This document shows positions 1 through 64,000 of a stretch of DNA of 64,000 bases, one piece after another. Below the pieces are notes generated by a model. The model did not search any database, was not told where the DNA came from, and saw nothing but the letters and a program-made list of their open reading frames with translations. The position numbers were made by a program, and so were the translations under genes. This stretch comes from Mytilus edulis (lineage: Eukaryota), in assembly GCF_963676685.1 (NCBI RefSeq), contig NC_092354.1, positions 26,908,001 through 26,972,000 on the forward strand, in the 5' to 3' direction. Position 1 is the first letter of the stretch. Every line of letters begins with the position of its first letter.

Positions 1-1500
1 ATGCCATCTACTTTCTCTGTTGTCTCCATACCATCTGCTTCCTCTGTTGTCTCCATACCATCTGACTTCCCTGTTGTTAACAAGCCACCTGCTTTCTCTG
101 TTGTCCCAAAGCCATGTACTTTCTCTGGAGTCATCATGCCATCTGCTTTCTCTGGAGTCGCCTTGCCATATACTCTCTCTATTGTCTCCATACCATCTAC
201 TCTCTCTGTTGTCAACAAGCCATCTGATTTCTCTGTTGTCTCCAGGCCATCTGCTTCCTCTGTTGTCCCAAAGCCATGTACTTTCTCTGGAGTCATCATG
301 CCATCTGCTTTCTCTGGAGTCACCATGCCATATACTCTCTCTATTGTCTCCATACCATCTACTCTCTCTTTTGTCAACAAGCCATCTGATTTCTCTGTTG
401 TCTCCAGGCCATCTGCTTCCTCTGTTGTCTCCAAGCAATCTGTTTTCTCAATTATCTCTAACCCATCTACTTTCTCTGAAGACATCATACCAACTGCTTT
501 CTCTGTTGTCATCAAGCCATCTGAATTCTCTGTTGTCTTAAAGCTATCATATATCTCTGTTGTCTCCATGCCTTCTGCTTTCGCTGTTGTCTCCATACCA
601 TCTACTTTCTCTGTTGTCTCCAAGACATCTGCCTTTTCTGTTGTCTCCATACCATCTATTTTCTCTGTTGTTTCTAAGCTATCTGCTTTCTCTGTTATCT
701 CCATGCCATCTGCTGTCTCTGTTGTCTCCAAGACATCTGCGTTCTCTGTTGTTTCCATGCCATCTGCTTTATATGTTGTCTCCATGCCATCTGCTTTCTC
801 TGGAGTCACCATGCCATATACTCTCTCTATTGTCTCCATACCATCTACTCTCTCTGTTGTCAACAAGCCATCTGATTTCTCTGTTGTCTCCAGGCCATTT
901 GCTTCCTCTGTTGTCCCAAAGCCATGTACTTTCTCTGGAGTCATCATGCCATCTGCTTTCTCTGGAGTCACCATGCCATATACTCTCTTTATTGTCTCCA
1001 TACCATCTACTCTCTCTGTTGTCAACAAGCCATCTGATCTCTCTGTTATCTCCAGGCCATCTGCTTCCTCTGTTGTCTCCAAGCCATCTGTTTTCTCAAT
1101 TATCTGTAACCCATCTACTTTCTCTGAAGACATCATACCAACTGCTTTCTCTGTTGTCATCAAGCCATCTGAATTCTCTGTTGTCTTAAAGCTATCACAT
1201 ATCTCTGTTGTCTCCATGCCTTCTGTTTTCGCTGTTGTCTCCATACCATCTACTTTCTCTGTTGTCTCCAAGACATCTGCGTTCTCTGTTGTTTCCATGC
1301 CATCTGCTTTATATGTTGTCTCCATGTCTTCTGCTTTCTCTGTTGTCTCCATGCCTTCTGCTTTCGCTGTTGTCTCCAAGACATCTGCTTTCTCTGTTTT
1401 CTCCATACCATCTACTTTCTCTGTTGTCTCTAAGCTATCTGATGTCCCTGTTGTCTCCATGCCATCGGATATCTTTGTTGTCTTCAATCCATCTGCTTTT
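1..1500 (-). repeat. Coding 27-bp minisatellite (about 55 units, consensus DGMETTEKA) with higher-order duplications
   Basis: Repeated ccatctgctttctctgttgtctccatg-type units with 162-bp and 648-bp block duplications; the frame stays open on the minus strand. Confidence 0.9.
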
Positions 1501-4500
1501 TCTATACCATTAACTGTCATATTTTCTGTACCAATATCATTTACTGCACCAACGTCTATATCCATACTATCAATGTCATATGTCATTTCTAGAATATTTC
1601 CAAATACACTGCTTATCAGATCAGAACCAAATAAATCCATTGATAAATCTGGTGTGCTTTGTTCTTCCAAAACAACTAAATCATCGTCAAATGGTTCTTT
1701 TGGTTTTTCCATTTGCAAAAGTACAACAAAGTGATTTGGCACCCATTCTGAAGGTTTATCGTCAATTCCTCCTGTGTTTGTCCACATAATATGTGCTGGA
1801 AGTAGGTCTGTATTGTATGTCTGCTTGAATGGAAAAAAGTGTCTATGAAGGTCATTTCTGATGGTTAGTCCAGCATACACTGGATACACTGAGACAACCT
1901 CTCTGAGTAACGCATTGGAAATTGCTGCTATTTGCCAAATACCCATATAAGCCGCATGATGGGCGACACTTAGAACCTCTTGCTCAAATATGGACTCAAT
2001 GTTGTGCTTTGATAAGTGTTGAACCATATAAAATGGCGAAAACATCGCATATTGCTTTGCTATATCCCTTTTTCTGGTTCCACCTCTCTCCAAATAATGG
2101 TCATCAAGGTATTTTTGCTTCTGCTGTACTAGCTCAAACACTATTCTAATTCTCATTTCCTTGAAGTGTTCTTCTGTTCCATATGCAATTAAACTTGCAC
2201 AACGTGCCAAACAATTTCCATCCCCATAAATAGTTGTTGGATAAAATCCCTTATCCATATATTCTCCTGTTACAAGTGGCAATGAACCTTTGTCTATTTC
2301 ACGCTTGTGAGACACAATATATATGTCTTGCTGGTTTGTCACTGGAGGAAGTTTCCCTACATCTCTAACAAGATCTTCAACCTGTTCATAATGAGTGCAT
2401 GAATTTAACTGTTCATACAGATCTGGGAAAACTATATAATCAACAACTAATGTTTTGCTAACACCATCCTGTATCCAAACCTTATCCAATGTTTCAACAC
2501 CATCCGGTGTCTCAACACCATCCACTGTCTCAACCTCATCCACTGTTTCAACCTCATCCACTGTCTCAACCTCATCCACTGTCTCAACACCATCTGGTGT
2601 CACCATACCAGCTGCATCAACGCCATCTGTTGTGGTATTCTGTTTTGTTTTGACTTCTTTGTTCACTGTTTGTCTTTTGTTTCTTTTCAGTCCTTTCTTA
2701 GGTTTACATTGGTCTTGTCCATTTCCAGCTTGCATTAATCTTGTCACTTTCCATTCATCCACATATGCTTTGTTGGTACAACAATTATAATTTTCAAGCA
2801 AACATTCTTCACAAAAGCAAGTCAAATTTCTGGTCTGGATCATGTTTGGATCATCTATAAGACTTTTGATACTGTGTATTTTTTGTGTTCCTGGCACTGT
2901 TTTACAATTAAAGCTTTTATCATGGTCTATTTCTGTCTTTCCTACTAAAATATAGTGTGTCTTATGGTGTTGATGAGCTTCCTTCTCATCTTTGCTATTC
3001 TTTGTAAGAAAATGAACAGCACTTTCTGCATTACTTATGACTGCTTGGTTTGATTTCACTGCTCTACTAAGCTTTGATTTCACAACTGCCACTACCTGGT
3101 CTCCAGGTCCTTTGCCATGACGACTTCCAAAGTAAGATCTATGAATTTTCACATTTGAGTTACAAATATAACTGAAGGGAATTTTGCTCTTATACTGTGA
3201 TGAACACCCATCTGTAAATTCAAACAATGTGTCACACTGAATATTTTTCTCTTTTAAATGTTCAATAGTTTTATTTTCAAACCAATTAACTGCGTGTGCA
3301 TCATGGCGAATATCTTCACTTAAAAACACAACATCTTCCTTAACTGTACTATTGCATCCATTCTCATTATACTTGTAATAACACACCACAGGGTGTACTG
3401 TTATTTGAGTATGAATCCAGTAGAGAAACTGTGGTTCATCTTGAAACTCACAAACATAGTTACGTCCAAAGTCTAGCACTGCAATCACACAGTTTACAGG
3501 TGGGTGCTGTGAAATATTCTGGAATTGACCTAATTCCCAATGGGCAATAAATAAATGTTTTTTCAGGAATAAAATCTCAGAACACAATTCATCAATTAAA
3601 GTGTTGCTGTTCGAACTTTTGAGAATGAGGCCTTTCTTTTTTTCTTTGTTGTCAGTGACGGCCCATACATAATAGTCTACCCCATATTTGTTGGTCACGT
3701 CCTTTAAATGAGTTCTCATCTTCTGTTCTCCACATATGTTGCAAAGCCCATCAATACAATCTTTCTTGTGGTACTGGTTATCCCCTTTTGGACACATAAC
3801 TATATTAACAGCACAGTATTTGTCCTTGATTTTCAGTTCCTCTGCATTTTCACAAGAACGGCCAATTAATTTATTGACCGTCTTCAACTTCAGTTCTACA
3901 TTTAAACAGTATTCACATAAACACTGCTGCAATTGTTGATCACAAAATGTTTTAACATTTTTGGGGCGCAGTGATGCAAACTTGCTTTTTCCTAACTTCA
4001 CGCTTGGATTCTTTTCCTTATAGATTTGAAATGTGTCTAACAATGATCTGTGCATTATGTGTGCTGCTTTTCCATCTTTGTTAACCAACCTTTTGTCTGG
4101 CAATGGTGTGGATATCTGTGGGTGTAGAAAAAAATCTTTAACGTCTTCAGTTATTTCCTCAGGGATTTTATCTGATCTGACTTTGTATTCATTCAGCATG
4201 TTCAGTTCTGAACATTTATTTAGGTAAGACCATTTGATGCCCAGGTGTCTGCTTACATTCTTAGCACTTTTAACTTTAGACTGTATGCATGCTGATACTA
4301 ATGCTCGACGTAAGGTTTTCTCAGATTTCTTATTACTGCTTTTTAGTCGAAATATTTGTCTTTTTATATTATTAAAGCAATAGGTTTCTACTTTTCTCTT
4401 TTTTGGTGTGGTTATTCCTACTCTTGCAAGAGCTGCATGTTTCTTGGGTGATGCATTACTTATTATATTCATGACTACTCTTGCCATTTTTTCTGCACAT

Positions 4501-7500
4501 TTTGGGAGATACTGCTTTACTCTTTGTGTTGCTTTTTCTTCAGCTGAAGGACTACTAAAAACTGAATTACCATTTGCTGGCTTTGTTCTTGTCTTTTTGT
4601 TCTGCGACATTTTTCTCATTCGGTCCTTTTCCTTAACACGTCTTTTTTTCTGGCAAGATGATCTTCTACGAGAATCTTGCTTTTTTATTCGCCAGTATTC
4701 GCGCTGTTCTAAGATTTTTTGTCTTGTCTTTGGTTTTATTCTCTTCTTTTCTATTCCAAGGGCTTTTTGTTTTTCTCTATGTCTTTTAGCTCTAATACGA
4801 TTTCCTTCTCTTATTTGTTCTATTTCTGTTTCAGTTTTTTCCTTCAGTCTATTCTCTTTGGCTTGCTCTGCATTCTTCTTTTTTATCTCCAAATAATCTA
4901 AAAAGAAAAAGAAAGAATCAAGGTCGACATACTTTTATTGTGATTTAAACATGGGTCTTAGCAATTGTGGGGGATAAAATATGCGAAAAACAAAGGCCTG
5001 TGTTTAAAATATTCAAAATTTATGGCCACAATGAATATTTCGATTATAATGTTGTTTTTTTAGAGAACATAGACTATACCGACATTTTCAACAATTTAAT
5101 GAGGTTTTCATGCACTAACTATACTGTGATGTTGTCAATTTTAGTGTAAATATTTACACAGTCATATAGACACATCTTTGAAACCAGAATGCTACAGATG
5201 ATTGGCACCAAATTTGGTAAATTTTTTACAAGTAGTTTCAGCAAAAAAGATGTTTTAACAAGAATGTGTCTATAGTACAGGGATGGCCCACTCCCACTAT
5301 CATTTCTATGTTCAGTGGGCCGTGAAATTGGGATCAAAACTCTTAATTTGGCATTTAAATTAAAAAGATCATATCACAGGGAACATGAGTACTAAGTGTC
5401 AGGTTGATTGGACTTCAACTTCATCAAAAACTACCTTGACCAAAAACTTTAACCTGACACTGGACACGGGACAGATGGACGAATGAATGCAGAGACCAGA
5501 AAACATAATGCCACTACTATTGTAGGTGGGGCATAAAAAGTTTTCAATGCGTGACAAATGCCAAATGAAGCGTTAGTTCACACAGCCCTTCTGGCCAGAT
5601 AACTTATTAGGAGTCCTTACCAGGTCTTAATTTCAGGTTTTCTCTGTATCTTTTTTGTTTCTCTGCATTGCTGAGTTTTGGTACATGCATAAATCCTTCT
5701 TCTTCAGCTGGTTTTTCTTTCCTAGGCCTCATCTCCATTCTGTAAATACCAAAATAAGCCAAATGAACTGTAATTCAAGCGTTTTCTACTATAATCAAAA
5801 TGTCACATTTCTCTTTCAATGTATGAATGTGAAACACTGTTACTTTTTACATCATTTTATGGTTAAGATGTCCATAATCACAAAGCAAAATATTTTATAT
5901 TTGTGGTTTATCATTATATATCTTTCAAATTTAACAGACTATAGGTACAAAAATGTTCTTCTGTTTTAAAAACATGTAGAATGTTTTCAATATTGCAGTC
6001 ATAACGATGCTGATATGATCAATCATCATTATGTCAAAATGTTGCGACATTTGACACCATTTTGTTTAACATTAAAGGTCAATATTCACATATATAACCT
6101 AATTTGTTAACACTTGTTTACCTTGGACTATAAATATATTTTGAGACAATAATTCTGTTTCAAGAACACAAAAAATATGTTCTTTAAAATAAAATGATGA
6201 CTGTTCTATTACAGTAATATAGTATAATACTTTGCCAAACAGTTGTTATTTGGACTCGTCTCTTCACAATTTTTTGTTTTTTAAGCAAGTCAACATCACA
6301 TATGTTACTTCATTGTCAAACAGTATTAATTGAATAATATAAACAAGATTATATTTTTTGAAGCAAAAAACAAATAGATTGGAACTCAGGATTTTAACAT
6401 ATTTAAAGCATTATTAAACTGATTTTGTTACATTTTTTGGTTTGTCGAGATATGTCAAACTGCTGTGATTTGGACATACATTATTCACGATATTTAAAAT
6501 AAAAAATGGTCAATTTTCACAACTGTTACAAAAAAATTGTAGAATGATGTTGCATAGAATAATTGCACTGTCTTTAAACGATAAAGATCATGACTTTTTT
6601 GTTTTAAAAGTATAATTATGACAAGAACATTCAAAGTCTAATGTTAAGTAAGTTTAAGTAAATTGTAAACAGGTTATGATTGACCATGATTTTTTTCCAT
6701 AAAAGTCACATGTAACATTAGTTGTACATCTTAAGGTAAACTGGTAAATAACAGTCTTTCTTATATTATCATGATAGTTATAAAGAATTTTAAACCATCC
6801 TCTTTAAATTTAAATCTTTATCAAAGACTTCAATTAAGAACTACATCTAAATTAATTTGATGTCAAAATCATGTTATACTGGACATATTTTAAGTAAGAC
6901 AAATATCTTTGATGAGTGGTCAAACATCACAGCTGTTGTTTTTTGTGTTGTAAAATTTGTTTATGCATTAAATGTACTTAAATGGTACATTGACATGTGG
7001 GTGATTTAAGATAAGAAAACAGAACTTTTGATACTTTCAGGTAAAGAGTATATTAAAAGTATTTTTGAACAGGATATGATAACACCAGTGTGCTTGACAA
7101 TGTTAACAGGTTGAATTAAGTAAACAGATGTCATGAATGACAATGTTACACCAGCCAAGATCTAATAAATTAATTTCTTATTTGTAACAGTTATTTATAA
7201 TTTTGTATACATTATCAATAATAAGCCTAAAAAAAAGAACAAAACACATTGAGCAATGTTTAATTTATTGTATCAGTCAGACACCAAACTGTTGTGATGA
7301 ATGACAGTTTTTTCAGGCAAGAACTGAAAAAAATAAAAAGTCCATAATAACATTGTTATCTTTTTATGGGAAAATGTTCACATGTACAATTCAGATCTAA
7401 TGAGGCATGTAATTTTCACCTTTATAAAACAGAAGTATGTAAACAAAACCCATTATAATGTGTTTAAAACATGTTATGATTGGTGATTGATAGAAATACA

Positions 7501-8004
7501 TTGCTTAGTAACAACTGTGTACTTGACATTTCTGTCCAGGACGTTGAAGTCAACCATCACTTAGTTATTCATGGTTAACATAAACACACATCCCTATAGA
7601 TCTATATTTCTTTTTGTTTTCAAAGTGTACATGTATCATAGTAGATTCTTTTTGCAACTTTTTCTTTATCATGACAAGCTTTCTTTTTGATGATGTGATG
7701 TACAAAAAACATAAGTGATGTTTGACTCTAATTTTAAACCAGACAATGTATGTCAATGATAACATGTGTTATCCATGTCAATACCGAAATCATGCGTATA
7801 TCTCGTGTCCCTTTCCAAACTCCCCGGGTATTTTATATAAAGTTTGCACTCTTTAAAACAAACATAGCACATTAAAAACCACATATAAACACGGGACATT
7901 TAATGGATTATTTACTTATAACGGTAACTAATGTTATCATTCTCAACGAACGTGAAAATCCTCAATTTCTAACTGAAAACTTACCTGAGGAAATTGCTTG
8001 CCAT
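1..8004 (-). CDS. Spliced Sola2-type DDD transposase fused to a vertnin-like OTU cysteine-protease domain and an acidic repeat tail; coding exons 8004-7985, 5739-5621 and 4897-<1 (3' end outside window)
   Basis: I translated the minus frame by hand and found no stop from 4897 to 1. GT-AG junctions are phase-compatible and give MASNFLR-MEMRPRKEK...LSNAEKQKRYRENLKLRP-DYLEIKKK. Transposase motifs: FASLRPKNV..QQCLCEYC, VLDFGRNY (D 3471-3473), FTDGCSSQYKSK (D 3210-3212), FGSRHGKGPGD (D 3099-3101), VPGTQKIH and CFCEEC. Protease motifs: YGDGNCLAR (C 2211-2213), YMGIWQIAAIS, VSVYP and IMWT..WVPNHFV (H 1731-1733). Confidence 0.88.
5290..5540. mobile_element. Non-autonomous Helentron-like (HINE) fragment in the transposase intron
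   Basis: GGAC/GAAT microsatellite followed by a terminal hairpin atgcca-ctac-tatt-gtag-gtggggcat and an A-run. Confidence 0.5.
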
Positions 8005-9774
8005 CTTGTATTGTAATAACCAAATCAGATACGGTATTAATCCGGTCGTTTGACTTCCGGTGGAATTGTCTAGAACAATCAACTGCAGATTAAAATTCAT
8101 TGGATAATATTGCATAAACTGCATCCAACAACCGTTACTTTTTTGACGGAATATTTTTTATTTTTTTCAGTTGTGTTTATTTTTTTAGGGTCCATTGCTC
8201 TGTACGCCATGCTATAAGAAAAACGTGTTATAACATCAGATGTTTTCAGTGATAACAAGTTTGCGTTCTTTTTATTTAACATTTTGCTTTCTGTGTGTCT
8301 TGTTGCTAACACTGTTATTTGACGGAAAATCGTAATGCTTGGGTTATCTAAATAAATCAAAGTTTTCCTAGAAAACACCACTAAAACAACTTTATGTTCA
8401 TAATTTAAATAAAATATTGATTGCACTATGCTTTAAAACCATCAACTTGAACAGAAAATAGTATCATGAACCAAAAATTTTGCTGTGAAAATTTGACACT
8501 CTGTTGATTTTTGCATTTGTCCGTGATTTTTTTCTCAAAATTAACAGTTTTAACTTCAAATCTTTTTTAATATAACTCCAATCACCATGAAATTTTAAGA
8601 ACTATCTCTTTATTCATTTAGTTTCAATTCTGATATCTAACACTTTTATTTTTATGATTATAATTTGCTCTACACAGGTTATAATGAATGTCACTGTAAG
8701 TTCCACTGTAGCGTGGAATGGCTCTTATACACAATCTCAATCATACAATTTGACAATTTTTTTCACACAATGCCTGAGTCTCCTAAAAGCGCCATTGGTG
8801 AAGAAAGATACACTTTGAGATCAAAGGTTTTTACTCGATTTTTTTTTTATGGTTAAATGTTTTGTTATCCGATCTTTAGTTTTCTGTGTCGCGATTTTGG
8901 CATGTTTGTCTTTTTGCAACATTGGTTTCCATTGTTCACCCTAAAGCACAGTCCACCCGGCCAAGGATTGACAAATTGTTTTCAGGATGTAAAATTACCC
9001 AAGCGGACCAATACATGTTAGTAAAATAGAACGTCTGGCCTGTTGATTTTAAAGTTTATCGCGAAGACTTGGAGTCTTTGAATTTTCTTGTCAATTTACT
9101 TCTGTGGAGTAATGCATAAGACATGTGTTTGCGGGGTAAAAGTACTGTGTCTTGTATGATTATGACATATTTGAAACTATTTTTTTAATTTGTTCTTTGT
9201 TTTTGAAATTTGTTTTCGGCGACATTTAAAATTCAAGGTAACATAATATTCATCAATAATATAGCTAGAACAAAATAGCTACATCACACTTTTTAACAAC
9301 TGTCTGTATAGCAGTCTGCAGACATGTAAACCTTTACTTTTTGCATTTCTGACATTCCCATAGGCTTGATAAAAGTATTAGTTTTCTAGGCCAGTTCAGA
9401 TCTACCTGATAATAGTTGTTACATGTATGGCATTCGTATACTTTATTTAGTAATAATAGTATTATCAACTGGCTATTTAATAATTACGTTTAGCAGTCTT
9501 TGTGCTTAGCCACGTATCTGACCGCCCATGGTTGTTAAAGTGCTTTTCTGGCTGTTAAATCATCTCTACAGGACAACAGAATCTAACAGATTTTTTGTTG
9601 GGAAAACTGAGCTCTATCGTCTAATAAAAGTCAGTCAATATTGACATGCATCCCTTCATGTTTTACTCTCAACAATAATTTACTATTTACCGTTGTAATC
9701 GGATATATGCTTCTTGTAGAATGCATCTTTGTCGAGGTTATTCTCGCACCAAAATTGTGCATCAGATTCTGGGC

Positions 9775-10330
9775 TTATTCTCTTTCTATTTTGAAACAAA
9801 ATTTTCTGTAAAATTCAACATTAAGTCCATCTAGACCAGGAGCTTTATTTAGTTTCATTTTGAATATTGCATCTGTGCATTCCTGCACTGTGATTTTTCC
9901 TTCACATATATCACTATCACTTAATTTTGGACATTTTTTAATATCGTTAAAGTACTTAATGGTATCTTCTCTATCTTGTTTAGTAGAGGAATATAAATTT
10001 TTATAAAAGTTAACTTCAAGGTTAAGTATTTTTTCTTGATCAGTAATTATATTATTGTTTACATCATACAATCTAGTGATGGGTTTTTTGCACTGCCTGG
10101 CTTTTTCAAGAATAAGAAGTAAGAAGTATTTTTTTCTCCCTCTTCAATCCATTTTACCCTTGATCTAATTTGATTGCCTTTTACTTTTGCATTGTATAAA
10201 TTTCCTAACTCTTGTTCTACTTTCTCTATTTTTTCAATCAAGTAGGTATTTGTTTCATTAACTCTGATGTTATTTTTATGAATTTCATTGTTTAGTTGTA
10301 TCAGTTGAATTTCTCATACATTGATTGAAT
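9775..10330 (-). pseudogene. L1/Tx1-clade LINE ORF2 fragment, frameshifted
   Basis: IRSRVKWIEEGEKNTSYF, then NFYKNLYS and LNKAPGLDGLNVEFYRKF in another frame; typical of the region between APE and RT. Confidence 0.8.
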
Positions 10331-10380
10331 CTTTTTTGTTTAACGCTTATTGTTATTTATTAACTAAAAACAAAAAAACT

Positions 10381-10594
10381 CTTTGGCGATTTATTAACTG
10401 GTGGCATATATTCAAATCCGTCAGTAGAATTGATTCTAAGTTCAAAATCATGTTCAGCCAATAAGATAACCTTGGAAATACTAATAGCTTTGGCGATTTA
10501 TTAACTGGTGGCATATATTCAAATCCGTCAGTAGAATTGATTCTAAGTTCAAAATCATGTTCAGCCAATAAGATAACCTTGGAAATACTAATAG
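10381..10594. repeat. Perfect 107-bp tandem duplication
   Basis: ctttggcgattt...aatactaatag occurs at 10381-10487 and 10488-10594. Confidence 0.92.
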
Positions 10595-10845
10595 CTCAAA
10601 CAAAATACCATTGAATCAAACACAAGCACTTCCACAATTAATTAAAAATTATTGTTTGAGAATAATGGCACTGCAGATTGGCTGAAAGAACACACGGAGA
10701 AGCAGAAAAACACTCTAATAGTTAGACGCAGGATAATGGGGACAAAAAGAAAGACAAAGAACCATCACAAGTTTCATCCAAATTTATACTGAAAACTCAA
10801 AATCATCAATTATTGAAGCCAGAATAAACGAAAAAGGAACTTAAA

Positions 10846-10968
10846 TAGTTATCAAAAGTACCAGGATTATAATTTTATACGCCAGACGCGCGTTTCGTCT
10901 ACATAAGACTCATCAGTGACGCTCAGATCAAAACAGTGAAAAAGCCAAATAAATACAAAGTTGAAGAG
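10846..10968 (-). mobile_element. Truncated retrozyme copy with intact type I hammerhead ribozyme (10879-10922)
   Basis: Minus strand reads gcgtca-CTGATGA-gtct tatgt agac-GAAA-cgcgc-GTC-tggcgt. Confidence 0.85.
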
Positions 10969-11177
10969 AAAGGAGATTAAAATGAGACAGATATGACAAT
11001 GTAGATTTATTTTACCGTGTACAATATACGCGGATACAAATGACTGATAAACACTATTTTCAGTAAACTTTGATATAAATTGTATGGCAGAGACTGCTAG
11101 TAAAGTCTTTAGCACAATTGTCATAATAGCTTACATTTCTATAAACTGGGTTTAACTTATTATCTCTGTATACAAAG

Positions 11178-11335
11178 TTATCAAAGGTACCAGGATTATA
11201 ATTTTGTACGCCAGACCCGCGTTTCGTCTACATAAGACTCATCAGTGACGATGAATCAAAATATTTATAAAGCCAAACAGGTAAAAAGTTGAAGAGCATT
11301 GAGGATCCAAAATTCCAAAAAATAGATACGGCTAA
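11178..11335 (-). mobile_element. Truncated retrozyme copy; hammerhead (11208-11251) with stem III/I substitutions
   Basis: Same family as 10846; the CTGATGA/GAAA core is intact. Confidence 0.8.
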
Positions 11336-11515
11336 GGGAGCTACCACATGATTTTTATGGGGGGGGGGGGGGGGGTATAGGATGAAATTTGAAAAAAAAA
11401 TAGGCAGGACAGGAGATTTGAGTAAAAAAAAAAGGCAGGATGAGATACTTGCAAAAAAAAGTCAGGACGACAATTTAGGTAAAAAAAGTCAGGATAAACT
11501 AAAAAAAAAAAAAGA
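11336..11515. mobile_element. MITE end fragment
   Basis: GGGAGCTACCACATGATTTTTAT followed by poly-G and repeated A-run/CAGGA motifs; similar architecture to the 52801 MITE, but no partner TIR found. Confidence 0.4.
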
Positions 11516-11764
11516 TTTCAAAATAAAAAGTGTATTACTAAAGAGATGTAAAGTTACCGTTCTTTACATAGCAGGTCTATATTCAGCGCAAAACTTTCTT
11601 TCTTGTATTTCGGAGGGTTTTGCAGGCTTTCCCATTTCCTCCCTTATTAATGCACTGACTTCAGTCTACAAGAAAAATCAAAACCATAATTATCTTGTAA
11701 TCGTACAAATAAATGTATAGAAATTCATACAATTAATCGAACATCAATAAATGTGTTGAATCTT

Positions 11765-12274
11765 TATTCCATCTTTATGTAGTTGTATAGTTGTAGCTAC
11801 AAACATATTTTATGCAACATTACACTTTACCTCAAATTTTGTATCGATAGAGCTACAAAAATATTTTTTTATCATGTATCCAATTTTACCTCGAAATATG
11901 CACACGCCTAGGCAAAAACAAGCCCACACTGGGGATAATACGTTTTAGAGCCTGTAAACCCTGATACACGGTAGCTATTTAACATAGGTGTTTATGATAT
12001 CAAAATGGTACTTCATGTATCGAAATCGTAAATTTGAATGTACTGCTGACAACAATTTTTTTATTTACCTGTGTTGCAGTTCATGGTTAAATAATTCATT
12101 AAACTAAAGGCCATGGTCATTAAGAATTAATAATAATCATTGTAACAAATTGCTTGTAATTATACTGCTCTTTTAGGGCGTCCTTGATTGACAATAAAAA
12201 TATTGTATTGTATTGTATTGAAAGGTTCTCGTTGAAAGACCTGTCCTGTGATGGTGAGGGTTGCTAAACCCCTC
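11765..12274. repeat. Left copy of the ~405-bp direct duplication flanking the LINE; contains a 105-bp insertion (12116-12220) ending in AATAAA and (TATTG)n
   Basis: Matches 15723-16127 apart from scattered substitutions and the insertion. Confidence 0.9.
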
Positions 12275-12462
12275 TTTTAAAAGATGGTGACAGAGTTGCA
12301 TCTGCTGCTGTCTTCAGGAACAGAGCTGCAACTCTCCGTTTGCCATCTGATGCATCCATCTTTACTGCTGAAGCAGAAGCAATAATTTTGGCTTTGAAAT
12401 TTATTGCTTCTTCAGATAAATCCAAATTTATTATATGTTCGGATTCACTTTCATGCTTACAA

Positions 12463-12633
12463 TAGTTATCAATAGTACCAGGATTATAATATTATACGCC
12501 AGACGCGCGTTTCGTCTACATAAGACTCATCAGTGACGCTCAGATCAAAATAGTTGAAAAAGCCAAATAAATACAAAGTTGAAGAGCATTGAGGACCCAA
12601 AATTCAAAAAAGTTGTGCCAAATACGGCTAAGG
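12463..12633 (-). mobile_element. Retrozyme copy with intact hammerhead (12496-12539) inserted in the LINE RNase H
   Basis: TACAA occurs on both sides (12458-12462, 12634-12638); removing the insert restores SCLQAVR. Confidence 0.85.
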
Positions 12634-13255
12634 TACAAGCTGTACGAAATACTAAAATTAAAAACCCAACAATTCTCAAAATTTTATATGTAATGAGGAA
12701 TTTAAAAATTCTTCTGAAAGAAATAATATTTCTATGGGTTCCGAGTCCTGTTGGAATCCTTGAAAACACCTGTAGACCTTGAGGCAAAGAATGCCCTGGG
12801 TGACCCTCTATCTAACTGTGATATACCATATACTGATTTTAAATCTAATATCAGAGAATATGTTTTTAATATATTGAAAAATAAATGGAGTAAAAAAGAT
12901 GATAATAAATTGCATGAAATTAAACCTTATTTAGGCAAACCTTTTAATAATATTATGTGCAGAAAAGATCAGTGTGTTATTACTAGATGTCGTATTGGTC
13001 ATACTAGAATAACACACGAATTAAATATCTTTTAAAAAATGAAGATGAACCACAATGTGTTCCTTGCAATTGCAAGTATACTATTTAACATGTTTTAATT
13101 AATTGTATTGACTTTGATGATATTCGTAAGAAGCATTTCAATGTCAATAATATGTATGATTTATTCAATAATGTTCCATTAACAAATATTGTTGCATTTT
13201 TAAAAGAAATTGGAATTTATTATAGAATATAAAAATGTTCTTATATTTAAATCGT

Positions 13256-15563
13256 TTTTAGCTCACCTGGCCCGAAGGGCCAAGTGAGCTTTTCTCATCA
13301 CTTGGCGTCCGGCGTCCGTCGTCCGGCGTCGTCCGTCGTCCGTCGTCGTTAACTTTTACAAAAATCTTCTCCTCTGAAACTACTGGGCCAAATTTAACCA
13401 AACTTGGCCACAATCATCATTGGGGTATCTAGTTTAAAAAATGTGTTCGGTTACCCGGCCAACCAACCAAGATGGCCGCCATGGCTAAAAATAGAACATA
13501 GGGGTAAAATGCAGTTTTTGGCTTATAACTCTGAAACCGAACCATTTAGAGCAAATCTGACATGGGGTTAAATTGTTTATTAAGTCAAGATCTATCTGCC
13601 CTGAAATTTTCAGACGAATCGGACAACCGGTTGTTGGGTTGCTGCCCCTGAATTGGCAATTTTAAGGAAATTTTGCCGTTATATGGTTATTATCTTGAAT
13701 ATTATTATAGATAGAGATAAACTGTAAACAGCAATAATGTTCAGCAAAGTAAAATCTACAAATAAGTCAATATGACCGAAATGGTCAGTTGACCCATATA
13801 GGAGTTATTGCCCTTTATAGTCAATTTTTAACCATTTTTCGTAAATCTTAGTAATCTTTTACAAAAATCTTCTCCTCTGAAACTACTAGGCCAAATTTAT
13901 CCAAACTTGGCCACAATTATCTTTGGGGTATCTAGTTTAAAAAATGTGTCCGGTGAACCGGCCAACCAACCAAGATGGCCGCCACGGCTAAAAATAGAAC
14001 ATAGGGGTAAAATGCAGTTTTTGGCTTATACCTTAAAAACCAAAGCATTTAGAGCAAATCTGACAATGGTAAAATTGTTTATCAGGTCAAGATCTATTTA
14101 CCCTGAAATTTTCAGATGCATCTGACAACCTGTTGTTGGGTTGCTGCCCCTGAATTGGTAATTTTAAGGAAATTTTACTGTTTTTGGTTATTATCTTGAA
14201 AATTATTATAGATAGAAATAAACTGTAAACAGCAATAATGTTCAGCAAAGTAAGATTTACAAATAAGTCAACATGACCGAAATGGTCAGTTGACCAATAT
14301 AGGAGTTATTGCCCTTTATAGTCAATTTTTAACCATTTTTCGTAAATCTTAGTAATCTTTTACAAAAATCTTCTCCTCTGAAACTACTGGGCCAAATTAA
14401 TCCAAACTTATCCACAATCATCTTTTGGTTATCTAGTTTAAAAAATGTGTCTGATGACCCGGCCATCCAACCAAGATGGCCGCCATGGCTAAAAATAGAA
14501 CATAGGGGAAAAATGCAGTTTTTGGCTTATAACTCAAAAACCAAAGCCTTTAGAGCAAATCTGACACGGGGGTCAAATTGTTTATCAGGTCAAGATCTAT
14601 CTGCCCTGAAATTTTCAGATAAATCGGACAACCCGTTGTTGGGTTGCTGCCCCTGAATTGGTAATTTTAAGGAAATTTTACTGTTTTTGGTTATTATCTT
14701 GAAAATTATTATAGATAGAAATAAACTGTAAACAGCAATAATGTTCAGCAAAGTAAGATTTACAAATAAGTCAACATGACCGAAATGGTCAGTTGACCCA
14801 TATAGGAGTTATTGCCCTTTATAGTCAATTTTTAACCATTTTTCGTAAATCTTAGTAATCTTTTACAAAAATCTTCTCCTCTGAAACTGATGGGCCAAAT
14901 TAATCCAAACTTATCCACAATCATCTTTGGGGTATCTAGTTTAAAAAATGTGTCCGATGACCTGGCCATCCAACCAAGATGGCCGCCATGGCTAAAAATA
15001 GAACATAGGGGTAAAATGCAGTTTTTGGCTTATAACTCAAAAACCAAAGCGTTTAGAGCAAATCTGATAGGATTAAATTGTTTATCAGGTCAAGATCTAT
15101 CTGCCCCGAAATTTTCAAATGAATCGGACAACCCGTTGTTGGGTTGCTGCCCCTGAATTGGTAATTTTAAGGAAATTTTGCTGTTTTTGGTTATTGTCTT
15201 GAATATTATTATAGATAGAGATAAACTGTAAACAGCAATAATGTTCAGCAAAGTAAGATTTACAAATAAGTCAACATGACCGAAATGGTCAATTGACCCC
15301 CTAAGGAGTTATTGTCCTTTATAGTCAATTTTCAACAATTTTTATAAAATTGTAAATTTTTACTAAAATTTTCCACTGAAACTACTGGGCCAAGTTCATT
15401 ATAGATAGAGATAATTGTAAGCTGCAAGGATGTTCAGTAAAGTTAGATGTACAAACACATCACCATCACCAAAATACAATTTTGTCATGAATCCATCTGC
15501 TTCCTTTGTTTAATAGTCACATAGACCAAGGTGAGCGACACAGGCTCTTTAGAGCCTCTAGTT
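13256..15563 (+). mobile_element. Non-autonomous Helentron-like element (HINE) with an internal array of about four ~502-bp tandem units
   Basis: T-run, 5' subTIR gctcacctgg with a nearby inverted repeat, (CGTC)n microsatellite, units starting near 13361, 13864, 14365 and 14867, 3' subTIR ccaaggtgagc, terminal palindrome aggctctttagagcct, then ctagtt. Confidence 0.8.
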
Positions 15564-15722
15564 AATTTTTATCACGTTATTTTACTGTTGATTTTTATTT
15601 GTATATAATTTGTCTTATTTTAAAAATATGCTATAAATTGTAAAAATATTCGAATTAGCTCTCGCCGCGATATAGCCTTTTGTGCTAATGCGGCGTAAAG
15701 CAACCAACAATCAATCTATCAA

Positions 15723-16127
15723 TATTCCATCTTTATGAAGTTGTTTAGTTGTAGCTACAAACATATTTTATGCAACATTTCACTTTACCTCAAATTTTGT
15801 ATCGATAGAGCTACACAAATATTTTTTTATCATGCATCCAATTTTACCTCGAAATATGCACACGCCTAGGCAAAGACAAGCCCACACTGGGGATAATACG
15901 TTTTAGAGCCTGTAAACCCTGATACACGGTAGATATTTGACATAGGTGTTTATTATATCAAAATGGTACTTCATGTATCGAAATCGTAAATTTGAATGTA
16001 CTGCTGACAACAATTTTTTTATTTACCTATGTTGCAGTTCATGGTTAAATAATTCATCAAACTAAAGGTCATGAAAGGTTCTCGTTGAAAGACCTGTTCT
16101 GTGATGGTGAGGGATGCTAAACCCCTC
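15723..16127. repeat. Right copy of the ~405-bp direct duplication flanking the LINE
   Basis: Starts directly after the LINE (CAAT)n tail and ends at ctaaacccctc, like the left copy. Confidence 0.9.
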
Positions 16128-17203
16128 ACAACACTAAAGATGAAATGTTTGTAATTATACTGGCAGACATTTTATGTACAGATTATCGTATTATATGCCT
16201 GCAGAAATAAAGGATGCTTGACCTGTGAAATCAAATAAACACGCATCTGAATATTTTATATGCTTTCAAAAGATTGGTTTTAGCACCTGTATCGGTTTTG
16301 GCTTTCCAAGCAAGGCCACTGTTTTCTGCATCACCTAAATCATCTCTGACTGCAAGCTAAAAAATTAAAGTTTCGATCAAAAGTCCGAAAGTGTATGCAA
16401 TGCAGACAAAGAAGGTATGTGTCCATGTAATGGACATTGATAGGGGAGCAATACAAAGTGTCGGAAGTTGGAGTTACCAAATCATGACACGTCTTAAATT
16501 TGTCTTCAATATTTTATCACACTGAGGACATTTTAAGGACATTCTAAAATACTATTCATCTAGCGTAGCATAGAAACAAAATTAAAGAGTGTCCTAAGAT
16601 GACCGCATTAATTTTGAAATTTTATCTTCGGACGAATATATGGATAATTTCCAGAACACCACCTCTGGTGTTTTTTTTTTTTTTTTTTTATCTTTTGTCA
16701 TTAAATTAATATAATAAGGTAAAAATAAGTTAAACTTTTTGTAGGAATACTTAATTACATACATATCTTCCTCTGCACATCTTAATTCCGGAACAGACAA
16801 TTATGTAGCCCAGAATAACTACAAAGCATTAATTCATAAAAGATTTTCACCTTTTCCATTTAATCTAGTATCATACAAACACAATATACAAAATGTGCGT
16901 TACATAATAATCATCATTGTCGTGAGCACTCGTATAGATATTGTTAAATCCTTTACTTATGTAGTGGGAAGACTTATTATTTTTCGTTATTTTACCTGAA
17001 CCTGAGCTGGAACCTCAGGAGCAGCGCTTGCTTTGCGGTATTGCTGGTGTTGGTCTCAGCTAGCCTTTCCAAAATCTTATCTATTTTAATATCCGTGTTC
17101 TTTACGGTTTGATCCAAATCAGTTACTTTCTTGAGAGTATCTTCAGTTCTGAAAGCACTTCCTGCAACAAAAAGTATTTTTAATATATAGTGTTTTCTAT
17201 ATA

Positions 17204-17795
17204 GCCCAGGTGGTCTAGCGGGACGGCTGCAGTGCAGGCGATTTGGTGTCACGATATCACAGTAGCATGGGTTCGAATCCCGGCGAGGGAAGAACCAACA
17301 ATTTGCGAAAGCAAATTTACAGATCTAACATTGTTGGGTTGATGTTTAGACGAGTTGTATATACATTATGTACACAGCCATATATCACCATCATTGATGG
17401 CGATCCGATGGATACATCTGTTGTAGAGTTGTCACTGACTCAGACGTACTTATAAATATAATTATTTTCTGTGACTGTATCTTACATTAATTTGTAGGAT
17501 CCTTAACTATAGATAATTTAGCTGATCTGTAACAATAACATCTTCATGCCTTATATATCATGTACTGTTGTACGCCGCTAGATTAAAAACTGACGAGGAA
17601 AGGTAACAAATGGCCAGCGAAAGCTCTATTATAGTAGAGCCCAGGTGGTCGTGTGGTCTAGCGGGACGGCTGCAGTGCAGGCGATTTGGTGTTACGATAT
17701 CACAGTAGCATGGGTTCGAATCCCGGCGAGGGAAGAACCAAAAGTTTGCGAAAGCAAAATTACAGATCTAACATTGTTGGGTTGATGTTTAGACG
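17204..17795 (+). repeat. tRNA-derived (Pol III A/B box) repeat in tandem, period ~435 bp
   Basis: GTGGTCGTGTGG A box and GGTTCGAATCC B box at 17639; the copy at 17204 has an 8-nt A-box deletion. Both share ~85 nt downstream; no acceptor stem or CCA. Confidence 0.65.
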
Positions 17796-17929
17796 TGTAT
17801 ATATATATATTGTTATTACACTTACGAAATTATCAATGCCAGTACATTATTTATACGAACCGTTAAATGTTTTTGTAACTGAAGTACGTTATACCAATTA
17901 TAACCATTTCACAAAATGCATACGAATCG

Positions 17930-18770
17930 GAGGCGAATACACGCCTTTATATAAAACTAGTATCTCAATTGTTGGTAAAAAACTATGTTGACAAGTAAAC
18001 AGAAGTCTCGACCAATCATTGAAAGGCCTTTCCTGTAAAAATGATATTTTTTTTGTGTACTTTGAACAACCTTTCGGTTGATATACGACAAGCGTACCTT
18101 CTGAAACTTTTCGCTTTTTACAATTAATGACTCCAATGTTCGAGATTGGAAATATCAGATTGTTAGTCCAGTTTATTGTAACTTTGTAATTTAGCTCCAA
18201 GTCGTAACAATAACGTGGAAATTGTAATTGGTGGCATGTTTGCTGGACTATTTCATTTTTAAAAGTTTGATTACCAATAAATTTTAAATCTGTTGAAGGC
18301 TATGTGAATTTAAACCTATGGTGAATATAACAAATGTAATTAAAGCATGAAAATCATTCTTAAAAACAAACTAACAAATTTAACATTTCTAAAAACAAGA
18401 CAATTATTCTTTATATGTTTAGTTTTTACCTTTGTTACTCTACCAATTATGGTGGCTGTATTTCCTTTGACTTTAACTGCGTCGAATATTTTGACAGCCT
18501 TTGAAATAGCATCAATAAGTCTTTTCGTCTCTCGCCACTAACAGAGACAAGGACACCACAGTCGACCTGTTTATGATAATTGTGTTGTCTGCCTTTTTGA
18601 TGTAGTTTCTCGGCCTCACACGTTTGTTCAGCATTGACATCTTGGCACTGTCATAGCAGATGGCTGTAATGAATCTGGAACCATCTGCTACAGTGATTTT
18701 TGTGGAGGTATTTTCAATCCCATGTCTCAGGTATTTGGTTGTCTGCAATCAACTTCACCCTTTATTGGTA
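17930..18770 (-). pseudogene. Degenerate RPA-like (OB-fold) gene remnant, probably Helitron/Helentron-derived
   Basis: KITVADGSRFITAICYD..NYIKKADNTIIINRSTVV; exon ending ATIIGRVTK|gtaaa at 18430; distal INCKKRKV...FLPTIE parallels CSNKKLV...FLPTIK at 47490-47670. Confidence 0.5.
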
Positions 18771-18888
18771 CGGGGTATTACAGGGCAATTTCATTAACTT
18801 TTAGTGGTGTTATGTATATAAACAATGATATAGAATCTAGATGACTGTACCCACGTGACGTCACCTTTTCACACTCTAATTATAAAAA

Positions 18889-19217
18889 ATGAAGATTATC
18901 GCCATGTTTATGTTTGTTGTGAGTTGTTTATTATCATTTACCCATGCGAGAAGTCTTGCAACAAATACTGCTGAATGTTATAGGAGTGAAGACATATTAG
19001 ATTGTCGAGGCAATGCCATTAAATTCTTTAGTGGAGAGATAGATCCTTCTATCAACCCAGTCCAAATGACCTATATTATGAAAAGTGAACAGATTCAAAA
19101 TGTCCGCATGAATGCCACTTGTGTGTTCGAACTTACAATGTCTAATAAAGCTATGTGGCACATTGGAAGGAAAAATTATAGTGGTGAATGGGGAAGAATG
19201 TTCATCGTATGTAAGTA
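18889..19217 (+). CDS. Orphan putative secreted protein (signal peptide), cut off by the CACTG element or by a GTAAGT donor at 19211
   Basis: AAAAATG start just after TATAAAA and CACGTGACGTCA; hydrophobic MKIIAMFMFVVSCLLSFTHA; CYRSEDILDCRG motif. Confidence 0.45.
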
Positions 19218-21259
19218 CACTGAAAAAAATACCTAGTAATCACTACTAGGTAAACTAGTAAACTTACTGTCCATGAGATTACTAGGCCAGAAGTATATTT
19301 ACTAGCCTACTTAGTAACTATACTAGGCCATCAAAGTAAATTTACTAGGCTACTTAGTAATTACACTAGGAGTCCCTAGTAATTTTGCTAGACTGCTTGG
19401 TGACTTTACTAGTCTGAATAAGTAATTTAACTACCTTTTAGTAACATAACTAGGTCCTCCTTGTGGCAAATACATGGTAAGACGAGTGATTCTACTAGTT
19501 TCAAGTAACTCTACAAACATTTCCTAGTAGGAATACCTCCTTCAGCTAGTAACTTTACTAGCTATAAATACTTGTACCAGGTCACCCTCGTGTGGTACTT
19601 TTTCGTACCTACATGTAGCAATGTTACTGGATTAAGGATTCTTTTTTATTTTGATTTGTATGCATAGTTTCATAGCAGTGCAATATCTTATAGCTATTTC
19701 TCTATTGTACTGGTACAAAGTTCAAAATGATAAATCCATTTTTTTAATAAGGGGGACTGCCATAAAAGGGGGCTCACTCAAGTCATAGTTTAATTTTTCA
19801 CGGTATAATCAATTAAATTTTTCCCATGAAAGGGGCCCTAAATCCATCACTTAGTAAAATCAACAGGAAGCGTCTAGGTAGTTATATGTGTTTTTGATCT
19901 TTCAATTCAGGAAACACAATGACAATAGCAATAATTGTGAAAGATAAATATACAATGACCTGAAAAGACTAGCAAAAACATCAGCAATAGGTCACAATAT
20001 CCTCAATATGAATTGACTTGCAATGTATACTTTGGTTGCCGATGAATGAAGATAAAAATTTGTTGCATCTGTAGTGATAATTGACCTTCAATGTCAATAA
20101 AGACAAAACTATTTCTTTTCACTCCTTGTTCTTGTTGTTTTCTCTTTCACACATTCTCACTTAAATTTCGCCATGTTAGGCCTGAAAGCTTTACAGTTAC
20201 CTAACTAAATTTGTCAGTGTGTGAGGTTCAGCAAAATAATGTTAAAGATAAATCCTACATATTTTATTTACATAAGATGCATAACATCAGAACTGTAAAA
20301 TACATTTGAGTAGACAATACAAAGTAGTTAATTTCAAGTATAGAAAAAGGTGTCCAACCAACAACAAATAGGTAACATGTTCTCAATTTACTCCAAAGTA
20401 ACCATTTAAATTCATGTTTCAAAACCATTAATAAGCTGTACCCTAATCAATATTAACAATTATTCATACATGTATTTAGAATATTCAGTTTACAATTCTA
20501 AAGTTATTTCTATGAAAAAAAATTAAAACGTCAGTTTAAAAAATTATAACCCATCCAGTTATTGCACGGCCCCTGCTTAAATCAATCAGCTCTCCCTGCA
20601 AAACCAAAATGAATAAACTCTCCCTCGAATATTTATTTAAAAATAAAGAACAAAGTAAGACTTATCAGTTATTTTATATCTTCCTACTTCAAAGTTTACA
20701 TTTTAAAACACTTAGAAGTAAAAATAAAATTGTCAGGAAAAGTATTTAGATTGTACCTAACAGTTTATAACTTTATAAAGCATGATCACTTATCATTTTT
20801 TAAAGCACTGTACATTTCAGTTTGAGCAAACAGATCCAACTCAATGTCACCCCTCTAGAGCACCAGGATCTAAATACATGTCGCCCATCTCATATTGGAC
20901 TAGGATCTAAATCATTTTCACCGTTTGCTCCTACATTGATATTTTAAATTATGAAACTTTGTTTTATCTTATTTTGACCTTAATAAACTTGAACAGGCCT
21001 AGGTCAAAACTGATTTAATAGTCTTAATCTATTGAATTCTAATATTGGCTTGTATCAGTTTTTAGATGAATGAATAAGTTGACACAAAAGTTGGTTAACA
21101 TTTTCACGGAACTGTCATGTATACAGATAACACTTTCTCAAAATTGTTTATACTATACATGTATATCATAGATCACAACAAAAACAAATAATCATACTTG
21201 TACTGAAACATCAATAGATATAAATATAAATGTTCATTATATTAAACTTTTCATGCTAT

Positions 21260-21640
21260 ATGTATCTGCATTGTTACATCGAAGGTCCCAATTCTGGCTT
21301 GAACTTGACGGGAGAGCGGACTCCTATTGACGGCCTTGGTGAGCTGTTTTGAAGCTCTCAACTGACTTGGTGCACACTACGTCTTCTTTCAATGAATCAC
21401 AGTTTTGACGAAGAATGTGTTTTTAAATTGCTCATTTTCACAGTTTGTTGTTTCAATAGCCTTAACCAAATTTATAAATTATCACTTTCAAAGTCTGCAA
21501 AGCGTGTCGGCTTGATGTTCCTTTTTGGTAAAGATTGCTTGTTACCAATAATTTGTCAGGTTTGGATAGCTGGGACCATACCCTCAACCACTTTTGTACG
21601 GTAATACTAGTCTTTGGCTTGTTCTTGTGAATTGCAGGTT
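21260..21640 (-). pseudogene. Degenerate 3' end of a CR1/L2-type LINE ORF2
   Basis: QFKNTFFVKTV and SLKEDVVCTKSVESFKTA in shifted frames resemble the usual LINE C-terminus. Confidence 0.45.
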
Positions 21641-22181
21641 TTTCAAGTTCCAGTAAATGTAGCATGTTGGTGGTCGATCCTTCTTGTCTAAATTTATCAT
21701 CCCCTGTGATTTTTTCAGAACCTGAAATTATACAAAAATCCATAATAAAACTACATGTAGTGTTGTCAATATTAATTAATATAGATTAACTAGAACTCTA
21801 CTGTCAATTTCTACTAATACATTGTATTTAAAAAACTATATTTCACTTTGTTTCTTATGTGTGATAGGTGAGTCATCATGTCAGACATATATAGATACAC
21901 ACTGAAGATTATGTGCTTTTTTTTATAGCTTTTTAATGCAATTGTATACAAGTATTTCAAGTAAGACATTAACGAGTGTAATATGTATGCATTAATATTA
22001 AATCTACAATTATATAGCTATACAGAGAGTTAAAATACTGGCAAAAACAATAATTATCCCAGAGCCATGTTTAAAATATACTTTTATAAATATTTTCATA
22101 TTTAATTAATAAAAACCCTGTTAAGGCATCACCCTTTCTAATCCAGTGTTGGTAAATTATCCCAAAAAACATTAGTAAATT

Positions 22182-24100
22182 CACGGCTGGTAATCTACAC
22201 ACGCAGAACATTTGGTTCTGCAATAAAAACCGTGCGAGGATTTTCCGGTTGTGCTTGAGTGGAGTAATTGTCACCGCTTCAAAAGGTATGTACATTTCTA
22301 AATCTAAATTTTCTTATTCAACTGATCAAAATATTGAAAATCGGAGAATGTCATGCTGTGGTGAATACTTTAACGAAGAGATACATGTATCATTTACTGT
22401 TGTACGTAGAGTTGAACTCCTACAAAATCAGTTGTCCCACAAGAAATTGCCTAAAAAAGTGACATTTCAATTTTGAAATGGTTCTTTTTACAGACCTACA
22501 AGTTCAAATTTAGTTTTTTTTCGGGCAATGGGTATGAATGTTGTTTTTGGCGGCGTGTGCGCTGTCCGCCGTTGATAGACATCTTAATAATTCCAAAAAC
22601 TAAATTTTTTCATGAAGTCATGCGTGAGGGAATCGGTTCTGATTGAGGACATCGTGAATGCGTGAGGGGAGGTACAAATCTTATCTTTATATTCAAGCTA
22701 TCAGTCGTTGAAACTTACCTAAATTTGGCTACATTGTTCATAAAAAAAACACATATGTGAGTGTGCTTAAAAAAGTTTACGAGATTGGATTTTGAAATAA
22801 TTGTAGGAACTTAGGTTTAATAATATGTTTCACGAAGAATAAAGACAAAAAATGTTGTCAACGATTTTGTTTTCTTGCTACAAGTAAAAACTAGACCGAT
22901 TATTTGCCCACATCTGCAAATTTGGAGACAGATTTGCAATTAAATAGTTAGACTTTTTTAACATAAAGAATATTTGGTGATTTATTGTATAAATCAAAAT
23001 CTTTAAACAAATATCAAATTTTGTGATTTTAGAATCATCTTTTTTTTTTAAATAAACTATTTTAGGGGAGATAACTCCTTTCGTAAATGTGTAAAACATG
23101 AATCTTAATTAAGCTTTTTTCAACTGATTTTTATAGTTCGTTCTTATGTTGTACTGTAACGTTATGGGTCATCGTAAATTCGCATTTTACTAATTTTTAT
23201 GTATTATATATAACTTGTTCGTCCGGTCACTTTTTCGTGGGGATCGGTTTTCTCGTGCTTGAGACTCAGTGTCCAGACTTATTTAAACAAATAATAAGTT
23301 TTCATTGGCGATATCATTTTCTTAGATATATGTGTCGATCTCTGTGACGTATATTTGACGACAGGACTACTCCCAGAGGGTTTAGTTCGCTTCGAGGGCG
23401 GGGATAACTTGTATCTCCATGGCTTTTTGTAGTCAGTCCTCTTTTCCTTTTTCCTTTGAACAATGGCATTTTCTGAAATTGAACAAACAATTAATAATTT
23501 GATTTCATTGAATCAGAGATCAGTTTACATCTATTAAAGTATAAGGATAAATATGTGCTTTTAATCAGCATTGATCACATTTATTGAGTCAACAAAAGTC
23601 ACAAAGCCAAAGATTAAAAACAAATGTTTGTACTTCCCCTCACGCATTCACGATGTCCTCAAACTTCACGGAAAAATGTTGTTTTTGGAATTATTAAGAC
23701 GTCTATCAACACAGGACAGCACACACGCCGCCAAAAACAACATTCGTACCCATTGCCCGAAAAAAAAACTAAATTTGAACTTGTAGGTCTGTAAATAGAA
23801 CCATTTCAAAATTGAAATGTCACTTGTTTAGGCAATTTCTTGTGGGACAACTGATTTTGTAGGAGTTCAACTCTACGTACAACAGTAAATGATACATGTA
23901 TCTCTTCGTTAAAGTATTCACCACAGCATAGCATTCTCCGATTTTCAATATTTTGATCAGTTGAATAAGAAAATTTAGATTTAGAAATGTACATACCTTT
24001 TGAAGCGGTGACAATTACTCCACTCAAGCACAACCGGAAAATCCTCTCACGGTTTTTATTGCAGAACCAAATGTTCTGCGTGTGTAGATTACCAGCCGTG
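22182..24100. mobile_element. Non-autonomous long-TIR DNA transposon (Sola1-like) nested in the CACTG element
   Basis: Inverted repeats of ~480 bp (22182 to ~22678 and ~23627 to 24100) starting CACGGCTGG; AATT on both flanks (22178-22181, 24101-24104). Confidence 0.8.
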
Positions 24101-25149
24101 AATTAGGAAAAGTTATGAATTTAAACACTTTCTACTAGAGACGGTTAGCTTTTTAGAAAAGCTATTACTTGTTTGAAATTAGAATGCATTTGTGCACTCG
24201 GAGTCAAGATGCAAGTGTACACCTACATAGTGCATGTGTGTCATTAAGTACATTCTGTGGTGCTTTCAAATGTTTCTCAATTTCATATTTGATGTGAAAA
24301 TATTGAAGATATACCATGCATTGACTGTGTTAGTTTTGGCAGGTTCGTGAATATTTTTTCACTACATGGGCGCAGCCATATTAATTTCATAACGAGGCGC
24401 ACTTTAATTATATAATCATAAAACGTTTCGGATTTAAGTTGCGGTTTTCTGTGGTGAATTAGAAGGATTATTAATTAGTTTTCGTATTAAAAAAGAAGAA
24501 AAGGTGTTAATATTAGAATAACGAAATCTGCATCTTGTAAATCTTAACTTAATAGATAAAGTTTGTTCCACGTGTCACAAGGTTATCTTGACCATCTTCT
24601 GTAGTACATTTTATTTTACGTGAAAGGCGAGATGATGTGGTTCTTTTTTTGTGAAATCAAGTTAAGACGATAAAATAAAACACAAATTAGTTAAAATACT
24701 TACAGCTTTTCAATGAATCAGGCCAAAAATCACTCAGGTTCTTTATTCGTTTGATTGCGGCCATCACTTCATGTACAACAGAACTTGGACACGCGAATAT
24801 AATATCGTCCGGCGGGAAATTCTGTTATCAGTTGCACAGCTGGTTCCTGGTAATACGATGCATCCACGATAGTAAACATACTAGTCTAATTAGTAGTTTG
24901 ATAATCTACTAGGGACTTTTAATGAAGTACTAGCCGAACTAGTAATATTTACTAGGTATTTTTTTCAGTGTACATCGTGTTTGATAAGATTTTACAAGTG
25001 AAAAGTAGTTGAACAGTTAGCATGATTACCATATTATGAAGTTAATTATATGACCATATAAGGATTGCATGTGATATTTTTGTATACCATATTAGGAAAT
25101 GTTTATCATGTGACCATCTATGGAAATTAACCACGTGATATATGTTTTG

Positions 25150-28100
25150 ATCTGCGCGAGGTGGCCTTCACGGCCGGGGGTCTGGAGGCCGCTCAAGGCC
25201 CCCAGAAAATTTTGGGATAAATGGTGCAAAATTATGCAATCTGGGCTATTCCTGGCACTTAAATTTAGTTTTAAAAAACATTGTTTTTATATAAGATTTT
25301 TCCCCATTTTTCAAAAAAATGTTCAATATGATATAACTTCTATCATTTTTAGATTTTAAGAAGAGAAAAAACATACTTTCTCAATTGCTGACAACTTCTG
25401 ATAATAAATAGGAAAAGGAAATAATTAATATTTAATAAGGGTAAACATTTATGGTGTATAAATAATATATAATGGCAATTTCATTTCCATAATTCATTGA
25501 TTTCATTGTCACTAGTGTCCTTTTGTCTTTTGAGAAGCTGAGGTAATGTGTCCTAATCTTGCTCTTTTGGCTGCTTTTTCAATCAATTCTTTTGCTTTTC
25601 TCTTGGAAACTGTTTTTTCCTGCGATTTGATTTGTAAGTTTGTTTTTTTTCCCTCATTGATTAATTTCTGTTTGAGCAGTTCTTCCTTGTACTGCTTACA
25701 AGCAGTTTTCATATTTTTACACAGGTGAGGATCTATCTTTTCATGTAATACATCTTTTTTCTTGTAGTACTCTACAGCTGTTTTCTCAGTTGCTTTCAAA
25801 CTGTATTTTATATTCTGAATAGCATTGTATGTTGAAATGTTAATACTTCCAGATTTACAATCTATAATGTCATTCATTATGTTGAAACTAGATTCTACTT
25901 GTGGTCCATGAAAACAACTAAGCAGTGATTGAGCCATTTTTGAAAGAAGTGGATACTTCTTTACAATACCATCTTTGCCCCACCATACATCAATTCTTTC
26001 ATCATCTTTCAACTCCACAATTGATTCATCTGTCTGAAATTTTCTAATTTCCAAATCATAGTTTTCTATTTCATCTTCTTCAAGCACATTTGTTGCAAGA
26101 CTTGGCAATTTTTGTAAGTAAATCAATGTACAGGTATGGCCTTTTGTATCTGGGTGAATAGCTGAAACTGCTTTCAAGAAAACATTTGTAATTGGAAGCT
26201 TATTCTGAAGGGTGAGTTCACAATTTTTATAGGCATCTTGAACCTGAAAAATATTGTATAAAAAAAATATAACAATTGCTCAAATAAATTGAACAACCAA
26301 AACTTACATTACTGCACTTGTTATTTTGTATATAATTCCTTCTATAACCTAATATTTTGCATATACACATGTGATTTAATATAAAAAATGCAAAATTATG
26401 ATTTCTTGATGTATATGTTAATGGACAATCATGTTAGTCGATTAATTTTTTTGTATGTTTTTCTTTGACAAACTGAGATTATTATCAAATTTGAAATGTT
26501 CTTGTAGCTTGTTATGTTTGAAATTTACACTTGTCAACTCATTGTTATTTGTTATTAGTTTTTGATATTGGATACTTTGTTCTGAGACTTCTGGTGACTT
26601 TAATTTAATGATTGAGATTTATCTAGGGTATATTTAGTGCTTGTTGTGTGGTATGGGCTCTTGCTCACTGTTGAAGGCCACAAAAGGAACCCCTTTGTGA
26701 CGGCATTTTTGCAATGCTTTATTTTATTGTTATGTTGTCTTTTTGATGAATACCCTATATCCTTTCTATTTCATATAAAGTTTTTAAAAAAAACTTACAT
26801 TATATATAGTTTCTAAAAAAACTTACATTATGCAAAAATGTTTTTACTGCCACATCTTTTTGATTCTTCTGTATTACTTGTGATGATTTTACCCCAATGA
26901 ACATTTTATCTGCTTTCAAGAAGTTTGCTGTTGTTGAAATGTCTAATCTCTTTAATTTTGCTGATGTTGTTGCTGACTTCAAAATTTCAGGTTTCACATA
27001 ACAAGCAAGAAACTCTCTAAATAACTTGACCTGTAAAGAATTATTATCATATTAAAATATAACAAATTTGTCTCTGTATGCTACACTGGGAAATTTGTGT
27101 TCATCAAGAAATATATTAACAACAAATAGTTATATATAGTCAGGAATATCGAAGATGTGGTATTTTGTGATATGTGTGGTATGAGTGTGAATGAGACAAC
27201 TCTCCATCCAAGTCAGAAATCTGAAAAGTAAAATTATTAATTTAAAAGTATGTCAATGTTGAAGACCATGCTGAGCTTCATATTTTTTGGTGTTTTTTTT
27301 GCTGTATATATGGGACATTGTTTTTTGCATTTGCACTTACTAATTGCTCATGCAGCTCATGAATCATTGGCTCTTTCATTTCAAAGGTTAAGACAAACTG
27401 CTTCAAAAGAGGCAATACTGAGGAATACAGGCCCATTATCATTTTTGCATAACTTCTCTCGTAAAATACTTTTCCAACAATTCTCTTCTTTCTTTCAAGA
27501 CCATCTTTTGTCAGATTTTTCTTCAGAAGACACTGTAAATGATAGTTTTAATTAATAAATGTCTTAGTATTAATAACAAGGCAATGGCAATAGTTAAATT
27601 GAGCTTACATATATTGACTCTTTGTCATTCCCAATATGTGTTGTTATGCATGTGATTTTTTGTGTTGTCAGTCAGTTGAATTTTCAGATTGTTTTCTCTT
27701 TAAGAAATGAAAAATGTACAAAATTTACTTTGTTTATTTTTTTTCCTCTCCATTTAAAATTCTAAGCATCTAAGTGGGTCAAAATTAAATGCTGAAAAAA
27801 AATTCAATAATTTACAAACATGATAAAGAATCAGTTTAAGAATGAACCCAATACTTGGACTTTTAATTAAGAAATAAATACCCTTCCACACATTTATTGA
27901 AAATTATCATGAACTGGATGCTGTACTGAAACCTTTATTTGCTTACTTAATACTAGAAGTTGTTTGGTGTTGCTTTCATTACTTTAATGGACATTGACTC
28001 CACATTATCCACTGTAAAAATAAAACAAAACTAAAAACAAACAAAAAATAATTAAATCAAAACACTTGAAACATTATAACAAACAAAAGAAAGAAATATA

Positions 28101-30933
28101 AGTATTCCTGTATTCAATTACAATATGTCAACAATAGTATTATAGAATTCTGTCTGCTTGTCATTCAACAAATAATTTATGTGAAGTCCATTTTATCAAT
28201 GGGCTATTATATAATTTATATAACAGCCCATTGATAAAATGAACAATATAATAAACATTAAGTACTTTAATTTCTATAAAGAATACAGGTAATTTGTGAA
28301 TGGCATTTTTGATAATAATTACAAATATTAATTAACAAAAATAACAATAACTTGAAAATATTTAAATAAAAATAAAATCAAAAACCCACCTTTCTTATTT
28401 CTAAAATCCTGGCTCTGGATGACTCTGATACACCTAACCTGTGGTACACTTCCACAACAGATATCAGGTATTTGTGACGAATCTTTTCATCTATCCATGG
28501 CACATAAAACACAGTGTATCCATCAAAAAGTCTAAGAGTATCTACTGTGACATCGTAAACTGAAAGCCATCTGTGACCTACATATCTTTGAGGCATGGTA
28601 AACTTTTAATATGTTGAGCATTGTACAAATTTCTTGAAAAAACTCTCTTAAATCTGGAGACCACTTGAAATCATTAAACAAGTCATTGTATAGCTGTTCT
28701 ATAAATCCATCAAATGGCTTGCAGAATGCTTTGGCTGAGTTATGAACATGATGACAAGTATCACCATCAACATCCAATAAGTGTGGAGCCTTCTGACTTC
28801 TAATACGGGTCTCAAGTCTAGATTTCGAACCACGCATGACATTGCATGAATCCATTAAGATTGATGTCAAGTTTTTCCATGGTATGTCATTTTTTTCAAA
28901 TACATCCACAACTTTTGTATACAGAGCTTCACTGTTTACAGTAACACATGTCAGGGAAGATAAATGCCTGACCACTACTTTGTTTGAGATTTTACAGAAG
29001 TAACTAGCAAGTATAGTTAGCACCTTTTGATAGTTAGAACTTGTGCTTTCATCCATATTCAAGGAAAAGCAACTTGTCTTCAAACATCTTATAAGATCTT
29101 CTTCAAAAGTTTTTCCAACGCCAAAACGGGTCTTATATGAAGCAGTGGTTCTGTTCATAGTGATGGAGTCCAAAGCCTTTTTATCATCAGATAAAGTTTT
29201 TGCCAATTCAAGCATTTTTGGCACAAGGGAAAAAAATCCATCAAATGGCTTGCAGAATGCTTTGGCTGAGTTATGAACATGATGACAAGTATCACCATCA
29301 ACATCCAATAAGTGTGGAGCCTTCTGACTTCTAATACGGGTCTCAAGTCCAGATTTCGAACCACGCATGACATTGCATGAATCCATTAAGATTGATGTCA
29401 AGTTTTTCCATGGTATGTCATTTTTTTCAAATACATCCACAACTTTTGTATACAGAGCTTCACTGTTTACAGTAACACATGTCAGGGAAGATAAATGCCT
29501 GACCACTACTTTGTTTGAGATTTTACAGAAGTAACTAGCAAGTATAGTTAGCACCTTTTGATAGTTAGAACTTGTGCTTTCATCCATATTCAAGGAAAAG
29601 CAACTTGTCTTCAAACATCTTATAAGATCTTCTTCAAAAGTTTTTCCAACGCCAAAACGGGTCTTATATGAAGCAGTGGTTCTGTTCATAGTGATGGAGT
29701 CCAAAGCCTTTTTATCATCAGATAAAGTTTTTGCCAATTCAAGCATTTTTGGCACAAGGGAAAAAGATAGAGAGTTTTCGGAAGTAAATGCCACTACCAT
29801 AGATTCCATATTTGTTACCCTATCCTGAAATGATGTAAGTGAAGCTGGTGCAGGTTGTTTTAGTTCTGCAGATGACTTGAACATTGGATGTAATCCATAT
29901 ATACCTTGGTGAGTATCTAATTTTGCTCCAAATGCACCTAAAAATAAAACAAGTTAAGTATTACAACAACAAGTCAATCTAGTTAAACGAGACTTGAGAT
30001 GCATTTTGAAAAAATGTCTGACTACAGCATTAAAATGTTTTTATATTGTAGATTAAGTGGTAATGATTGCTTTTGTCAGGTTGGGACATTTAAGGGATAT
30101 CCCTCTTTAGGGATTGTTCCCAACCTGTGTGTTGGTGTTCATCCCTTTGACTTATACATCATTTGAAGAAATATTTGCAGAAAAAAAAAGTCCAGACCTA
30201 CAAAAAATTTGGGCATAGTAGCCCCTAGAAATTAAGAATTTATACCCCCCTATCCCCAATTTCCCAGGCCTTAAAGTTTGGTCAAAGAAAGAAAAGCAAA
30301 GAGAGTAGGACAGTTCTCCTTATCCTAAAAGAACATACCTCATTGCTTAAAAGATAGATACACAACATTTAGACAAATAAATAAAGAAATTTCAACGTAC
30401 CAGACAGGCTGTGATTTGTTTTTCTCATTTTCAAATTGTCCAGGTGAAGTTTTTTGGTTAAGTGTTGCTCCAAACTTTTCCAGCCTCTTCCAGCGTAATT
30501 GATGTCTTTTTGACATAACTCACATCTGGCAATTCCTCTTGAGTTAATTTTCCTAATAAACTGGCCTACTGGGTTGCCATAAACCGAACGTTCAACCCAA
30601 TCCCATTTCCAACAGTTTTTGACACCTTTGTCAACTTCCAAATTGTATGAGTCCCTCTGAAGTACAACACGGGAAACCATCTTTCATCTTGACTTTGAAA
30701 TCTCGACCAATCACGTTCGTCCTTTTATTAAAACATAGCTATGGCCAATCAAAAATGAGCTTATTTCCGCTCTTGGAAGTTTTTTTATATAATTTTTATC
30801 GGATTCGGAGAAGAGCGGAAAAATATCCGGTTTTGCCGTGATAAATAAAAAAAACGGAATTCAAAGCAAGAAATCGGAAAGAAGTCGAGCGGAAAGCGGA
30901 ATTCCGCTAAAAAACGGAAGAAAATCAGGTCTG
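25150..30933 (-). mobile_element. hAT DNA transposon; 5' terminus at 30933, other end not found
   Basis: Minus strand starts CAGACCTGATTTTCTTCCG followed by repeated CGGAA subterminal motifs; no matching TIR at the left, so that boundary is approximate. Confidence 0.6.
25512..30680 (-). pseudogene. hAT-superfamily transposase, 5 exons (30680-30401, 29937-28390, 27532-27341, 27030-26827, 26243-25512), with a 531-bp in-frame duplication and one frameshift near 28608
   Basis: BED-type finger CELCQK..LEQH....H, SLNMDEST, LMDSCNVMRG, GDTCHHVHN, HRWLS, DVWW..YPLL and GPQVESSFN; all junctions are GT-AG and phase-compatible. Confidence 0.88.
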
Positions 30934-31654
30934 CTAATGTCTGTTATGATATTTTATGATGTGTCACGATAAGAAAATAATGTACATGTAAATACATAGA
31001 AAAGTTATAAATTGGATTTTCTCGTGTTAAACAATTAAGCTTGATTATTGTAATATAAAGGATTATCTTTAAAAAAAAGAGTTATGCTTACATGTTTTTG
31101 TTTACTATAACTGCTAGTTATGCTTCCACACTAGTTATGCTTCCACAAGCAGCACTAATTTCTACCTCCATTGGTTCCTGTTCAATAACATGATTCTAAA
31201 AAGAAAAAGAAAATAAACAGTTAAGACAATTATCAATGTTTAGCACTCATTGTTATGACTATCTTTTTTCAGAATACACTTGAATGTTCATTAAATGAAA
31301 TATGGTGATTTGTTTTGACTGTAATTAACATTTGGTTCTGATAATTCTTTTTTAAGACTTCAATATCTACTATAAATGTGTTGGTTCTTAATTTGTCAGA
31401 ACTACATTATTATTAAAATAAATTATCAAGTATATTATGTATGGCCCGTTTTGACATTTAAAATTTAAATTAAGTGACATAAATATATACAACTGAATGC
31501 ATCGGTTGTATGACAATTTTCATTTTATTTCTAAAATTGACCTACATAACAAAGCATTTGAAAATTAAATAGTAAGGTGTCTGATTTTGTAAGAACCATA
31601 TTTTCTCATTATGTACATGTATTACTCATTTCGGAATTGTGCCTGTTTTTTCAG

Positions 31655-31793
31655 TAGTATGACCTCAATGCTCTTCAACTTTGAAATTGTTTGGCTTTAT
31701 AAATATTTTGATATCAGTGTCTATGATGAGTCTAATGAAGACGAAACGTGCGTCTGGCGTACTAAATTACAATCCTGGTAACTTTGATAACTA
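31655..31793 (+). mobile_element. Degenerate retrozyme copy (hammerhead core mutated)
   Basis: atgatgagtctaatgaagacgaaacgtgcgtctggcgt...ttgataacta. Confidence 0.75.
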
Positions 31794-32539
31794 CTTAAAC
31801 TGTTTATATATCAAGTGTCAACTCAACGGTCATATTTGATGGGAAGTCATGGTGTTGTGCCAGAATTTTTGTTATGTTAACAAACACCTTAATGCCAAAT
31901 ATTATAAATTTAAGTCAAATAATGAAATAATTTTTGTCTTGGACAAGACTGTTTGAAAGAAAAAGGATCCTTAAATTGATTTCATGCATCTCCTTGTTTT
32001 TATATTGTTACAATTAAACTTGTTTTTCCAGTACATGAATCTTCAACTGTGTGATTGTTTTTCGACAGCTTCTATATTTCCGTCAACATTTACATTCTTG
32101 ACATCAATTCCATCATATCAAAAGCAGAACAAGCAGCTGAGCAACAAAGAATGCCCTCTTATATTTTTGATTCTCTGATAATAATGTGGTATTTCTAGGA
32201 TCTACAACCTGTGATGCATTGCTAACTTTGTTTGAACTGTTACACAATGTCTTTCTTTGGGAAAACATTGAACTGAAAAGTCTTGTATTTGCCCTATAAT
32301 AAGAACGAGTCTATCTGCTAACACATAACAAGTAAAAACACAAAAAAACTGACTCCGAGGAAAATTCAAAAAGGAAAGTCCCAAATCAAAAGTCCAAACA
32401 CATCAAACGAATGGATAACAACTGTCCTATTCTAATGTAGAACATGGTGGATTGAACCTGGTTTTATAGCTAGCTAAACCTCTAACTTGTATGACAGTCG
32501 CATCAAATTCCATTACATTGTCAACGACGTATTGGGCTG

Positions 32540-33509
32540 CTATCGGGGCGTGCTGTTCACAAGAGTAACATAATAATGTACAAAGTAAAACATCTGGGCC
32601 CTGGTATTGGTTTTCTGGTTCAACATGTTCAATCTGTGCCTCTGGGGGCGAGTCTGGTGTAGCATAATTTGGTAGTGAAACGGAACCATGTCGCGACCCT
32701 TCGAATTTAGTGCGGCTCTTTCGAACTATGGGACAGCTTTTTGATTTACTCTTGGCTTGTTCACTGGAAAGTTTATGTTTTGCCTCTAAATGGTATGTCA
32801 TGTATTCAATTCTGCAGTACATTTTTGTGCAATCTTCATACGAACAACACCGACACTGCACATATTCCGAATGTTTTTGATTTCTATGTCTCTTTAGGTT
32901 TCTTGGGCATGCGTATTCCTTCCCACAATCGACACAATCAAACAGTTTTGCACTTGTCATTGTTGCAATAAAATCTTTAAAACTTTCCTGGTACTTTAAT
33001 TTGGCGTCTCCCCAAGGGTGACTGGGGTATAGAAATATGGTCACTTGGTCTTCTCCCGACCGGCAGTAAAACGCTTGCCGAAGTGGGGCGTCCGTTTGGC
33101 TGTGCGGGATGTATCAAGTTCGCAGTCACGTCCGTCAGAAGGGGACGTTAAATCCGATGCCTCGTGTAAAGAGAGTGCCACGCTCTTTGCACGTTAAGAA
33201 CCCTTGCAACAACTCTTTGAGGGGTCCGTAGGTGGCCTGTTGCAAGGCAAAATTTCTGTCCCTATCCAATATACCCTCTTTTTCCAGTGGCAGTCCAAAT
33301 TTCCCCGACCATCATCCTAGATGGCCTCTATTACAACAACCTACCTATTGTATTTATTGTGAACTTGTTCTCGTCCTGAATATGCATGAAATATTTGCCA
33401 CTGGACGTTAAGCAACCAACAATCAATCAATCAATAATTTGGCGTCCTTTCCTCGTGGTGTAATGTTTATCTTTCCCACTGTTTTGATTTTCTTGCGCAG
33501 GCGCGACAT
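32540..33509 (-). pseudogene. Intronless two-finger C2H2 zinc-finger ORF interrupted by a SINE
   Basis: Removing SINE 33009-33434 and one TSD joins MSRLRKKIKTVGKINITPRGK to DAKLKYQE...CVDCGKEYACPRNLKRHRNQKH...CSYEDCTKMYCRIEYMTYHLEAKH. The 3' end runs into another repeat, so it is approximate. Confidence 0.6.
33009..33434 (+). mobile_element. Full-length ~425-bp SINE (Meta-domain-like core, (CAAT)n tail)
   Basis: 12-bp TSD TAATTTGGCGTC (32997-33008, 33435-33446); core GGGGACGTTAAA...TGCACGTTAAGAACCC. Confidence 0.88.
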
Positions 33510-33559
33510 CCGGTAAGAAGCTTATCAATTTCAGATGCGGAAGCTATAGGTTTATATAA

Positions 33560-33715
33560 TATCTTCTCCATGCACTAAATCATGTAGTCGTGCCTGGTCT
33601 ATACCTTAAACTGGCAGTCCATGAATCATTTTCTGTAACTATTTCTTAGTATAATCTTTTGCCAATATTGACAACATCTGTTTCTTCATGTTGAAACCAT
33701 TGGTATTATCATACA
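33560..33715 (-). pseudogene. Possible Sola3-like transposase relic
   Basis: KQMLSILAKDYTKK*LQKMIHGL..IDQARLH resembles a Sola3 N-terminal motif; short and contains stops. Confidence 0.3.
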
Positions 33716-33720
33716 GTTTA

Positions 33721-34137
33721 AAAGGGAGACTGGGGTATTAAAATATTCACTTGGTCTTCTCCCGACCGGCAGTAAAACGCTTGCCGAAGTGGGACATCCG
33801 TTTGGCTGTGCGGGATGTATCAAGTCCTTAGTCACGTCCGGTCAGAAGGGGGACGTTAAATCCGATGCCTCGTGTAAAGAGAGTGCCACACTCTTTGCAC
33901 GTTAAGAACCCTTGCAACAACTCTTTGAGGGGGTCCGTAGGTGACCTGTTGCAAGGATACATTTCTGTCCCTATCCAATATACCCTTATTTTCCAGTGGC
34001 AGTCCAAATTTCCCCGACCATCATCCCAGATGGCATCTATTGTATCAGCCTACCTATTGTATTTATTGTGAACTTGTTCTCGTTCTGAATATGCATGAAA
34101 TATTTGCCACTGAACGTTAAGCAATCAATCAATCAAT
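33721..34137 (+). mobile_element. SINE copy, same family as 33009
   Basis: Direct sequence match including the tail. Confidence 0.88.
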
Positions 34138-34236
34138 GTATGAACTGGTGTCTATAAGTTGTTTGAAGCCAGGACCTTTTAAAATTACATCTAGCTCCTT
34201 TTTGTGCTTTCCATCTGTTAAAAAAAATATAATTTG

Positions 34237-34858
34237 TAGTTATCAAAGGTACCAGGATTACAATTTAGCACGCCAGACGCGCGTTTCGTCTACATAACTC
34301 ATCAGTGACGCTCATATCAAAATATTTATAAAGCCAAAACAAGTACAAAGTTGAAGAGCATTGAGGATCCAAAATTCCAAAAAGTTGTGCCAAATACGGC
34401 TAAGCTAATCCATGCCTGGGATAAGAAAATCCTTAGTTTTTCAAAAATTCAAAGTTTGGTAAACAGGAAATTTATAAAAATGACAACATTATTGATATTC
34501 ATGTCAACACCGAAGTGTTGACTACTGGGCTGGTGATACCCTCGGGGACGAAACGTCCACCAGCAGTGGCATCGACCCAGTGGTGTAAATAGTTATCAAA
34601 GGTACCAGGATTACAATTTAGTACGCCAGACGCGCGTTTCGTCTACATAAGACTCATCAGTGACGCTCATATCAAAATATTTATAAAGGCAAAACAAGTA
34701 CAAAGTTAAAGAGCATTGCGGATCCAAAATTCCAAAAGGTTGTGCCAAATACGGCTAAGTTAATCAATGCCTGGGATAAGAAAATCCTTAGTTTTTCAAA
34801 CATTCAAAGTTTGGTAAACAGGAAATTTATAAAAAAAAAAATGACCACATTATTGATA
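34237..34858 (-). mobile_element. Tandem retrozyme (~1.75 units of ~355 bp) with two hammerheads: 34270-34311 (2-nt stem II deletion) and 34623-34666 (intact)
   Basis: Direct repeat with period 353 bp, each unit carrying CTGATGA...GAAA...GTC on the minus strand. Confidence 0.88.
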
Positions 34859-36537
34859 CTAGAACACATCCGCGTTATCGCGGGCATTCACAGCGTAGTT
34901 TAATGTACGTAAAGTGTTGTTGGAAGAATTATGTAAAATATTGAATGACTGGAGAATTTCAGCAAAAGTATCATAAGTCATAGGTTATTGGGTACAGGAA
35001 AATGCTTTTTTTTTTATCCCTCCTCCTTTATTTCCAATATTCCCAATTTTAGGGTTTCTATCAATTTAATATGAACATACATTTAGTATGTTATGAACAT
35101 TTAAGTAAGGAGCCTGTAATTCAGTGGTTGTTGTTTGTTTATGTGTTACATATTTGTTTTTCGTTCATTTTTTGTACATAAATAAGGCCGCTAGTTTTCT
35201 GGTTTGAATTGTTTTACATTGTCAGTTCGGGGCCTTTTAAAGCTGAGTATGCGGTATGGACTTTGCCCGTTGTTAAAGGTCGTACGGTAACCTATTATTG
35301 TTAATATCTGTGTCATATTGGTCTCTTGTGGAGAGTTATCTCAACATGGCAATCATACCACATCTTCTTTATTGTGTAATCAATGAATTTTGTAAAATAT
35401 TTAATGACTGGAGAATTATAGAAAAGGTATCAAAAGTTCACATGAATATTTTTAGCGCTTATCTTTATATTATGAACATTCATTACTATATAAATATGGT
35501 GTATTTACTTTCAATTCTAAGTTTAATATTCTATTTAGTCCTTCTTGTAACTCGGTGAATGTGATGAATATTTTCAGATAAGATCAGACAATCTGTCAAT
35601 TTCTATGTCCTTCCCACATACTCTTTCTGAAATATCATATACTGGTAGTTCATCTTGGTTTACATCAATTTCATCACAATCTTTTCTAATCTCTTCCAAT
35701 AATAAATCTACAAAAAAACATACAATATATTTTACCGCTGGAAAATTTTAAGTGTTTTACTTCAAATTTAGTCAGACATTAATGAATCAAAAAATAAACT
35801 GTGATAAAGAGATATGTCTCACCTTTATGTATTAAGATAGTTTAATGCAAATGTTAAAATTAAAAGGGTCAACTTTAACATATAAGCAATCCAAAACATT
35901 CAAAGTCAATGAATCATGATTGAAGTTTCAGGGCCAAATAGCATCCATGGAAATGAGAAATACCAATACTTATAAACCCAGGAGGTTTAGAAAAAAATGA
36001 TCACCAAATTTCACTACAGGCCCGTAGATTTTTAAGGACATGGGCTACTTCATTTTGTAAGTAGTTTCCCCGAAATAGTGTTTGTGAAGCGATATTCTTT
36101 TAGTTCAACCACTAGCTTAATGATGAAATTTGTCAACAGTTAATGTGTAACCCTAGTAAAACATATGACTCAGACTGGCAAATCAAAATCTAACCGAAAA
36201 TGTAAGTAAATGCCAGAAAGGATTCCATTTCAGAAGTGGATAAGGCTTTTTCCAGTTGCAGATAATTTATGGATGGATTAATTGTTGTTTAACGTCAATT
36301 GACGTAAATTGACAAATAAAACTAAGCATATAAAAAAACATTAGTGACCTACCGCCTCACTTTCTTCCAGCAGGCTAACTTTTTTTTAAAGCTAATCACA
36401 AGACCAAAATACAGCTACTAAATTTAAACTCAGGAATTGAAAACAAAAGTATAATTGCATGAAAAAGAAAGAACAGGAAATATTTTAAAAAGAAACTCAA
36501 AGATTCATAAAGTCCAAAAAATTTCTTGTCAAAATCT

Positions 36538-36905
36538 AACTAGAGGCTCTAAAGAGACAGTGTCGCTCACCTGTATCTACTGTGGTTTTGGAAATCATGT
36601 AAAATAAGGTTAACATCATAATAAATGATATTAGATACCCTAATAATGATTAAGGCCAAGTTTGGTTTAATTTGGCCCAGTAGTTAAATTAAAATCAGAA
36701 GATTTTTGAAAAAGTTTACAAATATTACCAATAAATTGCAGGAAATGACTTTATAGGATAATAACTCCAATAAGATGTCAATTGACGATTTTGTTCATGT
36801 TGACTTATTTGTAGATCTTTCTTTGCTTGGTATTTTTACGGTTTACAGTATATCTCAATCTATAATGATATTCAAGATAATTAACAAAAACTGCAAAATT
36901 TCCTT
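36538..36905 (-). mobile_element. Diverged HINE 3' fragment related to the 13256 element, in opposite orientation
   Basis: aactagaggctctaaagag..gtgtcgctcacc is the reverse complement of the 15530-15563 terminus; the body resembles the tandem unit. Confidence 0.6.
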
Positions 36906-37565
36906 AAAACGAGATATCATTGCAAAAGGATGCTGTCATGAAAGTCTCCCAAACGAACACCAATTGAATACCCTCCTCTCCAAAATGTGTTTCACCTAGG
37001 GCCTGTATAATGCTGGAAATGCCTTTAAATGTTTTTTGGAAACACCCTTCAAAATAAATTTGGGCAGGGGTTCCCTGCTTCTGTGCTTCCTCCTCTGTGC
37101 TCTCTTCTTCTGCTATCTTCTTAACAAGAACCTCCTCTGTGCTCTCTTCTCCTATCTTCTTTCCAAGAACTGTTTTAAGAAAAGTGGAAGAATTAACTAT
37201 ACATTCCACTTGTTGTTCGAATATAGGTTGTTATGATGTAAAAACCGGATGTTTCTAATAAAATCAAGGAGCCATAATTGTTTACCTACGACCGGGTCAT
37301 TTTCTATCATCGTTTTTATGACAAATGAAATGTATTAGTTGGATACACTCGCTCGTGAAACGATTTTTGTTGGTAAATTTAACAATAAATTAAAAAAAAA
37401 TATTTTTGTATTATTTTCTGGGCATAAGTTTATGTATTTAGTTGTAATTTAACAGTGGTTTCGAAGATACTTTGAGAAATAAATATACTTTTGTGTCTAC
37501 ATGCAATATACAGAAAGGAAAAAAAGGTGGGGGGATGATTAAAGACATCAAAAGATACAATATAT

Positions 37566-37853
37566 CTATTTAGACAGAGATTCATAATAAATCTTACCTT
37601 TAACTTTGCATCCATTGATGCCTATGCCAGCCCCCGACCCAACCCGTACTACAGTGGATGGGGACTGACATATCACAATGGTGGTGGTGTGGTGCATCGT
37701 GATGCACCTCAAACCCCTTCCACATTTCAGTATTGTCTCAGATACTCTTGTGCAGACTCTAAACCCTCGAACCCATTTCTCTTCTTTTAACTGGGCGAAG
37801 GCGGCATTTATACATATGAGTAGTCCTAATGCAAAAATTACACGTCCTGCCAT
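37566..37853 (-). CDS. Orphan intronless 95-aa putative secreted, cationic, Cys-containing protein
   Basis: AAAAATGG start; signal-like MAGRVIFALGLLICINAAFA; mature part has 5 Cys; GC-richer than its flanks. Confidence 0.5.
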   Translation of the reverse strand: MAGRVIFALGLLICINAAFAQLKEEKWVRGFRVCTRVSETILKCGRGLRCITMHHTTTIVICQSPSTVVRVGSGAGIGINGCKVKGKIYYESLSK

Positions 37854-38730
37854 TTTTATTTCTCGGTCAATATGTGATAACGAGGGAGGAAGGATACACG
37901 ATGCATGCATTTTTTACTATTTATTTTAGTAAGTATTTTTTATTATTATATGAATTTAAAAATAAAAAGTGAATAAATGAATATTTTTACGGAAAAACTA
38001 TTCGAATCCAACTTTTACACATAATTTTTTTTGTTATCTAGTTTTTTCTAGCCCAGGTTATGTGTAAATTTCCAACAATCTATGGCTTCCATGAATTGTT
38101 TCTTAAATAGATTTATGCTAGGTCTTTTTAGTAATGGACAGTGATCTATTTATCTACACATTTTTTAATTGTTTTTTTTAAATTTCCTTTATATATAGAT
38201 GTTAAATTGATTTTGATATCTTTGTTTAGGAAATTGAACTACGATGTGCAAAAAACCTAAAGGATAATGAATATTACAAACTCTCGTCTTTAAACCCAAA
38301 GACTCAATTCAGATGAAAAAGAGACAGGAACCAAAGAAGTAAGTGCAGGATAATTGTTTTTCTCAAACATTAATGTTGTGCAAACCTTTAAATACTATTA
38401 TTGCATATAAAAATGGGTTTATAACCTGAGAACGGAAAGAGTAAATTATATGTATAAATAATATATTCATCCTCGATTCAAACTTGATCTGTGTTTTGTG
38501 AAAATCAGCATTCTTTTTAACATATTAATGTTGTATTTCTTTTATGTCGTAGTTTTCCTCTTATATTTGATGTGTTTCCCTCGGTTTTAGTTTGTAACCT
38601 TGATTTGTTTTTATTTCTCGATTTCTGAATTTCAAACAGCGGTATACTACTGTTGCATTTGTCACAACCGGAAGATGTAGGGTCAAATGAAATGTCATAT
38701 TTATATGACACATATATATCAATATAGTAC

Positions 38731-39141
38731 ACCCCAAGGGTGACTGGGGTATAGAAATATGGTCACTTGGTCTTCTCCCGACCGGCAGTAAAACGCTTGC
38801 TGAAGTGGGGCGTCCGTTTGGCTGTGCGGGATTTTTTAAGTTCTCAGTCACATCCGTCAGAAAGGGACGTTAAATCCGATGCCTCGTGTAAAGAGAGTGC
38901 CACGCTCTTTGCACGTTAAGAACCCTTACAACAACTCTTTGAGGGGTCCGTAGGTGGCCTGTTGCAAGGCAAAATTTCTGTCCCTATCCAATATACCCTC
39001 ATTTTCCAGTGGCAGTCCAAATTTCCCCGACCATCATCCTAGATGGCCTCTATTACAACAACCTACCTATTGTATTTATTGTGAATTTGTTCTCGTCCTG
39101 AATATGCATGAAACATTTGCCACTGGACGTTAAGCAACCGA
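38731..39141 (+). mobile_element. SINE copy with truncated tail
   Basis: Direct match to the 33009 family. Confidence 0.88.
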
Positions 39142-39339
39142 CGTTCAATTTTGTAAAACGCAGATTTTAAAATTCCTTTTCCGGCATCGTCCGGTATTAA
39201 GAAAACGCCATTGTAATGCTTCCGGCTGCTCGGAAGTTATCGACCTATCTTTTGGTAACTAACTGACTTCCGAAGAGGCAAACATGCATTTTATGAAATG
39301 GCTTTCCCCCTTTCTCTACTTCTCCTTGACAAAACGAAA

Positions 39340-39700
39340 ATGTCCCGAGTCGGGACCATCCGCACCAAAAATTAAGAAAAAAGCACAGCGTTATAGGCGG
39401 AATATTCGCTGGAATACCCTTGCCTGATCAAGTCATCAAGGGAAGGTTTAGTAACGTGAACTGCACATATTGCAAACAAGATGTCAGTGTGTTGCATGGG
39501 GGTAGTGACGACTGTAAGCGGCATAACGAGTAAAAAAAACCATGACAGCAATGCAATGTTACAAGATGACAATTCTAAACTTTCATCAAGAAAAGAAGAA
39601 TCCCCAATTAAAGTGGCAAATGCTGAAACTTTATTTACAAATGTTCCAATTGAACATAATGTTCCAATTGAACATAATGTCCCAATTGCAGTCGGTGAAA
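39340..39700 (+). pseudogene. N-terminal relic of a second hAT-like transposase (BED finger)
   Basis: QRYRAEYSLEYPCL, CTYCKQDVSVLHGGSDDCKRH and VANAETLF..IEHNVPIAVG across frameshifts and stops. Confidence 0.55.
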
Positions 39701-39954
39701 AAAAATATAATCATGATACAGTTCTTCACTCCTATTTGCTGATGATTGAAAAGTTTAGTGACTTAATTTAATTATTGTTTTTATCTTTGAACATAATGTT
39801 ATGGTGATTGTTATCAATTTATTGTATAAGTAATACCCACTAATCAACAAGATAATCTGTTTATTACACCAGTAAATAGATACACTTTTTAATAAACTGT
39901 TATCACAGAGATATGTCTCGCCTTTTTGTAATTTTGGCAATGAATTGTACCAAT

Positions 39955-40435
39955 TAATGTTAATACAATTGCAAACCAAATATCAATGACCTACCTACCA
40001 CAAGTGGATCCCCATAAATTGACCTAATCACAAACTAATACATGTAATGTAAGCAAACCAATCAAAGTCAATAGACCATGACTGAGGGGGCGGAGCCAAA
40101 TAATCTCCATGGCAATGAGATGTGACAATGCTAATACATCTGCATACCAATTATCATTGATGTACCACAAGTGGATCTCCATAAACTGACCTAATCACAA
40201 AGTAATACATGTAAAGTAAGCAAACCATTCAAAGTCAATAGACCATGACTGAGGGGGCGGAGCCAAATAATCTCCATGGCAATGAAATGTGGCAATGGTA
40301 ATACATCTGCATACCACTAGTGGTTCCCCATAAAACTGAGCTAATCACAAACTAATACATTGTTGACGCCGTCGCCGACGCCGGAAACAGCATACCTATG
40401 TCTCGCTTTTTCACTCCGTCAAGGCGAGACAATAA
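39955..40435. mobile_element. HINE-like fragment with ~165-bp tandem units
   Basis: Two to three repeats of caaagtcaatagaccatgactgagggggcggagcc..., a GACGCC microsatellite, and a terminal hairpin tgtctcgc...gcgagaca. Confidence 0.6.
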
Positions 40436-41467
40436 CACTTCGATTAGAAACGTAGACTTAGTGTAAGGAACTCTTTTCAAATGCAGTCAATAAACACGAA
40501 TAAAGGACAATAAAAAAAATAAAAACTCAAGATATTATTTGTATTAGAAGTTATACCTACATCATCTCCATTAATATTGATTTAGATGTCGTACCCACAC
40601 AGATTTAGTGAAAGAACATATAATCATAAACGATGACTATTGCCGGTAATAAAACATTAGCTTATTCAAGTGTGACGTAATGATTGTCTAAGACCAGGAT
40701 CAACGCTTATATGCCAAGGGGAACTTGAAGAAAGGTGTTCCTGCCAGAAGAAGTGTTAATCTAGATAGTATAGGAGTAAAAATTATATGGATTCACATAT
40801 TTAAAGCCTGCCTATTATATTAACTAGTGGGTAAATATTTTTTTTTACCAACCTCTCCCTTTTTACAAATAAATGAAATAAAAATATTAGCCATAGGAAA
40901 TACCGATTTCTTTGCATTTGCATGTGGAGGACAACTATATAACAAAGGTGCAATCCATTTTTTTCAATATGTTCGACTGACTGATATGCATAGAATTCTG
41001 CAACTTAATGACAACAGCTCAGGTATAGAAAAGGGACGAAAGATATTATAAAGGGACAGTCAAACTCGTTGATTGAAAATAAACTGACAACTCCATGGCC
41101 ATATTTCATTCATGATGGATAGTTGTCTTATTGCCGATCATACCCTATCTCCTTATTATTGGCAAGGTTGCGACTGTCGGACAGCTCAACATTGGGATAG
41201 TGTTCCGGTATTTGCGATGGCGTTAACTAACTTTTCGAAAGCTTGATATTTTTGAAGATGGAAGACCTGGATGTTTTATACTTTTGTTTAGAAGTCTCCG
41301 TCTGTCACATTTCTATTGTCCTTACCCTTACATGGTTCAGTGTCTACTTGCGGAAAAGTAAAGGTGAACATGTCCAACTGTCGGATGCCATCTGACTTTG
41401 ATTTAAATATCCCAAAAACCCATGACAGGCTTTCAGTCACAATGTACTATTAATGATAAAAAAAATG

Positions 41468-41850
41468 GATTGATTGTTGGTTGCTTAACGTCCAGTGGCA
41501 AATATTTCATGCATATTCAGGACGAGAACAAGTTCACAATAAATACAATAGGTAGGTCTGGTCATAATAGAGGCCTTTTGGGATGATGATCGGATATGGA
41601 CAGAAATTTTGCCTTGCAGCAGGCCACCTACGGACCCCATTAAGAGGTGTTGCAAGGGTTTTTAACGTGCAAAGAGCGTGACACTCTCTTTACACGAGGC
41701 ATCGGATTTAACGTTCACATTCTGACCGGACGTTACTGCGAACTTAATTCTTCCTGCACAGCAAATCGGACGCCCCACTTCGGCAAGCGTTATACTGCCG
41801 GTCGGGAGAAGACCAAGTGACCATATTTCTATACCCCAGTTACCCTTGGG
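41468..41850 (-). mobile_element. SINE copy, diverged, with an internal deletion
   Basis: Reverse-complement match to the 33009 family. Confidence 0.85.
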
Positions 41851-42974
41851 GGGGGGGATAAAAAAAAATGGAAGTGTGGCTTTTATTGTTTGGCTTTATG
41901 TACTATATTCAGTGGTATATTCAGAGTAACCAATACCTGAAAATGTCCGCCAAGGGGGAAAACTACGAGTTCAATTGCCAACAAGAACTCCAATTTAGTG
42001 CAAGAAAACCATACAGAGATTGTTGAAAGAAAATTAAAAAAAATGGTCAAATTGTATTGTAACTAATCAGAATCTTAAATATTGAAAAACAGATGTGGGC
42101 AAGTGCACAAAAATTGCCTAATTACCCCTTATGTTATTAATTAAAAAAAAAACAGCTGTAGCTTACATATTTAATTAATGTTTAATCTCTTAATTTTTTT
42201 CTATTGAATAGAATTATCATGGTTTTCCCTAAAATGTGTTATAAGTTCTGTTTTTGATGCAGATATTGCAATCATCACCTTGTTGTAGCAGTAGTTTTCT
42301 CAGCTGGCTTATATGCTGCACATCTTTAAGAATGTGGCCAAAAAGGGTTGTCCTGTTGCTTAAATACATCCAAAGCAAATTCTCAGCGCCTCCCTTCATC
42401 GGTTGAATGTAACCTATGCGGGAAATGGTTACATGATATGAATTCAAGTTAAAGCATAAAATATTAAAGGGCGATCCTTTTTTGTGGGTTTTGACAGATT
42501 ACTTATTAGTATTTGCCCATTAGGGAGATATTTTTACTTACAAAAGTAACTTATTTTCGAAAAAAAATTCGATCAAATATTACCGGAAAATAAAACAAGA
42601 TTTTTAAACGCATGGAATCAGGCTCATATTGTGGTCATTTGTCCATTCAAAATAATCTTTTTGGTTTTGTTTATCTGCATTCTAATTAACAACTTGTCTG
42701 AAATTGAGTATGCTTTATAAGTGCGTTTCACATTGCAATATGCAAAAATATATTATGGGTTTTGGATGGGGGTCCTATTTTCTTTATTTTGTATTTTTAG
42801 ACCTTATTTTTATTTGCTCATTATCTTTTCATTATGTTTAATGACTTGACGAAACATTATCAAGTCTTCCGTATGAAGATGAATTTCCTGAAAATGAACC
42901 TGTAAATGGCACAGGTTTTGGCAAGATTTAATATAACTTATATGTTATTAGTAATTAATAACTGTACAGGCATC

Positions 42975-44040
42975 TGACAGTTCCTTTCTACTGTACAATC
43001 AAACTCACTCCCAATGTCTGCAATCCCTTCAAATGCATTTTTGTTTTTGTACTGGCCAGCGCATCTATCAGAAAACTGGATATGATGGTCAATTGTTAAA
43101 CCTCTCCTTTGGATTAAATGTTCATTTTCCTTTCTTATAAATGTGCTTACAGCATAAAAGTCATGCTTTAGGTCTCCAGATAATATTACTATGTCTGCTT
43201 TGACTGTTTCACCGCATGTTTTGCATTTGTAGTAACAAATACTTGGGAGAACGATCACTTGTTCTGCAGACCAATGAGCTGATTGGCCATCATCCTGATA
43301 GAAACATGTATAATTCTGTCCAAAATCAAGAACCATAACAACCGTTCGAGGTTGTAAATTTGATGTTATATGGCTAAATTGTCTCTGCTGCCATGTTGCA
43401 ACAAAGAGGTGTATTGAGAGTTCTGTCAATTCTTTCTTCAACTCTGCAATCAATTCAAATCCACTTCCAGTTAAACATTTCAGTCCTTTCTTACTTGTTA
43501 TCTAGTGCCATCCTTTCTTGTTATAGTATCCCATTTGTACCAGGTCAATGTACATTTTTTCATCACACACCTGATTTACCAATTCATTTAACATGCTTAC
43601 ACCGCAGCTAGAGCAATCCCTGTAGATGCATTCCCTCTTATGGAACAAGGCACCATTAGGTTTGGGACATAATGTCTTATTAACTGTATTATACTTATTT
43701 TCTGGAAAACTTTTTATTTTATACTTCAGAGTTTTTATTTTCAAAGAAATATTGGCACAGTATTCACAGATACATTGTTGTAAAGGTGTATTACTGAATG
43801 TCTTTAAATTTGGTGGTTTTAAGGAGCAGAACGTACTTGTTAAATCCAATATGAGTATCTTGGTTCTGCTCTAAAAAATCAGTATGTGTTTGTTTTAAAG
43901 TCTTTTCTAATGTATACACATTTTTTCCTTTGATTACTTTGCTAATATCAGGTAATACTGTTGATGCCTACGGTCTCATATAAAAATCTTTGACCTTTTT
44001 CAAAACAGTCTCCTCAATTGCATCTTTTCTTGTAATCCAC
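42975..44040 (-). pseudogene. Degenerate second Sola2-type transposase
   Basis: FCSLKPPNLK..QQCICEYC, CPKP..HKREC..CSSCG, HLFVATWQ, VLDFGQNY and FSDRCAGQYKNK, collinear with the 4897-1 transposase; frameshifted and truncated before the third Asp. Confidence 0.85.
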
Positions 44041-45285
44041 ACTTCAGTATTCAGTTTTGACACTTTTTGTAAATAGTTGTATCTTAGGCCACACCAATTT
44101 GATTCCTTGCTTGACGGACCCGCCCGCGCCTATTTTTTTCAAAACAGAATTTTTTTATTTTTTTTATATTCCCGCATCCGGAAATGTAATCATGTCCATT
44201 TCCCGCACCGTTTTTTTTTGTTGTAAATATTATAAAAAGATATCAACATTTGTTTTTAAAATCACAGTCTAACCTGTATGTAACGATTTTAAACTTAAAA
44301 GCACCCCACCACACTTTGTAAATATCTGTGAGAATATTTGTTTCAGCATGAAACCTATTTATCCAAAGCGGGAGTGCTCCGATATAAATTTAGAAATACC
44401 TGTAAAGAAATAAAAAAAAATGGTTACTTTCCCCCTTACTTATATTCCCTATCAAAAAATGTTCGTTGTTAGAATAAAGTTCAAAGAACTTCTGAAGGAT
44501 TTGCCTTCAACTGCAATTATATTGTATGCTGGCGAAACAAAACTATCCATAGCCGCTGCATGTTTATGCACCTGTCCTGATTGATTGAGGGGCCTGTCGT
44601 TCAGCAGTTATCGTTTGTTGATGTTGTTCATTGGTATTTTCCCGTTTGGATATACATGATATATAAATTAGATCGTTGGTTTTCCTGTTCGAATTGTGTA
44701 CGCTAATAATTTTGGGGTCCTTTATAGCCTGCTGTTTGGTCTGTATCAAAGCCCTTTGTAAAAGGCCGTTTTTTTACCTGTGTTTGTTATTATCAGGTTG
44801 AGAACACTTGAACCCTCCCTCAGACAAGAGGTCATTTTACTGATGTAGAAAAGAAAATTGAAATGCCAAGGATTTGTATAGTTCTCTCTGTTAAATCTGG
44901 GAGAGGGTAAAGTACCTGATAACTTTACTTAAGCATGTATGTTTTATATAGACATCAACTCATATTTTTATAGAATTCATTATTGCAAATAAATAAACTT
45001 AGATAGCATATGCAATACTATTAGTTGAATATAGTTTTATATATAGAACATAATTGATTCATCATTATCATTTAGTTTGCAAATTGAAAATAGATTGTCA
45101 GGTCAAAGGTGACTTTCCCACGTTTTTCAAAGCTGCATTTTATCAGCGACATTCTCGGGACGACATTTTTGAATAATTCACTTAACAGATCATCCACGTA
45201 GTTGAAGAGATTAAAACAGACTTTGGTAAGCATTTTTACATTCTTATAAATATTTTTATTTTATGTTACCACATTTATAGACATT

Positions 45286-46408
45286 ATGAATGTACCTTAT
45301 ATGATAGAAGGTTGTGTTGCTGGGAATATTCATCAGGGGTGCAATATTTTTAGGAACGCAGGTGTCCAATGCACGGCGATAGCATACATGGCAATTGTTA
45401 CAATTTTTCTTTACAACTCGAATGTTCAAAATTCTTTAGGAAATCCTTTAAATAACTTTTCATCTCAGATTATCGACGATATTGTTGTCAACGGCAATCA
45501 AGTGTATGAAAATCTGTTAATAGAAAACGGATTTCCGGAAGGTCATTATCTAGCACATGACGGTAGTAGGTAATATTAATTCAGTGGTTTATTCAGACAT
45601 GCTATATGGAATGATCGGCCAAACTACATACGAACAAGGTAGTGGTGCTCTTAACTTTCAAGAAGCATTTAATACTGGTTTTCAGGTATCAGATTTCTTG
45701 CTATGTACATTTGGGGACCTGTCCATAGCAGTAGCTCATGTTAATACCGTGTATTACGTATTTGATTCTCATAGTAGGAATACTTTAGGACAATTCAGTG
45801 AATCAGGCAGCTCAGTTTTATTACAATTTAATAGTATGTCATCAGTTGTAAATTACTTAAATAGCATGTATGGTGGTGCATATTGTAATATATCCCCTGT
45901 TATTCTGCAGTATGATGGCCATGCATGTATAAACAATGAGATAAGTATGAATACGACTACAACAGAAAATACTGCTTGTATGCATGTCAATGGCTCTGAT
46001 ATTGTGAATGAATATTTACAAAAGTCTGAAGATTTTAGAATGAATAGAAATGAAGTGGATCAAGCTACTTTAATAAATATTGAAGAAACCAATACACTGA
46101 AACGAAAATTTGACAGAAGTGATCACATGTATTCTTTATCATTAACCAAAAAACGAAAAAATTCAAAAAGAGTGAAAGTATCAAACAAGTCTGATTTTCA
46201 TATAGTTATGGATATGAATAATGACCCAAAAAGAAATTTTATCACAGTTTTAAATGGAAGTGTGAGTGAAGTTTTAAATGTTTCATCCTCAGAATTGACA
46301 CATTTAGATAAAAATGCAAAATCAGATGCAAAGTTGGTCAGACCAAATAAACCAAGAAGAGACAGACACAAACAAGGAAACATTCAGGAAAGCAATACTT
46401 TAAATTAA
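45286..46408 (+). pseudogene. Herpesvirus-tegument-like (peptidase C76-type) cysteine-protease domain, frameshifted near 45560; probable Helentron N-terminus
   Basis: GNIHQG..F.NAGVQCTA, IDDIVVNGNQVY and YYVFDSHSRN..G....GSSVL; preceded by a short GT-AG intron. Confidence 0.7.
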
Positions 46409-46597
46409 AGCTTGTGAATTGAAGTTAAAGAAGTAGATATTTCCATTCTGTTAAATGTCAGATTTAGTTGATCATTGCCAGGGGAGTTACCAACAAATAT
46501 ATATCTTGATATTAACAAAAAAAAAACGATTTAAGTAAATATTTCATGTGGCAGGCTTATATTCTATATATTGAGAAATTATACGATTCAATTTAGG

Positions 46598-47680
46598 TTA
46601 GCCCAGCAACTACAAAACCGGTAGGTGGAAATGATGTACTATTTCAAGAAATATCACTTAAAGACAGTACAGGAAAAGCGACAGTTGCAGTGTGGGATTC
46701 TATGGTAGACACCATACAGAAAGGCAAAGTAATCAACATCAGTAAATGTAGAGTACGACTTTTTAATGCAGAGAAAAAACTATCAACAACGAAGGCTAGT
46801 GTTTTAGAGGTTTGTACATGTATATGTTTAACTATAGAAAGTTAAGTGCAACTGCTTTATATAATAATTATTAGTGACAAAAGGTTTTTATCGCATTTTG
46901 TATAGTTTTCATAATAATTTATGAATCCAAATACACAAATAGAAGTTGCTCTTCTCTTGCGAGAAGGTTGCAATATTTAAAGTTTACATCTTCAATGTGC
47001 AAGCATATTAGAATTTAAAGTGTAAATTCTGTGACTGGACAGAAGGAGAATCTGTTTTCCTCTTTCATTTTTTAGATCTATTCAGAATAACTGTGTCCAT
47101 GTTTTGCTTGCCACTAACGTTTTGAAAAACATGACATAATTATCAATTTCCGACAAATCACAAAACCTAAAATTACCATACATAAGACGGGTGAATAAAT
47201 ATAAGTGAGGTCTAGAGAGTTGTATTGATTCTGAAGAAATGAGTTGCACTTATATTAACTTAGTTATTCAATTAGCACATCTTTTAATTCATTGGTATTT
47301 AAGCAACAACTCTTCACTGTGTTTTATCATTATGTTACAGGTAGTTGCAGAGAGTGAACTTCAAGAGCTACCAATAAGCTCTGATGATGATGATGATGAT
47401 GCTGACAGAACTGATGAAGCTGCGCCTAGTCATATGCCAGTTGGTAGTGTTATTGCAGTCTTCGAAGTAGATCCTTATCTTGCATGTCCTATCAACTCAT
47501 GCAGTAATAAGAAATTAGTCACAGTACATCAGAATCAATTATATGTGATGAGATGTAGTAAATGTAATGGAACTTTCAGAGCATCTACTGCAAAAACATA
47601 TTTGAGAGTAGTTGTCCTCTAAAACACAGAAAATAGAAACAAAAAATGTGCAATGTTTCTTCCAACAATTAAACAGGTGT
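46598..47680 (+). pseudogene. RPA70-like OB-fold/zinc-ribbon exons (Helitron/Helentron-associated)
   Basis: Exon of ~46598-46809 VSPATTK..EISLKDSTGKATVAVWD..GKVINISKCRV; exon from 47341 with YLACPINSCSNKKL..CSKC; in-frame stop at 47620-47622. Confidence 0.65.
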
Positions 47681-47689
47681 TTCAGTCAA

Positions 47690-48790
47690 GTGTTACCTAC
47701 ATGTATATTTATAATTTTCCACATTTTACTATAAATTTGGTCGCTTTTTGGGATAATTGTATTTGAAGTAACCGTAAATCGGTCATTTGATCAAGACAAT
47801 TCTTTAATATGTATTGACAATTGTATAAGAAGTACACTTGAACCAATTATAGCTTAATATAAAAAATTGCAACATTTTATTTTTAGTAAATTTTACCAAT
47901 CTTTTTATATTCATTCAGATGTTACCTATATTGATAATTTTGTTACCTTTAACGATAATTTTTCCACATTTTACTGTAAATTTGTCGAGTTTTTGGATAA
48001 TTGTATTTGATGTAACCTTAAATCGGTCATTTGATCAAGACAATTCTCTAATATGTATTGACAATTGTATAAGAACTAAACTTGAACCTCTTTCATGTAA
48101 ACTGAAAATCTAATAGAGTGTAACAAATAATTCAAATAAAACATGTGTCCCGGACCGACCATTTTACAGGCATGTTTCTTCCGGAAATAATATATTTGAT
48201 TCTGAATTTTGAGAAAAACATTTTATCTGGCCAGGTAAGGAAGATAAAAAATCTTATCTTGAATAATTACCACAAATAATAATAAGGATACACAAATGGT
48301 AGGTTCGTACTAGTTTAAATGTTTAACCGAAAATTTGAAAACTTTTTTTTATAATTGTATTTGATGTTACCTTTAATCGGTCATTTGATTAAGATAATTT
48401 TCTTTTATGTTCTAACATTTGTGTCAGATATAAACAAGATCAAACCACAGCTACGTTCAAAATTTACATTTTTCAGTTAATTTAACCATTTTTAGGAAAA
48501 TTGTATTAGATAAAACCGAAATCGACAACTTTTTATGAATAATTGTACAGAATATGTTTTAAACCTGCCATCGGTATATTAATAATTTTTCACATTATAC
48601 TGTAAATTTGACAACTTTTATAATAATTGTATTTCATTTTTACCTTAAATCGGTCATTTGAACAAGATAGTTTTCTTATACGTATTGACAATTGTATTAT
48701 AAGTAAAATTCAACCAACTACGTTTATTGAAAATTTGCATCATTTTTCAACAAATTTTACCATTCTTTGGATAATTCAATCAGAATTTGT
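47690..48790. repeat. Diverged tandem repeats, ~240-350 bp period
   Basis: ataattgtatttgatgtaaccttaaatcggtcatttgatcaagac recurs near 47754, 47997, 48351 and 48623. Confidence 0.7.
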
Positions 48791-50188
48791 GGACGCTGAC
48801 GAAACAGAATGTAGGATCACTCACTATGTCTCGCTTTTTTGTATTCACTCAAAGGCTCAACAAAAGTAATTTTTAAATGTATTTTAGTAAATAGTTTGTT
48901 ATATTTTTTTTTTTAGCAAAAGCAGTGGGAAAAAACGATCTTTCCCATACAGGAAAGTTAGATATTCAAAAATAGTAGTGAATGATCTCCCCCTTGATGT
49001 TCTCCCCCTAACACCTATGTCAGATTATGAGGAGAAAAAAAATCAAAATAATTTTACAAATAAAGGAAATTTAGGTAAAAATGCAATTACAATTAGACAT
49101 TTTAACTTTTATATCCATCAAGCATCACCGTCAATGGATGCCCTACCTCATGTAGTTGCTCGGGTAAGACTGTTGATTGCAGATACAGATCTCTTACGAC
49201 AGTTCCATCTAATATACCGATCTCAACAACTAGATTGTAAGTATTTATTTTCATAAGAAACTTTTCAAAAGTGTTTCTTAAACTAAAAACAACATACGAT
49301 ACGTATTTTAGTGCTCATGAACAATCTTTATTTCGATGTCCACAACAAACGTCAGAAAGTCTTTTCGATCAAATATTGTTGTGAGTCAAATCTGTTGATA
49401 CTATCTAGAATATCCGTTGCAGTATAACTGAAGGATGTATATTCCCTCACTTTGCAATTATTAGTAACATTTTGGACATTTTAATGTCAATATTTGCAGT
49501 ATTAACGTTAACAAAAAAGAAAAGAAAAGAACGACTGTATTTTGACGCTTTGTTGCCTTTATTTGTACGTGCCATTTTTGTCGTGACAATAACTGTTGTA
49601 TAAGATTGACGAGGCTAGGCAATATGCCTCTTTACATGCACTATGAACGAAAGGGCAAACAATTTCATCGTTCAATAATGGAACCAGAAAAACTTGAGCA
49701 TGCCTTAAAGTTTATTTTTTTTTATCCACAGTTCATTAATAATCATTTCGAACCCGTGAACTTAAATTAGAAAATGGTGATAAAATAATGATTCCAAAAG
49801 GGAACTACGGACATGACATATAGTTCCAAATAAATGAATTATCCTGCAACTATGCCTTGAGATGCCAAGAATTTTATGCGTCTCATGGAATCTCATGGAA
49901 TCCCAATTCTTCACATTCATTTGTGTTTAACTTTGCATAATGACTTTAAATACAATTTATGCCTGAGCTGCTCTGGTTAAGTTTTGCGTTTATGTTCTGA
50001 TATTCTTTTGGAACTAAATATATTGCATCAACTAAACTTCTTCAATGGATGTGCCCTGGATAGTACTGAGCATTCACAAGTGATGACCTACATTTGAGAT
50101 TAGGACTCTAGACTAAGTCATGTTTTGAGGTATTGTTTTTTTTTTCTTCATTATTCTGCTGCTCGTGAGATCTTGAAAGGACGCTGTT

Positions 50189-50490
50189 CAGATGAACGAT
50201 GGTGAAGGTTGAACTGATGATCTGAGCTCTGGAAATGATGATGGTCAGATGAACGATCGTGAAGGTTGTACTGCTGATTTGAGCTCTGGAAATGATGATG
50301 GTCAGATGAATGATGGTGAAGGTTGTACTGCTGATTTGAGCTATGGAAAAGACGATGGTCAGATGAATGATGGTGAAGGTTGTACTGCTGATTTGAGCTC
50401 TGGAAATGATGATGGTGAAGGTTGTACTGCTGATTTGAGCTCTGGAAAAGACGATGGTCAGATGAATGATGGTGAACTGCTGATCTGAGA
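50189..50490. repeat. 60/45-bp minisatellite
   Basis: Repeats of gatggtcagatgaatgatggtgaaggttgtactgctgatttgagctctggaaa. Confidence 0.85.
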
Positions 50491-50510
50491 TCTGTAAAGG
50501 AAAATTGTCC

Positions 50511-50940
50511 GATTGATTGATTGTTAGTTGCTTAACGTCCAGTGGCAAGTATTTCATGCATATTCAGGACGAGAACAAGTTCACAATAAATACTATAGGT
50601 AGGTCTTGAAATAATAGAGGCCATCGGAGATGGTCGGGGAAATTTGGACTGCCACTGGAAAATGAGGGTATTTTGGATAAGGACAGACATTTTGCTTTGC
50701 AACAGGCCACCTACGGACCCCTCAAAGAGTTGTTGCAAGGTTGCAAGGGTTCTTAACGTGCAAAAAGCGTGGCACTCTCCTTACACGAGGCATCGGATGT
50801 AACGTCCCCTTCGCACGGACGTGACTGCGAACTTGATACATCCCTCACAGCCAAACGGACGCCCCACTTCGGCAAGCGTTTTACTGCCGGTCGGGAGAAG
50901 ACCAAGTGACCATATTTCTATACCCCAGTCACCCTTGGGG
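50511..50940 (-). mobile_element. SINE copy
   Basis: Reverse-complement match to the 33009 family. Confidence 0.88.
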
Positions 50941-51075
50941 TTAGCTGTATTTAATGCAATTGCTCTAGGCCAAACTAAGGAGTTGCTTGAAATGGTTTCT
51001 CAAGAAAGAGTAATTAGCTTCTTAAGTAGACAATGTCAATTTAATCATCAGTAAAAACAAAACCAACAGAAAAGA

Positions 51076-51502
51076 TTGATTGATTGATTGTTGGTTGCTT
51101 AACGTCCAGTGGCAAATATTTCATGCATATTCAGGACGAGAACAAGTTCACAATAAATACAATAGGTAGGTTGATACAATAGAGGCCATCTGGGATAATG
51201 GTCGGGGAAATTTGGACTGCCACTGGAAAATGAGGGTATATTGGATAGGGACAGAAATTTTGCCTTGCAACAGGCCACCTACGGACCCCTCAAAGAGTTG
51301 TTGCAAGGGTTCTTAACGTGCAAAGAGCGTGGCACTCTCTTTACACGAGGCATCGGATTTAACGTCCCCTTCTGACGGACGTGACTGCGAACTTGATACA
51401 TCCCGCACAGCCAAACGGACGCCCCACTTCAGCAAGCGTTTTACTGCCGGTCGGGAGAAGACCAAGTGACCATATTTCTATACCCCAGTCACCCTTGGGG
51501 TT
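51076..51502 (-). mobile_element. Full-length SINE copy with 13-bp TSD
   Basis: CCAACAGAAAAGA at 51063-51075 and 51503-51515. Confidence 0.9.
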
Positions 51503-52800
51503 CCAACAGAAAAGAACAAAAATACAAGATTAAAAAAAAATTGAAACTAACTATTAAGATATGTGTTGGTTTTGTTGTGTGTTTTTTTTTCTCCTTCCGT
51601 TTGTTTGGATTTATATTTATATATATATATAGATGCGCGGTTAATACATTCTAAATGTAGATTTTGAAAAAAAAATTCAATTTAATCAAAAATATAATAA
51701 CTAAAACAGACGTGACGCGACTCTACTACATCATAGTGCTTTAAATCCTGTACCTACAATACTATAATCAAACACATCTGGCCGTAGGTTAGCTCACCTG
51801 TCCGAGGCATGAGAATGTGCAATCATTTTGATTTTTTTCTTCCAATTTAATGTGACACATTCAGAAACCTATGCTTAGTCATATATTTAATAAATCCTAA
51901 CTTATTCAAGTGTCATTATTAAAATATGGGATGACGTATCATATTTGATTTACAGTTTTATGCAATACATTCATAATGGTAAATAATATCCCTACTGATT
52001 TGTGTCCACGCTTTCTTTACCATGTAAAAGTTTTAATTCTGTTTTCGATAAACTTGTGTACCCTATAATTTACATTAGCATGTATTAGGCAAAATGTATT
52101 TTGTAGAAAATTCAGGCAGTTGCAACTTGAAAACTAAAGGTAATGATTTTTATTCTGAAAAGAGAAAAAAGGTAATGGAAGCATGGGACCTATTGAGAGA
52201 AAAAAACTGCTGATGACAAGAATTGAAAAATTCAACTTTACAATGTTATAACTACAGAAAAACATCAGAGGCATACAATTACCTTTTGTCTAGAAAAAAG
52301 CTTTGTTTAAAAATGTTAATTATTTAATCATGTCTTAGAATAGTTAATCAATAAGTGGACACCAATCATTCTACATCACATCAATGGACCAATCCTGATG
52401 AATCGATAAATAGAAAGGACAGAGATGTGTTGTCTTGCATTTAGGTTGTGAACAGTTTTTTCAATAGGGTTGCGATTTAGTATTTAAGGGTATGAGCACA
52501 GATGGACGAAATTACAACAAAGAATGAACGGTAAAATATTTTCACTTCATATTTTTTCAAGTGGTAATCATCATAACTGTTACTGCAGTTTATGGATGTA
52601 TTTCAGATATCAATACTTTCACAGATTCTTCATTGGATAATACCTCTGTGCACCTCATGTTTAGTTCTCTTTGGCAAAAATTTATAATTTGAGCTTTTGC
52701 CATTACTTAAGTGTCCATTGTCATCCGAACATAGTAAACATATTCAAAGATCTTTTCTGAAGCTAAAGGACCAATTTCAACCAGTCTTGATCGATCCTTA

Positions 52801-53081
52801 GGCAGCAACCATTTGATGTTTGAGGGGGGGGGGGGGGGTGTCTATGGTTTTTTTTGGAAAAAAAAGTTTGTTTCCAGGTTTTGGTGAAAAAAATAATTTG
52901 TTTTGGACCCTGAGAAAAAAAATTTGTTTGTTTCACCCTCAGCTGCCACTATTTGTAATGCTAAAATTGAAAGAAAAAAATTGTTTTCGGTTTGTCGCTA
53001 AAAAAATAGATTGTTCTTTTGTTTGCACATAAAAAAAAAACCATAGCCCCCAAACCCCCCGAAAATCAAATGGTTGCTGCC
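52801..53081. mobile_element. PIF/Harbinger-like MITE, 281 bp
   Basis: TIRs GGCAGCAACCATTTGAT / ATCAAATGGTTGCTGCC, with TTA on both flanks. Confidence 0.8.
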
Positions 53082-53987
53082 TTATGCATAGAATAAATTA
53101 TATGTTTTTTTCTAATTCGTTTTCTTCAATTATTTTTTTCGTCTTTTTCGGCAGCAACAGCAAAATATCCAATGCACAAACAAAAAATATAAAAATCAAT
53201 AGATTGGCGGTGAAAAAAATTGTAAACGCAAATCCTCAAAAAAATTTGAAGCCTGGCAAAAATGGAGATTACCAAACTGCAGTTGAGAATAAAATCTATG
53301 GCGATCAAGCAGAGAGCGAAGAACATAAGAAAGTTGCAGATCTACAAACGAATAATCTCTCCCTTATTATTTTGTGTGGTGTACAGAAGAGGCAAATAAC
53401 TCATCATTGATACCAGGACAAAATCCAAAAAAGTTTAAAAGGGCCAAATAAAGTACGAAGTAAAAGAGCATTGAGGACCAAAATTGCTAAAAAGATCAAA
53501 TATTGTGGCCATTGAGAATTTCTCCACAGTTTGGTGTGTATGTGCTTAAACAGTGGGTATTCGCGAAATCAACCAGTAATTATGAATTCCTTCCAAAAGT
53601 ACAGGCTTAACCTATAAAAGGTGTGACACCATCGAAAATATCATGTGGGCCTAATAAACTAGAGGACACTAAATCCAGTTGAAAATAAGACTTCATTTAC
53701 ATTAGGTAAATTAAGAATGTATATTTAAAATGAAACAAAAGACATTGGTCAGACTTTTAAACAAGAACAGATACCTGATAACGATGTTAACGACAATGTA
53801 GACTTGCATACATTCTGATAAAGAAAGACTTACATCAAGATTCACAAATATGACGATTGTTCGGAAAACTACGCATCTTGGAAGACACATTTAAATGTGA
53901 AGTAAATGAAATTAGTGCAACCGCCGATAACAATTCAAACACCAAAGGAAACATCAGTCACGAAGATTGTGTAAAAGTCATCTTGAA

Positions 53988-54375
53988 TTATAATCCTGGT
54001 ACCTTTGGTAACTATTTACACCACTGGGTCGATGCCACTGCTGGTGGACGTTTCGTCCCCGAGGGTATCACCAGCCCAGTCAACACTTCGGTGTTGACAT
54101 GAATATCAATAATGTTGTCATTTTTTTTTTTTTTTAAATTTCCTGTTTACAAAACTTTGATTTTTTGAAAAACTAAGGATTTTCTTATCCAAGGCATAGA
54201 TTACCTTAGCCGCATTTGGCACAACTTTTTGGAAATTTGGATCCTCAATGCTCTTCAACTTTTTACTTGTTTGGCTTGATAATTTTGATATGAGCGTCAC
54301 TGATGAGTCTTATGTAGACGAAACGCGCGTCTGGCGTACTAAATTATAATGCTGGTACCTTTGATAACTATTTAC
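53988..54375 (+). mobile_element. Retrozyme, slightly more than one unit
   Basis: Reverse complement of the 34237 repeat; terminal redundancy tataat.ctggtacctttg.taactatttac at both ends. Confidence 0.88.
54294..54337 (+). ncRNA. Type I hammerhead ribozyme, predicted cleavage after GUC at 54331
   Basis: Stem I GCGTCA/TGGCGT, CTGATGA 54300-54306, stem II GTCT-tatgt-AGAC, GAAA 54320-54323, minimal self-complementary stem III ACGCGCGT. Confidence 0.88.
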
Positions 54376-56040
54376 TTGCATATGGATATTACAATGACAT
54401 TTACCAAACCCTATATTATCGTATTTGCCCCATCAAAGAACACTTCAGGCATGAAGCTGGTATATTTTGAGAGGATAACAATGTATAGAAAAATGGTTTT
54501 CTATTGTGAATTTGGTTTCCAACACGTTATTGCACTTTTTACAACCATACTGTTAGTGTAATTAATCAAAATAGTTGGTAACAGCATAGACATAAAAAAA
54601 AAATACGCTCTATTTTTTTCACTAAATGTCTTGAAATTTCTTTTCTCTACACTGTCGTTCAAGAAACGATGCGTTTTAAATGTGAAGATTACTATGCATT
54701 TTTGAAATCAACACTGACTGATTTAATATGAATAGGGAGAATAATTTAACGACTGATTTAAGTAGCGGTAACAGGATAGACATGAACCTCCTGTACGCTG
54801 ATTGAATTTAGTTTGTAGATAATCTGTTACATACAATGATAAAGAAGCTACGATTTTTCGTTAGAATTATAATTAACGTACTTAAAAAAGTCCCTTTTGC
54901 AGTTACCAAGGCGATCCAGAAAATAGGAAAAAAATCATTTGAAATGTGTTTTTCTGACAATGTACCCACACAAATACCCCCAAAATCGGACTTATGTGCA
55001 GTTTAATCTTATCAAAATAGATGTAAGGTGTGTTTATTATTGATGTTCTGAATTACAAATCCGACAAGCTTTCATTTAAACCATTACAACTGAAATTTCC
55101 ATTAGAAATAATAATTTTAGCATGGGTGTACTGAAAATTCTACATTTTTTGAAAATGACCCATATGATTTAGAATCAAATTCGGTAACTTTTCGATCGGC
55201 ACATGCCATACACGATTTTTAACTCGTTGGTAACACGCGGAGGTGACACTCCTTTATGTATTTGCGATAATCGTGTGAATAAACCTGGCATGACAATTAC
55301 ATTTTGTACGTCACACAGGTAAAATAATAAACTTGTCGTTCATGGTATGGAGAGGTGCATTAACACTGTTTTAATGTAAAACGAGACGCTCTGTGTCGCT
55401 CAGCTGACTCTACTTAGGTTTTTGAAATCTTAAAAAAAAAAATATGAATCATATCAGATACTTGAATAATGATTAAGGTCAAATTTGGATATTGCATTGC
55501 ATTGCATTGCATTCTGTGGTTCTCTAAAAGAAGATATTTGTATGAATTTCTCATAAGGTCCTATTTTAAACCAAGTGCAATTCTGGCTGCCAGCTTGGAT
55601 GGTGGATCTGAAACTAAGTAACAACACTTGGTCAGCACCTCATAAGGAACATTCATTCCATGTTCGGTTTCATTCCATTCTCTGATTCTCTAATAGAAAA
55701 CATTTGTCAGTCATTCCCAAATAATCGGTACAATTCGAATGTAGACACTATTAAAAAATAAATTTCAACTGAGCAGAGATAGAGTACGTGCTGTTTTCTT
55801 CTGTGTCTATATCTAGTCTGTCACTTTTTTATTTTTTACTTACACCATTTTAGTTGTTTTTCAAGTTTGAGCATTTTTTGTAAGACGGTTTAAAGTATGA
55901 ACGTATCGGAGGTTAGTGTTGTATAAAGTCACCTTAAAAATTACATTAGAGAGAAACACAAGATGTAAATCAAGACTCGTGTGAAATGGGTTACATTTAC
56001 CACCATAACAAAATGATTTATACGTTTTATTTTGTATTTA

Positions 56041-56156
56041 TTGATTGATTGATTGTTGGTTGCTTGACGTCCAGTGGCAAATATTTCATGCATATTCAGG
56101 ACGAGAACAAGTTAACGATAAATACAATAGGTAGGTTGTTGTAATAGAGGCCATCT
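56041..56156 (-). mobile_element. 5'-truncated SINE (tail only)
   Basis: Matches the 3' end of the 33009 family. Confidence 0.8.
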
Positions 56157-57199
56157 CCTTCAGAAATCCTACAGAAGCAAGATTAGATCAGACTTGAAAC
56201 TTTCGGAAAATGTACCAATCACATTTTTGCAGTCAAAGAATTTAAATACCACAATCAAATGAACTACACTCAAATTTTAGAATTATCTCAAATTCAGCAA
56301 AAGGTTACCAATCTTAGAAGACATAACGATAAATATGTCATCGGAAATTCCAACTGCACATTCCTCTTTAAAAAAAAATTGAAACATCACTCAGTATGTA
56401 TCTCTCTAAGGGTTAAGGAACAATATCGTGCAAACTATAATGAAACGAATATTAGTCACCAGTAAGTCAGTTGTCAGTTGTCAGTTGTGTCTATATCATT
56501 GCATATGACATCATGGAGAAATAAAATATGATTAATTTCTGTTATTTGTACTACCTTCTTTTCTGTTTGGTAATACTCACTAATTTACTGATTTATTTAT
56601 TATTGTTTGGATTTCATTCCTATTGTCATTATTCTGGTCAGTACCAATGATACTCTCTCCTTTCTCTATTTTATGATCAACATTATCAACTTAATTGCAC
56701 ATTCCTCTTTTAAAAAAAAATCACTCGGTATGTATCTCCAAGGGTTGAGAATCGATATCGTGCAAGCTGTATAGAAACAAATATTAGTCACCAGTTATGA
56801 GAGGTAACGGATTGAACTTCTTATTTGTCACTATTCTAACACATCTTCAGCAGCCTGAGATTATTAGTTGTTAATTCCAAAACTAGTATGTAAAATTAAA
56901 GTTTGGCATTATGTTATTAGTGACATGAATGAGGTGCAATCTTCAATAGTAGAAGTAGCCTGTTTTTCACCATTCCTTTTCACCAGGCCATTTCAAAAAG
57001 GTCATGTTTTGAAATAAAATCCATTGTTGGTTGTTTTTTTCTGTATATAAATCGTAGTCGGTGTGATGAAAATTTCAAAGATGGCGCGCAGAAATAAAAA
57101 CAAGAACTTTCGTTACCGCTAGTCGAGATATTTTTCATCATTGAAGCGCGTTATCTTAGAAATTAAAACAAGAACTGCCACAACATACTGCACGTGTAA

Positions 57200-57799
57200 A
57201 TCAAGACAGGATGAGAACAAGTTTACAAGAAATATAATAGGTAGGTCTTGTCACAATAGAGGCCATCTGGGATGATGGTCGGGGAAGTTTGGAATGCCAC
57301 TGGAAAATAATGGAATATTGGATAGGGACAGAAATTTTGCCTTGCAACAGATCATCTACGGATCCCTCAAAGAGTTGTTGCAAGGGTTCTTAACGTGCAA
57401 AGATTGATTGATTGATTGTTGGTTGTTTAACGTCCAGTGGCAAATATTTCATGCATATTCAGGACGAGAACAAGTTCACAATAAATACAATAGGTAGGTT
57501 GTTGTAATAGAGGCCATCTAGGATGATGGTCGGGGAAATTTGGACTGCCACTGGAAAATGAGGGTATATTGGATAGGGACAGAAATTTTGCCTTGCAACA
57601 GGCCACCTACGGACCCCTCAAAGAGTTGTTGCAAGGGTTCTTAACGTGCAAAGAGCGTGGCACTCTCTTTACACGGACGTGACTGCGAACTTGATACATC
57701 CCGCACAGCTAAACGGACGCCCCACTTCGGCAAGCGTTTTACTGCCGGTCGGGAGAAGACCAAGTGACCACATTTCTATTCCCCAGTCACCCTTGGGGG
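57200..57799 (-). mobile_element. Two adjacent SINE copies (older fragment 57200-57401; younger copy 57402-57799 with an internal deletion)
   Basis: Both match the 33009 family. Confidence 0.85.
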
Positions 57800-58871
57800 T
57801 CGGAGGACAAATAAGAAAATATACAGCTAGAAATCGCTTAAGTTAACAAAAATTTAAGTGAAAGTGAAACCAATTTTAATACAGAAATAACAGATTTGTT
57901 GAGTGGGTTTGAACACAGACAGGAAAAATTGAAATTACCATAATGTTATCATAGCATATAAATTAGATTAAATATATTACATTCGAGTAATTTTCAACTA
58001 TAATCCTTTTCGAACGTCATTTATTTTTGAAAAACACCATAACGAAATTTCTAAATTTTTCTAAAATGAACCGTTTAACTTGTATATTTTGTTCACACAC
58101 TTCCCCATTTCATTTGTTTATGAACTAATGTTAATTGTTTTTACAGCAATTAAAGATTCTCAAAAGCGTGAGCAGGTACTATATCTTTACCTATTCAATG
58201 GTTACCTAACTGTAATTGTAAGTGGAATGGCGGAAAGCATAGATTTCAAATTACCTTTTTATGCAGCTCCATTTGTTTAACCACTGTTCGTCTGGGTCTA
58301 AATGTTTTTATTAATATGTTTGAAATTACTTATTATACCCAATACCCCAAAATTGAGGGGGGGTACTGTTTTCCCTCTGTCCGTCCCATGAACATTTTTA
58401 GTTATATTAAACTAATCATAAGTGTATGTTAACTTCGCTCAAAATATCCTGTTGGAAGGAGCTAAATAAAGTTAAAAGTTTTGTTCATTTTGCTCACTAA
58501 TACACTCTACTCGATTTCAGGATTAATTTGGTCGCACACTTAATCAATGGATACTCTTTCACTAAAACGAGAACCTAGCTTTGGCTGTTTACATAATGAA
58601 CATGAGCAATCCTAATTTACATAGACATACTAGAAGAAAAAGAAGAAAAAAATCAACATGTAAATTTTGTACTCAGCATGGTGAAAAAGACTATTTCTGG
58701 TTGTAATAAATGTGACAAACATATATGTAGTTTTGAATGTCATAGAAGAATCCATGCTGTCATTGATGTTGTTGTTATGGAGGAGTTAAGCTGTAACATG
58801 ATTAACTCTTTCTTATTATTTAATTACTAAATCTGATCTTAATAATCCTAAACCGAAATAAAGAATAAATG

Positions 58872-59540
58872 TGAAACTACTGGGCTAAATTATTCCAAAC
58901 TTGCCCACAATCATCTTTGTGGTATCTTGTTAAAAAATGTGTCCGGTGTCCCGGCCAACCAACCAAGATGGCCGCCATGGCTCAAAATAGAACATAGGTA
59001 AAAATGCAGTTTTTGGCTTAGACCTAAAAAACCAAAGCATTTAGTGCAAATCTGACATGGGGTGAAATTGTTTATTAGGTGAAGATCCATCAGCCCTGAA
59101 ATTTTCAGATGAATCCGACAATCCGTTAGTATACCTGAATTGGTAATTTTAGGGAAATTTTGCTGTTTTTGTTATTATCTTGGTTACTTTTATAGATAGA
59201 GATAAACTGTAAACAGCAATAATGTACAGCAAAGTTAGACCTAAAATTAAGTCAACATGAACAAAATGGCCAATTGAACCCACAAGGACAAATGAAGGAG
59301 TCATTGTCCTTTATAGTCAATTTTTAACAATTTTCATAAAATTTGTAAATTTTTACTAAGTTTTTAACTGAAACTACTGTGCCAAGTTAATTACATTATA
59401 AATAAAGATAACTGTAAGCAGCAAGAATGTTCATTAAAGTAAGCTGTACAAACACATCACCATTACCAAAACACAATTATGTCATGAATCCATCTGCTTC
59501 CTTTGTTTAATATTCACATAGACCAAGGAGAGCGACACAT
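58872..59540 (+). mobile_element. 5'-truncated HINE of the 13256 family (one unit plus 3' end)
   Basis: Matches the ~502-bp unit and ends gctctttagagcctctagtt. Confidence 0.8.
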
Positions 59541-60719
59541 GCTCTTTAGAGCCTCTAGTTTAGTGTGTGGAAAGGGAGGTGTGGGTACAATGTAGTTTTT
59601 TAAAACAAATTGTTGATTTCCTTTGGAAAAAAAGCTAAGACTAGGCGTTGTTTTAATTACTTTAAAGACACGTCTGAAACAAAATCTAAAAGCATCCTTA
59701 TTAATGTCTAGGATACTTTCATAGCCACGGCCCTCGGTACTATATCCTTTTTACTATCGATAGTTTATATATCAAGATGCTGCAATATATATTATTAATA
59801 CAATTTGGCTGATTTATTAAACCGCATCCGTATTTTTCTTCAAGATCATTTTAATGACCAAGTGATGAAGACGGAGATATTAAAAGAAACAAACCCAGCT
59901 AAAATTAAAAGACAAGGGAGAATAGTGAAGATAGACGGAACTGAATGGGAGCGCGTTTCCTATGATATCATGAAGAGAGTATAAAAAAGAAGATGTAATA
60001 TGATATGTATTTTGGCAAAGGTAAATAATTTCAAAAATATCTTGTTATTTCTTAAGAAATAGAAAATCAATATACAAAATAAATGGACACAATATGGTTT
60101 ATTTGAATAATTAAAGGCGGCCTAAAATTATTAACATGTTATTCTTGTTTTTAATTGTTCATATCTAAATTCGGACAATGATGACATGTATTTTATTTTA
60201 TATTTATCTTCGTATATATGTAAAAACTGAAAGTAACAACGGAAATAAATTTGTCATTAGAAATCTCAAATACGACCAAACATAAAAAAGATAACAATGT
60301 CGTCACAATTAACAAGGTTCAAGGACTTAGAAAATTAAATAAACCTAACTGTGCTGTGGTTTATGATGAACATGTGTTTTACAACTGCAATGTGTTTACA
60401 AAAGAATGTTCAAAATGTAGAAGTATTCATTATCTGGGATATGCAATTAAGGATGGGGTACAATGTTCACTGTTATGAAAGAAAGAATGGAGCCTATTGT
60501 CAACAACTGTTTTCAAGAATTTCCTCTGCCATTCTTGATTGGAATAAAGTGAATGATGCTCTACAAGTTTTAAAAAGTTTTTATAAGATTTGAAGGAGGA
60601 CGAGTTACTTTTAGAAAATGTTTTAATTTTAGCGATGACAATATAAACGCAGATGTGTTTTCTTGTCCGAAATGTAAAATCTTTACAGATATTCATACAT
60701 TAATATTTCCTTTTGTTTA

Positions 60720-61030
60720 AGGTATGGTTGTCTGTACTTTCAACTCCCCATGCCAGTATCTATTGGAATCGCATATTATTTTGAAATTTCTTGGTATATA
60801 CTCCAAAGTATAGTTCAAAGAACGTTAATTTTGTTGAACGAGGAATACTGCTTTCTCAAAAGCTGCTAATACAGGGCTATAGTTGTGAAAGTCTGTGTCA
60901 TTTTGGTCTTTTGTGGACAGTTGTCTCAATGGCAATCATACCACATCATCATTTTTTTATACTATGAATCAATCAAAGTAAGGTCATCACTCAAGAAATT
61001 TTACGGCCGCCATCATGAGCTGATTGGCCA
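60720..61030 (+). pseudogene. Relic of a reverse-transcriptase C-terminus, possibly Penelope-like
   Basis: ERGILLSQKLLIQGY...VRSSLKKFYGRHHELI, split by a short repeat fragment. Confidence 0.4.
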
Positions 61031-61121
61031 TGATGACAAAAAGAAATACCAGTACTATCAACTTCAAGGAACTCGCCTCAAAATGCCACTCCATCTTCGT
61101 CGCAGACTTACCAATTGTAAT

Positions 61122-62088
61122 ACACACCGGCAAGTAGCCAATATACATTGTACCACTATGACCACACCGGCAAGTAACCAATATACCACTATAACCACAC
61201 CGACAAGAAACCAATATACCACTATGACCACACCGGCAAGTAATCAATATACCACTATGACCACAGCGGCAAGTAACCAATATACCACTATGACCACACC
61301 GGCAAGTAACCAATATACCACTATGACCACACCGGCAAGTAAACAATAAACCACTATGACCCTCACCAGCAAGTAACCAATATGCCACTATGACCACACC
61401 GGCAAGTTACCAATATACCACTATGACCCCCACCAGTAAGTAACCAATATACCACTATGACCCCCACCAGCAAGTAACAAATATACCACTTTGACCACAC
61501 CGCAAGTAACCAATATACCACTATGACCATACCGGTAAGTAACCAATATACCACTATGACCCCCACCAGCAAGTAACAAATATACCACTATGACCCCCAC
61601 CAGCAAGTAACCAATATACCACTATGACCCCCACCAGCAAGTAACCAATATACCACTATGACCACACCGATAAGTAACCAATATACCAATATGACCACAC
61701 CGACAAGTAACCAATATACCACTATGACCCTCACCGGCAAGTAACAAATATACCACTATGACCCCCACCAGCAAGTAACAAATATACCACTATGACCCCC
61801 ACCAGCAAGTAACCAATATACCACTATGACCACACCGGCAAGTAACCAATATACCACTATGACCCTCACCGGCAAGTAACCAATATACCACTATGACCCC
61901 ACCAGCAAGTAACCAATATACCACTATGACCCCCACCAGCAAGTAACAAATATACCACTATGACCCCCACCAGCAAGTAACAAATATACCACTATGACCA
62001 CACCGTCAAGTAACCAATATACCACTATGACCATCACCGGCAAGTAACAAATATACCACTATGACCCCCACCAGCAAGTAACAAATAT
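61122..62088. repeat. 33/34-bp minisatellite, about 28 units
   Basis: accactatgaccacaccggcaagtaaccaatat and accactatgacccccaccagcaagtaaccaatat variants. Confidence 0.95.
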
Positions 62089-63474
62089 AATATAACACGT
62101 TTACCACGCCAGCCAGTACACACGTCTCTCCTGTAGACTGGATACAGCTAGATACACCAACTGGCAGCGTATCGGAAAACTTCATCCACAGGTCAATTAA
62201 TGCAGTTAGTATTATAATTAAATTCATAAAAATATGTATACCCTTTATAAAAGAGGACCGAACTGTTTTCTTTCGGCATGTCTTTCTCATGATTTTTTTT
62301 TCTTCTTTTTTTTATATAAATGTGTTGTGTTTACAGATTCATCACTCAACAACTTCCAAACACTAAATTATTTTACATATAGTTGAAAATTTCCGTTCTA
62401 TTTTCTCAAGAATTACATACAAGATCTTTCTGGAAGGTAGTATCAATGATTGAAATGTATTCTATATCATGTGAAATTTTAAGATTCATGACTCAACATG
62501 TTAAATGAACACTTGAATATTATTTAACATAATAGGTTAGTTGATTAATTTCGGTGCATTTTTTATGGAACTTAGTGACGTATCGGTGCTTTCTGAAATG
62601 TGATTTTAAGGTTAATATGATTGAGCCCTATGTTTCCAGTTTCATCACTGAATAACTTCTTGTTAGCTGTATACTTTTTAAGTCGGGTATCATTATCAAA
62701 CATAGAATAAACTGGAGGTACTGCGATTAGAGATCACAAAATCACATCCCTGCTCCTTGCAATGTTGATGTTTTGGTATTGGAAACACTATTTTATATAA
62801 CCACAATCATAGGAAATTTCTAGATATAGAACAGAAAGATGGATGCAGACGTCATAACTTGCTCAGTTATTTTATATCAGAGAAAGAAATTTCAGAACTT
62901 GTTAGGAAGGGGGACATTCATGTTGTGACCTTTGTAAAAAGGTTTACGAGTGTGGTAACTGCATTAAAATATATGCAGAATTGTATTTTGGACCCTCGGG
63001 AGCATTTGCAAGTGACTTGCAACTTTCAATTGAAAAATACTCGAACTTAGGGCAGAAAATTACGTGAAAATGTATTTATTATTTGATGTCCTAGTGTTTA
63101 GTTGTTTTTGTTTACACATTGTCACATATCAAAGGACACAATTTCATAACGATATAAACAGAGTTATACACGTGGTTAATATTGCATCTTAATTAGATAG
63201 TGTTTTCACACCTTGTAATAAACAAAGCAATAAAAGTAGGGCATATTTCACACCTAGTAATATACAAAGCCATAAATGTAGGGCACGCATTCACACATGA
63301 AAGGCTGATATACGATTCATGAAACAATCAAGTGATATCATTCGACGAAATGAAAGAAATTCTCAATCATAATACATGAGTATATAACTAAAATCTTACT
63401 CATTGTTCTCATAGAACAGACAACGTAAAACTCCACAACATCAACTATTAACTCAAATTTACGATTCTTACACG

Positions 63475-63867
63475 ATGAGAACTACTAGCCACGACAGCAC
63501 ATTAGAGATTATACGGCTGTATAAAAAGTCCTACAGCAACACACAGATTAAGGTGTCATTAGAGTCACAGGGTGTGTCCATTAGCAAACATGATGTTAGA
63601 TATTGGGTGCAGCAATTTCGAAATGGCAAGTTTGATACAAGTTTATTACAAAGTGGAAAAAAGTTCATCAAGCTGTCATGAGCAGATGTACGCCTCGTCA
63701 GCAAGACAACCAAAAAACCATGTACGTCCAGCCGACAGCTTTGCCGATTTTCGAAACAGAGAGGATCGAAGATCAGTCTTACAACAACAAAACGAGCAAT
63801 ATTTCATGCTGGCTACACCAACACAAATCCAATGTATGCTCAAATGGTTCGACATGTTAACAAAGAG
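63475..63867 (+). pseudogene. Tc1/IS630-like transposase N-terminal (HTH) relic, with a premature stop, interrupted by a SINE
   Basis: IIRLYKKSYSNTQIKVSLESQGVSISKHDVRYW, stop at 63679-63681, then in frame TSSRQL..KISLTTTKRAIFHAGY..YAQMVRHVNKE. Confidence 0.6.
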
Positions 63868-64000
63868 ATTTGATTGATTGATTGTTGGTTGCTTAACATC
63901 CAGTGGCAAATGTTTCATGCAAATTCAGGACGATAACAAGTTCACAATAAATACAATAGGTAGGTTGATATGACAGAGGCCATCTTGGATGATGGTCGAG
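63868..64000 (-). mobile_element. SINE copy running off the window
   Basis: Matches the 3' end of the 33009 family. Confidence 0.85.

What the first reader, a model, noticed from the sequence alone, without database searches (positions are those of the whole stretch)
1..8004. Hidden intact Sola2 transposase fused to a vertnin-like OTU protease domain
Seen: one uninterrupted 4.9-kb exon plus two phase-compatible upstream exons encode at least 1678 aa. The ORF track omits it because the stop lies outside the window. All three candidate catalytic Asp are present, followed in the same frame by GDGNC (Cys 2211-2213) and WVPNHF (His 1731-1733). Established: these motifs match Sola2 DDD transposases and the OTU-like domain of vertnin (VRTN). 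Inference: a potentially active DNA transposon carrying its own deubiquitinase-type protease, which could process the polyprotein or counter ubiquitin-based silencing. It may also show a mobile relative of the vertebrate vertnin domain. I cannot tell whether this architecture is already catalogued.
Basis: partly seen in the sequence, partly recalled or inferred. Interest (0 to 1): 0.82.

Follow-up and report, generated by a model that had tools for sequence, protein, structure and literature searches.

The report
Mussel Sola2 transposon with OTU protease
This is an intact, recently mobile 11-kb "cut-and-paste" DNA transposon of the blue mussel whose single large protein joins a Sola2-type transposase to a deubiquitinase-type (OTU) protease; the combination is widespread in marine invertebrates, but I found no published description of it.

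Summary
The minus strand carries an unbroken frame of 1644 codons (window 4934->3). It continues 249 bases past the window start, and two phase-compatible upstream exons precede it.

The gene lies in an 11,114-bp element with 21-bp imperfect inverted ends (GAG...CTC) and 4-bp AT-rich target duplications. The genome holds seven copies: three intact, one decayed and three internally deleted. The intact copies differ with dN/dS 0.15-0.25.

The catalytic core folds as an RNase H-like integrase/transposase with three invariant Asp. Its motifs and D-D spacing match a published Sola2 transposase. The downstream domain folds as an OTU deubiquitinase (Z up to 13.9) with invariant DGNC and NHF motifs.

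47 of 131 relatives (molluscs, a priapulid) carry the same fusion, so it is old and under selection. OTU fusions are already described for Ginger1 transposases and Helitron proteins. I found no paper describing one on Sola2.

The vertnin link rests only on automatic protein names. Four RNA-seq runs gave almost no coverage and no splice junctions. Protease function is inferred, not shown.

Verdict: a new variant of a known kind, of moderate interest.

The parts
8725..8728 (-). 5' target-site duplication (ATAA on the element strand). The 3' copy (ATAT, one mismatch) lies outside the window at C11:26905607-26905610.
   Evidence: The five other copies with both ends intact have perfect 4-bp TSDs: ATAA, ATAT, ATAT, CTAT, ATAT.
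8704..8724 (-). 5' terminal inverted repeat, GAGCCATTCCACGCTACAGTG. Its 3' partner (reverse complement GAGACATTCCACAGTACAGTG) ends at window -2389 = C11:26905611.
   Evidence: Borders of homology among copies on four chromosomes. The 5' and 3' ends are each found 7 times in the genome.
7985..8004 (-). Candidate exon A: ATG + 6 codons, donor AG|gtaagt.
   Evidence: It is phase-compatible with exon B. By eye, 'NFLR' resembles 'SFLR' near the N-terminus of scallop P0001. No RNA support.
5740..7984 (-). Intron 1 (model).
   Evidence: gtaagt...ttacag.
5621..5739 (-). Exon B, with an in-frame ATG at 5738.
   Evidence: BLASTP to P0001 residues 24-41: 83% identity, E 3e-07.
4898..5620 (-). Intron 2 (model). 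It carries a nested interspersed repeat at about 5300-5520.
   Evidence: gtaagg...ttttag. RNA reads pile up only on 5155-5548, at 90-95% likeness and mostly partial.
1..4897 (-). Exon C: one open frame that runs on to a stop at window -249.
2961..3539 (-). RNase H-like DDD catalytic core. D at 3471-3473 (LDFGRNY), 3210-3212 (TDGCSSQYK) and 3099-3101 (HGKGPGD).
   Evidence: The three Asp are invariant or nearly so in 38 homologues. The model has pLDDT 84.2. VIA-wide Z 10.4 to the RSV integrase core, and also IstA, Mos1 and Hermes.
2778..3743 (-). Conserved Cys pairs flanking the core: CxxC at 3732-3743, and C-x-C...C at 2778-2819.
   Evidence: Nearly invariant C85, C88, C393, C395, C406.
2460..2594 (-). 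Short 18/54-bp coding repeat (VETVDE) in the linker. Its copy number differs in the C6 copy.
1698..2369 (-). OTU-fold cysteine protease domain. Cys 2211-2213 is in DGNC and His 1731-1733 is in NHF.
   Evidence: The model has pLDDT 83.9. Foldseek gave 45 PDB matches at E<=0.001; every listed row is an OTU protease. VIA Z 13.9/13.2/13.1 to VCPIP1/TRABID/OTUD3. D93-G-N-C96-L and H256-F-V are invariant in 20 sequences.
1..1503 (-). Acidic, Thr-rich tail made of 27-bp (9-aa, DGMETTEKA-like) tandem repeats. There are 55.7 units inside the window. The array ends about 240 bases before the window start.

Best explanation
What it is: an autonomous cut-and-paste DNA transposon of the Sola2 superfamily in a Mytilus (blue mussel) genome. 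It is 11,114 bp long, on the minus strand, from window 8724 to 2,389 bases before the window start.

The gene: its only gene has three exons and encodes a protein of about 1,755 aa. In order, the protein has:
- a basic N-terminal region;
- Cys-rich regions around an RNase H-fold core with a DDD triad;
- a linker;
- an OTU-fold cysteine protease with intact Cys and His;
- an acidic tail of about 580 aa made of nine-residue repeats.

Shown here:
- The element has 21-bp imperfect inverted ends (GAG...CTC).
- It inserts at ATAW-like sites and makes 4-bp duplications.
- It exists in seven copies at 97-100% identity at their ends. Three of them are internally deleted non-autonomous derivatives.
- The three intact genes differ mostly at synonymous sites.

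Inferred:
- The family was mobile very recently and may still be.
- The OTU domain is an active deubiquitinase-type protease working in cis. It would strip ubiquitin or a ubiquitin-like modifier from the transposase itself, or from chromatin and repair factors at the cut site. This would stabilise the transposase or steer repair.
- Because the fusion is kept in many divergent lineages, the protease probably benefits the element.
For: Transposon status:
- The borders of homology are identical on four chromosomes.
- The 5' and 3' ends are each found 7 times.
- Perfect 4-bp TSDs flank 5 of the 6 copies with both ends intact. One of them is a non-AT-only CTAT, which fixes the exact ends.
- There is one gene only.
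- dN/dS is 0.15-0.25 over 3,390 nt among the three intact copies.

Sola2 type:
- The DDD residues are invariant or nearly so in 38 homologues. They lie at the end of beta-1, just after beta-4 and at the start of a helix in a confident model.
- The best structural matches of that model are integrase and transposase cores, Z 10.4-8.
- The motifs LDFGRN / TDG..QYKS / HGKG..D mirror MDFKEN / SDGAKHFKS / HGKSDVD of the published Sola2_DFa-2 transposase. The first D-D spacing is the same, 87 aa (counted by eye).
- Sola2 elements are described with 4-bp AT-rich TSDs, and some with 21-bp imperfect TIRs (PMC3627910).

OTU domain:
- Fold matches reach Z 13.9-12 and are all OTU deubiquitinases.
- DGNC and NHF are invariant.
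- 29 of 30 Atlas neighbours are OTU clusters.
- The aligned ranges to DUBA put C96 and H256 on its Cys224 and His334. This is arithmetic using catalytic residue numbers from my own memory.
- The complex test with mussel ubiquitin gave weak support: score 0.56, best of 3 controls 0.00. That mark was reached by 51 of 78 solved complexes and 2 of 108 mismatched pairs. At 0.60 or under it was reached by only 5 of those 78 solved complexes, and all 4 mismatches that passed scored there. The three runs agree in at least 90% of contacts and the partner's pLDDT is at least 85. The pass may come from memory of solved OTU-ubiquitin complexes.

The fusion is real:
- The same order of domains occurs in 47 of 131 relatives, including NCBI gene models from scallops, clams, a limpet, a periwinkle and Priapulus.
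- It also occurs in many long open frames of this genome at 33-40% identity.
Against: - Four RNA-seq runs of a species that holds the element gave depth of about 0-0.4 on the exons and no read across either junction. Only 6-18% of each run was read.
- Pfam's OTU model scores 15.4 bits against a cut-off of 23.3. The whole protein hits no Pfam family.
- The acidic residue found two places after the catalytic His in some OTUs is an invariant Val here.
- No enzymatic activity, substrate or transposition event has been observed.
- No formal profile match to a Repbase or Yuan-Wessler Sola2 model could be run.
- The C11 copy's two TSD copies differ at one base (ATAA/ATAT).
Confidence: 0.8

Rival explanations
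1. The same transposon, but the OTU domain is a self-processing protease. It would cut the long protein, for example to release the transposase from the acidic repeat tail or from the OTU itself, rather than act as a deubiquitinase.
For: - The OTU lies between the transposase and a long disordered tail.
- From my own knowledge, some viral OTU-type papain-like proteases both process polyproteins and remove ubiquitin.
- The ubiquitin-complex test gave only weak support.
Against: - Many relatives keep the OTU but have no tail at all: the tail is 0-50 aa in about half of them. So tail removal cannot be the conserved role.
- No conserved Gly-Gly-like cleavage motif was looked for or seen.
- The closest structural matches are cellular deubiquitinases: VCPIP1, TRABID, OTUD3, A20.
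Confidence: 0.15
2. The family is intact in sequence but no longer mobile. It would be a recently extinct or fully silenced Sola2 family, whose open frames survive only because too little time has passed.
For: - Coverage is near zero in four RNA-seq runs.
- There are only seven copies.
- One copy is decayed by stops and insertions.
- The C11 TSD has one mismatch.
Against: - The three intact genes have no stop or frameshift over about 5.2 kb. With dS of 0.02-0.04 between copies, dN/dS of 0.15-0.25 shows that selection acted during their divergence.
- Deletion derivatives have ends that are 98-99% identical.
- Transposases are often expressed only in the germline or in embryos, and the tissues of the runs read here are not known.
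Confidence: 0.3
3. It is a domesticated, vertnin-like host gene and not a transposon.
For: - Relatives are named 'Vertnin' or 'VRTN-like protein' by annotation pipelines.
- The gene has introns and evolves under purifying selection.
Against: - Seven copies lie on seven chromosomes, all bounded by the same inverted ends and by 4-bp duplications. Three are internally deleted derivatives.
- All catalytic Asp residues are intact.
Confidence: 0.02

Closest known systems
Sola2 DNA transposons (Sola superfamily of Bao, Jurka & Kapitonov 2009, as described in PMC3627910; also reported in bivalves, PMC10294476)
   Same: - A DDD transposase with the same motif set and the same 87-aa first spacing as Sola2_DFa-2.
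- 4-bp AT-rich TSDs and short imperfect TIRs of about 21 bp.
- The elements are large (10-15 kb in the dictyostelid examples) and their genes have introns.
- Bivalves are known hosts: 14 curated Sola2 families.
   Different: - The described Sola2 transposases that I could read about have no protease domain. The dictyostelid ones carry a separate Fanzor gene instead.
- Here an OTU protease and, in this family, a long acidic repeat tail are fused to the C-terminus of the transposase.
Ginger1 transposases with a C-terminal OTU or Ulp1 protease (PMC2836005); Helitron proteins with OTU; Mutator elements with Ulp1
   Same: - A ubiquitin/SUMO-type cysteine protease is fused behind the transposase in one protein.
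- The hosts are marine invertebrates (Hydra, Aplysia).
- The same hypothesis applies: the ubiquitin pathway is involved in transposition.
   Different: - The catalytic module is a Gypsy-integrase-like DDE in Ginger1 and Rep/helicase in Helitrons, not a Sola2 DDD.
- Ginger1 elements are smaller (2.6-7 kb).
- The OTU of those elements is recognised by Pfam. The one here scores below the cut-off.
Vertnin (VRTN), a vertebrate nuclear protein with an inactive OTU-like domain (PMC10318531; PMC3024977)
   Same: - Annotation pipelines name several relatives of this protein 'Vertnin' or 'VRTN-like', so some sequence similarity to vertnin exists.
- Vertnin was noted to contain a transposase-type helix-turn-helix motif.
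   Different: - Vertnin is a single-copy host gene and is listed as lacking catalytic residues.
- This protein keeps Cys/His and all three Asp, and sits in a mobile element.
- No direct alignment to a vertebrate vertnin could be made here.
Cellular OTU deubiquitinases (VCPIP1, TRABID, OTUD3, A20, DUBA/OTUD5)
   Same: - The fold matches at Z 12-13.9, covering nearly all of small OTU domains: 137 of 141 residues of OTUD3.
- The DGNC Cys motif and the His motif are present.
   Different: - Sequence identity is only 12-18%.
- The His is followed by Phe-Val, not by an acidic or Asn residue two places on.
- The domain is embedded in a transposase.

Membership tests
Sola2 transposons | RNase H-like catalytic core with a DDD triad | tested here: met
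   D175 and D262 are invariant and D299 is in at least 90% of 38 sequences. The model has pLDDT 84.2, with the three Asp after beta-1, after beta-4 and at a helix start. Best matches are integrase/transposase cores at Z 10.4-8.
Sola2 transposons | Sola2-specific motifs and spacing, compared with a published Sola2 transposase | tested here: met
   By eye against Sola2_DFa-2 and Sola2_PPa-1 (PMC3627910 additional file 3): an upstream CxxC, [LM]DFxxN, [ST]DGxxx[FY]KS and HGK[GS]xxD.
Sola2 transposons | 4-bp AT-rich target-site duplication and short TIRs | tested here: met
   TSDs are ATAA, ATAT, ATAT, CTAT and ATAT (perfect) and ATAA/ATAT. The TIRs are 21 bp with 3 mismatches.
Sola2 transposons | Significant match to a curated Sola2 profile (Repbase, Dfam, or the Yuan & Wessler alignments) | not testable with these tools
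   No such library is on hand. Pfam has no Sola2 model and gave no hit.
OTU cysteine proteases | OTU fold | tested here: met
   Foldseek gave 45 matches at E<=0.001; every listed row is an OTU protease. VIA found 110 chains at Z>=8, with a top Z of 13.9.
OTU cysteine proteases | Catalytic Cys in a DGNC-type motif and catalytic His | tested here: met
   D93-G94-N95-C96-L97 and H256-F257-V258 are invariant in 20 sequences. Coordinates were checked.
OTU cysteine proteases | Third catalytic residue | tested here: inconclusive
   The position two after the His is an invariant Val. An invariant Asp at Cys-3 and a near-invariant Asn at His-1 could serve instead.
OTU cysteine proteases | Pfam PF02338 score at or above the curated cut-off | tested here: not met
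   15.4 bits against 23.3, E 0.027, on the domain alone. There was no hit on the whole protein. A few relatives do carry a precomputed PF02338 hit: P0002, P0036, P0103.
OTU cysteine proteases | Binds and cleaves ubiquitin or a ubiquitin-like protein | not testable with these tools
   Only a prediction is available: complex score 0.56 against a best control of 0.00, rated 'weak support' by the tool, and possibly from memory of solved OTU-ubiquitin complexes.
Vertnin (VRTN) family | Detectable homology to vertebrate vertnin | not tested
   Only source names point that way: 'Vertnin' (P0033, P0042) and 'VRTN-like protein' (P0012, P0015, P0020). Three word-index searches returned no vertebrate vertnin.
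Vertnin (VRTN) family | Single-copy host gene with an inactive OTU | tested here: not met
   There are seven TIR-bounded copies and the Cys/His are intact. Vertnin is listed as lacking catalytic sites (PMC10318531).
Transposase-OTU fusions of Ginger1 type | Gypsy-integrase-like DDE transposase with YPYY, H2C2 and GPY/F motifs | tested here: not met
   No rve or integrase Pfam hit. The motif set is that of Sola2. Only the C-terminal position of the OTU is shared.

The most novel reading that the evidence does not exclude
The OTU-bearing Sola2 lineage could be the mobile source from which vertebrate vertnin (VRTN) was domesticated. VRTN is a developmental regulator of vertebral number with a dead OTU domain and a transposase-like helix-turn-helix. 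If so, this mussel element would be a living, catalytically intact relative of the vertnin ancestor. The transposase-deubiquitinase fusion would also be an old adaptive module of Sola2 elements across bilaterians, with repeated loss.
Probability: 0.25. Interest if true: 0.75.

Novelty: new variant of a known kind. Interest (0 to 1): 0.45.

Why it matters
- It adds Sola2 to the transposon superfamilies that have independently tied a ubiquitin-type protease to their transposase. Ginger1, Helitron and Mutator were known before. This strengthens the case that interfering with ubiquitin signalling is a general strategy of eukaryotic DNA transposons.
- The element is a clean specimen: exact ends, target duplications, three intact genes and natural deletion derivatives. 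The role of the protease could therefore be tested directly, by comparing wild type with a Cys-to-Ala mutant in a transposition assay.
- It gives a concrete candidate for the origin of the vertnin OTU domain.
- It explains why mollusc gene sets contain many large 'VRTN-like' or uncharacterised proteins that are in fact transposases.

Tried and rejected
- Pfam on the whole 1644-aa frame gave only chance-level hits.
- phmmer against PDB sequences gave one weak OTUD1 hit at E 0.69.
- The ESM Atlas on residues 250-1115 scored under 0.8 and is uninformative. The DUF7869 clusters it listed are a lead only.
- Foldseek on the transposase model gave nothing at E<=0.001, only weak RNase H-like rows. The wide VIA search was needed.
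- RNA-seq: four raw-read runs laid on window 2200-8100 showed no exon coverage worth the name and no joints at 7985/5739 or 5621/4897. This says nothing firm about expression.
- Rfam found nothing in 1-9000.
- Literature: no paper holds both 'Sola2' and OTU in a relevant sense, or both 'Sola2' and 'cysteine protease'. None links VRTN, vertnin or C14orf115 to Sola2. The original Sola paper (Bao et al. 2009) is not held.
- Vertebrate vertnin could not be reached by the word-index search with the whole region, the OTU part or a 38-sequence profile.
- It lists only the best 150 hits, which transposon copies would probably fill, and the operators asked for restraint.
- The domesticated-host-gene reading was considered and rejected on the TIR, TSD and copy evidence.
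- The spliced (joined) protein was never built or searched. The exons were handled one by one by reference.
- A tree of 108 transposase cores shows OTU-bearing proteins in several clades on both sides of the midpoint root. Most OTU-less rows had to be scored 'unknown', because they may be truncated, and the tree has no outgroup. So single gain with losses cannot be told from several gains.

Full report
**Observation.** On the minus strand, one frame is open from window 4934 down to 3: 1644 codons with no stop. The ORF list omits it because it runs off the window. In the genome the window is C11:26908001-26972000 of a 1.37-Gb assembly. A 279-aa Mytilus edulis protein is 100% identical to part of the frame, so the organism is Mytilus. 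The frame continues to a stop that ends 249 bases before the window start.

- exon A, 8004->7985: ATG...CTCAG|gtaagt;
- exon B, 5739->5621: ttacag|A ATG GAG...CCTG|gtaagg;
- exon C, from 4897: ttttag|AT TAT TTG.

The last 18 residues of exon B align at 83% identity (E 3e-07) to residues 24-41 of an NCBI gene model from the scallop Argopecten irradians (P0001). That protein then continues '...LRP|DYEKRK', just as exon C continues 'DYLEIKK'. So junction B/C is supported by homology. Junction A/B rests only on the splice signals and a four-residue resemblance.

**It is a transposon with defined ends.**
- A six-frame search of the genome found two further intact copies at 98% protein identity (C14, C6) and a decayed one (C12).
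- Aligning 20-kb stretches around the four loci shows that homology starts and stops at the same bases in all of them.
- The element is 11,114 bp, from window 8724 to -2389.
- It begins GAGCCATTCCACGCTACAGTG and ends CACTGTACTGTGGAATGTCTC. This is a 21-bp inverted repeat with three mismatches.
- Searching the genome with the terminal 500 bp of each end gives seven 5' ends and seven 3' ends, at 97-100% identity.
- Three of these pairs lie only 4.1, 5.7 and 6.1 kb apart (C3, C13, C8). They are internally deleted, non-autonomous derivatives.
- The flanking 4 bp are duplicated perfectly in five copies: ATAA, ATAT, ATAT, CTAT, ATAT. The window's own copy has one mismatch, ATAA/ATAT. The CTAT case fixes the ends to the base.
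- Three insertions share TGT just upstream, which hints at a TGT-ATAW target preference.
- The element holds no second gene.
- Over the 3,390 nt of exon C that precede the repeat tail, the three intact copies differ at 26-40 sites, with dN/dS 0.15-0.25. Selection for a working protein therefore acted while these copies diverged.

**The transposase is of Sola2 type.** Pfam has no model for it. In an alignment of 38 relatives, D175 (LDFGRNY) and D262 (TDGCSSQYK) are invariant, as are H293, G294 and K295 of the HGK motif. D299 (HGKGPGD) is nearly invariant. Conserved Cys pairs lie on either side.

An AlphaFold model of this part is confident: pLDDT 84.2, pTM 0.80. It places the three Asp at the end of the first core strand, just after the fourth strand, and at the start of the following helix. 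Foldseek found only weak RNase H-like rows. An exhaustive structural comparison gives retroviral integrase cores (Z 10.4, 152 residues, rmsd 3.4), then IstA, Mos1, Metnase, TnsB, Hermes and Sleeping Beauty. Every one of the 50 listed rows is an RNase H-like nuclease.

For the superfamily, I compared by eye with two published Sola2 transposases from dictyostelids (PMC3627910, additional file 3). These have an upstream CxxC, then MDFKEN, SDGAKHFKS and HGKSDVD, which is the same motif set. The first D-D spacing is 87 aa in both. The second is 43 aa there against 37 aa here. The same paper describes Sola2 elements as having 4-bp AT-rich TSDs (AWWT, ATAT, AAAT, ATTT), and one dictyostelid group as having imperfect 21-bp TIRs, as here. 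Sola2 is already known in bivalves. A formal test against a curated Sola2 profile was not possible.

**The downstream domain is an OTU protease.** Sequence evidence alone is weak: PF02338 gives E 0.027, below its cut-off, and OTUD1 gives E 0.69. A model built with 20 relatives is confident (pLDDT 83.9, pTM 0.80).
- Foldseek finds 45 PDB chains at E<=0.001, and every listed row is an OTU protease.
- A second alignment gives Z 13.9 (VCPIP1), 13.2 (TRABID), 13.1 (OTUD3, 137 of 141 residues, rmsd 2.9), and 13-12 for A20 and DUBA. 110 chains score Z>=8.
- D93-G-N-C96-L and H256-F-V are invariant in the alignment.
- The aligned ranges to DUBA (model 70-263 on chain 198-341) put C96 and H256 on its Cys224 and His334, if the ends are ungapped. 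This uses residue numbers I recall, so it is an inference.
- The residue two after the His is Val, not the acid seen in some OTUs. An invariant Asp at Cys-3 may take that role.
- A complex prediction with the mussel's own ubiquitin scored 0.56, against 0.00 for the best of three controls. The tool rates this 'weak support'. The mark was reached by 51 of 78 solved complexes and 2 of 108 mismatched pairs. At 0.60 or under it was reached by only 5 of those solved complexes, and all 4 mismatches that passed scored there. The runs agree in at least 90% of contacts and the partner's pLDDT is at least 85. The pass may reflect memory of solved OTU-ubiquitin complexes.

**The fusion is old and widespread, not a local accident.**
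- Of 131 relatives retrieved, 47 carry the OTU behind the transposase core. These include gene models from Argopecten, Pecten, Mytilus galloprovincialis, Mya, Mercenaria, Dreissena, Patella, Littorina and the priapulid Priapulus caudatus.
- Relatives from fishes, hagfishes, echinoderms and a hemichordate show no OTU at this sensitivity.
- In this genome, at least 20 further long open frames at 33-40% identity have the same order of domains. Other Sola2 families (902-aa frames, about 27% identity) lack the OTU.
- On a tree of 108 transposase cores, OTU-bearing proteins fall in several clades on both sides of the midpoint root. Without an outgroup, and with many possibly truncated rows, I cannot separate one early gain with losses from several gains.
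- About ten of the 39 OTU-bearing relatives checked end in acidic tandem-repeat tails whose units are unrelated: periods of 8, 12, 14, 15, 24, 42, 44 and 47 aa, and 9 aa here. About half have no tail. The tail is thus a recurrent but optional feature.

**Expression.** Four raw-read RNA-seq runs of a species label that holds the element were laid on window 2200-8100. Exon depth was 0-0.4, and no read joined 7985/5739 or 5621/4897. Only 6-18% of each run was read, and I do not know the tissues. The only strong signal comes from an interspersed repeat inside intron 2 (about 5300-5520), from reads of other copies. So the gene model lacks RNA support here, and activity today is not shown.

**Comparison with what is known.** Cysteine proteases of the ubiquitin/SUMO type fused to or carried by DNA transposons are established. 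Ginger1 transposases end in OTU or Ulp1, animal Helitrons carry OTU, and Mutator elements carry Ulp1. The authors proposed that the ubiquitin pathway takes part in transposition or in the repair that follows (PMC2836005). I did not test that note.

For Sola2, I found no paper that mentions an OTU or cysteine protease domain. Repbase could not be consulted. On vertnin, one paper lists it as an inactive OTU homologue lacking catalytic sites (PMC10318531). Another notes a transposase-type helix-turn-helix (PMC3024977). None that I could search links it to Sola2. The only bridge is that pipelines named several relatives 'Vertnin' or 'VRTN-like'. No vertebrate vertnin was retrievable for a direct test.

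**Mechanism.** Shown: an autonomous Sola2 element with exact ends, 4-bp duplications, recent copies and a selected, single, fused gene. Inferred, at about even odds within the overall reading: the OTU is an active deubiquitinase working in cis. It would protect the transposase from ubiquitin-dependent turnover, or edit ubiquitin marks on chromatin or repair proteins at the break. A self-processing role is less likely, because many relatives keep the OTU without any tail to remove.

**Verdict.** It is unproven on vertnin and on function. This is a new variant of a known kind (a transposase plus a ubiquitin-type protease, now on Sola2). It is a good specimen for experiments and of moderate interest.

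Noticed in passing
window 5155-5548 (inside intron 2, minus-strand gene): An interspersed repeat is covered at depths up to about 1,000 in all four RNA-seq runs. The reads are mostly 90-95% alike and only partly fit. Many joints 'go back' about 155 bases, which suggests tandem or dimeric copies elsewhere. It is present in all full-length copies of the element, so it was nested before they spread. No Rfam family matches.
   Followed up: partly
window 43016-43840, minus strand (C11:26951016-26951840): A fragment of a different Sola2-type transposase: 40% identity to residues 316-592 of the query, with one TAG inside.
   Followed up: no
window 1-1503 and relatives P0001, P0009, P0012, P0017, P0019, P0041, P0042, P0047: Acidic tandem-repeat tails with unrelated repeat units (periods of 8 to 47 aa) recur behind the OTU in different lineages. 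The array length also differs between the copies of this family: about 1.2 to 1.8 kb.
   Followed up: partly
G000 C13:11895630-11901297, C8:68377712-68383778, C3:23107752-23111889: Three internally deleted copies (5.7, 6.1 and 4.1 kb) have ends 98-99% identical to the full element and perfect 4-bp TSDs. They are natural non-autonomous derivatives.
   Followed up: partly
flanks of the C11, C14 and C6 copies: Three independent insertions share TGT just upstream of the duplicated ATAW. The C6 site reads as the palindrome TGT-ATAT-ACA. This suggests a target preference wider than the 4-bp duplication.
   Followed up: no
proteins P0040 and P0058: Two relatives of this animal transposase are filed under bacterial metagenome-assembled genomes (Candidatus Thiodiazotropha endolucinida, Sedimenticola sp.). 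Both names read as sulfur-oxidising symbiont lineages, so this is probably host DNA binned with the bacteria.
   Followed up: no
G000, e.g. C2:84450797-84454090, C10:56454745-56458038, C7:81318811-81322104, C13:21927116-21930001: Several other Sola2-OTU families (33-40% identity to this one) have multiple copies with uninterrupted frames of 1,100-1,800 aa. There are also OTU-less Sola2 families with 902-aa frames in at least 8 loci.
   Followed up: no
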